Assembly (NCBI GenBank): GCA_002269645.1
Contig: NIVC01001010.1
Span: 186,001 to 250,000 of the forward strand
Direction: 5' to 3'
DNA from: Macrostomum lignano
Taxonomy: Eukaryota
Length of the DNA stretch: 64,000 nucleotides
Below the pieces are notes generated by a model. It was not told the DNA's origin. It was given only the letters and a program-made list of their open reading frames with translations, and ran no database searches. Positions within the stretch are counted from its first letter, which is position 1, and each line of letters starts with the position of its first letter. The position numbers were made by a program, and so were the translations under genes. Below are positions 1-64,000 of this stretch, piece by piece.

Positions 1-283
1 CCAGATCGATTCGCCAAGCTGTTTCGCTGCCACCGCCGAGACCGCCGCCGCCATCATCGGCATCGTCTTCGTCTACGGTAGCAAAGCCGCTCTCCCGGAG
101 CCGCTCCAGTTCTTCAAACAGATCCTCATCGGCCTCGCCGTCGTCCTCGAAGCCGGACAGCTCAGTTGCCGCGGCAATCTGCTCAGCTCCAAATGAATCA
201 TGCTCGAGACAGGCATCAGGATCTTCTTCATTAATTAATTCTGACTGAGACTGATTAGCACTAGCAGACTCTGGCTCTGTCAT
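1..283 (-). CDS. 5' coding end of an unidentified acidic protein (truncated by window edge)
   Basis: ATG at 283-281 opens a stop-free frame to base 1: MTEPESASANQSQSELINEEDPDACLEHDSFGAEQIAAATELSGFEDDGEADEDLFEELERLRESGFATVDEDDADDGGGGLGGGSETAWRIDL. GC-rich exon-like composition. Absent from the ORF track because it runs off the edge. Confidence 0.6.
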   Translation of the reverse strand, partial: MTEPESASANQSQSELINEEDPDACLEHDSFGAEQIAAATELSGFEDDGEADEDLFEELERLRESGFATVDEDDADDGGGGLGGGSETAWRIDL

Positions 284-463
284 GGCTGCAGCTATGATCA
301 GGTAGGCTGATATGTACTTCAATTGCTTTGCTGAAAATCAATAGGCATTTATAAAGAACATTTAAAGACCAAACTTTGTTACATCATATTTTTATGCCAT
401 TTTAACAAAAAATAAACCTAGATAACAATTGAGATAATAATCTATGCAGTCTATGCAGACCAA

Positions 464-1239
464 CAACAACAACAGAGTACGCTGCCAGATCACAAAAGCA
501 GCGTCAGATGGTGCGCTTCAAAGCTTGGGCGCGAACAAAAGCCGCACCGCCGGCAGAGTCCGGGGCGCCGGCGTCAGCCAGCAGACAGTCGACGTAGCGC
601 CGAGTCCTCGCCTGTCCCCGCCGGTAGGGTGCCTGCAACGTAAGTAGCAGCACCTCCTGCACCGGCTCCGGGCAGTAGGCCTCGGCGCGGATGACGTGGC
701 CTGCCAGCTGGAGTCGCCGACGGCGCAGCAGATCGCTAGGACGGGCCAGGCCGGCGCGATGATAGAGCGCCGTGTTGGTGACTCGCTCGTTGCCGATCTT
801 GAAGGCGGCGCGCAGCAGGCCAGCGTGCGCCGCGTCGACTTGAGCCTCGAGCGAGTCTGTCAGCGTCCAGGTCTCGGCGTTGTATAACAGGACGGTCTCG
901 ATCACCGCCTGGAACAGCGCCGCCCTCTGGCGGTCCGGTAGGGCCTCGGACTGCAGGACTGACCTTATAGAACGAAAGGCAGCCCAAGCAAGTCCTCGGC
1001 GACGCCGCAGATCCTCGCGGACGTCGGGAACCAGACCGCCGAGGTAGACGAACTGCTGACATCTTGGAAGCTCACTCGCCTGTCAGTCAGCGCCTCGGCA
1101 GAAGATTGCAGCCTCGGTGTCGTCCGGCACGCATAGCACGACGGTCTTCTGCGTGTTGACCACCAGGCCGACGCTCGCTGCAACGGCAACCAGCCTATCC
1201 AGCTGTCGTTGGGCGCCCTCGACGGTCGAGGACAGCAGG
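464..1239 (-). mobile_element. 5'-truncated RTE-type non-LTR retrotransposon (RT C-terminus)
   Basis: Minus-strand peptides LLSSTVEGAQRQLDRL and IETVLLYNAETWTLT...LRRRRLQLAGHVIR, typical of the RTE RT C-terminus. (GTT)n 3' tail. GCAGACCAA flanks both ends (455-463, 1240-1248) as a TSD. One internal frameshift near 960-980. Confidence 0.85.
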
Positions 1240-1376
1240 GCAGACCAATAGCTCATTTATCTTTAGTTATTAAGTTAGCACTCTTCATGTTTGCGCCCAC
1301 TTTCAATCAATCTTTGCATTCTTCTTCTAAACCTAAAAAACTAAAATTTACTAACCCCTTGTTACATTGAATGGAT

Positions 1377-1560
1377 GGGTCTATGAGAATTTCCCTGTGG
1401 AAAAACATCTTATGGGAAAACCTTGTTGCAAGAAGATCTTAGTGAGAAATCTCAGCAGGGAAATCTTGGTGCAAAAGGCTTGGTGGTTAAACCTATGAGA
1501 AAACATTGCTGTGGGAAAAGCTCATGTGGGCAAACCTCAGTAGGAAATTCTCACACTCCC
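1377..1560. mobile_element. MITE with GGG...CCC termini and 8-bp TSD (Merlin-like)
   Basis: Imperfect TIRs GGGTCTATGAGAATTTCC / GGAAATTCTCACACTCCC. Flanks GAATGGAT/AAATGGAT. Degenerate 15-bp subrepeats. Same family as 48290-49422. Confidence 0.65.
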
Positions 1561-2156
1561 AAATGGATACTAGTTTATTTTATTTTCAATAGAATAGCAT
1601 TTCCAATTATAGACATAGCTACATGTATAAGGTTATATAAAGGTAACCAAGGAGAATTTTTGAAAAGTACCAAGACTGAAATAATTTAAAACATATAAAC
1701 ATATGCATTTTGTTTCTATATCCTTGCACCAAATACTATAGAAACTATATCTTTATAGTAGTATAACTCTACCATTGTCTAGTTTTAAGCCACAAAAAGA
1801 AAAATTAAAGGAAAGTGTTGTGGTTATGAAATAATTAAGTGTTACTAATTCTTAATTTTAGTTCAATGATTACATATTGCTTATAAAAATAAAATAAATT
1901 TATCTATACAATTTCCTTGACCATAAAAGTTCAAAGATGATAAAATAATAGGCCTAGTCTATTTAGCTTATTTTTGATTGATAAATTAATCAACCAAAGT
2001 ATCAAAAATGACTAAATAAAATGGTTATTATTAACAACTTTAATAAGTAAGGACTCTATTTTCATGACAATTAGATTTTGAAATAATATTTAAATATTTT
2101 TCTTATTAGCAATTAGGTATTTTTAGGAAATACAAAATTCCAACTTTTGCCAATTC

Positions 2157-2210
2157 CATACATGCACAACCTTGGGAATCACTGGGCCATTTCTATTGGC
2201 AACACATAAG
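2157..2210 (+). mobile_element. Left end of CATACATGCGCAAC-family hAT MITE
   Basis: CATACATGCACAACCTTGGGAATCACTGGGCCATTTCTATTGGCAACACATA matches the arms of the 58541-58712 element. Confidence 0.6.
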
Positions 2211-2395
2211 AATTTCTAAGATGTCAAGGATTAGTAAGGGAATTACTAGATTTCAAGGCTTACTGGGGGATTGCTGATATGTCAAGGCTTGAGTTTAATT
2301 GCTACAATGTCAATGCTTACTGAGGGAATTTCTAAGATGTCAAGGCCTACTAGGGGAATTGCTGAGATATCAAGGCTCATGGGGATGGCTGAATT
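2211..2395. repeat. Degenerate ~30-bp minisatellite (GGGATTGCTGAYATGTCAAGGCTTA-like)
   Basis: About 6 diverged units. A reverse-complement relative lies at 23660-23810. Confidence 0.55.
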
Positions 2396-2822
2396 TTTAG
2401 GGGGATAGTGTTAGGTTGTTAAGCAATTGTTAGATTGTCAAGTAGTATGGCTTAAATAGCTCATTTAATTCAGATAATGAATGATGCAAACACATAAGTG
2501 ATGCTGATTTCTGCTAATAGGAAATGTCAGTTTATTTATTAAAGGTTTAGTTTGTGCTGGAAAGAATAAGCACTATTTGCTGATTGAAAAAGAATTTCGG
2601 GCTGATGAAAGAAACTGTTTTGGCTGGTAAGAGTTTTGATTCATTCATGGCAATTTATTTTTGCCAAAATTAGAAAAAAAAATTTTGATTAATCAAAATC
2701 AACATTTTGTATAATTAGTAAGGTTAATACTCTCGGGCCAAAATAAAAACTAATTGGCGTCATTTTTAAAGCCCCTAGCAGGTGGCTAATTGGCTAGTTC
2801 CATGTACTAAAATGGTTTGTCA

Positions 2823-2835
2823 GTATCTATCTATC

Positions 2836-2866
<31 letters not shown>

Positions 2867-2906
2867 ATCTATCTATCTATCTATCTATCTATCTAGGTAG
2901 GTAGGT
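2823..2906. repeat. (TATC)n microsatellite followed by (TAGG)n
   Basis: Seen directly in the sequence. Confidence 0.95.
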
Positions 2907-3459
2907 ATGCAATCAATTTTTTGCAAAATGGCTGAACTGATTTTCTTTGAACTTGCACTGTTTGATCAGAAATTTTTCCGTGACAGTATATACAATGTGG
3001 CTAAGAAATTGCTTGATGCTAAAGGCATTAAATATTCAAAAACATGCTTTTTTGCAAAGGTCAAGCAGCTCTTTCAACATGAAATGCATTGTAAGAATGC
3101 TAGAGAAAAAACTGACTGGTTGAATTCTTATTCTGAAATAGATTGCATCACACAAAGCTTTTTATTTATTGTCTGAGTACTGGCTAAATTATGAAAGTGA
3201 ATTGAATTGTGTCACAGCATTGAGTGTGGAAGCAAAGCACAGTACTTGATTTATATTACATAACCATTTTGTTAACTTTAATAGACAGTGGTACTGACTT
3301 GCTTAAGAAATTCATTATTTCATAACTGCTTCATGTGACTTTTACTCTACCTGACTTGGTGTGAGTGTTGAATTATATAGGTGCTACAAATTCACTTATA
3401 ACTTCAATGAGAGCTAGCTTAGAGCTGAACAGACTGGACTGCTAATGCAGTGACCTAGG

Positions 3460-3835
3460 TTTGAACCAAGGATTTCTACACTTGATAAACCAAGGATTAC
3501 TGCATTTGATAAAGCAGGGATTACTGTGCTTGATAAATCAAGGATTTCTGCATTTGATAAACAAAGGATTATTGCACTTGATAAACTAGGGATTGCTGTG
3601 CTTGATAAATCAAGGATTTCTACACTTGATAAACAAAGGATTACTGTGCTTGATAAATCAAGGATTTCTACACTTGATAAACAAAGGATTATTGCACTTG
3701 ATAAACCAAGGATTACTGCACTTGATAGACCAAGGATTACTGCACTTGATAAACCAAGGATTACTGCACTTGATAAACCAAGGATTACTGCACTTGATAA
3801 ACCAAGGATTACTGCACTTGATAAACCAAGGAACC
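3460..3835. repeat. 24-bp minisatellite CTTGATAAACCAAGGATTACTGCA
   Basis: About 15 units. Produces the artefactual ORFs 3526-3846 and 3593-3898. Confidence 0.9.
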
Positions 3836-3844
3836 TTTCTATCT

Positions 3845-4085
3845 AGGGATGCTTGCTATTTAAGGATGATTGCTATTTGCAGAATGCTTGCCATCTAGGT
3901 GGATGCTTGCTATCTAGGTGGATGCTTGCTATCTAGGGTGATTCTTGCTATCAGGGTGGATGCTTGTTACGAGTATTAGGAGATGCTTGCTATCTGCAGT
4001 TGCTTACTTTTGGAGGGGGTGCTTGCTATCTGAAGGGATGCTTGCTGTCTTGGGAATATTTTCTATTTAGGGGGGATGTCTGTTA
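3845..4085. repeat. Degenerate ~19-bp repeat GGATGCTTGCTATCTAG
   Basis: About 10 diverged units. Confidence 0.7.
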
Positions 4086-4267
4086 TCTTTGTGAAAGCTA
4101 TATTTTGTTGTCTGTTAATTTTAGAAAAAAAGAGATTCATAGCAAATATCATTGTCTGTGACAATTTTATATGAATAAGGAGATTTTTTAAATTAAAGAA
4201 AGAATTGGTATTTAAGCAAATGTGCTTTATATTTTTTTCTATGAACTATTTTTTGCTCCTTTCTTAT

Positions 4268-4302
4268 TGGGTGCCCCAAAGGGGGCTGTACTAGATTGCT
4301 AG
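4268..4302 (+). mobile_element. Helitron-like 3' terminus (GC hairpin + CTAG)
   Basis: GCCCC-AAA-GGGGGC followed by TGTACTAGATTGCTAG. The same motif occurs on the minus strand at 19803-19846 and 23600-23630. Confidence 0.45.
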
Positions 4303-4426
4303 AATTTGACTAAAAATAAAGTTGTAAGTTGACTATTTTTGGATGCCCTATTGGAATAAATGTTGAAAACCCATGGACACACACTTTAGAAAAGAGTCAA
4401 ACTATTTTACCGCGCTTTAGGATTAT

Positions 4427-4737
4427 TAGAGATGTTCCAAAAGATCTGCAGTTTCGTCGAAATCAAAATTTGCTTACTTTCCAAAATCAAAATTGAAATT
4501 TCCCGAAATCATAATTCAGAAAAATAAAGTTTAGTATGATCAACATTCACTTTTTCACTTTTAATTTACTGCTTAAGCAAAAAGTAATACATTTATATAT
4601 AGTAGAAATTAGTTTATTTTTAGCAACTTTTTAGACACTACCAAAATTTTCGCTTCTAATTTTTTTTCAAAATTGAAATTTGCTCTAAAAAATTTCAAAT
4701 TTTGGAGAATTGAAATTGAATTTTTGGAACATCTCTA
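4427..4737. mobile_element. hAT-like MITE
   Basis: Perfect 16-bp TIR TAGAGATGTTCCAAAA / TTTTGGAACATCTCTA. Putative 8-bp TSD is decayed (5/8). Confidence 0.7.
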
Positions 4738-5775
4738 AGCTTAATAAATTACAAGTGTATAAGCCCTTTCCATAGAGTTATTATACCTATTTCCATATAT
4801 ATGTATTTGCTAAAGCAGCAGCCAGTAAGAAAGGGCAGCGTGCGCATAGGCGCTGCGCTTTAGAAAAATTCCAAAAGTGCGCCGGACACTGTCCGCGGTT
4901 TTACTACTTTTTCCTATAGGGTTTGGGTGCAAATTATACAAAATATACCAAAATATTAGATTGTATGAATTTGGACTTAAATAATATAACATTATATTAC
5001 TTTTTAGTTTAAGCATTGATTAGTATAGAAAGCAGTGCATGTACACTATAAGTTTATCCTATTAATAATTCCGTCACTTATTCCATCAAACAATTTAAGC
5101 ATTGATTGGTGTAGAGAGCAGTATATGTAGGTTCATCCTGTCAGTAATTCTTTCAGTAATTCTGTCCCTTATTCCATTATTTTTATATTTTATTTTATAT
5201 GTTTTTTATATCCTAGAAAGTCTTATAGATTGATGCACTTATAGATTGATATTTTAACTACTTGTATACTTTAAAAAAAACTATTTCAGCCTCTACAAAA
5301 TGTCTACAAACCAAAAGCCACGAAAACTGCAAATTGATTCTAGATTCCCACATTCATCCCTCACTTTTGTCTTACGATCAGTAGCCTAATGATCCCCACA
5401 CAGTTAAATAGATGTTTTATATTGTGAGGTGATCATAAGACAAAAGTAAGTTTATATTCATCTTGCAAACACTTACATATCATTTCTTGATTTCACCATT
5501 TAAATGATCATATGAAGAAAGTGAATATAAGCTATATGCTTCCATGGCATAACTAGCCTATGCTACACCTATGTTTCAATGACTTGCAGTGACAATTTTA
5601 ATTGACTTGGAAGTGAGTTTAATGGAAAATGAATTTGAAATGTAATTTTTTGATATAGGACTACTGGAGTGTCCTGTTGACTCTTTTCTAAAGGGGATTG
5701 TAGTACAAAACTGGACCTGCTCAGGGCCAGGATTGTAAAACGAAAGAATGCCAGAAAGATGACATAGTTTGTTAT

Positions 5776-6403
5776 CACCATAGTCAGGAAGGTGTCCAGT
5801 GTACGCCGGAATGAAAATTAAGAAAAAATGTTGTGTACGCCAAAATTGAAAAGCCCTAAAAAAGAAAGCGCTTTTTAACGTACGCCAAAATTTGAATAGC
5901 CCAAAAAAGCGTACGCCAAAATTTGCAACTTAAATCTTAACTTACCTGTATGTCATCTGTTGTAACGTGAAGAAATCTAAAATACTAAAGTAATTATTGT
6001 ACAGAATTAGTTAATAAGTTAAAATAAATAACTGACTTACACAAAACTTTAGTAAAGTTTTGTTAACAATAAATCAGATTTAAAATTTACGTAATTTCAG
6101 CGTTTTAAAGATGAAAATAGATTTACCAATTCACTAAAATTGAACGATATACAATACTTTGTCGAAGTAATTGGGTTGTTTGCAGGTTTTTTAAACGTTT
6201 GTTCGTACGCCAATCACATGCAAATATTGTAGGCCGATTTTTGGACAGATTTTTGCATGCGAAAACTGTGTTGTGTACGCCAAGAACTCTGTACGCCATT
6301 TTTCGGACCGCGTGTACGCGAAACTGTACGCCATTTTTTTTGGGGGTGGGGGTTGATGTACGCCGGAAAATTCCGGCGCACGGACACCTTCCTGACTATG
6401 GTG
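5776..6403. mobile_element. Chapaev-like (CMC) non-autonomous element
   Basis: TIR CACCATAGTCAGGAAGGTGTCC continuing imperfectly to GCCGGAAT. 4-bp TSD TTAT. About 9 internal GTACGCC motifs. Confidence 0.75.
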
Positions 6404-7179
6404 TTATCATAGACCCTATCATCACAATGAAAGCAAGATATGTTAATACAGTAGTTTTTCTCATTAAAAAAATTAAGAGCATGCAGCAGAGCATGCTAAA
6501 TCCAAAAATGAACTGGCACCTCAAGGCTCAATTACAGTTACTTACTGCAACTGTATAGGGATAGGCCTATTCTGATTCAATTATCAATAATGAACCAATT
6601 ATGAGTCTGAATGACTCAAGCAGAATTGGAAGTCAATAACTGTCCAACCCCCACTTTTTAACTCTCCTATGCCTAAGGCGTAAGGGTTACTTACTGGCTA
6701 GGCCAATTAGTGGTGAAATATTTTTCATATATAGCACTAAGTGCAAGTGGTTCGCAGCACCTATGTAGAAGTAGCACGTATTGCAGACATACACAATTAA
6801 TATAAGAAATGCTGCTCTTTCAAAAAAAATAGGATATATCATCGTCCAAAATGTGAAAATTTAATTTAAGTAACCTTTATTTTTAGTTTTGCTTTCCTTC
6901 CAAAATTATTAAAAATTTTAGGAGTTTGAAGCGTGGTTTTGTTAAAGCTAGTAAAGTTCATTATTTTCAATGAAAAGTTCGAAGATTAATTTGAACGTAA
7001 TAAAATTTAGCACGTGGAACCTCGTAAAACGTTGTAAAGTTGACACAAACGATGTCCGATGAGCTAGATCACTGCCTTGCAGCGATTTTATAGTTTTTTT
7101 AAATAACCACTGGCCGACTAGTTCCTATGTACAAGACTAGAATTCTCTGGCTTATGTTGGTCATTTTTAGTATAGGCCT

Positions 7180-7756
7180 GGTAACCGGTCGTTACGCCCA
7201 TAGGCCATAAACCGTTTGGGCCATGGACATTTCGCCCCCAGACCATTTCGCCCACAGACCGTTTCGGCAATGGACAGTTTCGCCTCCAATTCGGACCATG
7301 CAGGGTTGAAATGAACAAAGTCATGAGCTGAGAGTATGCGAGATGAGACGAAAGTGCCAAAGAGCACTGACAACCAACGATACGATTTATTATAAGCGAG
7401 GTTCAATAGTAGCCACCCCCACTTTCCAGGGCTAAAACACCAACAATCTGACCTATACTAAATGTATACTAAAATCACGATAGAGCAGAGTTCTGCAAAG
7501 AGCATGAGCCGCGGACTATGAGCACATGCACTCCACTGGTATCACAAGTTCCTCGGTCTTGACATTTCTGTCTGGTGCTTAAAGATACTAAGAAAATAAA
7601 GATATGTGTATTTCTGTATCTCTAAAATACATAATGGCCATTTTGGCTGAAACGCCCATTGCTAAACTGGTTTATGGGCAAAACGGGTTATAGGTGAAAT
7701 GGTCTAGTCTGGGGGTGAAATGTCCATGGCTGAAATGGTTTAGGGGCGAAACAACC
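7180..7756. mobile_element. MULE-like foldback element
   Basis: ~110-bp inverted arms with CATTTCGCCC subrepeats. Perfect 9-bp TSD TATAGGCCT (7171-7179, 7757-7765). Confidence 0.75.
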
Positions 7757-8085
7757 TATAGGCCTATATGCTATAGCAAAAATTATACAAAAAAAATGCT
7801 TTCTGGCTTTTTTACTTTGTCTGTCAGTTAAGTAGAGAATAGGGACATGCAGTTCCTGGATACTTTGTCATATAACCACTTTGTCATTTACTCATATTTT
7901 TGGACACCTCGTTATCTACAACAATATTAATATAAGCCCTTTGTCATCTACTTCTTGGTCTAGCCTTAGCCATTATCATTAGCCATATATGCAGGGCCAT
8001 ACTGCGCCTGAATGCATGCAAAAACAATAGTTCTTTCTATAAATTATCCTTTGAAAGAAATACTAGTATCCAATCAATCCAGCAA

Positions 8086-8382
8086 GGTAATGGCTAGAGT
8101 TCCGGCCCTAGAACTAATTTTCTAATGGCTAGGCCTATGGATCTAGCAGTCTTTTGCAGGTAGTTTTTTACTAATTAAGTCTTTGAACATTAGAAATATC
8201 TTGTTTTAAATCTCATTGTTTTGTTTTGATCTTATCTTGAGCAAAATCCTAATATCAACCATCCATTAAAAAATTAAAATATTTCTACTACATTATACCC
8301 ATAAATTGCACTATTGGAATACCATTGCCAGATCCATAGCCATTAGAAAATGGGTTCCAGTGCTGGAACTCTAGCTATTGCC
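8086..8382. mobile_element. MITE-like inverted-repeat element
   Basis: ~60-bp imperfect inverted arms (AATGGCTAGAGTTCC...TTTTCTAATGGCTA...TGGATCT). No clear TSD. Confidence 0.5.
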
Positions 8383-9767
8383 ATTTGACAATAAGACAAT
8401 CTGGCAACAAATGATTTGGTAATAGTTAATCTGGCACTCCAGCAACAAAGTGTATACAAATAAAAGCTATTTAATCCATTAGGCCTATTTAGCATTTATA
8501 CAGATTATTAAAGCTTATATTATACTATTGTTTTTTTAATATTATTAAATTTTGCAAGTTTATTTATGCAGAATTTGGTAAACTAAATGGAATAATTATG
8601 TATATAATATAGTATATTCTATATTTTGCAAATTATATATATACAAATTAATTTTGTCAAATGCATTAATCAAAATCAAGTCTATTAGTATTAAGTATTG
8701 TCTATTTACTTAGGGCCTAACATTGATTTTCTAGTCTAATAATCTATATTGTACTCAGTATTCATTTCTTCCCATATAAATCTATTATACAACAATATCT
8801 ACAAAATTGTCACATTATAAGTCCTATGATGCAGATAAGTTCAATGTTCATTTAATTGTATGCAAATTAAAATTAAAATTTAAAATTTAGCAAAATACAA
8901 TAATAATATTATATAAAGCACTATGCAAGTTTGTAACCTTAAATAAAATTATAGCAAGCACTAGTCTATATACAATATACAATTAGATAACAAAATTGTT
9001 ATAGCAACAAGTTGAATATGTAGATATATATGTTTAATCCTATATTTATAAATATTGGACTTTAACCTATCTAGAGATAAGGTCTATTATATTGATACTA
9101 TATTGATTAAATAGCTATTTAAATAGATATTTGGATATAGGGGCCCATGAATATTTGGAAATTATGTAACAAATTTATAGCCTTGCAAAATTTCTGGGAT
9201 AATGCAATGTCTTAAAATTTGGTCACTTTGGTCACTTTGTTATTTAGATGTATTAACCATTTTTTTATATGACAAAAGGCCTAGTAATATCAATTACTTT
9301 AAAGATTATTATAAATGATTAATAATTACTAAATTATTAACTAGGCCTTTAGGCTCATATTAATTATAAAATATATATATTGCAACATATACTTTTTTAA
9401 ATAAAATATTTTAATAAGCTTGTTATAAAAATATTTTTGAAACTTATTTGACCTTATTATTTGACCTTTATAATTGAAAGTGAAACTTCTCCTTTGGAGT
9501 AGAAAAGGGAGGAACTCCCATCACTAGAATTCTATTCCCTAAAATCTACCAGCTGAAATTCCATGCCTTGAACCCTATCTTTCAAATCCTTTCCAAATTC
9601 TTTATAAAACCCTTTAAATACCATAGTCCATATATTGTTTCTACTTTCTCCTCTCCCTTCCTCTTTCATATCATCCCTCATCTCACTTCTTTCTTCTCTA
9701 TTCTCTCCTCTCTTCTATTTCCCCTATAGGCTCTTATCCGTCTTCTCTTCTCTCCTTTCCTCTCTTG

Positions 9768-10029
9768 CATACATGCGCAACCCCCTGATTTACACTGGCC
9801 ATGCAACTTACTTTTTGACCAAAAATGCAACTTACCTGTAAAAAACATAACGCAATTTTGGATAAACGGCAAGAGTAACTATGACTGTCTTATAAGGGCT
9901 AAATGCCTCATCATCTAATTAGAACTACATTTGTATTCCTTAGACTGGGCATTTTTGCGACTTACCCCTGGTCCACCATAATTTACAGTGGCCAGATTGG
10001 CCAGGTTGGCCAGCAGTTGCGCATGTATG
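9768..10029. mobile_element. hAT MITE carrying a 28S rRNA fragment
   Basis: Perfect 14-bp TIR CATACATGCGCAAC / GTTGCGCATGTATG. Perfect 8-bp TSD CTCTCTTG. Confidence 0.8.
9860..9922 (+). pseudogene. 63-bp decayed 28S rRNA fragment (R2/I-PpoI target region)
   Basis: GGATAAACGGCAAGAGTAACTATGACTGTCTTATAAGGGCTAAATGCCTCATCATCTAATTAG versus conserved 28S GGGTAAACGGCGGGAGTAACTATGACTCTCTTAAGGTAGCCAAATGCCTCGTCATCTAATTAG: 52/63 identical ungapped. Confidence 0.85.
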
Positions 10030-10244
10030 CTCTCTTGTCTCCCTTTGCTATCTTATATCTCTCATTCTCATCTCCTCTCTCTTCTTCTCTTCTTTCCCCT
10101 CTTCATTCTTGCCTCATTCCTTTCTTCTCTCCCATTTATCATGTCTAATATGTCCTCTCTCATATTGGCTTTCTTTTCTATCATCTTTTCTCTCTTCTTT
10201 TCACTTTCTTGTTTGACTGACTGCAGCTGAAGGTACCAAATCTA

Positions 10245-10545
10245 TTAAAATCCTTCTTATCAAATAGAAATCTATCAAAATTATCTTTGTGAAATAAAAA
10301 TCCATCAAAAATTTCTTTGTAAAACAGAACTCCATAAAGAACTTTCCACGAAACTGAAAACCATCAAAATCCTCTCTGTCAAATAGAAATCTATCAAAAT
10401 TCTCTTTGTGAAATAGAAATCTATCAAAATCCTCTTCTATATACTAATTTTGCGTTGGGAAACTAAAAGCCATCAAAATCATTTCCATGAAACAGAACTT
10501 AATCAAATTCTTTTCATGAAACTGACTTCCATCAAAATTTTTTCC
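10245..10545. repeat. Degenerate ~30-bp tandem repeat (GAAATAGAAATCTATCAAAATCCTCTTTGT-like)
   Basis: About 9 diverged units. Confidence 0.65.
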
Positions 10546-13500
10546 TTATAATTCAATGACAATCTATCAATATAATTTCCATGAAGTTGCAATTCATCAA
10601 TTTAATCATAATACCCAACATCACCATGAAATTGCAGTCTATCAAGACTATTAAATTGAGATCCAAAAAATGCTTTCTATATTTAAAATATTCAAGTTAG
10701 AGATGTCAGTAGTTAGGGTTAAAGTTAGGGTTAGGGTTACAGTTATTATCATTTCATTGTTTTTTCATTTCATTGCTATTTGTAGCTTGTACTGGGTATT
10801 CATTATGTACACTGAGCTCTATTGATGCCACTCCCAATAGGGGGGGGTTAATTGAATTGTATACAAAACATATTAGAAAATTCAAAGAATGATTTTTTAA
10901 TGTTGTGCTTTTTGTTTTCATGTTTAAAGCAAGAAAATTATATCCCAAACTTAGCATTGTGGGCTCTTTTGAGCAATATAAGTCTTTCTTCTCAAAGTAT
11001 AAAACTCAAGGAACAGTTAGCCTTTGAAATTTCCCAATTTCTTAACTACTTGCCTGAAAGGCTTGCAAGTTTGTTCATTGAATTTCACTCCCAGCTAATA
11101 CAAAGGGCTAATAGTAAAACCAATTGAATCTCGACACAGTCCTATCTATCATTTTATTCTGTAAATTTCTATGTATACTCAGCCTAAGCCCAACCCCTTG
11201 TTCTAGGAGAAACATCAAATTTAATTGTGCCCCAACATGGGGGAAATTATTTGCCTTGAATGTGGAACATATGCACTTATGCCCTCCCCCCCCAATATAT
11301 AGCAACCTGCAGACAGAGGTTAGGGTGGCTTTTTTACAAACAAACTGCAACCCTTCCACTGGAAAGGCAGAGTATCCATAGAAAGGCAAAAGAAGATTAA
11401 GAAATAAGTTTTTTGCTTTTTTAGAGAACTTAAAATGTGAACATAAAATATTGAAAGAAAAGAAAGAAAATTTGCTGTTTTTCTATATAAGTTTCAATGC
11501 TAAGTTGCAAGTAGCCTAGGAGGAGTTACATCGCATACACATACATATACAACACAAAATTCATATGCAAAATGAAAAGGCAAATATAGTAGTGAACTAG
11601 AAAAATTAAAAAACATGAAGTTAAAGTGAAAAAGACTATTATACACTTTTTAGACAAACATTTCTTATGCAAACAATAAATGTTACTATTTAAACAATTC
11701 TTTTGTTTACTGATTATTTCTAATATAAATATTTAAAGTTTAGTTTCGTTTTGTTGATCTTTAGCAGTATACTTTTCTCCATTGTTATTATGCCTTTTGG
11801 GACCAATTTTAAATAGTCTTTATTTGCCTAAGTATACTTGGGGTTACTTTGATCAAAGTTAGTGCATTGTCTAATTGAAGAATAGCATTATATATAATCC
11901 ACTGAGCAATAATGCTTTTGTTAAAAGGGTTTTCAACCATGTGAGTTTTATTGATAGAAAATCTATTCTTTTTGCTTGTCTATGCAAAAGAACTAGGACC
12001 ATACAAACAACAATCTAAAGTTGATATAATTTAGTCAATTCAACTTTGGTGTTAAATACCAGTGGAAAAAAGTACATAAATGATTATCAAAAGCATGGAA
12101 GGTCTGCAAAGCTTCAATGATTCCATTATATCCTTGCAACCTTGGCCTAGCAGTAGTGGGTATTACAAAGTATAGTACTAAGTAAAGGTAGGTCCTTGCT
12201 TAGCCTACAATCAGGTGCTAGGGCAAGAAATTCCTAAAAGTCTAGGGTATTAAGAAATGCCCATGTATTGGGATGCAGTGGTGTCAATCACTTTTAGCAA
12301 GGCATCAAGATGCACTAGCTAGTGTACAAAATGTATATATATAACTTTGATTATGATATATATTTTACCAGTGCTCTCCTTTAACCTAGCCAAGTTAGTG
12401 TTAGGACAACCCCCTATTCAACCCCCTAGGCAACCAAAAAGAGGAAGTTAGATTATACTTATGAAGTTTGCATAAGAGGCCAGCCAATATAACATAATAG
12501 CCTTTTGATTTAAGTGATTAATTTGGCTAGTATCATCTAGCTTATCTGCCTAGTCTGCTAATGACAAATTATTGCATTATCCATGGATCATAAGGTAAAA
12601 AGAGCAAATGAAAGTGCAGTCCTACCCCATGGCACAGCAAGTGCCACTAAATATCTAGCACTTGTGAGGGGAAGGCCAAACACTCTCTAACCCATCTCCA
12701 ATCTCCCCTTCTACTGCTAAGCCAAACCCCTAGCCAACCACCTTGCCTAGGAGAAGGCAACATCAAAACTGCCACCTGGCCTAGCTATACACTAACCTGG
12801 CAATGCTGGTTGCAGCCAATCATAGTGCAAGGCTAAAGAAATAATTAGCAAATCATCCCAGTTTAAACCATCAGCTGTTTTATATACAAAAAATAGATAA
12901 AAAGGTGACTTAACCTGCCTAAGAAGGCAAGGTGCATTTGCATTGCAAAATTGCATGCTACAATAGCTCTTTGGTTGCTATGAAAGTAACTAATTGACTA
13001 ATTGTCCAATTTGCCTATTTATGCATTAGCCATTTGCATTCAGTGAAAAGTTTTATTAACTGCTTGAACTACTATCTTAAATGCAGGTTGCAGCTTTATC
13101 CAAAAGCAACAAAGGTGATAGCAGGCTAATTGCCTTTGCAAGCAGTTATGCTAATGGTCACTTTAAAATGAGCTTTTAAGTTTTTATTAAAAACTTCTAG
13201 CATGATATGCAGAAGGCTAGCATCTATTGCTGACTGTCTTATATACCAATATTTGCAATTGCTTCTTGAGCTGCAGAACCAAAGTACACAATTGGCTTTT
13301 ACATTTCCTGCTTATTTATATCTAGGTTCACCATCTTTGACACTGATATGCATTTTATTAGTTTGTTAAAGTTTAAAAGTTGTTAATTAGTTAAAGTTGA
13401 AAAAAACTCTTATTATTAAAAAATAAATTCATTACAAAAGTTGACTTATAAGCAACTTTATGTTTGGTATAAACATTTTGATTTACATTGGCTTTAAATA

Positions 13501-15065
13501 AAAAAACTAGGATTTTTATTCTAGAATCTAGTATGTATGTATCATGATCTAGACTATTGGTTATAGACTTGCATAGCAAGTACATGGTTGTAAATGGTTG
13601 TTTCTCTACTCATCTAGCCAATAGAATGACTACTAGGTTGGTCTTGCATGATAGTATGCTTTCTTTTAGACAACCAAGTTAGACAATAGAGTAGAGGCAT
13701 GCCAATAGAAGAGAATAGTGCTTGGGGAATGCAATAATTTCTCTGTCAATGTTCACCTTAAGCAAAGAGATACAAGTAAAACCAAAGATTGCATTGGTCC
13801 ATATAGAACAAAGAAGCACTGAATCTGATTTCATATAATGTGGTTTTTTACTGATTTTACAAAACAGAAAACAGGTATACCTATTGGTATTATTATTTAC
13901 ATATGCAATTCCTTGTATGTGATTTTATGAAACTTTTTAACATAGGCAAAATAAAAACATCTTTGATTAAGGTAGCAAATTTTTCATATTATGTTTTTTT
14001 CTTCAACTAAAATGTACTAATACTTATTTTTAACTGTCAAGGTTTTTTATTTTGCTAGTATAAGATGGCTGAACTTAGTGCAAAAGCAAGTAGGCTACAC
14101 TAGGTAACAAGGCAATACTGCAAAATGGTTTTTCATTTTTGAAAATAAGCAGACTGATATGCAAATAGGCACATGAGTAAGCTGCAGCTAGATCTATCCT
14201 GCTGCACTGAATGCTATAGCTACATTGGCCTTATTTCTTACAATTAAGAAGCATTCCATAGTAAGCTAAACAAGAGATTTGAGTTGGAGTATAATATAAA
14301 AATTATTTAAAAATAGTTCAATAAAAGATAAATTTAATATTTAGAAAAACACAACACTACTTATATATTTAATTTTAGGCTGTATACCAGGTAGTTCATA
14401 GCCTACTCTATTCTATCCTTGGTTCTTGAGAGAGTATAAGTGGTAGGTAACAGCAAAGCATAAATGTATAGGAAACTGCAACCACCTAAGTAGCACTGGT
14501 AGGCTTGCAGCATTGGGCTCTAGAGCAATCCTTGGTAGCATGACAATTTTGCCTTAGAAAGCATTAGAAGCAATCTGGCACTCTAGCACATTGGGTTGCA
14601 TCTTGGCTACAATCAGTCTTATGCAATTGCACAACCTAGATAGATAAAGATTTTTTAGCAGCATCATGGGCACTCCCACCTTTAGCTTGATCATAGCTTG
14701 TCTTATGAAAGACAGAAGACAAGTTTCTAGACTCGGTGACAAAGCCAATCTATAGATATATTAGTGCTTCTATTTGTGCAAGACAAATACTATTATACAG
14801 TTGTAAGATCATTTAGCAGCTAAATAGTCAAGGTGTCTTGACTTGGTTGGTGGGCAGTTGCACATATATGATGATTTATTAAGTTATATGCAAAAGTTAC
14901 AAATTTAAATAATAGTTTGTTACTAGGAGATTACTTTTCAATTTATTTTTTAGGCGTGATATTGCTACAAAAATGTAAAAGACATTGTATGTGTCTGCAA
15001 CTTTTTGTATATGTCAAGCAATATTATACTAAAGTAATTGATTTCAAATGCATGCCAACTAAAAC

Positions 15066-18000
15066 ATGGGTGGAGACAAAAAAGAGAAGAAAAAGAAGAA
15101 GCATCGTGAAGCTGAATTAGCTGATTCTGTCGGAGAGATGCACACATCGGAGAACTTCATCATTCAGCCATCAGAGCGAGTTGCCAGTCTAGATGCTTCT
15201 CATTGGCCTATCCTGTTGAAGAATTTTGACAAGCTAAATGTGCGCACCAATCACTACACACCGTTGCCATTTGGCTGCTGTCCGTTAAAGCGTCCAATTA
15301 AAGACTATGTTTCGTGAGTGTTCAAACAAATTGCTTTTACAGCTTTTAGTTCATCTTGGTAAACTTTTTGCTGAATGGATCAGAGGCAGGGGTTATGGTT
15401 GTTGTGTAATAGATTAGGGGCTATGGGAATTGTATAATAGACCAGGGGCTATGGGAATTGTGTAATATACCAGAAGTTGTATAATAGACCAGGGGCTATG
15501 GGAATATATTAATAAAAATATATATAGATATTTGAAATAAATATATTATTCAAATACGTTCCCTGCTACTAGCTTAGGGTTAGAAATTGTCCTAAATTAA
15601 AAATCCGATTTCTCAAACAGATCCGGCGTCATCAATCTTGACAAGCCGAGCAATCCCAGCTCGCACGAGGTTGTCTCGTGGGTCAAGCAGATACTGAAGG
15701 TGGACAAAACTGGTCACAGCGGCACCCTTGATCCGAAGGTCACCGGCTGCCTCATCGTGTGCATCGGCCGGGCTACCCGGTTAGTGAAGAGTCAGCAGTC
15801 TGCTGGCAAAGAGTACGTGGCCATTTTCAAGCTGCACTCTCTGGTCAAGGATGAGAAACGCCTTCTAGCCGCAGTTGAGACTCTCACTGGCGCTCTGTTC
15901 CAACGGCCGCCATTGATTTCGTCTGTTAAACGCCAGCTACGAATTCGAACAGTGTATAAATCGAAGCTGTTGGAGTATAATGCCAACAGAGGAATTGGTG
16001 AGCCTGTTTTAGCCTGTTTAACAATACGCTTGTATTAGCTATTGGCAAAGTAACAAAGGAAGGCATAAAAATTCGGATAGAACTATTAAATTTTCTTTTA
16101 TTAAAAGTAAAACGCAGCAATAGTGTAGTCACTATTGTTGGTTCATTTAAAAAGAAGAAATCTACAATTGACTGCCGAACCCCAACCAGTTTATTTGTAG
16201 TCACTCACTCAGTCAGACATTATTTAGCTTGATAATTTAAATGCAAATGAACTGGAAAAAGCATTAAAAGGACTCATAGTACTACTATCGAGACTACTTT
16301 CACGTATTAAAATGTGAATCACGTTTTCCTAGTGTATAAGTGCCTAGTTGCCACGTAAAACGTTTAGGTTTAGTTATAGTTTGAGTTTAATGAAGTAACT
16401 ATTTAGAGCAGGCATATGGTTCAATATGAATATCTAACACGCTGAACTGTAGGCATTCTGTGGCTTGACTGCGAGGCCGGCACCTACGTTCGCACGTTGT
16501 GCGTACATCTCGGCCTGCTGCTTGGCGTCGGCGGCCAGATGATTGAATTGCGTCGCGTCCGATCCGGCCTGCACAAAGAGAAGGTATTGAATGTTGATGT
16601 TTGAGGACAGCAAGATTCAGTATGTAGGATTTTGTTACACACTGGTTTTCAGCAGGAGTCTTAATAAAGTGCTTTTGGTACTTTGATAGGATTCTTAATA
16701 TAGTGCTTTTGGTACTTTGATAGGATTCTTAATAAAGTGATTTTGGTACTTTGATAGGATTCTTAATAAAGTGCTTTTGGTACTTTGATAGGATTCTTAA
16801 TAAAGTGCTTTTGGTACTTTGATAGGATTCTTAATATAGTGCTTTTGGTACTTTAATAGAATTCTTAATAAAGTGCTTTTGATACTTTGATAAACTTTTA
16901 GCAACTTCTTTACTTTCAGATTTTTAATCTTGTTAGGGTTCTTTATAACCTTATTATAATTCTTAGACTATCCTTCGGGTGATTTGTCTGCCCCATGTTT
17001 CCTAGTGGACTCTGACCTCAATTCAGTCATGGCTGTACATCCTGTGTGAGTGTATAAGTGCATGCCTCGTATTGGCGCGCTTGTATGTGCTCAGAACGCC
17101 CGCAGCCCTATTAGCATCGGTATAGCAGCACCGATTACACTGCCCCACCCCCTCCTACAGGACAACTTGGTCACCATGCACGACGTGCTAGACGCCCAGT
17201 GGATGTACGAGAATCACAAAGACGAGTCCTATCTGCGCCGGTCAATCCGGCCGCTTGAGTGCCTGCTAACCGGACACAAGCGCGTCTTTGTCAAGGACAG
17301 CGCCGTTAATGCAGTCTGCTACGGCGCCAGGATTCTGCTGCCCGGCGTGCTGCGCTACGAGGACGGCATCTCAGTTGGCGAAGAGATTGTCGTCTGCACT
17401 ACTAAGGGTGAAGCCATCTGCATTGGTAAGTTGAAGATGAAACATCACATTTTTTTCAGCGTGAAATTGATTATAAAATACTTTTGGATTCCTTAATTGA
17501 AAATTCTCTATTAACAGTGGGTAAACAAATGTGTACTCTATTTTTTTAATTCTCAGCTATCGCCCAGATGACAACGGCGGTGATGGCCTCCTGCGACCAC
17601 GGCATGGTGGCCAAATCCAAGCGAGTAATCATGGAGCGCGACACCTATCCGCGCAAATGGGGCCTCGGCAATCGGGCTGTTGAGAAGAAGAAGCTCATTG
17701 CCGCTGGCCTGCTTGGCAAATTCGGCAAGCCGAACGATAAGACGCCGAAAGAGTGGCTGCAGCACTGCCCGCCGCTTGAGCAGTCCGGCTCGGCTACTAA
17801 GTGAGTAAACAAATTCTTCCGTTTAATTCTATTGTATATTTGCTACTGTTCACTCGCTGTACACCTTGTGTGAGCGTGTGTATGAGTGCTGTGACTGAGT
17901 ACAGCATTGGCGCGCTTGTGCAGTGTGCTCAGGGGTCAGCGGAATGGGCAGACTTGCCGTCAGCGCTGGTTGTGGGACGATGCCGCCGCCAGGGTGGTTT

Positions 18001-18303
18001 CACAATATCTAAAATTCGTGTGCTACAGCTGCAGTATATATTTATACATGATGAAGCATGCAACAACAATTTCAGGTCACCTGCTAACGACAAAGGGGCT
18101 GAGACGACCGCAACGCCAAGCGCTTCAGCTTCAAAGGTAATAATTAATGGTTTTGATCGGGTCGTACGCTTCAGTTTATATCCACCAAGTAGCTTTATAA
18201 TGTGCCTTGAATTATAATATATGATTGTTTTGTCTTCTAGAAGGCCGCCAAAAAGCCTGCGCCGCCGGACTCGTCCGATTCTGATTCGTCAGATTCCGAT
18301 TGA
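15066..18303 (+). CDS. DKC1: Dyskerin / Cbf5 H/ACA pseudouridine synthase, 7 exons, 462 aa
   Basis: Exons 15066-15313, 15621-15997, 16453-16583, 17161-17425, 17557-17800, 18076-18136, 18241-18303. All introns are GT..AG, phases are compatible, total 1389 nt. Motifs: [14 protein letters not shown], catalytic [26 protein letters not shown] domain, [13 protein letters not shown]. Confidence 0.97.
15385..15505. repeat. Intron 1 minisatellite (AGGGGCTATGGGAATTGT.TAATAGACC)
   Basis: 3-4 diverged units. Confidence 0.7.
16659..16893. repeat. 34-bp minisatellite in dyskerin intron 3
   Basis: TCTTAATAAAGTGCTTTTGGTACTTTGATAGGAT, about 7 units. Confidence 0.92.
17031..17142 (+). ncRNA. Candidate intronic structured RNA A (H/ACA-like or pre-miRNA/mirtron-like)
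   Basis: Closing stem GGCTG/CAGCC; long upper stem TGAGTGTAT-AAGTGC / GCGCTT-ATGTGCTCA; small hairpin ATCGGT/ACCGAT followed by ACA+3 nt. Paralog of element B. No canonical H box after the large hairpin. Confidence 0.55.
17855..18007 (+). ncRNA. Candidate intronic structured RNA B (paralog of A)
   Basis: Closing stem CGCTG/CAGCG; upper stem TGAGCGTG-TGTAT-GAGTGC / GCGCTT-GTGCA-TGTGCTCA; identical ATTGGCGCGCTTGT; two smaller hairpins, then ACA at 18002-18004. Confidence 0.55.
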
Positions 18304-19802
18304 TCGCCTGGTAAGCGGATTCTGGTATGCCAATGTTAATTGCTACAGCTTAGAAATGATGCCCAAAAATGTCTGATCCGAATCTTGCTGTGGAATCTAA
18401 TAAATACACTGATCTGTTGCTCAATGAGTCAAGAATTATTTTCTGATTTATCGATGATAAAAGTCTGGATAAAATATTTTGTTATAAACCTTTCTTTCCA
18501 GATTTTTCCAAACTGCGACTTCCCCTTGGACGAGCTGCAGTTTCGAATGACTTGATAATGAAGTCTGGCTTAAATTGATTTCTTGTAAAAAATAAACGTG
18601 TCTGGTCGGTGTCAGTTGCGCTTCTGTAGTTCCATTTTATGTCGCATTGTTCGCATATTTTAAAATTTAATTAAAATTTTTTTTTTCAAAAACATTTATT
18701 GGTTGAAAGCGTTTAATACTTGATAGTTCAAATTTATAAACGCATTGCAGACAGTGCCGTCTATGTTTAACGGCACTGCAAAAGCAGTTAACAAAAATCG
18801 CCGCGTTTTTTGCTGACGTTAGTAACAACTTTTTGTGAAGTGCGTGTTTCCATAGTAATTTGTAGCAAAAGCCATGCTTATTCATCTGTTTGACTATTGT
18901 GCGATTGTTGAGAGAGCGCTTCGACTGCCAAACTTTTAGCAATGAAGTGGAGACAAGGAACCTGTTGCTTGCATTTTTCATCCCCGATGATATGAAAAAT
19001 ATAAAGGAATGCAGTTTTCTCGAAGGAAGGCCTGCAAATTATTCTTTTTTAAGGCCGCTTCGTGTTTTTGGGATAAATTGTTTCTTTGATGACTTCAAAA
19101 TTGGTTTTGCTTTGTTTTCATATACTATGAAAATGGATGCTTAAGGTCCTGTCAAGTGCAAACATTGTCACAGTGTCAGTCTTGATCTACAAGAGGGGTG
19201 AGTCCTCTGAACTCTAAACGGGTGAGGGTTTTTTTAAACTCCCGAATTCGCACGTGCGTCTGCAGTCATTTTTTCAATTTTAGATGACCCGCTCCGCTTT
19301 CCGCTGTTAACTGTATTGACGCCGCGCAAAGCATAGTAAGTGTCGTATTTATCACTGCTGTGTTGTAGTAGTATGTTGCTACTTCAATAATTTATCATGA
19401 TGAAAATTGACAAGCATATGGCTGAAATAAATATGTTAGACATTCTAATGCCTGATAGTATCCGAGAGTTTGAATAGCTGCAGAAGTAAGCCAGTGTTAA
19501 AAAATGTTATGTTCAAGTCTGACTAAGTTTTCTTTGCAAATTGAATCATTTTAGATCCGAGAGACCAATCATGATTGTCCAGCTTGCGAGGTAAGAACAC
19601 TGACATACTATCAATTTTCCAGATTAACTATCTTGAGTCATTTATTTCTAGCTTTTAGCCAATAAAAGTGTAAGCGTGGCTTAAGTCTTTAACTTTCGAG
19701 TGAAGGTTTATTTTATGTAGATCGACTTGTTTAGCGCGTACGAGTATATGCTAAGGTGTGATATTTTTGAGTTTTGTGTACCAATTTCAGCAAATAAGAA
19801 TA

Positions 19803-19846
19803 CTAGACTGGCAGTCTAGTGCCCCCCTTCGGGGCGCGCAATAAGC
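19803..19846 (-). mobile_element. Helitron-like 3' terminus
   Basis: Minus strand GCCCC-GAA-GGGGGGC-ACTAGACTGCCAGTCTAG|T. Confidence 0.45.
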
Positions 19847-21166
19847 AAAGAGCAAACAATTATTCATGGAAAACAATTAAAAAGCACATTTTCTTAAGAA
19901 CCAATTCTTTCTTCAGTTTTATAAATCACCTTATTTGAGTAAAATTGTCATGGATAAAGATGTTTGCTATGAATCTCTTTTTTTCTAAAATTATTACAAA
20001 GACAAAAAAATTATTTGTTGCTTTGTTTATTTATCATTGTAAGAAACTCGAGTCCTATGTCCGGCCATTAAAAGATTAACTTGGTGCACAGATAATTAGA
20101 GTTGAGTGCCTGAAGCTGCTGCTGTTCCATTTAAGCTGCTTAGCAACTTCAGGGCTTGATTAATGCTTCGAGTGTCTAGGCAGCCTTCAGTCAAGGCTCA
20201 ATTGCCTGTCGCTAGCAGGGTGCATATGTGCTTGGGCGATAATTGGCTCCAGGCGGGGGGTCGTACCGTGGGAATCGAGGAAGAAAAGGCAACAGATGTG
20301 AGAGAAACAACATGCGAGATTAAGACAGTTAGGCTCCGTTTAGACAAGCAGCCCCCATGACGAGATGAAATTAGAGCCAGGAGCCGTGCACAAAAGGAGA
20401 TCCATATATGTCTGCTGCTCTCCTTAGGGCGCCAACGCATTGAAAATGTAAATTCTGCAACAGAATGAAAATGAATTCAATTTTATGTAGACGAAAGATA
20501 AATTGGCTGCTTGAGCTCGAGGGCTTTTTTAAGCGCTGGCTTACTGCACAGACGGTGTTTGTTGGTTGTATTTCTTGCTTTACCCACGGTCTTTTAACAA
20601 TAGATACGTGGATGAGAACGCTCTACTTCTTTTGTCTAGCTAATTCTATGCGCAACGGTGCAACTTGCCAAAAAAACAATACTCCTTTGCCCAGAGTCCA
20701 TGCCAGCTAGTTGCTCATTCTATGCATTCCGTTTTATATGCGCGGCAATAAAGTATCAAATTGCTGGCTGCCAACTCGCGTTTATTTAGTTAGTGCTGTG
20801 AGCCTTGCAGCTTCTTACAATACTAAATACAGCTCGAGGTAGGGCTTTTGCACTAGCTAAATAACTCGCTTAAGTCTTCAGTCCATTCGTCTCTTGGGCG
20901 CCCTCCGACAAAGCCACCCCACTCCGTCTAGTTATCTGCCAATTTTGCCGGCTAGAAAATAAACTGGTCCATTCTGAAAGTAGCGCCATCCTCGCACTTA
21001 GATATTTCTTGCTTGGTTGCTTCCTATTGGACAATGATGCGTCAGTGTCCGAAATATAACTGTACCATGTGGTTGTGACCAGAAAAGTATTTCAGCGCCA
21101 TTTGGTTTATTTGAATCGTCCAAAGAACAGAATCTTGCGGGACTCGAAGCAGCTATCCTTCCTGCC

Positions 21167-22345
21167 ATGCCGATAGGCCGGTACAAACATGTCGCATCGC
21201 GTTTCCAACAGCGGCGCACCCTGCCGCCGGACTGCAAGTCTTGGATCGAGCAGCGTGACGAGGAGCCATCAGAGGAGCCGTCGGCATCGACTCCTAACGC
21301 ATCGGCTGCGACGGCGGCCGCAGCAACTGGCAGTGGTCGCATGGGTGGCGACCTGCCCGAGAATGTGACGGAGGAGCGTCTCTACCAGACCCGATTATAC
21401 GATCTGGCTCTAGAACGAAAAAAGATGATGAATGAAAGTGACTACGTTCGCAATCAGTTTATTGATCATCAGGTACGCAAAGCCCGTTCCAAATCACTTG
21501 GCCGATTGTTACAAGGCATGGACATTGAGCAGTATCGCAACAAAAGTGCTAGTGGAGTTGAAAAGCTGCATCAGCGATCTGTCCACGCCAAGCTCATGAT
21601 CCTGGCTAATAGACGGCTGGGTCTTAGCATAGATGAGGTTTCCAAATTCACCGAGGCTGAGCTACGCAGTCGGTTAAATTTACCGCTCCCTCAAGATGAG
21701 GCAACCAACCCAAGCCCAGCGGCATTAGCAACAACGAATCTTCCAACTGTACACGAGCAACAGCAGCAGCCATTGCGGCCGTCGACATCCCGGACACACA
21801 TTCGTGGTTCTGTGGGATGGGCAGACCAACCGCCTGCATTTGCATCTCGGCCCGGCAGCCACCGTCTGGGCTCCAATGCATTTGCCCCAGCCTCGGCACT
21901 TTCTCTAGGATTGCCTGGCGTCACCAGTGCCGGGAATAACCGTAGCTATCGTCATCAGTCCAGCAGCTATATGGCGCGCGGATCTATCGCTTCAGGCGCC
22001 CCATCGGGCTACGGCGGTCAGTCTTCGACGCAGGATCGTCGACCAAGGACTGCGTCCGCCAGGCGGCGCGTCCAATCGGACCCCCGCTGCGTCCAACTGA
22101 TCAACACGCTGACACCGCGCTATAGACCGGCGAACAAGCCGCAGGACGTGAGTGCCATTATAAAGGCCAATCCATCTCTAAAGCGAAGCAGTGACGACGA
22201 GGCGCAGCAACACTCAGAGCCGCAACAGCACAGGCAACAAAAGACAGTAAAAGGCAGGCGCACCCGTCGTGAAGCGCTAGAGATGTTGGACTACATTGTG
22301 AGAACTCGATATTATGATGCTGGAAATTTAGCCAGCCTCAGCTGA
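21167..22345 (+). CDS. Intronless uncharacterised protein, 392 aa
   Basis: Long GC-rich non-repetitive ORF. Predicted helical charged segment (YDLALERKKMMNESDYVRNQF...LANRRLGLS) and a long S/P/R-rich disordered region. No family recognised. Confidence 0.7.
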   Translation: MPIGRYKHVASRFQQRRTLPPDCKSWIEQRDEEPSEEPSASTPNASAATAAAATGSGRMGGDLPENVTEERLYQTRLYDLALERKKMMNESDYVRNQFIDHQVRKARSKSLGRLLQGMDIEQYRNKSASGVEKLHQRSVHAKLMILANRRLGLSIDEVSKFTEAELRSRLNLPLPQDEATNPSPAALATTNLPTVHEQQQQPLRPSTSRTHIRGSVGWADQPPAFASRPGSHRLGSNAFAPASALSLGLPGVTSAGNNRSYRHQSSSYMARGSIASGAPSGYGGQSSTQDRRPRTASARRRVQSDPRCVQLINTLTPRYRPANKPQDVSAIIKANPSLKRSSDDEAQQHSEPQQHRQQKTVKGRRTRREALEMLDYIVRTRYYDAGNLASLS

Positions 22346-23599
22346 GATACGAGTTATACACGCAATATACGTGTATTTAAGATCAGAACCCAGTCAAAAG
22401 TTTCAATGGGTGGCTTATAGTGAATTGTTATGTGACGTACGATATTAAACTACTGTTCCTTACCTTCTTCGCTTTGGTTTCACTTTGGTTCATCGCTACC
22501 AGAGATACTAAAATAACTAGATGGGCCACTCAGGCATATATAACTTAGTAAAATAGCTTTCTACTTTAAGTTCAGTAGTAAAGAAGAATATATAAGCTAT
22601 TTTATGAAAATAAAGGCAGCTGAAATGACTTTGATAATTTTAGAAGCCCAAGCTTGCAGGCGTAAACAGCTTGCTAATTGGTTCAGCCATAATGTACATT
22701 AGCCAGTCCACTGAAATGTACATGGCAGCTTTAGGCTGGAATTCCGAGAAAGGCAATAAAAATTGGGGCGGGGCGGGGGGGTGGTGGGGGGTTGGAAGGG
22801 CGCCAGTTGGAGGGTTTAAGCTGTCGGGTGAGAGCCAATAAATGAGCTTTGGCTTTAAAAATGCTTTAAAATGCTTTTGATTTACTACTACTACTAGTAA
22901 TAGTAAATTACTAGTACTTACTGAAAGTAGCTTACACGCAAATGTGCTGAGTGGGCCATCTAGTTACTCTAGTATCTGTGGTCGGTACTTGATCAATAGG
23001 GACTGCGACAAGTTGATGCCTGATTTTATCAGCTTAGAATTTGTTGTCATTGCTTATACTCTTTCTGATTCACTTTGTTAGTTAATACTACTAGTACGGA
23101 GTATCGTATATAGGCCTCTATATTGATTTCTGTTGACGTCAGTTTCTCTAAAGCAGATGCCTTTCCTTGCCAGAGTATGTTATAGTTATTTTATAATAAC
23201 TCGTACATGAGTTCTTTTTATGGCGTTCTATCTATAACACAATTTCTGTAAAGTTTCTAGTATCAGTTATATTTATAGTGTACTTTCGCTTCCTTTTTAA
23301 ATACAATATTGTTAATATTTTCGGTATGCCAATCATTCCAGTCAAGTGGTATTTCAATTTGACTTCAATTGCCAGTCTTACAGTATATCTAATGTTAATT
23401 ATTTAGAATGTGCGTTCAACTTTGCGCTTTTACTGGGTAGTCAATTTCACTTTCACTTTAATCCCACAATATTTGAAAGCGTATTTGTGCTAGCTATTGT
23501 ACGCTCGCATAGTGGGCACTTCTTCAAAATAATATTATGACGCTAGACTGTAAATATAGCGATTTGTTCGAAAACTTCCGAATTCGAAGTTATTTATAA

Positions 23600-23909
23600 C
23601 TAGCAATCTATGCCCCCCGTTGGGGAGCCAAAGAAATGCAATACACGTTTTTTTAATAAGCTACATGTATCCTTGAAATCTTAAAAAATCTCCTGTCAAA
23701 CCTTGTAAGCCTTGACATGTCAGTAATCCCCCCACAAGCTTTAACATATCAACTCCCCCCCCCCTTGACATCTCAGCAATGCCCCCAATAAGCCTTGAAA
23801 ATCTAAAAATATCTGTCAACCTTCTAACCCTAGCCTTAACCCTAACCCAGCCCTAACCCTAACCGTAACCCTAACCTTAACCCTAACCTAGCCCTAACCC
23901 TAACCCTAA
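23600..23909 (-). mobile_element. Helitron-like non-autonomous element with minisatellite and telomere-like array
   Basis: Minus strand: (TTAGGG)-like array, ~30-bp minisatellite related to 2211-2395, then CCCC-AAC-GGGGGGCATAGATTGCTAG|T. Confidence 0.4.
23824..23909. repeat. Interstitial degenerate (CCCTAA)n
   Basis: About 14 hexamers with variants. Confidence 0.9.
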
Positions 23910-24841
23910 GTCTTCCAGCCAGTCCTCCAGCGTGCAGATCCCAGTGTTGTAAAGCAGTTGTAAAGTTCTCGACCACCGCCTGGATCAACGTGCATACGTT
24001 TGTGTCGTTAAAGAAAGGAAATTGAATACTCGATTTTCTATTATTGTTAATTAAGCTAGCCAAGTTTTAAAATTTATGCGATATAATAGTCTTGTGTTCG
24101 AAAGATTTAAAGGTCACAATGTCAGCCAGTATAGCGCATCCGTTCGGCTGGATTCATATTCGTAATTATTAAAATCTGGCCCGGATTGGTTGCTCCCGCG
24201 GTTTCATTTGAAGGAAGCCCAGATGCAAATTGGATTGTTGAAAATGCATCATCTGATCCGGTTAAGAAATAAAGTCTATACCAGACCAGAGCCACATAAT
24301 TGGGAATCCAGACTTATTCTAGTGTCTGTCTTCCAGTCAATTAGTCATATCATAATTCTTGTTAACCTCAGCATTAATACCAGCAGTCCTGTAGAGTAGC
24401 AAGATTTGCTACCAAAAGACGATGGTTTATATGCCTGCAACGCACATGGAATGAGCACACGGCCGTGTGGTCTGAAACAGGCGACAGATAACAAGTGCGC
24501 AGAGGCAAGGTGCTCATTTCAGTAAAACGCACACAGAGCTCCTCAGTTCGCAGCCGTGCTTGTTCGCAAAACAACTCTGCTGTACATTAATAAGAATCAA
24601 GACAAACTTCCTTTCCTCGGATTGGAGCTAGATAATTATTGAGTGACCTGCGTATCTTGCGGCAAGATTCACTTAGCGGCAGAGCAGAGCTACATATATT
24701 TAGCTCATGCTTTTGCGTCCGTTATATAAATCATATAAAGTAGATAGTCCATAGCATTGCCTATGCCACTGCACTAAAGCATTCTTGGTCGGTCAGAGTC
24801 AAAAGACTGAAGCTACGAGCTAAACTCATATTGGAAGAAGA

Positions 24842-27306
24842 ATGGGCCAGTGTTTCGCTCGATTGATTGGCAGACTTCCTAGTACGCCGTCTGAGTCACG
24901 CGCTGTTTCGTCGGACATCCCATTGGAACCCACTCCACGCATGAAAACGTTGTTCGCGTATACCGCCCAAACACCCGGCGACTTGTCGTTCGAGAAAGAC
25001 GAAATCTTGTACTTCGAGCGTGAGGACGTCGAAGGCTGGTGTTGGTGTCGCAACAAAGACGGCGAAACCGGCTTCGTACCGTCAAATTTTGTGCAGCGCC
25101 TCGATCTCGGACCGGAGTCCCTGCCTTGCTGGTTTGACGTCGACCGTCACGAGGCGATGAGTAACTTACTGATGCCAGGCTACAAGCCGGGCACCTACCT
25201 GCTGCGGCCTTGCTACCAGCAAAGAGTAGTTGCTAAGTACACTCTGAGCGTTCGATCCGAAGTGCTTAACGAGAATACCGGTGAAATGCGACCAACAGTA
25301 AGTCACTACATGGTGAAAGCGATGGACAATGGCGGATACTACATATCGCCAAGCAACAGATTTGACGGAATGGCTGACCTGCTGGAGTACTACAAGGAGC
25401 CGGGCCGCGGTCTTGCTGCGCCTCTCAGTTTGCCCTGCCCGAAGGTGTGGGTGCCCCCGGCCCAGTTCCGCGACTTTGAGGTGGAACGAGAGCGGATCAC
25501 TATTCTTGAGAAGCTGGGCAGCGGATCATTTGGAGAGGTTTGGCTTTTATGTAGCTGTTGTAGGAGCTTTTTTCGAACAATTCTGATCATTCTGGTCCGA
25601 GTACAAGGCTCGCAGGACCTGACAGTTAAAAAAAGATTTAAAATTTAGAGCAAGAATTTTAACCAAATTGACATTTCCAATTGACCGCTTGTCCGTCAAG
25701 AATTTATCTGCATTTATCTGGAGCTGCATATCCTTATAAGAAAAAAGGCTTCAGGGAGACGGATAGGTGAAGATAAAGTTCAATTAGCCTATTTAAATTT
25801 GTAAAGCCATGCAATGGTTGGAGTTTCCTTTTTTGGTCCGAGTTCAACGCGACACACTTGCTCTGATAAAAGCGCGCAGAAGTTACTGCACTGTGCTTTC
25901 AACTATAAATGTAATTGAGAGGACAGACACCAGATAGCTAGTTGTACCTACGCAGTTCTACTGTATATAGCTACATGTGTATTAATATTACTACTACTTA
26001 ATTGGCTCTAAGATAGCTGGCAAACCTACTGAGGCGTCTAAAAACAAACTAAGCGGCAAGCGGTTTTAAGTTTTTAGACATGACTGGTTCACTAATTTTA
26101 GCAACCAGGAGCAGCAGCAGTAGCACCGCTGTAAATCTTGTAGGGTCTATAAGTTTACGTTTTCGTTTTTTGTATAGTTAAGAAGTCTAAACTGCTTTGC
26201 ATAAATAACAGCCAGATAGTTTAACTTGAATTTTAAAGCATTTTCACTAAGAATAGCGAGTTGAATAATTGGCCTTGTAGAGATTAAAATTACTGCTTCT
26301 ATCAATTCTATAATTCTGTATCTTTTTTCAAGCTCCGTTTTAAAAACATGCCAGAATTTTGTACACTTTTTTGCTTTTTAGTACGCATCTCGAAAATGCA
26401 AACAATCAACATTTTAAGAGTACAATCTACAATATGAGTACCAAAAGAGTTAGCTATGAGTACATGCTTAAATCCACACAATAAGTCAGTCTGCTCTACA
26501 CGTCTTGCTCGCCTTTCATATCTTAGGTGTACAAAGCCCAGCTCGGCCGGAGGCAGATGGTGGCCGTGAAGACCATGACCGAGGGAGCCATGCGCAAGGA
26601 GGAGTTCCTGAGCGAAGGCCGCACTCTGCACAAGTTGCACCATCCGAAAATAGTGCAACTGCTGGGCGTGTGCACCAAAGACGACCCCATCTACATCATC
26701 ACCGAGTTCATGCCTAACGGTGACCTGAAGAATTACCTGATGAAGGATCGCGATGTCGGTAAAATCACATTTGAAGTCATGGTGACCATGTTGAGCCAGA
26801 TTGCCGAAGGCATGGAGTACCTGGAGACCAAGAGCTTCGTCCATCGAGATTTGAGGGCAGCCAACATTCTCGTTGGTCACAACTTTGTGGTTAAAGTAGC
26901 CGACTTCGGTCTGAGCAAGTTTCTAGAAGAGGACGTTTACTCAGTAGCAGTGGAGAACAAGTTTCCTGTGAGATGGACAGCACCGGAGGCTGCTCAGTCC
27001 ATGGAAAATTTTACAATCAAATCAGACGTTTGGTCATACGGCGTACTGATCTACGAGGTTGTTACCAGGGGCGCAGTTCCGTACGCAAACATTCCAAACA
27101 AAGACATTATCACCAGAGTGTCTAAAGAGAAATACCGGATGCCGAACCCTAGAAGTCTGGACAACGAGAACGACGATCATGTGTACAAATTGATGCTGGA
27201 CTGTTGGCACGAGAGGCCCGAAGACAGGCCGACCTTCGCCAGGCTGAAGGACATTTTCCAGACCTACAAGACCCAGTTTGAGAACCAATATTCTCAAAAC
27301 GATTGA
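24842..27306 (+). CDS. Src-family non-receptor tyrosine kinase (SH3-SH2-kinase), 491 aa
   Basis: Exons 24842-25537 and 26527-27306 (phase 0, GE|VYKA). MGQC acylation signal, SH3 (LFAY..DLSF..W..GFVPSNFV), SH2, GSGSFG, VAVK, HRDLRAANIL, DFG, KFPVRWTAPE, tail ENQY. Confidence 0.95.
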
Positions 27307-28239
27307 TTGACACACTCTGTTCTGACTAGGCTCAATTCTGCTCATAGAGACACTTCAAGTTTTCTTTGCTTCCTGTTGATCATCTGATCAAGACACTGCG
27401 ATTGCTTTCTGGTGTCTGGCCTTACGAAATGAAATTTTTGAGTAAAATTGATGATTGCTAGCTTCATCACTAGAGAGCAATAGTGTAAATCTTAGGATCT
27501 CAGACTGGGACTCAGCTCAAAATCGGGTTCAGGTTGTCTGATAAACCAGACTGAATGAAGCAATTCATTTTGTCAAATGAAAATTAAAATATTGTTAAAG
27601 AGCTACTTTTTACTTAAAAAGCGACACCCTTGTCAATAAAACTTATTCCAGGTAAGCGGAATAATTAGGCTTCCTGTTTTGCTTTATAATCCATGTCACC
27701 TTCTGATTTTTTTGTCGCCAATTCGAAAATTATGAGACAGTGCTCAGAAAATGTTCAGTTCTGGCTCCTTCTTCTTAATTTGGTTTATTCAGATGGTATT
27801 TCAATTTTTATGTGACTTCAGTCATATCTTTAGTTTCTAGAGAAGAGTTTTCTATGCGTGCACGTTTTATATTTATCTACAAATACTTCATTATACTATG
27901 AATTCAAATGAATCCGTTCCTGCGTGCAAGTCGCACGGTATGACTGCATAAAATTGTCAGCTCAAAGTTAAAATAATCATTCCACACTAGTTATTTCTGT
28001 TTATCACTGCGTGTGTGTCAGAATTCGCTGTTTAAATAATGAAAATATAATTGCGTTAACTGATTGCTTCAAATTTGTTGAAGTCGATATTTTAAAGACA
28101 GTGTTGCATCACGCATTGCCAGATCCTATTTGCATCCTATTTTTCAATAGAAAATGCCCCCTCGGCTGTAGTAGTTGAAGTTCAGACAGAGAGATACATA
28201 GGCTCGTAGAATAGATACATAGATACATACCGGTAGAAT

Positions 28240-28860
28240 AACAACAACAGCAACTACAGAATATGCAGTTGCGTCACAGGGCAGGTCGCGAATGAACGCC
28301 ACGCCGCCGGCCGAATCCGGGGCGCCGGCGTCAGCCAGCAGGCAGTCGGCGCGGATGATGTGGCCTGCCAGCTGGAGTCGCCGACGGCGCAACAGGTCGC
28401 TTGGACGGACCAGGCCGGCGCGGCGATACAAAGCCGCGTTGGTCACTCGCTCGTAGCCGATCTTGAAGGCGGCGCGCAGCAGGTCAGCGTGCGCCGCGTC
28501 AACTTGTTGCTCGAGCGACTCCGTCAGCGTCCAGGTCTCGGCGTTGTACAGCAGGACGGTCTCGATCACCGCCTGGAACAACGCCGCTCTCTGGCGATCA
28601 GGTAAGGCCTCGGACTGCAGGACTTCCCTCACAGGCAGCCCAGGAAAGCCTGCGGCGACGCCGCAAATCCTCGCGGATGCCGGGAACCAGACTGCCGAGG
28701 TAGACGAACTGCTGACAAGGCGGAAGCTCTGTCGCCTCAGCGCCTCGGCACAAAATCGCAGCCTCGATGTCGTCCGGCACGACGGTCTGCTGCGTGTTGA
28801 CCACCAGGCCGACACTCACTCGACAGTTGAGGACAGCAGGGCAAGGTCGTCGGCGTAGCA
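28240..28860 (-). mobile_element. 5'-truncated RTE-type LINE with internal deletions
   Basis: Begins at YADDLALLSSTVE. Homologous to 464-1239. (GTT)-rich tail. Two internal deletions. Confidence 0.85.
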
Positions 28861-28972
28861 TACATACGCTCGTGCATACATGGAATAGATACATAGAATG
28901 GATGCATAGATGCATAGAATAAATACATACATACGAACATACATACATACATTATACATACATACATATACA
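28861..28972. repeat. (CATA/TACA)n compound microsatellite
   Basis: Seen directly in the sequence. Confidence 0.85.
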
Positions 28973-29039
28973 TTGATGAATAATTCTTGCTCAAGCTTGG
29001 AATTGCGTGTCTCAGATCCTACGATGCTTCTTTGCAAAA

Positions 29040-29225
29040 CGTTTTCCTTCAATATCCTTGCCATCTTGGGGATGTTTTCTATCCTGGATGTTTGCCATCA
29101 TAGGGATGTTTTCCATCCTGGATATTCGCCATCCTGGATATTTGCCATCCTGCAGGATCTTTGCCATCCAGGGGATGTTTTCCATCCGGGATCTTTGCCA
29201 TCCATGATGTTTGCCAGCAAGACGA
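29040..29225. repeat. Degenerate short repeat (TTTGCCATCCTGGA / GGGATGTTTTCCATCC)
   Basis: Repeated CCATCC-containing units. Possibly the interior of a MITE. Confidence 0.55.
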
Positions 29226-29446
29226 TTGCTAGCAGGATTGGATTTTTCTAGCGTTATTTCGGTATGTTTCAACAGGTTACACAGGTCATACACCTGCCGC
29301 ACATGAATTTCCCATTTATTTGTTTATAAAATTCTCTGAATACGAGCCATTAAGCAGTTTGCCTGAGCTGTATTGAAAACATATACACGAGTACGTAGTA
29401 CGCACTATTAACTATGGAATTTTGTTTCTAAGCGAGGTAAAAAGTC

Positions 29447-30277
29447 TCAAGCCTCCTCTTGGTGACATTCAAAAGCAGACAGGCTAATAAAACGCCGATT
29501 CCGACCATGCCGACGGTGCGCCCTGTGAAAGGCGCTGGTGACCGCGGAGACGAGACGCCGGCTTGTGTCAAATGAATCGCACAGGTAGGCATGACAGGTT
29601 GGGTTGATTGCCGAGGCTCCTCCAGCTGCGATGTCAACTGATACTAGACAAAGGATGCGAGGCTTGCTGGGACAAACGGCTACATACGACAGCGACTCGG
29701 TTGGAAAAAATACAGTCGGCGTTGAGCCGTTGGTGCTGCGCTCGTCAGAACCAGAGGTTGCGGTGGTTCCGGATTGACGCAGCTTTTGGTCAGTAGGCAA
29801 AGCAGCGACTCTAACGCCTTTTGACCGAACGCGCAGTCTCCAAACTGGCAGGCCATGTGTTCTGTTAGGACACAGAGCCGCCGCTTCGACTAGCCGTTCA
29901 GTGGGGCCAATGATGCTAGCAACGCCCTGCAGTCCGTCAGCTGGGGCAGCTCCCAGCGGCTTTACAGATGCTTCAAATGGCAAGTTTGGTGGTTCAATCG
30001 AGGTAGTTGCCACATCTGCGCCTTTGTTTGGCAAAGGTTTTTCTTTGCCTTCGAACAGTCGACGCACAGGGTTCCAGATCTTTGCTGGGCGAGACTGCCC
30101 GGTGCTTCCGGAAGGCAGCTGATTCGATTCGCTCCGCGTCGAGCTTTTCCCCAGATACTCTTCTTCATCAATTTCTGGCTGAGTAGAATCCGAGCTGGGT
30201 TTCATATCGTTTCGTTCTGAGCTCTTGAATGTTTTCTGTGCACTTATGTCATTCAACTTCAACGCAGCAGCAGTTGT
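29447..30277 (-). CDS. PTB/PID-domain adaptor protein (terminal exon)
   Basis: FEASVKPLG...LSYVAVCPSKPRILCLV...CHAYLCDSFDTSRRLVSAVTSAF matches the PTB fold pattern. Pyrimidine tract + CTAG acceptor at 30278-30281 immediately upstream in frame. Confidence 0.75.
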   Translation of the reverse strand, partial: TTAAALKLNDISAQKTFKSSERNDMKPSSDSTQPEIDEEEYLGKSSTRSESNQLPSGSTGQSRPAKIWNPVRRLFEGKEKPLPNKGADVATTSIEPPNLPFEASVKPLGAAPADGLQGVASIIGPTERLVEAAALCPNRTHGLPVWRLRVRSKGVRVAALPTDQKLRQSGTTATSGSDERSTNGSTPTVFFPTESLSYVAVCPSKPRILCLVSVDIAAGGASAINPTCHAYLCDSFDTSRRLVSAVTSAFHRAHRRHGRNRRFISLSAFECHQEEA

Positions 30278-32340
30278 CTAGCAGCGGCAGGAATGGAGGC
30301 AACTTAGACTGTTCGTAGCTATATTGGATTTGCTACTGCATGCTTTTTGACTCGATCTATACATTCACAGTGTATACAATTGTAACAGTGTAACAATATT
30401 CGATTTCCTCGCTACTGTGCGTGCGCTGTTTCTGCTCTTTTGGGCGGATCAGCTCTCTTGATTGCAATGTACATTTCACACCCAGCCCATTTCGGAAGCA
30501 CCTGTTTCGATCAGCCGGTCCTCATTCTCCAACCAACCCTTACTCCTGCATGATTTCGATCCTACTATATAGCTACCGATCGCATTTCTGCTGAAACGCT
30601 AGCCTATAGCAGTTTGTATGTCAAAGTTAGCTTTAAATAAAAAGTAAACTGTTTGAAGGATTGCGCATAAGTAGGTAGGTATAGGTAGATCTACAAGCAC
30701 GCGTGTCTATCAGTGTACATGAAGCTCATATACCTCTTATGTACAATACATACGTTAAGCTTTTCATATTGCCAATTCCAGAATCAGAATCGGTTCGGAT
30801 CTTCCAAGAAAAACAGCAGTATTTATTTAATTCTGTTGAATGTTTGACTGCCTTGAACAGCCTCACTTTGCACGATTTTTCACTTTCTTCTTGGCGATTG
30901 TCATTCAATAATAAAAACTTTATAGCACGTATCTCCCTCTAGTTATGGAGACAAAAAGTTATACTTCACAAATTGGTTCTGGTTCTGGAACCAGAGCAAG
31001 CAATATGAAAAGGCCCCGTGTAGATATACATGTGTGAGAGAAAGACAAACAGTTTGCGACGCAACTGAGTCTGAGTGTGATTTCATTGTCTTGTGCCTGC
31101 AAATGCAAGTCTTACAGTTCTAAAGTTCGTACAGTTTAATCCTAAATCTGCACACAGTTTAATCCTAAATCGTACAAGTAATTCAAACAGCTTCAATCAA
31201 ATAAATATAGTTTCTATATTTAATTGAAAATGCAAGCCACCGGTGCATATATGCACTCATTTTTGTACACAGTTGATCTCGGATTACACGCACTTGCTTC
31301 AGCTGCAAGAAATACAGTACATAACCCTCCGATCGTACATACTCGTGTATGTAAATCATGGATAACAGAAGGGTAGAATGGTGTAGTGCATCGATGAGAG
31401 CTGGAGGTCGTCGGTGCAGATCAAACGTTTGAGTATATGTAGAGAACGCATAGCGCTAAATGGTGTTCCGCCATGGACAAATTTGGTCGAGAAAAATTCG
31501 ATTTGAATGCCTAGCTAGCTACTCGGTCATTAATGGGGAATTCAGGTTAGTTAAATTGCGTTAGCAACATGCATTTAAATGCACATGCACATGGTAAAGT
31601 TGATAGGTACGATCACCTCAGCAATAACTACAAGTAATTTAATGCTAATTTTCAGTATAAACACGGATAAATTATTACTTTTTATCCCTTCAATTTACAC
31701 ATATTTGATTAAACATTAAATTTCGTTTTTTAAAAAGTAGAAGTTCTATGAAAATAATCACCTGACTGCATGATGATCCGCTTCAGTTTCACCACCACAT
31801 TAACAATAGTGAAATTTGTACCTTAGGTTTAAAAGCAAATGAATAAGGTAGCTAATACAGATAATTTGACTAAAATAAATACTTACGATTTAAATTTGCA
31901 TTTATAATTTCATTCCAAAACGTCTGTACAATACAAATAACAGCTTGACTCTTGAGCCTAGCCTACTACGCCGCCTACTCTACTTAACTTTGTCTTTACA
32001 CATAACAATACAAAAACAACTAAACACTTCTGTTCTTACTTGTTTGCTTAGTTATAGCTTTATCATCAGCCTAAACTTACCTGTTTTCTAAATCTTAGTG
32101 GGCTGGCTGGCCAGGTTTAACCTGTATTGTATCTTTACTACTTAGTTATAATTTTGATAAATTTGCATTTCGAAGCCTCAATTGTGGCTCATCATCAAAG
32201 GTCGAGGAAAATATGAATGTTAACATTCTTTACTGTAAGTTTTAATTAAGTTAAGTTTAATCACTGTTTGTTTATATCTATATTTTTGTATATTATATTT
32301 TGCTTAAAAAGTAAACAGATGACTTAGATTTTTACCCATA

Positions 32341-32677
32341 TGTAATAGTGCTCAATTTGCGTGCGCGTGCACTTCTAGTGTTTTCTCCGTATTTCTTTCT
32401 GCGTCACCCCACCCCTGCGTATAGCCTTTTCTAGAAATTTCTTTTTGTTTCTGATTGGCTGAAAACGCGTGAATAACGAGCCCCAACCAATAGAGTGCTT
32501 AGTGCCTACCCTATCGGCGAAATCCGATTGGTTAGGATTTTCTAAGCTGCGTTTTTCACCCTGCCCTCCCCCATCGCGGTCAGTCTATTTAATCAAGCAA
32601 GCTGGAACGCAAATAAATCAAGTTTTTCTCTGACTAAAGAAGTCCCGGCAGTTAAAACTCAAGAATACGCGGCTACA
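32341..32677 (+). repeat. 5' LTR
   Basis: TGTAATAG...GGCTACA. No difference from the 3' LTR found by eye. Confidence 0.96.
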
Positions 32678-32678
32678 T

Positions 32679-32689
32679 TGGCGACCACG
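32679..32689 (+). promoter_or_regulatory. Primer-binding site TGGCGACCACG (probably tRNA-Arg)
   Basis: One base after the LTR. Complementary to a tRNA 3' end CGUGGUCGCCA, as recalled for Arg(TCG) tRNAs. Confidence 0.7.
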
Positions 32690-32701
32690 CCAGTTTTCCA
32701 C

Positions 32702-33826
32702 ATGTGGAATAACGACGACTACCTGGAACTACGTGGACGTCTCGTCGGACGACGGCGCAACGCAGGCGACGAGGCAGCTTCCGTTTCTACAGAGTCTACG
32801 AACGCGTCCAACCCCTTCGTGTCGATGACCACAGTCAGCGAAGCCACAAATCCCTTCCTCGTTGCCAACGACCTTCAGAGGGCACACTCGGCGGAAGTCT
32901 CAACCAACCCGTTCCTTGAAGACATCGACCAAGCGTCAGGGCAGGCCTCAGCAATGCAGCAGTACGCCTATCCTCCAGCTCACGGATACGCAGCGCTGCC
33001 AGACTACAATCCAGTACCGGCTCTTCCGCCAGTACCTAAGCCTGCACCGTACAACGGTCGGGAGGATTTCGACGACTTTCTCATCAGGATCAGCGCCTAT
33101 ATTAGCCGGTTCCCAGGCCTTCGAGACGCCGACAAGATCAACACCCTGACTGCGTTCCTCGGACCGGCTTTTGCAACGTACACCACCTGGCTGGCGATCC
33201 AGTGTGCCTACGTCGGACTGCCACCGGGGACAACCCTGGACCAGCTACCTGGTGTCCGCTATGAGGGCCTCGTTGAACACCTCCGGTCTCGTCACGGCGG
33301 GGCCAAGAGTGCAGCGTTACTTCGCCGCGAGTTCCGTGCTCGGCAGCGTCGACCAGAGGAGAGCTTCGAAACGTACCTGACGGAGCTTCAACGGCTAGCT
33401 GCAAGGGCATACCCGGACCCAAGAGCTCAGGCTTACGTCCAACAGACAGTTAGCGAGCAGTTCATGCATGGTCTCAATGACGGCTACGTCACCGAGCGAC
33501 TACTGAATCAACCAACACCACCAAGCACTGTGGAGCAGGTTCTACGAATAGCCCAGCAGCTTCGAGAAACCCGGGCCTACATGGATGCTGGCCGTGGCGA
33601 AATCCAGCCCCAGCAACCGAGACCACCACAGAGCCAACTTTCAGCGCCACCGAAACCACTAATGCCTCAGCAGCCTGCCTCATCTGGCGGTCGAGGACAG
33701 CAACGACAGCAATCACCGGCTAGTTCCAACTGTTTCGGCTGCGGTCAGCCGGGCCACATCCGACGCAATTGCCCAAACGCCGAGGGGGCTGGTTCACGAG
33801 GCCAGCACCGGCCCTCTCAGCACTAA
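32702..33826 (+). CDS. Gag with CCHC zinc knuckle
   Basis: First ATG at 32702. Capsid-like YNGREDFDDFL, QRRPEESFETYLTELQRLA; CFGCGQPGHIRRNC. Confidence 0.9.
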   Translation: MWNNDDYLELRGRLVGRRRNAGDEAASVSTESTNASNPFVSMTTVSEATNPFLVANDLQRAHSAEVSTNPFLEDIDQASGQASAMQQYAYPPAHGYAALPDYNPVPALPPVPKPAPYNGREDFDDFLIRISAYISRFPGLRDADKINTLTAFLGPAFATYTTWLAIQCAYVGLPPGTTLDQLPGVRYEGLVEHLRSRHGGAKSAALLRREFRARQRRPEESFETYLTELQRLAARAYPDPRAQAYVQQTVSEQFMHGLNDGYVTERLLNQPTPPSTVEQVLRIAQQLRETRAYMDAGRGEIQPQQPRPPQSQLSAPPKPLMPQQPASSGGRGQQRQQSPASSNCFGCGQPGHIRRNCPNAEGAGSRGQHRPSQH

Positions 33827-36800
33827 CGCATTCGGCCTCAACACCACGCCTCAGCAGCTGCCAACCTGGCCAGGTGCGCTTCGTCACAGCGCGCATCCTT
33901 AGACGACGGCGCCACTGTCTGATCGACACCGGGGCAGAGGTGTCCTGCATCAGCGATGACATATGTAAGAAAGCTAGGCGGCGGCTGCAGCCCAGCAGCA
34001 TCATCATAAGAGGCGTGGATGGCAACCTACAGTCTGTGCTGGGCGAGACTACTTTGGCAGTGACTCTGGGAACCGTACAAGTCCATCATCGTTTCGTCGT
34101 ACTCGAGAAGCTTCACCCGACGTCCGTCATCCTGGGCTGTGACTTCCTCAGTGAACACGACGTCTCGGTCCATCTCCAAGCCGGTTGCATCACTTTCAAC
34201 AGCCTAGGCGTGTCGATTCCAGCTCGAAAAAGTAAAGAGGCAGCACAGACCTGCAAGCTCGTATCAGCGGCCTCCGTGCAGCTGCAGCCAGGGGAGCGCT
34301 GGATAATCCCCGTTAAACCAGCAAAGTCGGCCTCGTGGACGCGATCGGAGTGTCCAGGAGTCGTCACCGGCACAAGATCACAGGGGCTCCTGGTGGGTCG
34401 TTGTGTTGCCAAGCTGGTCGAGAGAGGCATGGGCCTAGCAGTCATCAACGTCGACGACCACACGGTCAACATCAGCGACGGCGACATTGTTGGCATCTTT
34501 TCCCCGCTAGGAAGTCAGCCATTCGTTCAGCAATCGACGGCCACTGGCAGCACGGCGGCGACGGCCGCTGGCAGCACGGCGGCGACGGCCGCTGGCAGCA
34601 CGGCGGCGACGGCCACTGGCAGCACGGCGGCGACGGCCACTGGCAGCACGGCGGCGACGGCCGCTGGCAGCACGGCGGCGACGGCCGCTGGCAGCACGGC
34701 GGCGACGGCCGCTGGCAGCACGGCGGCGACGGCCGCTGGCAGCACGGCGGCGACGGCCGCTGGCAGCACGGCGGCGACGGTCGCGGTCAGCACGGCTACA
34801 TCAACAACAGCTTTAGCGACGGACTTACCTCGCACCAACTGGCTGAACGACGTGCACATCGAAAGCTCTATCTCCGTCGAAGAGCAACAGTCGGTCAAGG
34901 ATTTGCTGTTAGAGTTCAGCACCGTTTTTGCATCCCCTGGCAATGCTGGTCGAACTGCAGTCCTGCAGCATCGCATCGACACCGGCGGGGCAAGGCCGAT
35001 CCGGCAGGGTTTGCGGCGTGCAGCGCGTCCAGTCATCGACAAGCAGGCCGAATTGATCGACGACATGCTGACCAAAGGAGTAATCCGGCCGTCTTCATCG
35101 CCTTGGGCTTCGCCAATCGTGCTTGTTCGTAAGAAGGACGGGACAGCGCGCTTTTGCTTAGACTATCGACTGCTCAATGAGGTCACCAAGCCGGACGCTT
35201 TTCCAATTCCGAGGATCGACGACACACTCGATGCGCTGCAAGGCAACGCCTACTTCTCGGCACTCGATCTGGAGAGTGGCTACTGGCAGGTTGAGGTCGA
35301 GGAGCGCGACAAAGAGAAAACTGCTTTCATCTGCCATCAAGGCCTCTTCGAGTTCAACGTCATGCCGTTTGGTCTGCGCAATGCCCCGGCAACCTTTCAA
35401 CGCCTCATGCAGCTGGTGCTCCAAGGCCTGACCTGGCAAGCGTGCCTGGTCTTCATCGACGACGTTATTGTCATGGGCCGGACTATCGAGGAGCACAACT
35501 ATCGGCTGCGGGCGGTGTTCGAGCGGCTGCGGGACGCGAACCTACGCTTGAAGCCATCTAAATGCCATTTCGCCAACACCACGATGATCGTCTTGGGCCA
35601 TCGAGTTTCCAAGTCGGGTATCACCGTCGACGAGTCAAAGACTGCTGCGATCCGAGACTGGCCTACACCCCGAACTTCCAAGGAGGTCAAGAGCTTCCTA
35701 GGTCTCGCAGCCTACTATAGACGGTTCATTCGGGATTATTCAAAGATCGCCGAGCCGCTACGACGCCTGACGGTTCCGACAGAAAGGTTTCAGTGGACGT
35801 CCAAGGCCCAAGAAGCATTCGACCAACTGAAGGCAACACTGACCTCTGCTCCAATCCTCGCCTTCCCGGATACTAGTGCGACCAGCTCGGAGTTCATTCT
35901 GGACACTGACGCCAGCGACTGCGCCATTGGTGCGGTACTCTCTCAACTGCAGGCGGGCGAAGAACGAGTCATCGCGTACTCCAGCAGAGCACTAACAAAA
36001 GCCGAGCGCAACTACTGTGTAACGAGGCGGGAGCTGCTGTCCGTCGTTGAGCATGTCAGGAAGTTCCGGAATTACCTGCTGCCTCGGAAGTTCACCGTGC
36101 GGGTCGATCATCAGTCTCTAACGCACCTGCTGACATTCAAGGAGCCCGAAGGTCAACTCGCGCGGTGGCTGCAGACGCTAGACGAGTTCGACTTCAGAGT
36201 ACTCTATCGGCCGGGCCGTCAACACAACAACGCCGATGCGCTGTCCCGTCAGCAGCAGCGCTGTACCAACCAGTGTCGGGTGTGTCGACCAACAAATGAG
36301 ACCACCAGCAGGACGACATCCTCGGTTGCCTGCCAGACCGACGCCAACAGTGATGCCGCCGCTGCCGCCCAGATCAACGCAGCGACCATCAAGCTAGTGT
36401 CGACGGCTACCGACGAAGCTGTTCAGACCGACAATGTGCATGTCTGCGTCGGCACCGTGCCATCAAGGCGCAAGCAAATCCATCAGCCCCGGTCGGACGA
36501 CAGCGAAGAAAGCAGCAGCAGCGAGGACGACACCAACGAAGATGAATCCGCAGCGCCAGCGGCAGACAACAGGCCACCGACGCTACGTATGCTTCAGCTG
36601 CAGGATCCGGTTATCAGTCCGGTGTTCCGACTGCTGGCCGACGGCAAGACTAGGTTTACCGACCGACAACGCGACCGAGTACCGCCGGAGAGCCTGGTGC
36701 TGGCGCAGAAGGTGCATGACTTGTGTTTCGTGAACGGTACACTGCACAGGCTGGTCAACACAAAGCCAGTACCCGTCATTCCCCGCTGCCGACAACGCGA

Positions 36801-37932
36801 ATTTGTCGACGAGATTCACAACGTCGGCCACCTGGGCGAAGTCAAGACGCTGGCCAGCCTAAAGACGCGTTGCTACTGGCCAAAAATGTCGGAGAGCGTC
36901 CGGTTGGCCGTTCGGTCATGCCAGGTTTGCCAGCGGGCAAAGACTCCGGTTATCAAGCGGGCGCCGCTACAGTCCATCACTGCAGGGTTTCCAATGCAGC
37001 GTGTCGGGTTCGACATTGTCAAGGTCGGCGCTTCCAGAAACGGCAACGATCGGATCCTGAGCATCGTCGACTACTTCAGCAAGTGGACGGAGCTGGTGCC
37101 GATTCCGGACGAGAAGGCGACGACAATTGCCAAGGCCCTCTTCAACAACTGGATCTCCAGGTGGGGTGCTCCGCATATTCTCCACTCCGACCGCGGCAAG
37201 AGCATCGATGGCCGCATCATTCGCAGTCTCTGTACACTATTGGAGGTCGACAAGACTCGAACGTCGGGCTATCATCCTCAATGTGACGGCCTCGTGGAGA
37301 GATTTCATCGGACACTCCATCAGATGTTGCGCTGCCACCTTCAAACTGTCGATCCGCTGGACTGGGAGGACGCCCTGCCGTACTGTCTCCTAGCCTATCG
37401 AAGCAGCATCAGCGCGACGACCGGATTTTCCCCACATTTCCTGATGACGGGCCGGGAGGTGGTTCTGCCATTGGACGTTGTCTATCGGTCCCCAGAGCCT
37501 CCATCCGTCGTCGGCCAGTACGCAGTAGAGACCATTCAACGACTGCAGGACGCCTTTGACGCTGTGCGGAGGTCAACTGGCGCGGCTCAACGACGGCAGA
37601 AGCGGTACTACGATCTGAAAGCCCAGAAGCGCAAGTTTCGCACCGGCGATCTAGTGTGGCTGTTCGTTCCGCCTGCTGTGCTGTCCAGGACCAACTGTCT
37701 GCCTCCGAAGCATCAATCACCGTGGACAGGCCCATTTAAAGTCATGCGCAAGACATCACCTGTCAACTACTTGGTGCGGCCGATCAATTACACGGACGGG
37801 GAGATCAAGGGGCGCGTCGTGCATGTCAACAAGTTGAAGCGAGCGTGTCTGCAACGGACCCAGTCTGCTCAGCGTGCTGATCAGGACGCCAGTAGTGACG
37901 ATGAAGGGCAACTTGTTGACGCTGAGGACTGA
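33769..37932 (+). CDS. Pol polyprotein (protease, RT, RNase H, integrase), -1 frame to gag
   Basis: LIDTGA, LDLESGYWQ, FIDD, LDTDAS, HHCC and DDE integrase, WTGPF module. Confidence 0.95.
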   Translation: MPKRRGGWFTRPAPALSALTHSASTPRLSSCQPGQVRFVTARILRRRRHCLIDTGAEVSCISDDICKKARRRLQPSSIIIRGVDGNLQSVLGETTLAVTLGTVQVHHRFVVLEKLHPTSVILGCDFLSEHDVSVHLQAGCITFNSLGVSIPARKSKEAAQTCKLVSAASVQLQPGERWIIPVKPAKSASWTRSECPGVVTGTRSQGLLVGRCVAKLVERGMGLAVINVDDHTVNISDGDIVGIFSPLGSQPFVQQSTATGSTAATAAGSTAATAAGSTAATATGSTAATATGSTAATAAGSTAATAAGSTAATAAGSTAATAAGSTAATAAGSTAATVAVSTATSTTALATDLPRTNWLNDVHIESSISVEEQQSVKDLLLEFSTVFASPGNAGRTAVLQHRIDTGGARPIRQGLRRAARPVIDKQAELIDDMLTKGVIRPSSSPWASPIVLVRKKDGTARFCLDYRLLNEVTKPDAFPIPRIDDTLDALQGNAYFSALDLESGYWQVEVEERDKEKTAFICHQGLFEFNVMPFGLRNAPATFQRLMQLVLQGLTWQACLVFIDDVIVMGRTIEEHNYRLRAVFERLRDANLRLKPSKCHFANTTMIVLGHRVSKSGITVDESKTAAIRDWPTPRTSKEVKSFLGLAAYYRRFIRDYSKIAEPLRRLTVPTERFQWTSKAQEAFDQLKATLTSAPILAFPDTSATSSEFILDTDASDCAIGAVLSQLQAGEERVIAYSSRALTKAERNYCVTRRELLSVVEHVRKFRNYLLPRKFTVRVDHQSLTHLLTFKEPEGQLARWLQTLDEFDFRVLYRPGRQHNNADALSRQQQRCTNQCRVCRPTNETTSRTTSSVACQTDANSDAAAAAQINAATIKLVSTATDEAVQTDNVHVCVGTVPSRRKQIHQPRSDDSEESSSSEDDTNEDESAAPAADNRPPTLRMLQLQDPVISPVFRLLADGKTRFTDRQRDRVPPESLVLAQKVHDLCFVNGTLHRLVNTKPVPVIPRCRQREFVDEIHNVGHLGEVKTLASLKTRCYWPKMSESVRLAVRSCQVCQRAKTPVIKRAPLQSITAGFPMQRVGFDIVKVGASRNGNDRILSIVDYFSKWTELVPIPDEKATTIAKALFNNWISRWGAPHILHSDRGKSIDGRIIRSLCTLLEVDKTRTSGYHPQCDGLVERFHRTLHQMLRCHLQTVDPLDWEDALPYCLLAYRSSISATTGFSPHFLMTGREVVLPLDVVYRSPEPPSVVGQYAVETIQRLQDAFDAVRRSTGAAQRRQKRYYDLKAQKRKFRTGDLVWLFVPPAVLSRTNCLPPKHQSPWTGPFKVMRKTSPVNYLVRPINYTDGEIKGRVVHVNKLKRACLQRTQSAQRADQDASSDDEGQLVDAED
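34546..34785 (+). repeat. In-frame 24-bp repeat x10 encoding (GSTAATAA)n in pol
   Basis: GGCAGCACGGCGGCGACGGCCRCT units. Confidence 0.95.
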
Positions 37933-38174
37933 CTAACGCACGTTGAGGACTGACTGACTGGTTGTAGCCAGCAGTTTTGCTTTATAGGTCGTAGGTCTAG
38001 AACTTTTTAATAGCGTCTATCTATTAGCTTAGTAATCCTGATTTAGATTTAATTGTTCGAAACCCGGTTATCTCGAATTGTTCTATTTGCTACAGCTGGT
38101 TCTGTTCTTCCCTATTGGAGTAGCTTTCATCTGTCGTTTCCACCCCTTGGGTTTAATGAGGACATTAAACTGTT

Positions 38175-38184
38175 GAAAGGGGAG
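38175..38184 (+). promoter_or_regulatory. Polypurine tract
   Basis: GAAAGGGGAG just upstream of the 3' LTR. Confidence 0.75.
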
Positions 38185-38188
38185 CTTT

Positions 38189-38525
38189 TGTAATAGTGCT
38201 CAATTTGCGTGCGCGTGCACTTCTAGTGTTTTCTCCGTATTTCTTTCTGCGTCACCCCACCCCTGCGTATAGCCTTTTCTAGAAATTTCTTTTTGTTTCT
38301 GATTGGCTGAAAACGCGTGAATAACGAGCCCCAACCAATAGAGTGCTTAGTGCCTACCCTATCGGCGAAATCCGATTGGTTAGGATTTTCTAAGCTGCGT
38401 TTTTCACCCTGCCCTCCCCCATCGCGGTCAGTCTATTTAATCAAGCAAGCTGGAACGCAAATAAATCAAGTTTTTCTCTGACTAAAGAAGTCCCGGCAGT
38501 TAAAACTCAAGAATACGCGGCTACA
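38189..38525 (+). repeat. 3' LTR
   Basis: 337 bp, followed by TSD CATA. Confidence 0.96.
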
Positions 38526-38844
38526 CATAGGACATTTTTATACTTCTTAAAACTTTGTATAACCTAAGCTAAAGAAAACAGATATTTAAAGCAAAAGCTA
38601 GGTCTTTGATTTGCCAAAAATAATATTATAATATTTATTATTATAATAACCTGGAAAGCAGATACTAGTATAAAATGATTAGGCCTTACTTTGTAGAACC
38701 TACACTTAGGATAATGTCTTTTTGCCTAGAAAATTCTAGTGCACAGAAGCCTTTTCAACTCAATACATTGGCATATATAGTATAAGCAAGATATTTTTAA
38801 TACAACAGCCCAATATAGAGCAAGCTAAAATATAGCATATTTTA

Positions 38845-39175
38845 ATGCCGATGTGGATGCTGACGGCTATGCTAGAGTGGCAGCTAGACTTGGTGCACTC
38901 AGGGTTGCTCCGTGCGGCCTTTTGAGCTGACAAGAGTGTTGGGACCAAGACTTATATGATTGGGCCAAGCTGTAGCGCCTGTCCATTATTCTCTGGTGGC
39001 GGCAACTTTAATTAGTAGGTCATGTGATCTAGGCTAAAGGCTACTGCTCCTAACCTATTCAGGATGTCCTGCTGCTCACCTTGCAGGGTCTATTCAGGTG
39101 GGGTCAGGCTTGCTATGCGACGCTAGGGTGCCCGACACTGCCAATGGAGCAGACTTTTTTTGCTCCAAGGCTCTG
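38845..39175 (+). mobile_element. Old decayed RTE-type LINE fragment
   Basis: Translates with stops as WMLTAMLEWQLDLVHSGLLRAAF...GHVI*AKGYCS*PIQDVLLLTLQG, homologous to the 464-1239 copy. Confidence 0.7.
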
Positions 39176-39269
39176 TGGCGCACCATCTAACACGCCCTGC
39201 TCTAACTGTGACTATGCATGTGGGGTCACATATTTTGTTATTGTTGATAGAATATCTTGCCAAGCTTTT

Positions 39270-39567
39270 CTAACTAAGATTTTTCTGCAACAAGGTTTTT
39301 CCATGAGAGTTTTTCTTGCCAAGGTTTCCTATAGAGTTTTTTATTAGAATTCCAAGTCAAATCCAATTGGATTTGAAATCTAGTCTAATCTAGTTCATGT
39401 CTAAATTAGCCTAACCTAATCTAGCTAGACTAGTACAACATTGTTTATAGATTAGATTTGACTTAAAATTCTAATTATAAATTCCCTACAATAAACCTCA
39501 TTGTGAGAAATGTTTGCATGAATAAACCTTGGCAGGAAAACTTCCTGTAGGAAATTCCTACGCTCCA
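39270..39567. mobile_element. Decayed member of the GGG/8-bp-TSD MITE family
   Basis: Shares CATTGT.TATAGA.T.GATTTGACTT.AAATT and the 15-bp subrepeats with 48290-49422. Left end not resolved. Confidence 0.5.
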
Positions 39568-40914
39568 ATAACAATGTTTTCTATTTGTTTAGTTTTAAAT
39601 ATTCAAAGTAAAGTCATTTATAGTTAGGGTTAATAGGGTTAAGGTTAATCTTAGCTATTTCATTGCTCTTTCATTTTATTGCATTTAATTATTCAAGTTT
39701 GCATTGAAAAAGACAACTTTTATACATTCAAATATTATATTTTCAAAGGCACAGTCTATTAGCAATAAGGCAAAGTTATAAGACAAGAAAATTTTGGAGA
39801 CTGTGCTCTAATGGCAGGTAAGCACTAATTCTTAGCACTGTTGACTGCAAGCATTTAAGACTTATAAATGTTGTTTAGTTTTGAGCCTGCAAAAACACTT
39901 TTTATACACAAATACTCAATTTGCAAAACCTGAAAAACCTGTTATATATAATTTACAAGTCTCTTTTAAACTGAGTGCAGCTTAAATAATTTTCTAGAGC
40001 CAAAAAATGGCTATTCTTCACTCTTACCATAGCCTTTCTCTAGCAAACAATCATTAAAATTTGACAACATGGGGTTTTATTTGCATTGAATATAGAACAT
40101 ATATTACCCACTCTTCTAATATACAGTAGCAATTAGAATTTGATGGCTGTCTTCTCTACCTTTTTTTTAAAAACATGCCATTATCTCTCTATTGGAAAGA
40201 CAAAGTGACTAAAAAAGGTTTGAAAATGTGTTTTCTGCTTTGGAACAAACTTAATTTTTTTATTTTCAACAGTAAAATAGCTTATTTGATGTATAAGAAA
40301 ATGCTTCAATGATATGTATAGTTCCAAATTTGAGTTGCCAGCCATCTAGTCACCTCGTCAGTCAGTCTACTTAGTTTTAGATCTAGTATTCCAACTTTAG
40401 AAATGTTATATAGCAAAAGTTTAACAATTTTGTACAAAACTAAGGCCTGCATCTAATAACCAGTTTGAGATTATAGTAAAATTATCTAAAATGATCATGG
40501 CTTAAAAATACAAAGTTGTTAAAAAAAGTAGTCAACCTTATTTGAGTAAATGGAGGTCTATATAGATAGTAAGTTGTCTTGTCTATGTTCTTAAATGTGT
40601 TTACAATCCTTAAATAAAAAAATTAAACCTAATAAGTCAAGAAATTATGGAAAAATAGAAGAATTAGAAGAAAAGCTTAGACAAGGATAAAAAACAAACA
40701 AATCAAGAGAGGAGGAACATTGAATAGTTGAGCAAAGCTATGTGGCAAAAAGGCTCATCAAACACAATTGTCACAATTCAGGAGATTGTGCATGCATGGA
40801 TAGAGATATATCTGTGCCAACTAACTTGACCTTTAGCTTCAAAAAGCTTAAAAATGGATATAATCAAACATCAATAATCAGCACCCAGAATTATGATCCA
40901 ATCTGGTATTTTAG

Positions 40915-44212
<3,298 letters not shown>

Positions 44213-44369
44213 TTGCTTCTAGTTGTTGGCCTTTGGAGCGGCTGTTGGTGTTACAAATTCAACATGTGCCTGTAATGTTTCTCTCATATTGGCTAGAGGA
44301 GGGGATGTTAGACTCCTATTTTGTATTTCTTACATATGTGTTGCGATGCTTGGTAGGTTTGATATGGGC

Positions 44370-45155
44370 CTGTTAGATTTGTGGTATTTGGTTAGATATG
44401 GGCCTGTTATATTTGTGGTATTTGGTTAGATATGGGCCTGTTATATTTGTGGTATTTGGTTAGATATGGGCCTGTTATATTTGTGATATTTGGTTAGATA
44501 TGGGCCTGTTATATTTGTGATATTTGGTTAGATATGGGCCTGTTAGACTTGTGATATTTGGTTAGATATGGGCCTGTTACGAGCTAGATTTGTGGTATTT
44601 GGTTAGATATGGGCCTGTTAGATTTGTGGTATTTGGTTAGATATGGGCCTGTTAGATTTGTGGTATTTGGTTAGATATGGGCCTGTAAGATTTGTGGTAT
44701 TTGGTTAGATATGGTCCTGTTAGATTTGTGGTATTTGGTTAGATATGGTCCTGTTAGATTTGTGGTATTTGGTTAGATATGGGCCTGTTAGACTTGTGAT
44801 ATTTGGTTAGAAATGGGCCTGTTACGAGCTAGATTTGTGGTATTTGATTAGATATGGGCCTGTTAGATTTGTGGTATTTGGTTAGATATGGGCCTGTTAT
44901 ATTTGTGATATTTGGTTAGATATGGGCCTGTTATATTTGTGATATTTGGTTAGATATGGGCCTGTTAGACTTGTGATATTTGGTTAGATATGGGCCTGTT
45001 ACGAGCTAGATTTGTGGTATTTGGTTAGATATGGGCCTGTTAGATTTGTGGTATTTGGTTAGATATGGGCCTGTTAGATTTGTGGTATTTGGTTAGATAT
45101 GGGCCTGTTAGATTTGTGGTATTTGGTTAGATATGGGCCTGTTAGATTTGTGGTA
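44370..45155. repeat. 34-bp minisatellite GATATGGGCCTGTTAGATTTGTGGTATTTGGTTA
   Basis: About 23 units; three carry a short ACGAGC-containing insertion. Confidence 0.95.
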
Positions 45156-46096
45156 TTATACTGGGTTGGACATGGCGTGTTCGACCTCTATTGTGTGAGA
45201 TAGACGCGGGTTGTTATGCTTGGCTAAAATTTATGTTACAATTGGGAGTTTAAAATTCGCTATTTGATAAAGGACAAACAAAATAAGTATTGCCTGTTTG
45301 TAAATGCGCAGTTCTCCAATTGTTTTATTAATTGTAAATGCTTTTGAAGTACTATTAATGTAATATTTATTGTGTTTAGAATAATTAAATTTAAAGAATA
45401 TTGTACACTCTACTCGAGTAGTACTGTTAGAATTTTTTGCTTTCATTTTTTTCGTCCTTTTGTACCCCGTTTCAATTTGTAAGATCCAATTTTAGTTCAT
45501 GTACAGCCAGTGTACAGTCCATTGAGCATAGAGATAGCTTAGGTCTCTCTCCTTTCTTCCTGTCTCTCTCAGGCCACTCTGCCCCTAGCAACTAGCAGCT
45601 GGCTCACAGCTCCCGATTGCTTTTCTCTCTTTGTTTATTGGCCGTGTCTCTCTGTACCTGCGTAAACCCCCACCTTGCCAGGGAGTCCCAGACAGAGAAT
45701 CTGGGGGTGGCAACAGCAGCTTTTGTAAACTGTAATCGAATATTTTTTATTCTAATTTCAACAGGACTGCAGCTGCTTCAAATACGGATGTGATGCGAAA
45801 TTTTCTGCCTACCTTTTTGCGCGTTTAATTGAGTAAACTATCATTTAATTGGCCTCAAGTGACGTCACCCTCCCCAGTCAGAGCTACGTTGCCGGTCCAG
45901 ATGCTTCACTTAAGGCGTCCCTGGCCCTTAAGTTGTCTCTGCGTATATACAGTATCTCTCTGCTGCCTTGGCCAGTGGCCGTGACTCAGCAGAACTATAT
46001 TACTTTCTTAGCACTAGGAGCACTTCTTTTAACTGTGCCAGCAAGATAATTTTTATATTGTTTTTCTTCTTCTTCTAGCTTCTAATCGCCCGCAAG

Positions 46097-52667
<6,571 letters not shown>

Positions 52668-55600
52668 AAGCGCGCAGCAAATAATAAAAAATCACTTAAA
52701 GCGCTTACAAAAACTTAAAAGCTGGTTAAATTGAAGTTGAATTTCTTGCAAGAAATCTCAACGTTTTTTGCTCTTCGTGGTCGCCGTCTGTCCGGCATCT
52801 TCGAAATTCTGATTCCTATAATTTTTATCGTGAAAATTTCTTTTATCAGCCTTGTTTATTTATCCAGACACTATCGATAGTAGCAAAACAAAAACGATTT
52901 AAATATAAGCAATTTGTGTAGATAGACTGTGCGATTTTTTATGTCCATGCCCGCGATTTGCTACTGAAACTAATTGTAATTGTAAAATCCCCAACAGCTT
53001 AAATAAGTTTAACATCTGACTCCCCTCGTCTTCAAATTTTTACCTCATTAGTTTTTTGTTTGTGGTGGTTTCCGGTCATTTTATGCACATTTTTTTCTAT
53101 TTTAATAATCTAAATAAGTAGTAAAACGCGCATATAGCTGTCCTTTTTTATACGGCCAAAATTTGATGAAAATGCTCGATTTATTCCGGTTATTCCGATG
53201 GCCAACGAAAAATGCTTCATCATATTTTCGGTCTGCCATCGGTTTAACGTTTGATTAATTGACTGGTTGATTTTCACTAAAAAATTGTCAAAACTGCTTC
53301 AACTAATGAACAGTAACCATTTTTGTTCCCAAATTCTGTTCTGCAGAGGACCATCGTCCAATCAAAATTCGATCATAGGAATCGTAAAATAAAATCTGTT
53401 TTTTTGTCCAACAAACGCTTAATTAATTTTGGTCTCCTTAAAAATTGATTCTAAAAAGCACTTTTCTTTAATATCCTCGTTGCTACGACTTTTTTGGTTA
53501 GTTTTTAAACGGTTGCACTTTAATAGTGAAAGTTTATTTGTGAATTTACAGCATAATACAAATATATAAATATGGACTTTAGTACTTGCACTCGTACAAG
53601 GCAGACAGGCAGATACGTCTATAGACACATCGTCAGGTAGGCAAAGTACTAAGCCAGGGGAATCCTCTACCGCTGACCGATTTTAGTTGCAATATTTGAT
53701 GTATCGTTCAGGGGCGGTCCGAATTTGATTGTATCTATAAAGCAGATTTTTCGTGGGTAACTGGGCAGTTTGTCTTCTTTGAGAAATTTACGCAGACAAC
53801 ATGCATTATTATATGTACTATTTGTTTGATACAATTAGGCTAATTGGCTTTCATTGTACTGATACATGTAAAGATACGCCATTACACGAAAAATTCACTG
53901 TATCTTACATATAATCTTACTACTTATATCTAACGCTCGTAATTAAGTAGTAATTGACGAGTAAGTGTTAATGCACATTAAGAATTTTCGTATTGGTGGC
54001 GTTGTTCGCTGTGGACGAATTTGTTTTGAAGTCAACCAATAGTTTATTTCCAGATATATGGATAGAACTTTAATGAAGATGTACTCGCACAGGAACAAAA
54101 TACATGTATCGAGGCGATCAAATCATGCAAAAACGAAGAATACGAATGTTAATAGGAAATTATGTTATAACAAAACTTAACTGATTAGGACACTAGTAGG
54201 CCGTACTAGAGCAATAAAGTATTTTTCGAGCCAACGCTAATTTTTATAGGAATAACTATCAACAGGACACAGTTATGCATAAATATTATTTGCGTCATCA
54301 ATCACCTGCTTTACCGTCCAAGTCCAAATAACAGCAATTCATTTCGAGTACTTTGGCTGGCCTGTGGACCTGAGGCTGTCTGTGGCAGGTTGCTGCAGCA
54401 TAAGGCCAGGGCCTATTTAATAGGTCTTTTTGATAGGTATAAGCAGACCTATATCATGACTATTATTAGTAGTTTTTCTGTTAAAAATATTTGAAAGCGA
54501 ATGAATTTTAGTTTCCGTGCCAGCAGTCCTGAGCTTGAGTCCTGGTCTGTGACCGACTAGGAGTACCAAGAGTTGGAGTGACAGATATTTATATTTGTAT
54601 ATATAATATCTATATATATCTATATGCTACAACTATTAAACTATATATCTATAAATATATATAGTTGTAACATTAGGCTATAGTCGTATAGAAATAGAAA
54701 ATAGAATGCAATAGGGGCCTAACTAAGCCAAGCCACCAGGCCTAGTCTAGACTAGACCATGCTCTTGCCCCTATTCTTATTCTATTGGGGGGGATAGCTT
54801 AGTAGGGACTCCAGTGAGTGAGATTTGTTAATATTTTGTAAAGCATTTTGCCTATTATTAGGGCCTAGTTTTAGTATTAGGCATTTTGAATATGATCATT
54901 TGGCAATCTTAATTTTTATCCAAACTTAAAAAATTACTTACTACATTTACTAATATTAAAATTAAAATAATTATATAAATTTTTGTTATATAGATAGCCA
55001 CACACCAAGATGGCTACAAGTTACAACATTGAATATCTTAGGCTCTGCTCTTTTTTATCATTAATAAGCAACATAATAGGGGCCTAGCTATTGTTATATT
55101 AATTATTATGTTTAATCAATCATATTCATAATAAACTAATGCAATAATAGATTTGAAACTAGTTAACTATAATACAAAACTTTAATCTTTTTCAGTGTTT
55201 ATGCCTATTTATTCCTTATCATTATATCTATCAAATCTATCACTATCTGTTATTAGGAACCATTGCTACTAGTAATGCTATACAAAAATTAATGATAAAT
55301 ATGCAACAAGGCAAGGTATTTATTTGGGTGATGGTCATTTTGTCAACTGGCATTTTGTCAACTTGGTTGACAAAGTGAACAAAGTGTTGGGGCAACTTTA
55401 CTGGTGGTTGACAAAGTGACCAATGCCTAGATCCTTCCCATTTGCTTGTTGATGAAGTGACTAAAATTTTCATTATATGAATGATATACCTATATAGCTG
55501 ATACAGCTGCATATCTTATATAGCTTACAATTGTTATATTGATGACTTGTTTTATTAATTGCCTTATTTTTTAAAAATGAACAAATTTTGCAATTTTGCA

Positions 55601-56209
55601 ATACTAGACTGCATGTCCATTAGGTTAAATGTTTCAATGCAAATAATCTATGCAAATGTGTCACCCCATGCGCACTCATACCCATATGCGTCTGGGCATT
55701 AATGAATCTTGAGTATTTGTATATTATGCAACCATACATTCGACTGCATAACATGAGTATTTCTCTCCTATCAAAACGCATTGAGGACTGCTATAAAGTC
55801 CCCTAAAATATTGAGTTGTGAAAATTAGTGGACTGCGTGCACCTTCCCACCCCTCCACCCCGCTGTGCATAGTCAGCCAAAGCCCCGCAGCGAATCTTGA
55901 TATCCGGTAATGTTTTTGATTGGAGTATATAATTATGCACGATTTATGCGCACTTATCGATCAATCATGCCATATATGTATAAGGTATTTCACTCCCTAT
56001 CATGCTTAACACTAAAATGTAGCTTGTACAATGCATTGTAAGAAGGCACAAGCAGACACAAGCAGACAAATGCAAAGGCACAGGCAGACGCACAAACTGA
56101 TTGGCAATATTGGGTGCAATACCACAGCGGCATGCTCTTGATTTGTGCATTCCTGTTCATGTAGCTGCATAAGACTTGGCTATGTGCCTAAGCCTAGTGC
56201 TTTTACGTG

Positions 56210-56256
56210 TAGGGTCAGCAAACTTTTTACCTCAAGGGCCAGATTGAGAACCTAGC
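56210..56256 (+). mobile_element. Charlie-type hAT terminus
   Basis: TAGGGTCAGCAAACTTTTTACCTCAAGGGCCAGAT matches the reverse complement of the right end of 46565-47486. Followed by a GA-rich tract. Confidence 0.55.
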
Positions 56257-56991
56257 ACAATGACTGCCCTTCTGGATCCCTTTCACTAGGCCCCTAAGCA
56301 AAATGCACCCAGGAGTCCTTGATGATTGCAAGCCAAAGGAGGTAGAGATCAAGGATAAGGAATAGAGAAGAAAAATTTGAGCTGGCATACTTGTAGAAGA
56401 AAAAAGAGGCAAAGGAATAAGGATAAGAGAGTATACGATTGAGAGGAGAGATGAAATAGGAGAGAATCAATCAAGAGGAGAGATGAAATAGAAGAGAAAG
56501 GAGAGGAGAGGATTGAGAGAGGAGGGAAGGGAGAAGAGAATGGAGAAAAGAAGGAAGAAGAGAGGAGAGAGGTAAAGCTAAAAGAATAGAGACAGTGCCA
56601 AGAGATCCAGAAAATTATTGGTCTTGCCCTTGCAATTTTCATTCATTTGAGATATCTATGAGTATATACTAAATAAATTAGTCAAGGACCACTGAAGTCA
56701 CTTAAGCGCAGTCCTTGAAATGAGTGCAGTACAGTTGCACAATGTTTGAATTAGTTGAAAATTTGAGCATTTTCAGCTAGACTTTTAACTACTCCAACAC
56801 AGAATTGAATATTGGGCTGGTTATGTCATATTGCCACAAACTCATATAACAGCAGGAGTTGGGGTGCCCTTAGATTAGAAGAAATTTATGTGCAATGTGC
56901 CTTCCCATCAATAGCCCCCCTCTCCCCCACTCTGAAATATGTTCCGACACTACTGGCTTGAGCTACAGTACATTTATTACATGTAGTCTGG

Positions 56992-57215
56992 GAGAGTCCT
57001 GCAGTCCAAGTCTCGCCTCCCAGGTGAGGCAGTGATTGATACCATCTTGCTGTACACTGTCAAGACCTGGACGCTGATGAAGTCGCTTGAGCAACAAGTT
57101 GACGTGGCGCACGCTGGCCTGCTGCATGCCGCCTTCAAGTTAAGATCGCCTATGCGAGTGACCAACGCAGCTTTTGTATCACCGTGCCGACCTGTTCCGT
57201 CCAAGCAACCTGCTG
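56992..57215 (+). mobile_element. Decayed RTE-type LINE fragment
   Basis: VIDTILLYTVKTWTLMKSLEQQVDVAHAGLLHAAFK. Confidence 0.75.
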
Positions 57216-58540
57216 CGCAGTCATACATAACCACATTCATGCATGTAATGGCTTGATTTGGAATGCTTTCTATATTTATGTTTTGCAAATAGAGGACCCG
57301 GCCACTTTAAGCGTTATCTTTGGTCCAGGTACTCCTCAACTACATGTATCTACTTCTTAATTAACTTCTGCATTCAAAATTTAACATATACAAAAGTGTA
57401 ACACGGGATGTGAACCCCGTTGTGCTGCACACGTTTCAAACACATAAGCACATTATATTTTGTTAGTATATGTACAAGCATATAACAGACGCATTGATCA
57501 AAAGCCGGCAGATGTTGCAGAAGGTTATGAATATTAATTAGCCTGTTGACTTAGTCATTTCAGGGTTCAGTTTTACCTTTTTGCAGTTGTGGGGGGTAGT
57601 TTATTGGCAGTTGACAAAGTGACCAATGTTAGAACACTTCCTGTTGGCCAGTTGACAAAGTGACCAAGGTTTAAGATTGCTTCATTGGCTAGTTGACGAA
57701 ACGACCAGTGATAAAACTGAGTTGACAAAATGGCCAGTTGACGAAATGATTAGGACCCATTTATTTTGTGTTAGGCCCTAGGCTACTTGCTTGATATAGT
57801 GAATAGGTCAAGCTATAATAAAAGCTAAAGCCAAAGGAATGACTATAATATAGGGGCCTAATATAATACAATTCCAATATAGTATCTTTTTAGCATCCAT
57901 TTCTCTAATTATTACCAATAGGAAATAAGTGAAATATATAGACCTAGGCTTATTATTATCTATTTAGACACTTAAAGCTGTGGCCATCTTGGTCATGTGT
58001 CACTGATTTCTAGTCTATTCCAAAAAATCAATTATATACATATTTTTTGCTTTTTTTATCCTTTATATATATATAGATCTATTAAAAAAATTATGTAATT
58101 ATAATTATAATAGCATAAAACTTTAATAACAATGCCTAAAAAAGTTGTCTAGCCTTAAAACATATAGAAAAACATTTTTACCATTTTTTGCCATGCTATT
58201 AATTTTTTCCTTTTGTAAAAATATAATTTAGCATAAAAAGTTATTTGCTATCAAGAAGCAATAAAGCAAACCTATTAATAATAAAAAATAAAAGCAGAGA
58301 ATTTTGCCAAAATTTCTATTAGTAGGCCTATAAACAACCTATATTTAAACCAAAATATTAAGACCCAGTTATGAGTTAAAAATATATCTATTGGCTTTTT
58401 ATTTAATATTTTTTATGCTAGACATAACTAATTTTTTCAATTTAAAAAATACAACTATCTATTTTTTCATTTCATCATTTTTTAAAAGGCCTATAAAAAG
58501 ATGACATACTTTTTTTATGGCATATTGCAATCACAGCAGG

Positions 58541-58712
58541 CATGCTTGGGGGCAACCTTGGGATTCACTTGGCCATTTCTATTGGCAACACATACATGTA
58601 AGTTGCTACTGGACAGAATAGTAGTCACATGATTGCTCTCAGCCAATAGTGACTTACATGTATGTGTTGCTAATAGAAATGGCTGGGTGATTCCCAAGGT
58701 TGCGCATGTATG
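58541..58712. mobile_element. Palindromic hAT MITE (CATACATGCGCAAC family)
   Basis: Right TIR GTTGCGCATGTATG, degenerate left TIR, long inverted arms, TSD ACAGCAGG/ACAGCAAG. Confidence 0.7.
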
Positions 58713-59302
58713 ACAGCAAGAAGATATGAATGAACTATAGAAAAAATGAGATATGGCTATGGATATAGATATAAGAAAAAATAGTTTGAATTAAAGTTTG
58801 TATATTTTTGTTTATTTTTTAATAAGCAGTTGGCATTGAGTTTAAAATGTTGTTTTATTAAATTTATAATTTGAAAAAGTATTTAAATAAATCATTCAAT
58901 TTTCTAAATAATTTATACCATAATTCAATAAAAATGATTTGTTTTTAATCTGAAAGAAAAAAAGAAACTTTTGTAACCAAGCTTGCTTGCTCCTTTTGCA
59001 TTTTTGCTTTCTTGTCTGTCTTGTTTTTGGTTGTCAATTTTTTATTTATCAGATAACTATAACCATAAATCCATATGGCCTAATTTTGGAGGGATATGAA
59101 CTGTTTTTGCAATGAATAATTTATTCTTGATTTTTTTATCAAAATACAACCAACTAAGTTTGGACCCATTGTGAAAAAAATAGCACTGCTATTCTGAGTC
59201 ATCGCCAACTATGTATTGCATGCCAAACACCTCACTCTAACTGCATCTTACCTGCGTTAGGTTAATTTGAATTAAAAAACAGCAATCCAACAGCAGCCAA
59301 TC

Positions 59303-60250
59303 ATGTCCAGCGCCAGCCGCAAGAAGATCCTATTGAAGGTGATCATCCTTGGCGACTCCGGTGTCGGCAAGACCTCCCTAATGAACCAATTCGTGAACAG
59401 GAAGTTCAGCAACCAGTACAAGGCGACAATTGGTGCGGACTTCCTCACCAAGGAGCTCATGGTTGATGACCGGGTGGTCACCCTGCAGCTGTGGGACACG
59501 GCGGGCCAGGAGCGGTTCCAGTCGCTGGGCGTCGCCTTCTACCGCGGCGCCGACGCCTGCATGCTGGGTGAGTGCCGAGCTTTGTGCCTGCTGACAACCA
59601 ACAGAACCGCCAGCCTCGTACAGTCGTGCTAGACTGGGCTGTGGGCTATGAAGTACTTCTGGAACTCTCTGATCACCTCCCAGATCCTCCCAGATCCCCT
59701 GATCACCTACCAGATCCCCTGATCACCTCCCAGTTCCCCAGTCACCTCCTAGATCCCCTGGTCACCTCCCAGATCCCCTGATCACCTCCCAGATCCCCAG
59801 TCACCTCCCAGATCCCCTGATCACCTCCCGGATCCCCAGTCACCTCCCAGATCCCCGCCCGCACCCGCAGTGTACGACGTGACGCAGCCGAACTCCTTCA
59901 AGACCCTGGACTCGTGGCGGGACGAGTTCCTCATCCAGGCCAGCCCCCGCGACCCGGACAATTTCCCATTCGTGCTGGTTGGCAACAAGATTGACCTGGA
60001 GAACCGCGGCGTCACCAAGAAGCGCGCGGCCCAGTGGGCGCAGACCAAGTCCAACATGCCCTACTTCGAGTGCAGCGCCAAGGAGGCCGTCAACGTTGAG
60101 GCCGCCTTCATGCAGCTGGCCAAGGACGCCCTGGCCCAGGAGGCCGCATCCGACGATGCCGGCGCCTCGGAGCTGCCGCCGGCCATCCAGCTGCAGGGCG
60201 GCGCCGGACAGCAAGGCGGGCAGCAGCAGAGCGGCGGCTGCTCCTGCTGA
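59303..60250 (+). CDS. RAB7: Rab7 GTPase, 2 exons, 214 aa
   Basis: Exons 59303-59567 and 59871-60250. [48 protein letters not shown]-terminal CSC. Confidence 0.97.
59668..59858. repeat. ~20-bp minisatellite (GATCACCTCCCAGATCCCCT) in Rab7 intron
   Basis: About 9 units running up to the acceptor. Confidence 0.85.
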
Positions 60251-60896
60251 GCCTGGATTAGGGGGATTTTCCAACTGGGGTCTGACTGACTAACTAGATG
60301 GATTGATTGATTGACTGAGGCGATCGCTGCTCATTGATTCATTCATTCAAGCTGAACTTGTCTATCTATCTATATAACATAGTGAAATACCGATTTCCAA
60401 GGGGCAGAGTTACCGTATGACTTATATACAGACAGATTTTAATTGTTGTGCAATCCAAAACTCTTTGACTAAGTATATTATTACATTGTCTACTTACTAT
60501 TTTTTTTAATTGAAGTCTGAACAAAATTACAAAATTGACCTAAATCTGTGTCCGTGCTTGTGTCTTATATGAAAATGAAATTACCAGAGTTTCACTTGTT
60601 TGCTACTATAAGTAATATATTCGAGCAAATTTTTGTTTCATTTTCAATGCGCGTTAATTTTTTATGCCCACGCCGATCGTGTCCTGCTAAATGTGCTGCT
60701 GTGTCGATCAATAATGCAATGTAGGACGAGGGCGTTTTATTTTTTTATAAGTACACAATAAACATGCTGAGCTCTGAAACCTTGCACTGTGGTTGAGTAG
60801 CGGTTTTAAGTTTCCCGTGTTGATCCCAAGTTTTAAATCCTAGTTTCCTTTGTTTCCTGCCGTTCAGAATTCTTATCAGCAATTTAGCCCCTTCAT

Positions 60897-61368
60897 TTCC
60901 CTCCCTGCCCAATCTTTATCGCCTCCCTTCAATCCCTTCATTTTGCCTCCCTGCCCAATCTTTATCGCCTCCCTTCAATCCCTTCATTTGCCTCCCTGCC
61001 CAATCTTTATCGCCTCCCTTCAATACCTTCATTTGCCTCCCTGCCCAATCTTTATCGCCTCCCTTCAATCCCTTCATTTGCCTCCCTGCCCAATCTTTAT
61101 CGCCTCCCTTCAATCCCTTCATTTGCCTCCCTGCCCAATCTTTATCGCCTCCCTTCAATCCCTTCATTTGCCTCCCTGCCCAATCTTTATCGCCTCCCTT
61201 CAATCCCTTCATTTGCCTCCCTGCCCAATATTTATCGCCTCCCTTCAATCCCTTCATTTGCCTCCTTGCCCAATCTTTATCGCCTCCCTTCAATCCCTTC
61301 ATTTGCCTCCCTGCCCAATCTTTATCGCCTCCCTTCAATCCCTTCATTTCCCTCCCTGCCCAATCCTT
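60897..61368. repeat. 45-bp minisatellite
   Basis: CTCCCTGCCCAATCTTTATCGCCTCCCTTCAATCCCTTCATTTGC, about 10 units. Confidence 0.95.
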
Positions 61369-62344
61369 CATATATTAAACTTTCTTCCAGAAGCAATTGC
61401 CCCTATTACGTCATCGCAGATTTTGTGAAGCTGTCAGTCAGCGCTTTATAAAATTAAGCTCGAGTCTGACCATCTTATTCTGGATTTGATACTCAATCGA
61501 GTTCGTTGCGCTTAGCTTGTAAAAATATCGAACTATTCGTGAAAGCAAGATATGAAATGAAGCCTGTTGTGTCAATTGGACAGGCCGGGTTTTATTATTA
61601 GTAGTTTTTTTCACTCGCTCACCCCACGGTTGAGGATTACTGTTTGACTTGAACAGAATTTTACTTTTTTTCTATCAAACTTCAAACACTCTCACTACTG
61701 TCATCATACGCTCGTACATGCACTCAATACTAACTGTATTCCGCGTCCCCATTAGCCTCAACCAAAATATCCTATTTTCTTTATTTATTTCTCAATCTAT
61801 TTTTTAATATCCCGACAGAAATCGCGCGTTATTCTACTTGTAGTAGCGTGCAGTGTGTTCGGCTCGTCTTGATTTATATTTTCTCCCATTTCAATAATTA
61901 TATCGTAATATAATAATGCCTGCACCGTTTTTTGCTTAATGCAACGATGTGATTTATGGCAAATGTGATTGGCTCTGCTCCCTTATGACTGTCCCTGCCC
62001 TTTGTAATTCTCTCTACATAATTTATATATATTTAAACAGTCAAGACTGTCAGTTGATATGTTCCCAATTTTGCAGTATAAAAGAGGTGGACCCAATTTT
62101 TAAACAGGTATGCAACACAAATCCAAATATATTGTTGTTATTATTAATGCCGCTTCGTTGAAACTGACAATTTCGCTTGTCGAATTCATCATGCGATTTG
62201 CTGAATATTAATGAATTATTGCCTACTTTATCTGTGACAGCTTTTACTTTAATTAGCTGACAAATTTTCATTTAAACCATTGAGAATAAGCTTAGCAAAT
62301 TATGTATCTAACAATATCCAGATAGGGAATAGAGTTCAGTGACT

Positions 62345-62933
62345 GTTACTGTGCCCTCGCTATCACTGTCCGCTTCAGTGCTATGACTGCTTTCAGTTTC
62401 CCTGCTATGACTGCTTCAGTTTCCCTGCTATGACTACTTCAGTGTCCCTGCTATGACTGCTTCAGTGTCCCCGCTATGACTGCTTCAGTGTCCCTGCTAT
62501 AGCTGCCTTCCCCGCTATTATTGCTTCAGTGTCCCTGCTATGCCTGCTTTCCCCGCTATGACTGCTTTTCTCCGCTATGACTACTTTCAGTTTCCCCTGC
62601 TATGACTGCTTTCAGTTTCCCCTGCAAAGACTTCTTTTCTTTGCTATGACTGCTTTCAGTTTCTCCTGGTATGACTGCTTCAGTGTCCCTGCTATGACTG
62701 CTTTCTATGACCTGCTTCAGTTTCTCCTGCTATGACTGCTTTTCCCCGCTATGACCTGCTTCAGTTTCCCCTGCTATGACTGCTTTTCCTTCGCTATGAC
62801 TGCTTTTCCTTCGCTATGACTGCTTCAGTGTCCCCTGCTATCCCCTGCTATGACTGCTTCAGTGTCCCCTGCTATCCCCTGCTATGACTGCTTTAGTTTC
62901 CCCCGCTATGACTGTCTTATGACTGCTTCAGTG
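62345..62933. repeat. Degenerate ~21-23-bp minisatellite GCTATGACTGCTTCAGTGTCCCT
   Basis: About 26 variable units ending in the kinase stop codon. Confidence 0.9.
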
Positions 62934-63707
62934 CTCATACTGGGGCTGCTTCTCAACAAAATAGTTCTCAAGCAGGTTCCTCAGCGCGGCAAAGGTGGGC
63001 CTGGCGGCCGGCTCCAGCCGCCAGCAGGCCAGCATGACGCTCTCGTACAGGAACTGGTCGCAGGGCACCCCGCCTGCCGGACAGCTGGGGTTGGCCATCC
63101 GGTATCCGCCACACACCAGCCGCAGGATGTCGCAGTTGCTGTACTCCGGGTAGGGCAGGCCGCCTCTCGTCACGACCTCGTACGCTAAAATTCCAAAGGA
63201 CCAAACGTCGGATTTGTGCGTGAACGCCTTGGATTTGGCCGCCTCCGGGGCGGTCCATCGGATTGGAAACTTGGTGCCCTCCTTGAAGCAGTAGGCCTCC
63301 TCCTCGATGCAGCGGCTCAGGCCGAAGTCGCCAACTTTGACGGTGTTGTTAAGGCCGACTAGAATGTTGGCCGCTCGCAGGTCGCGGTGAATGAAGCGCT
63401 TCTGCTCCAGGTAGCACATGCCGTCAGCCACCTGGAATAGCATGTCAATCATGTGCCCGAAGGTCACTCTGCGGCCTTGCTCGTTGTCTCGTCTCAGGTA
63501 GGCCGTTAGGGCGCCATTCGGCATGAACTCCGTGACGATGTAGAATGGCTCTTCGCGGGTGCACACTCCTACCAGTTGCACAATCTTTGGGTGGTGCAGC
63601 TTGTGCATCTTCTCCGCCTCGCTGAGAAAGTCCGCCTTGTTCATAGTGGCCTCCTTCATGCTCTTCACCGCCACCTCCAATAGGCGGCCCAGTCTGGCTT
63701 TCCACAC
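62928..63707 (-). CDS. Src-family kinase paralog, terminal kinase exon
   Basis: Acceptor CAG|GTGTGGAAAGCC. VAVK, HRDLRAANIL, DFG, KFPIRWTAPE, tail PQYEH*. Upstream exon lies outside the window. Confidence 0.92.
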   Translation of the reverse strand: MWKARLGRLLEVAVKSMKEATMNKADFLSEAEKMHKLHHPKIVQLVGVCTREEPFYIVTEFMPNGALTAYLRRDNEQGRRVTFGHMIDMLFQVADGMCYLEQKRFIHRDLRAANILVGLNNTVKVGDFGLSRCIEEEAYCFKEGTKFPIRWTAPEAAKSKAFTHKSDVWSFGILAYEVVTRGGLPYPEYSNCDILRLVCGGYRMANPSCPAGGVPCDQFLYESVMLACWRLEPAARPTFAALRNLLENYFVEKQPQYEH

Positions 63708-63851
63708 CTGTGCGCATGCGAGGGAGGCAGCGAGCGATGCGAAACTCTTTGGTGATCCTCGGAGATGCTTCCCGCTAAAGAGACAACTTTTTGAGTCCCA
63801 ATTATGCAATAACAGACAGAATAAATACGAAAATTACAGACTGCTTGATCA

Positions 63852-64000
63852 CCAGCCTCCCAGATCCTCAGGTTGGGCAGCCAGAATCCCAGATCCTTAG
63901 ACTGAGCAGCAAGAATCCCAGATACTCAGGCTGAGCAGCCAGAATCCCAAATCCTCAGACTGGGCAGCCAGAATCCCAGATACTCAGGCTGAGCAGCCAG
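63852..64000. repeat. ~30-bp intronic minisatellite (GCAGCCAGAATCCCAGAT.CTCAG)
   Basis: About 5 units to the window edge. Confidence 0.85.

What the first reader, a model, noticed from the sequence alone, without database searches (positions are those of the whole stretch)
17031..18007. Two paralogous structured RNA-like elements in dyskerin introns 3 and 5
Seen: the non-adjacent introns share GCTGTACAYCYTGTGTGAG, GTATRAGTGC, an identical ATTGGCGCGCTTGT and GTGCTCAG, while flanking intron DNA is unrelated. Both fold into an ~80-nt hairpin. The closing stem covaries (GGCTG/CAGCC in A, CGCTG/CAGCG in B), the upper stem tolerates U/C and A/G swaps, and the apical loop differs most. Each is followed by small hairpin(s) and an ACA. 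Known: human DKC1 hosts H/ACA SNORA36A and SNORA56 in its introns, and Drosophila mfl hosts H/ACA snoRNAs. The K|D junction holding A looks like the SNORA36A intron position (from memory). Inference: a new, non-canonical (no clear H box) dyskerin-hosted RNA family, possibly a sensor by which dyskerin regulates its own pre-mRNA, analogous to SNORD86 in NOP56.
Basis: partly seen in the sequence, partly recalled or inferred. Interest (0 to 1): 0.8.

Follow-up and report, generated by a model that had tools for sequence, protein, structure and literature searches.

The report
Paired intronic hairpin modules in dyskerin
Two introns of the flatworm Macrostomum lignano dyskerin gene carry diverged copies of one GC-rich module that folds into a long sense-strand hairpin, but it is not a recognisable H/ACA snoRNA, the copy in this window is truncated, and whether it functions cannot be settled with the sequence available.

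Summary
The window is Macrostomum lignano; the host gene is dyskerin (7 exons, 15066-18304, + strand). The shared motifs in introns 3 and 5 are real, and they occur only there in the 64 kb.

Two other dyskerin copies from the same genome show that window element A has lost 44 nt. Full-length A and B share about 125 nt at 78% identity: a long imperfect hairpin plus a conserved tail containing a 4-bp mini-hairpin.

All 7 stem substitutions between A and B are pair-preserving transitions, one pair is compensatory (U-A to C-G), insertions are mirrored on both arms, and the apex is replaced. This suggests RNA-level constraint, but it rests on two lineages and partly on my own alignment.

H/ACA membership fails: there is no consensus pocket and no H box, one B copy reads AAA instead of ACA, and Rfam gives no hit. 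Intron 3 does sit exactly where mammalian DKC1 intron 8 hosts SNORA36.

- **Best reading (0.4):** a sense-strand intronic structured RNA of unassigned class.
- **Main rival (0.3):** a neutrally decaying local duplicate or low-copy repeat.

Genome-wide copy number, orthologous introns and expression could not be tested here.

The parts
15066..18304 (+). Host gene: M. lignano dyskerin CDS. Exons: 15066-15313, 15621-15997, 16453-16583, 17161-17425, 17557-17800, 18076-18136, 18241-18304.
   Evidence: The spliced translation gives 462 aa, 100% identical to BOX15_Mlig011386g1. All introns are GT-AG.
17032..17142 (+). Element A, truncated copy, in intron 3. It holds the hairpin 5' arm, the apex and the upper 3' arm, then (after a 44-nt deletion) an unrelated 3' segment with a 6-bp hairpin and ACA.
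   Evidence: Alignment with homeologous loci L002 and L003 shows a 44-nt gap after 17093/17094.
17039..17093 (+). Element A hairpin remnant. AUCC (17039-17042) has lost its GGAU partner. Retained helices: UGAGU:GCUCA (17047-17051 with 17089-17093), GUAUAAGUGC:GCGCUUGUAU (17052-17061 with 17077-17086), and apical GCC:GGC.
   Evidence: Folds; pair table.
17071..17084 (+). Invariant 14-mer ATTGGCGCGCTTGT, copy in element A (loop-proximal 3' arm).
17116..17139 (+). Element A 3' module: AUCGGU-AUAGCAGC-ACCGAU hairpin, then U, then ACA (17137-17139). It lies 21 nt upstream of the intron 3 acceptor. It is not homologous in sequence to the 3' module of B.
17855..18007 (+). Element B, full length, in intron 5. 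It holds the hairpin, the conserved tail, the 3' hairpin and ACA+3.
17855..17941 (+). Element B long hairpin. Helices: P1 CGCUG:CAGCG; P2 ACCU:GGG(G)U; P3 UGAGC(GUGU):(GUGU)GCUCA; P4 GUAUGAGUGC:GCGCUUGUGC; apex 17890-17911 with a competing GUGCUGUG:UACAGCAU helix.
17906..17919 (+). Invariant 14-mer ATTGGCGCGCTTGT, copy in element B.
17941..17972 (+). Conserved tail GGAAUGGGCAGACUUGCCGUCAGCGCUGGUUG with mini-hairpin GGCA-GACU-UGCC (17947-17958). The homologous segment of A is present in L002/L003 but deleted in the window.
17982..18004 (+). Element B 3' module: GCCGCC-GCCAG-GGUGGU hairpin, then UUC, then ACA (18002-18004). The ACA reads AAA in L003.

Best explanation
Elements A and B are diverged copies of one GC-rich module of about 125 nt. 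The module was duplicated within the dyskerin gene before the M. lignano dyskerin copies themselves multiplied, because all three loci carry both elements.

On the sense (pre-mRNA) strand each full-length copy forms:
- a long imperfect hairpin of 26-31 bp in four helices, with a variable apex;
- a conserved single-stranded tail containing a 4-bp mini-hairpin;
- a copy-specific short hairpin followed by ACA.

I read it as an intron-borne structured RNA whose hairpin is under selection. It would be transcribed as part of the dyskerin pre-mRNA. It would then either be trimmed out of the excised intron as a stable small RNA of roughly 90-150 nt, or act in cis while still in the pre-mRNA. It is not a pseudouridylation guide. 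The copy of A in this window has lost 44 nt (the lower 3' strand plus the tail) and is probably a crippled copy.

Shown: paralogy, the strand-asymmetric hairpin, the pattern of substitutions, the deletion, and the absence of H/ACA hallmarks. Inferred: that the RNA structure is selected, and that a stable RNA or a cis effect exists.
For: - **Paralogy.** The two copies are homologous at 78% identity over 109 aligned columns, while the flanking intron is unalignable.
- **Substitution pattern.** Of 19 shared base pairs, 6 differ between full-length A and B. Five are one-sided compatible changes, one is compensatory (U-A to C-G), and none is disruptive.
- **Transitions only in stems.** All 7 stem substitutions are transitions. 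P(all pairs kept | 7 random transitions) is about 0.05. Non-stem aligned differences are 6 transitions and 11 transversions.
- **Mirrored insertions.** B has +4 nt on the 5' arm and +3 nt on the 3' arm at mirrored positions, lengthening the helix. The most divergent segment sits exactly at the apex.
- **Stability and strand.** The full-length A hairpin folds at -25.1 kcal/mol against -15.1 +/- 2.7 for shuffles (z -3.8). The + strand hairpins are 12-14 kcal/mol more stable than the - strand, with many G.U pairs.
- **Near-optimal fold.** The consensus fold is within 2 kcal/mol of the MFE in A, and the same register is the MFE of the 75-nt B hairpin.
- **Composition.** The elements are 55-64% GC islands in 24-35% GC introns.
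- **Context.** Dyskerin hosts intronic snoRNAs in a mammal and a fly (PMC12683209). Element A's intron is the positional homologue of the SNORA36 intron. A genuine U27-like C/D snoRNA lies 1.1 kb downstream in the same transcription unit.
Against: - There are only two independent lineages (A-type and B-type), so statistical power is low.
- The upper-stem register depends on my manual alignment. RNAalifold on the MAFFT alignment chooses another register and gives no net covariation (+1.06).
- The sequence is GU-rich, so G.U-rich hairpins come easily. The B hairpin (z -0.9) and the whole elements (z about 0 to -1.2) are not better than shuffles.
- At 78% identity, identical runs of 14-16 nt are expected by chance.
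- The copies are not visibly more conserved than flanking intron between homeologous loci: 0.7-2.1% against 1.1-3.1%.
- One copy tolerates a 44-nt deletion. L003's B has 4 substitutions, one of them in the conserved tail and one changing ACA to AAA.
- There is no known family, no boxes and no expression data.
Confidence: 0.4

Rival explanations
1. Neutral relic. A GC-rich segment of about 130 nt, possibly a fragment of a low-copy repeat or a retro-inserted RNA, was duplicated locally between introns 3 and 5 and has been decaying since. The hairpin would be a by-product of GT-rich, microsatellite-like arms.
For: - Divergence of 22% plus 21 gap columns fits an old neutral duplicate.
- Homeolog comparison shows no extra constraint.
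- A 44-nt deletion in one copy and ACA to AAA in another are tolerated.
- Fold z-scores are mostly unremarkable.
- RNAalifold shows no net covariation on the automatic alignment.
- Tandem repeats lie next to the elements in introns 1 and 3.
- From general knowledge, the M. lignano genome is highly repetitive.
Against: - All 7 stem substitutions are pair-preserving transitions, whereas non-stem changes are mostly transversions.
- One pair is compensatory, the arm insertions are mirrored and the apex is replaced.
- The full-length A hairpin has z -3.8.
- No further copy exists in the 64-kb window or the roughly 25 kb of extra M. lignano flanks.
- Two same-orientation copies in one 3-kb gene are unlikely for independent insertions.
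Confidence: 0.3
2. Non-canonical H/ACA-like RNP. A non-guide 5' hairpin is joined to a minimal 3' module (a 6-bp hairpin followed within 1-3 nt by ACA). The module would recruit dyskerin for 3'-end protection and yield an orphan or decoy H/ACA-like RNA from dyskerin's own introns.
For: - Both elements end in a 6-bp hairpin plus ACA, even though those segments are not homologous.
- The elements are sense-strand and intronic, in a gene that hosts H/ACA snoRNAs in other animals.
- Element A's intron is at the same position as the SNORA36 intron.
Against: - No ANANNA box lies between the domains, by inspection.
- The A/B consensus has no pseudouridylation pocket.
- The ACA reads AAA in L003's B.
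- No Rfam H/ACA model scores, even at E<=10 on a 221-nt target.
- ACA plus a short hairpin is a weak, post-hoc pattern.
- The shared intron position has roughly a 1-in-3 chance expectation, because at least introns 1-4 sit at mammalian positions.
- B's intron is not the SNORA56 intron.
Confidence: 0.1
3. Intronic pre-miRNA paralogues. The hairpins would be Drosha/Dicer substrates, and the invariant AUUGGCGCGCUUGU would be the 5' part of a 3p miRNA.
For: - The arms are conserved and the loop is variable.
- The B stem reaches about 31 bp.
- The 14-nt invariant block sits at the start of the 3' arm.
- The only Rfam near-hits are GU-rich miRNA hairpins: mir-2060 at E=1.1 and mir-297 at E=1.4.
Against: - Those Rfam hits are far below threshold.
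- The A stem is only about 26 bp with a 7-nt loop, too short for a canonical 22-nt duplex plus basal stem.
- The 4-bp insertion low in B's stem would shift the cleavage register, so the invariant block would not keep its position in the mature RNA.
- The conserved 32-nt tail is unexplained.
- The folding index is below typical pre-miRNA values (energies).
Confidence: 0.08
4. DNA-level regulatory module. The conserved blocks would be transcription-factor sites, for example the E2F-like TTGGCGCGC and the palindromes TGTACA and CAGCGCTG, forming an intronic enhancer of a proliferation-linked gene.
For: - The invariant block contains TTGGCGCGC, which resembles the E2F consensus TTTSGCGC (from general knowledge).
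- Exact copies of it occur only in elements A and B within the window.
Against: - With one mismatch the motif is not enriched in the window: 13 matches against 8.6 +/- 3.2 expected.
- A DNA element does not predict strand-asymmetric G.U pairing, pair-preserving substitutions or mirrored arm insertions.
Confidence: 0.05

Closest known systems
SNORA36 (Rfam RF00340), the H/ACA snoRNA in intron 8 of vertebrate DKC1
   Same: It lies on the sense strand in the dyskerin intron that splits the same codon boundary: aardvark K310|D311 and M. lignano K252|D253, both phase 0. The size range is similar (132 nt).
   Different: - SNORA36 has two pocket-bearing hairpins and folds at z -4.1.
- The flatworm module has no pocket and no H box, and shares no sequence or CM similarity.
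- The shared intron position alone is weak evidence, because at least four of the M. lignano introns are at mammalian positions.
snoR639/snoH1 (RF00291), the H/ACA snoRNA in Drosophila Nop60B/mfl
   Same: It is an intron-hosted, sense-strand small RNA in the dyskerin orthologue (154 bits in D. rhopaloa).
   Different: It sits in a different intron, within KDSS|VNAVC, a position that has no intron in M. lignano. It is a canonical H/ACA and shows no similarity to the flatworm module.
SNORD86 in NOP56 (a snoRNA acting as a sensor that steers host pre-mRNA splicing)
   Same: Only the concept is shared: a structured RNA in an intron of a snoRNP-protein gene that could couple protein level to host splicing. 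The literature exists (search), but the mechanism is cited from general knowledge.
   Different: - SNORD86 is a canonical C/D snoRNA overlapping an alternative splice site.
- Here there are no boxes and no overlap with a splice site.
- Annotated models do skip exon 6 downstream of B, but nothing links that to the element.
AluACA RNAs and other non-guide H/ACA-like RNAs (from general knowledge)
   Same: They are intron-derived and have an atypical 5' hairpin without a pocket plus a short 3' hairpin followed by ACA.
   Different: AluACA RNAs retain a recognisable H box and derive from a high-copy repeat. Here no H box is present and the copy number is unknown.

Membership tests
Box H/ACA snoRNA/scaRNA | Hairpin-hinge-hairpin-tail architecture with two hairpins of about 60-70 nt | tested here: not met
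   There is one long hairpin (about 75-87 nt), then a 12-nt mini-hairpin and a copy-specific 17-20-nt hairpin. The 3' hairpins are too short to carry a pocket.
Box H/ACA snoRNA/scaRNA | Pseudouridylation pocket: a large internal loop, with both strands of about 4-10 nt, located 14-16 nt upstream of the H or ACA box | tested here: not met
   The 9x8-nt loop in window A exists only because of the 44-nt deletion. In full-length A and in B, the A/B consensus closes it with AYCY:RGGU, including a compensatory pair.
Box H/ACA snoRNA/scaRNA | H box (ANANNA) in a single-stranded hinge right after the 5' hairpin | tested here: not met
   No ANANNA occurs in either hinge, by inspection of the sequences. 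The nearest strings, AGAAUU and AGACUU, lie in the loop of the mini-hairpin.
Box H/ACA snoRNA/scaRNA | ACA box 3 nt from the mature 3' end, directly after the 3' hairpin | tested here: inconclusive
   An ACA follows a 6-bp hairpin by 1 nt in A and by 3 nt in B. It reads AAA in the L003 copy of B. The mature ends are unknown.
Box H/ACA snoRNA/scaRNA | Match to a curated H/ACA covariance model | tested here: not met
   No H/ACA family scored at E<=10 on window 16900-18100 or on full-length A in L002. As controls, SNORA36 scored 114.7 bits and snoH1 154.3 bits in the aardvark and fly genes.
Box H/ACA snoRNA/scaRNA | Association with dyskerin/NHP2/NOP10/GAR1 and bipartite complementarity to an rRNA or snRNA uridine | not testable with these tools
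   No M. lignano rRNA sequence, RIP data or expression data were available.
Box C/D snoRNA | C box (RUGAUGA) and D box (CUGA) brought together by a terminal stem | tested here: not met
   Full-length A has AUGAC...CUGA, but 7 nt out of register with its terminal stem. B reads CUGG at the D position. For contrast, the U27-like snoRNA at 19397-19458 has both boxes.
Animal pre-miRNA | Stem of about 33-35 bp with a 22-nt duplex, and a cleavage register conserved between paralogues | tested here: inconclusive
   B has about 31 bp and A about 26 bp with a 7-nt loop. A 4-bp insertion shifts the register between the copies. The Rfam miRNA hits are not significant (E 1.1 and 1.4). No small-RNA reads were available.
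Dispersed repeat (SINE/MITE) | Many copies elsewhere in the genome; terminal inverted repeats, target-site duplications or a poly(A) tail | tested here: inconclusive
   - No other copy exists in the 64-kb window, in the L002/L003 flanks, or in five other animals' dyskerin loci.
- Two metagenome scans found nothing.
- No TIR, TSD or A-tail was seen.
- The M. lignano genome itself could not be searched.

The most novel reading that the evidence does not exclude
The module is a new class of dyskerin-hosted RNA. A conserved non-guide hairpin would be fused to a minimal hairpin-ACA handle that dyskerin binds. Occupancy of the handle in introns 3 and 5 would then tune splicing of dyskerin's own pre-mRNA. 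Possible routes are branch-site access next to element A, or exon-6 skipping downstream of element B. This would be an H/ACA-side counterpart of the SNORD86/NOP56 feedback.
Probability: 0.06. Interest if true: 0.8.

Novelty: new variant of a known kind. Interest (0 to 1): 0.4.

Why it matters
If the hairpin module proves to be a selected, expressed RNA, it would be a previously undescribed RNA family hosted by the gene for the H/ACA pseudouridine synthase. It would lie in the very intron that hosts SNORA36 in vertebrates. That would raise the question of whether the snoRNA-host relationship of dyskerin is ancient and has been repurposed in flatworms. It would also offer a tractable candidate for snoRNP autoregulation in a regenerating model organism. 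If it is a decaying duplicate, the lesson is methodological: a single truncated copy can mimic an H/ACA pocket and a covarying closing stem.

Tried and rejected
- **Rfam.** No family reached the gathering threshold in the whole window, in the two other M. lignano dyskerin loci or in the mollusc and annelid dyskerin loci. E-value scans of the region, of full-length A and of four of those loci gave only chance-level hits.
- **Hand fitting of box snoRNAs.** Canonical H/ACA fails on the H box and the pocket. C/D fails on box register. Both were rejected.
- **Other RNA classes.** No tRNA or tmRNA was found. Hammerhead, Y RNA, U6 and 5S resemblances seen by eye are not backed by any Rfam score and were dropped.
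- **More copies.** An nhmmer profile search, a repeat search and two metagenome pattern scans found nothing.
- **Orthologous introns from relatives.** The full-length protein search shows no Macrostomum relative above 75% identity. The exon-5 peptide search returned only insect-like or other fragments. No related flatworm locus could be fetched.
- **The same intron in other Spiralia.** The Owenia K|D intron (about 210 nt) shows no significant snoRNA signal. Capitella has no intron there. The Liolophura intron was read but not analysed further.
- **Homeolog conservation test.** Divergence is too low (1-3%) to be informative.
- **Long-range pairing of the conserved blocks with the rest of the pre-mRNA.** Nothing exceeded the shuffled controls. 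A 9-bp match to exon 4 is at chance level.
- **Literature.** Searches for M. lignano snoRNAs and for the invariant 14-mer found nothing relevant.
Full report
**Identity of the locus.** Splicing seven GT-AG exons on the + strand gives a 462-aa protein. The exons are 15066-15313, 15621-15997, 16453-16583, 17161-17425, 17557-17800, 18076-18136 and 18241-18304. The protein is 100% identical to Macrostomum lignano BOX15_Mlig011386g1 and carries the DKCLD, TruB_N, TruB_C_2 and PUA domains. The window matches contig NIVC01001010.1. Element A lies at the 3' end of intron 3 (16584-17160). Element B lies in the middle of intron 5 (17801-18075).

**The observation.**
- The shared strings are real. GCTGTACAYCYTGTGTGAG occurs twice in 64 kb, against 0 of 100 shuffles with two matches.
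- ATTGGCGCGCTTGT also occurs twice.
- A profile built from the two elements finds only these copies, with E-values of 1e-15 to 1e-29.
- Both regions are 55-64% GC islands in 24-35% GC introns.
- Both fold into hairpins on the + strand.

**The window copy of A is truncated.** M. lignano has at least two more dyskerin loci: L002 (NIVC01002336) and L003 (NIVC01000815). In both, A carries 44 extra nt directly after GTGCTCAG, namely GGATCCAGCGCGCGGAATGGGCAGAATTGCCGTCAGCACTGATT. These are homologous to B 17932-17972. Because B has this segment, the window copy has suffered a deletion.

This changes the anatomy in three ways.
- (i) A/B homology spans about 125 nt, from CUGUACA to CUGRUUG. Identity is 78% over 109 aligned columns, with 21 gap columns.
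- (ii) The true lower helices are (C)GCUG:CAGC(G) and AYCY:RGGU. In window A, their 3' strands are gone. A fortuitous downstream CAGCC pairs with GGCUG instead.
- (iii) The large internal loop that looked like a pseudouridylation pocket is therefore an artefact.

**Consensus structure.** On the sense strand the shared fold has these parts.
- P1: (C)GCUG:CAGC(G).
- P2: AYCY:RGGU.
- A UGUG bulge.
- P3: UGAGY:GCUCA, extended by 4 G.U pairs in B.
- P4: GUAURAGUGC:GCGCUUGURY.
- A non-homologous apex.
- A tail, GGAAUGGGCAGAMUUGCCGUCAGCRCUGRUUG, with a GGCA/UGCC mini-hairpin.

**Evidence for the structure.**
- Of 19 shared pairs, 6 differ between full-length A and B. One is a double compensatory change (U-A to C-G), five are one-sided compatible changes, and none breaks a pair.
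- All 7 stem substitutions are transitions. The chance that 7 random transitions keep all pairs is about 0.05. Non-stem aligned differences are 6 transitions and 11 transversions.
- B's extra 4 nt (5' arm) and 3 nt (3' arm) sit at mirrored positions.
- The full-length A hairpin is much more stable than shuffles (z -3.8). Both hairpins are 12-14 kcal/mol weaker on the minus strand. This fits a sense-strand RNA.

**Cautions on the structure.**
- The upper-stem register depends on my manual alignment. RNAalifold on the MAFFT alignment picks B's alternative register and gives no net covariation. It does recover P1 and the compensatory pair in P2.
- B's hairpin (z -0.9) and the whole elements are no better than shuffles.
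- The arms are GU-rich, which makes hairpins cheap.
- At 78% identity, runs of 14-16 identical bases are expected by chance.

**No extra constraint between the homeologous loci.** Homeologous introns differ by only 1-3%. The elements differ by 0.7-2.1%, so there is no power to see constraint. Individual copies tolerate damage. The window's A has the 44-nt deletion. L003's B has four substitutions. One falls in the conserved tail and one changes ACA to AAA.

**Family membership.**
- Rfam gives nothing at gathering thresholds for the whole window or the other dyskerin loci.
- At E<=10 it gives nothing but chance-level hits on the region and on full-length A.
- The same search recovers SNORA36 (114.7 bits) in aardvark DKC1 and snoH1 (154.3 bits) in Drosophila rhopaloa Nop60B.
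- Against the H/ACA definition: there is no ANANNA hinge box, no pocket in the consensus, and the 3' hairpins are too short.
- The one H/ACA feature present is an ACA 1-3 nt after a 6-bp hairpin in both elements. Those 3' segments are not homologous. The pattern is weak and not fixed.
- C/D boxes are absent or out of register.
- A pre-miRNA reading fits B's roughly 31-bp stem. It fits poorly with A's 26-bp stem and 7-nt loop. The register-shifting insertion and the conserved tail also argue against it.

**Host-gene context.**
Aardvark SNORA36 lies in the intron between ...VMSEK and DHMVT... (K310|D311, phase 0). That is exactly M. lignano intron 3 (LHKEK|DNLVT, phase 0). Human SNORA36A is in intron 8 and SNORA56 in intron 12 (PMC12683209).
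- M. lignano introns 1-4 all sit at mammalian intron positions. The coincidence therefore has roughly a 1-in-3 chance expectation.
- A degenerate SNORA56 relic (16.4 bits) marks aardvark intron 12. That position (after ...EYVDY) has no intron in M. lignano. B's intron is therefore not the SNORA56 intron.
- The fly snoH1 sits in yet another intron.
- The homologous K|D intron of the annelid Owenia shows no significant snoRNA signal. Capitella lacks that intron.

**What could not be tested.**
- No orthologous Macrostomum introns could be obtained.
- The M. lignano genome cannot be searched for dispersed copies.
- No expression data are available.
- Two metagenome scans were empty.

**Verdict.** The finding is a real pair of paralogous modules that form hairpins on the sense strand.

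| Reading | Probability |
|---|---|
| Intron-borne structured RNA of unassigned class, hairpin under selection (best) | 0.4 |
| Neutral old duplicate or low-copy repeat | 0.3 |
| Non-canonical H/ACA-like RNP | 0.1 |
| pre-miRNA | 0.08 |
| DNA-level enhancer | 0.05 |

The host-gene context keeps them alive as a low-probability, high-interest possibility.

Noticed in passing
window 19397-19458 (+); L002 11422-11490: A U27/SNORD27-like box C/D snoRNA lies about 1.1 kb downstream of the dyskerin stop codon (Rfam SNORD27, 43.1 bits, E=2e-4, below the gathering score of 52). It has a C box AUGAUGA, a D' CUGA and a D CUGA. The guide GACAAGCAUAUG upstream of D' is complementary to the universal 18S 5' region CAUAUGCUUGUC, which places the methylation at the equivalent of human 18S A27. 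The 18S sequence is from general knowledge.
   Followed up: partly
window 18076-18136 (exon 6), 18501-18555 and about 19566-19591: The UniRef models P0122-P0124 of the same gene skip the 61-nt exon 6, which shifts the frame. They run on into downstream exons (…ICPNCGFPLDELQFRMT; …RETNLMIVQL). This implies alternative 3' ends of the dyskerin transcription unit, whose introns would host the U27-like snoRNA. Element B lies in the intron just upstream of the skipped exon.
   Followed up: partly
window 17093/17094 versus L002 9084-9127 and L003 8461-8504: A 44-nt deletion is specific to the window copy of element A. In addition, L002 and L003 read GACTG where the window and B read G at the second position. 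It should be checked against raw reads as a possible assembly error.
   Followed up: partly
window 16620-16926 (intron 3) and 15387-15514 (intron 1): Intron 3 holds a 34-bp tandem repeat of about 7-9 units. Intron 1 holds a 28-bp tandem repeat. Copy numbers differ strongly between the three dyskerin loci, and the intron 1 array is much expanded in L002. In L002 and L003 the 34-bp array abuts element A directly.
   Followed up: no
window introns after aa 82, 208, 252 and 340, compared with L007: M. lignano dyskerin introns 1-4 are at positions shared with the aardvark gene. The flatworm has kept a subset of ancestral introns rather than gaining new ones.
   Followed up: partly
window 18008-18075 versus L002 and L003: Mosaic sharing of variants among the three loci (CTACA...GCAG, CCTAA...GAAT, CTACA...GAAT) suggests recombination or gene conversion between the dyskerin copies. 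L002 has TTTAAG instead of TTTCAG at the intron 5 acceptor.
   Followed up: no
L007 9280-9390: Aardvark DKC1 intron 12 holds only a very weak SNORA56 match (16.4 bits against a gathering score of 80). The snoRNA may be degenerate in this species or assembly.
   Followed up: no
window 18738-18780: A perfect 9-bp hairpin (CAGUGCCGU...ACGGCACUG) lies in the region downstream of dyskerin, followed about 30 nt later by a T6 run (18807-18812). It was not analysed.
   Followed up: no
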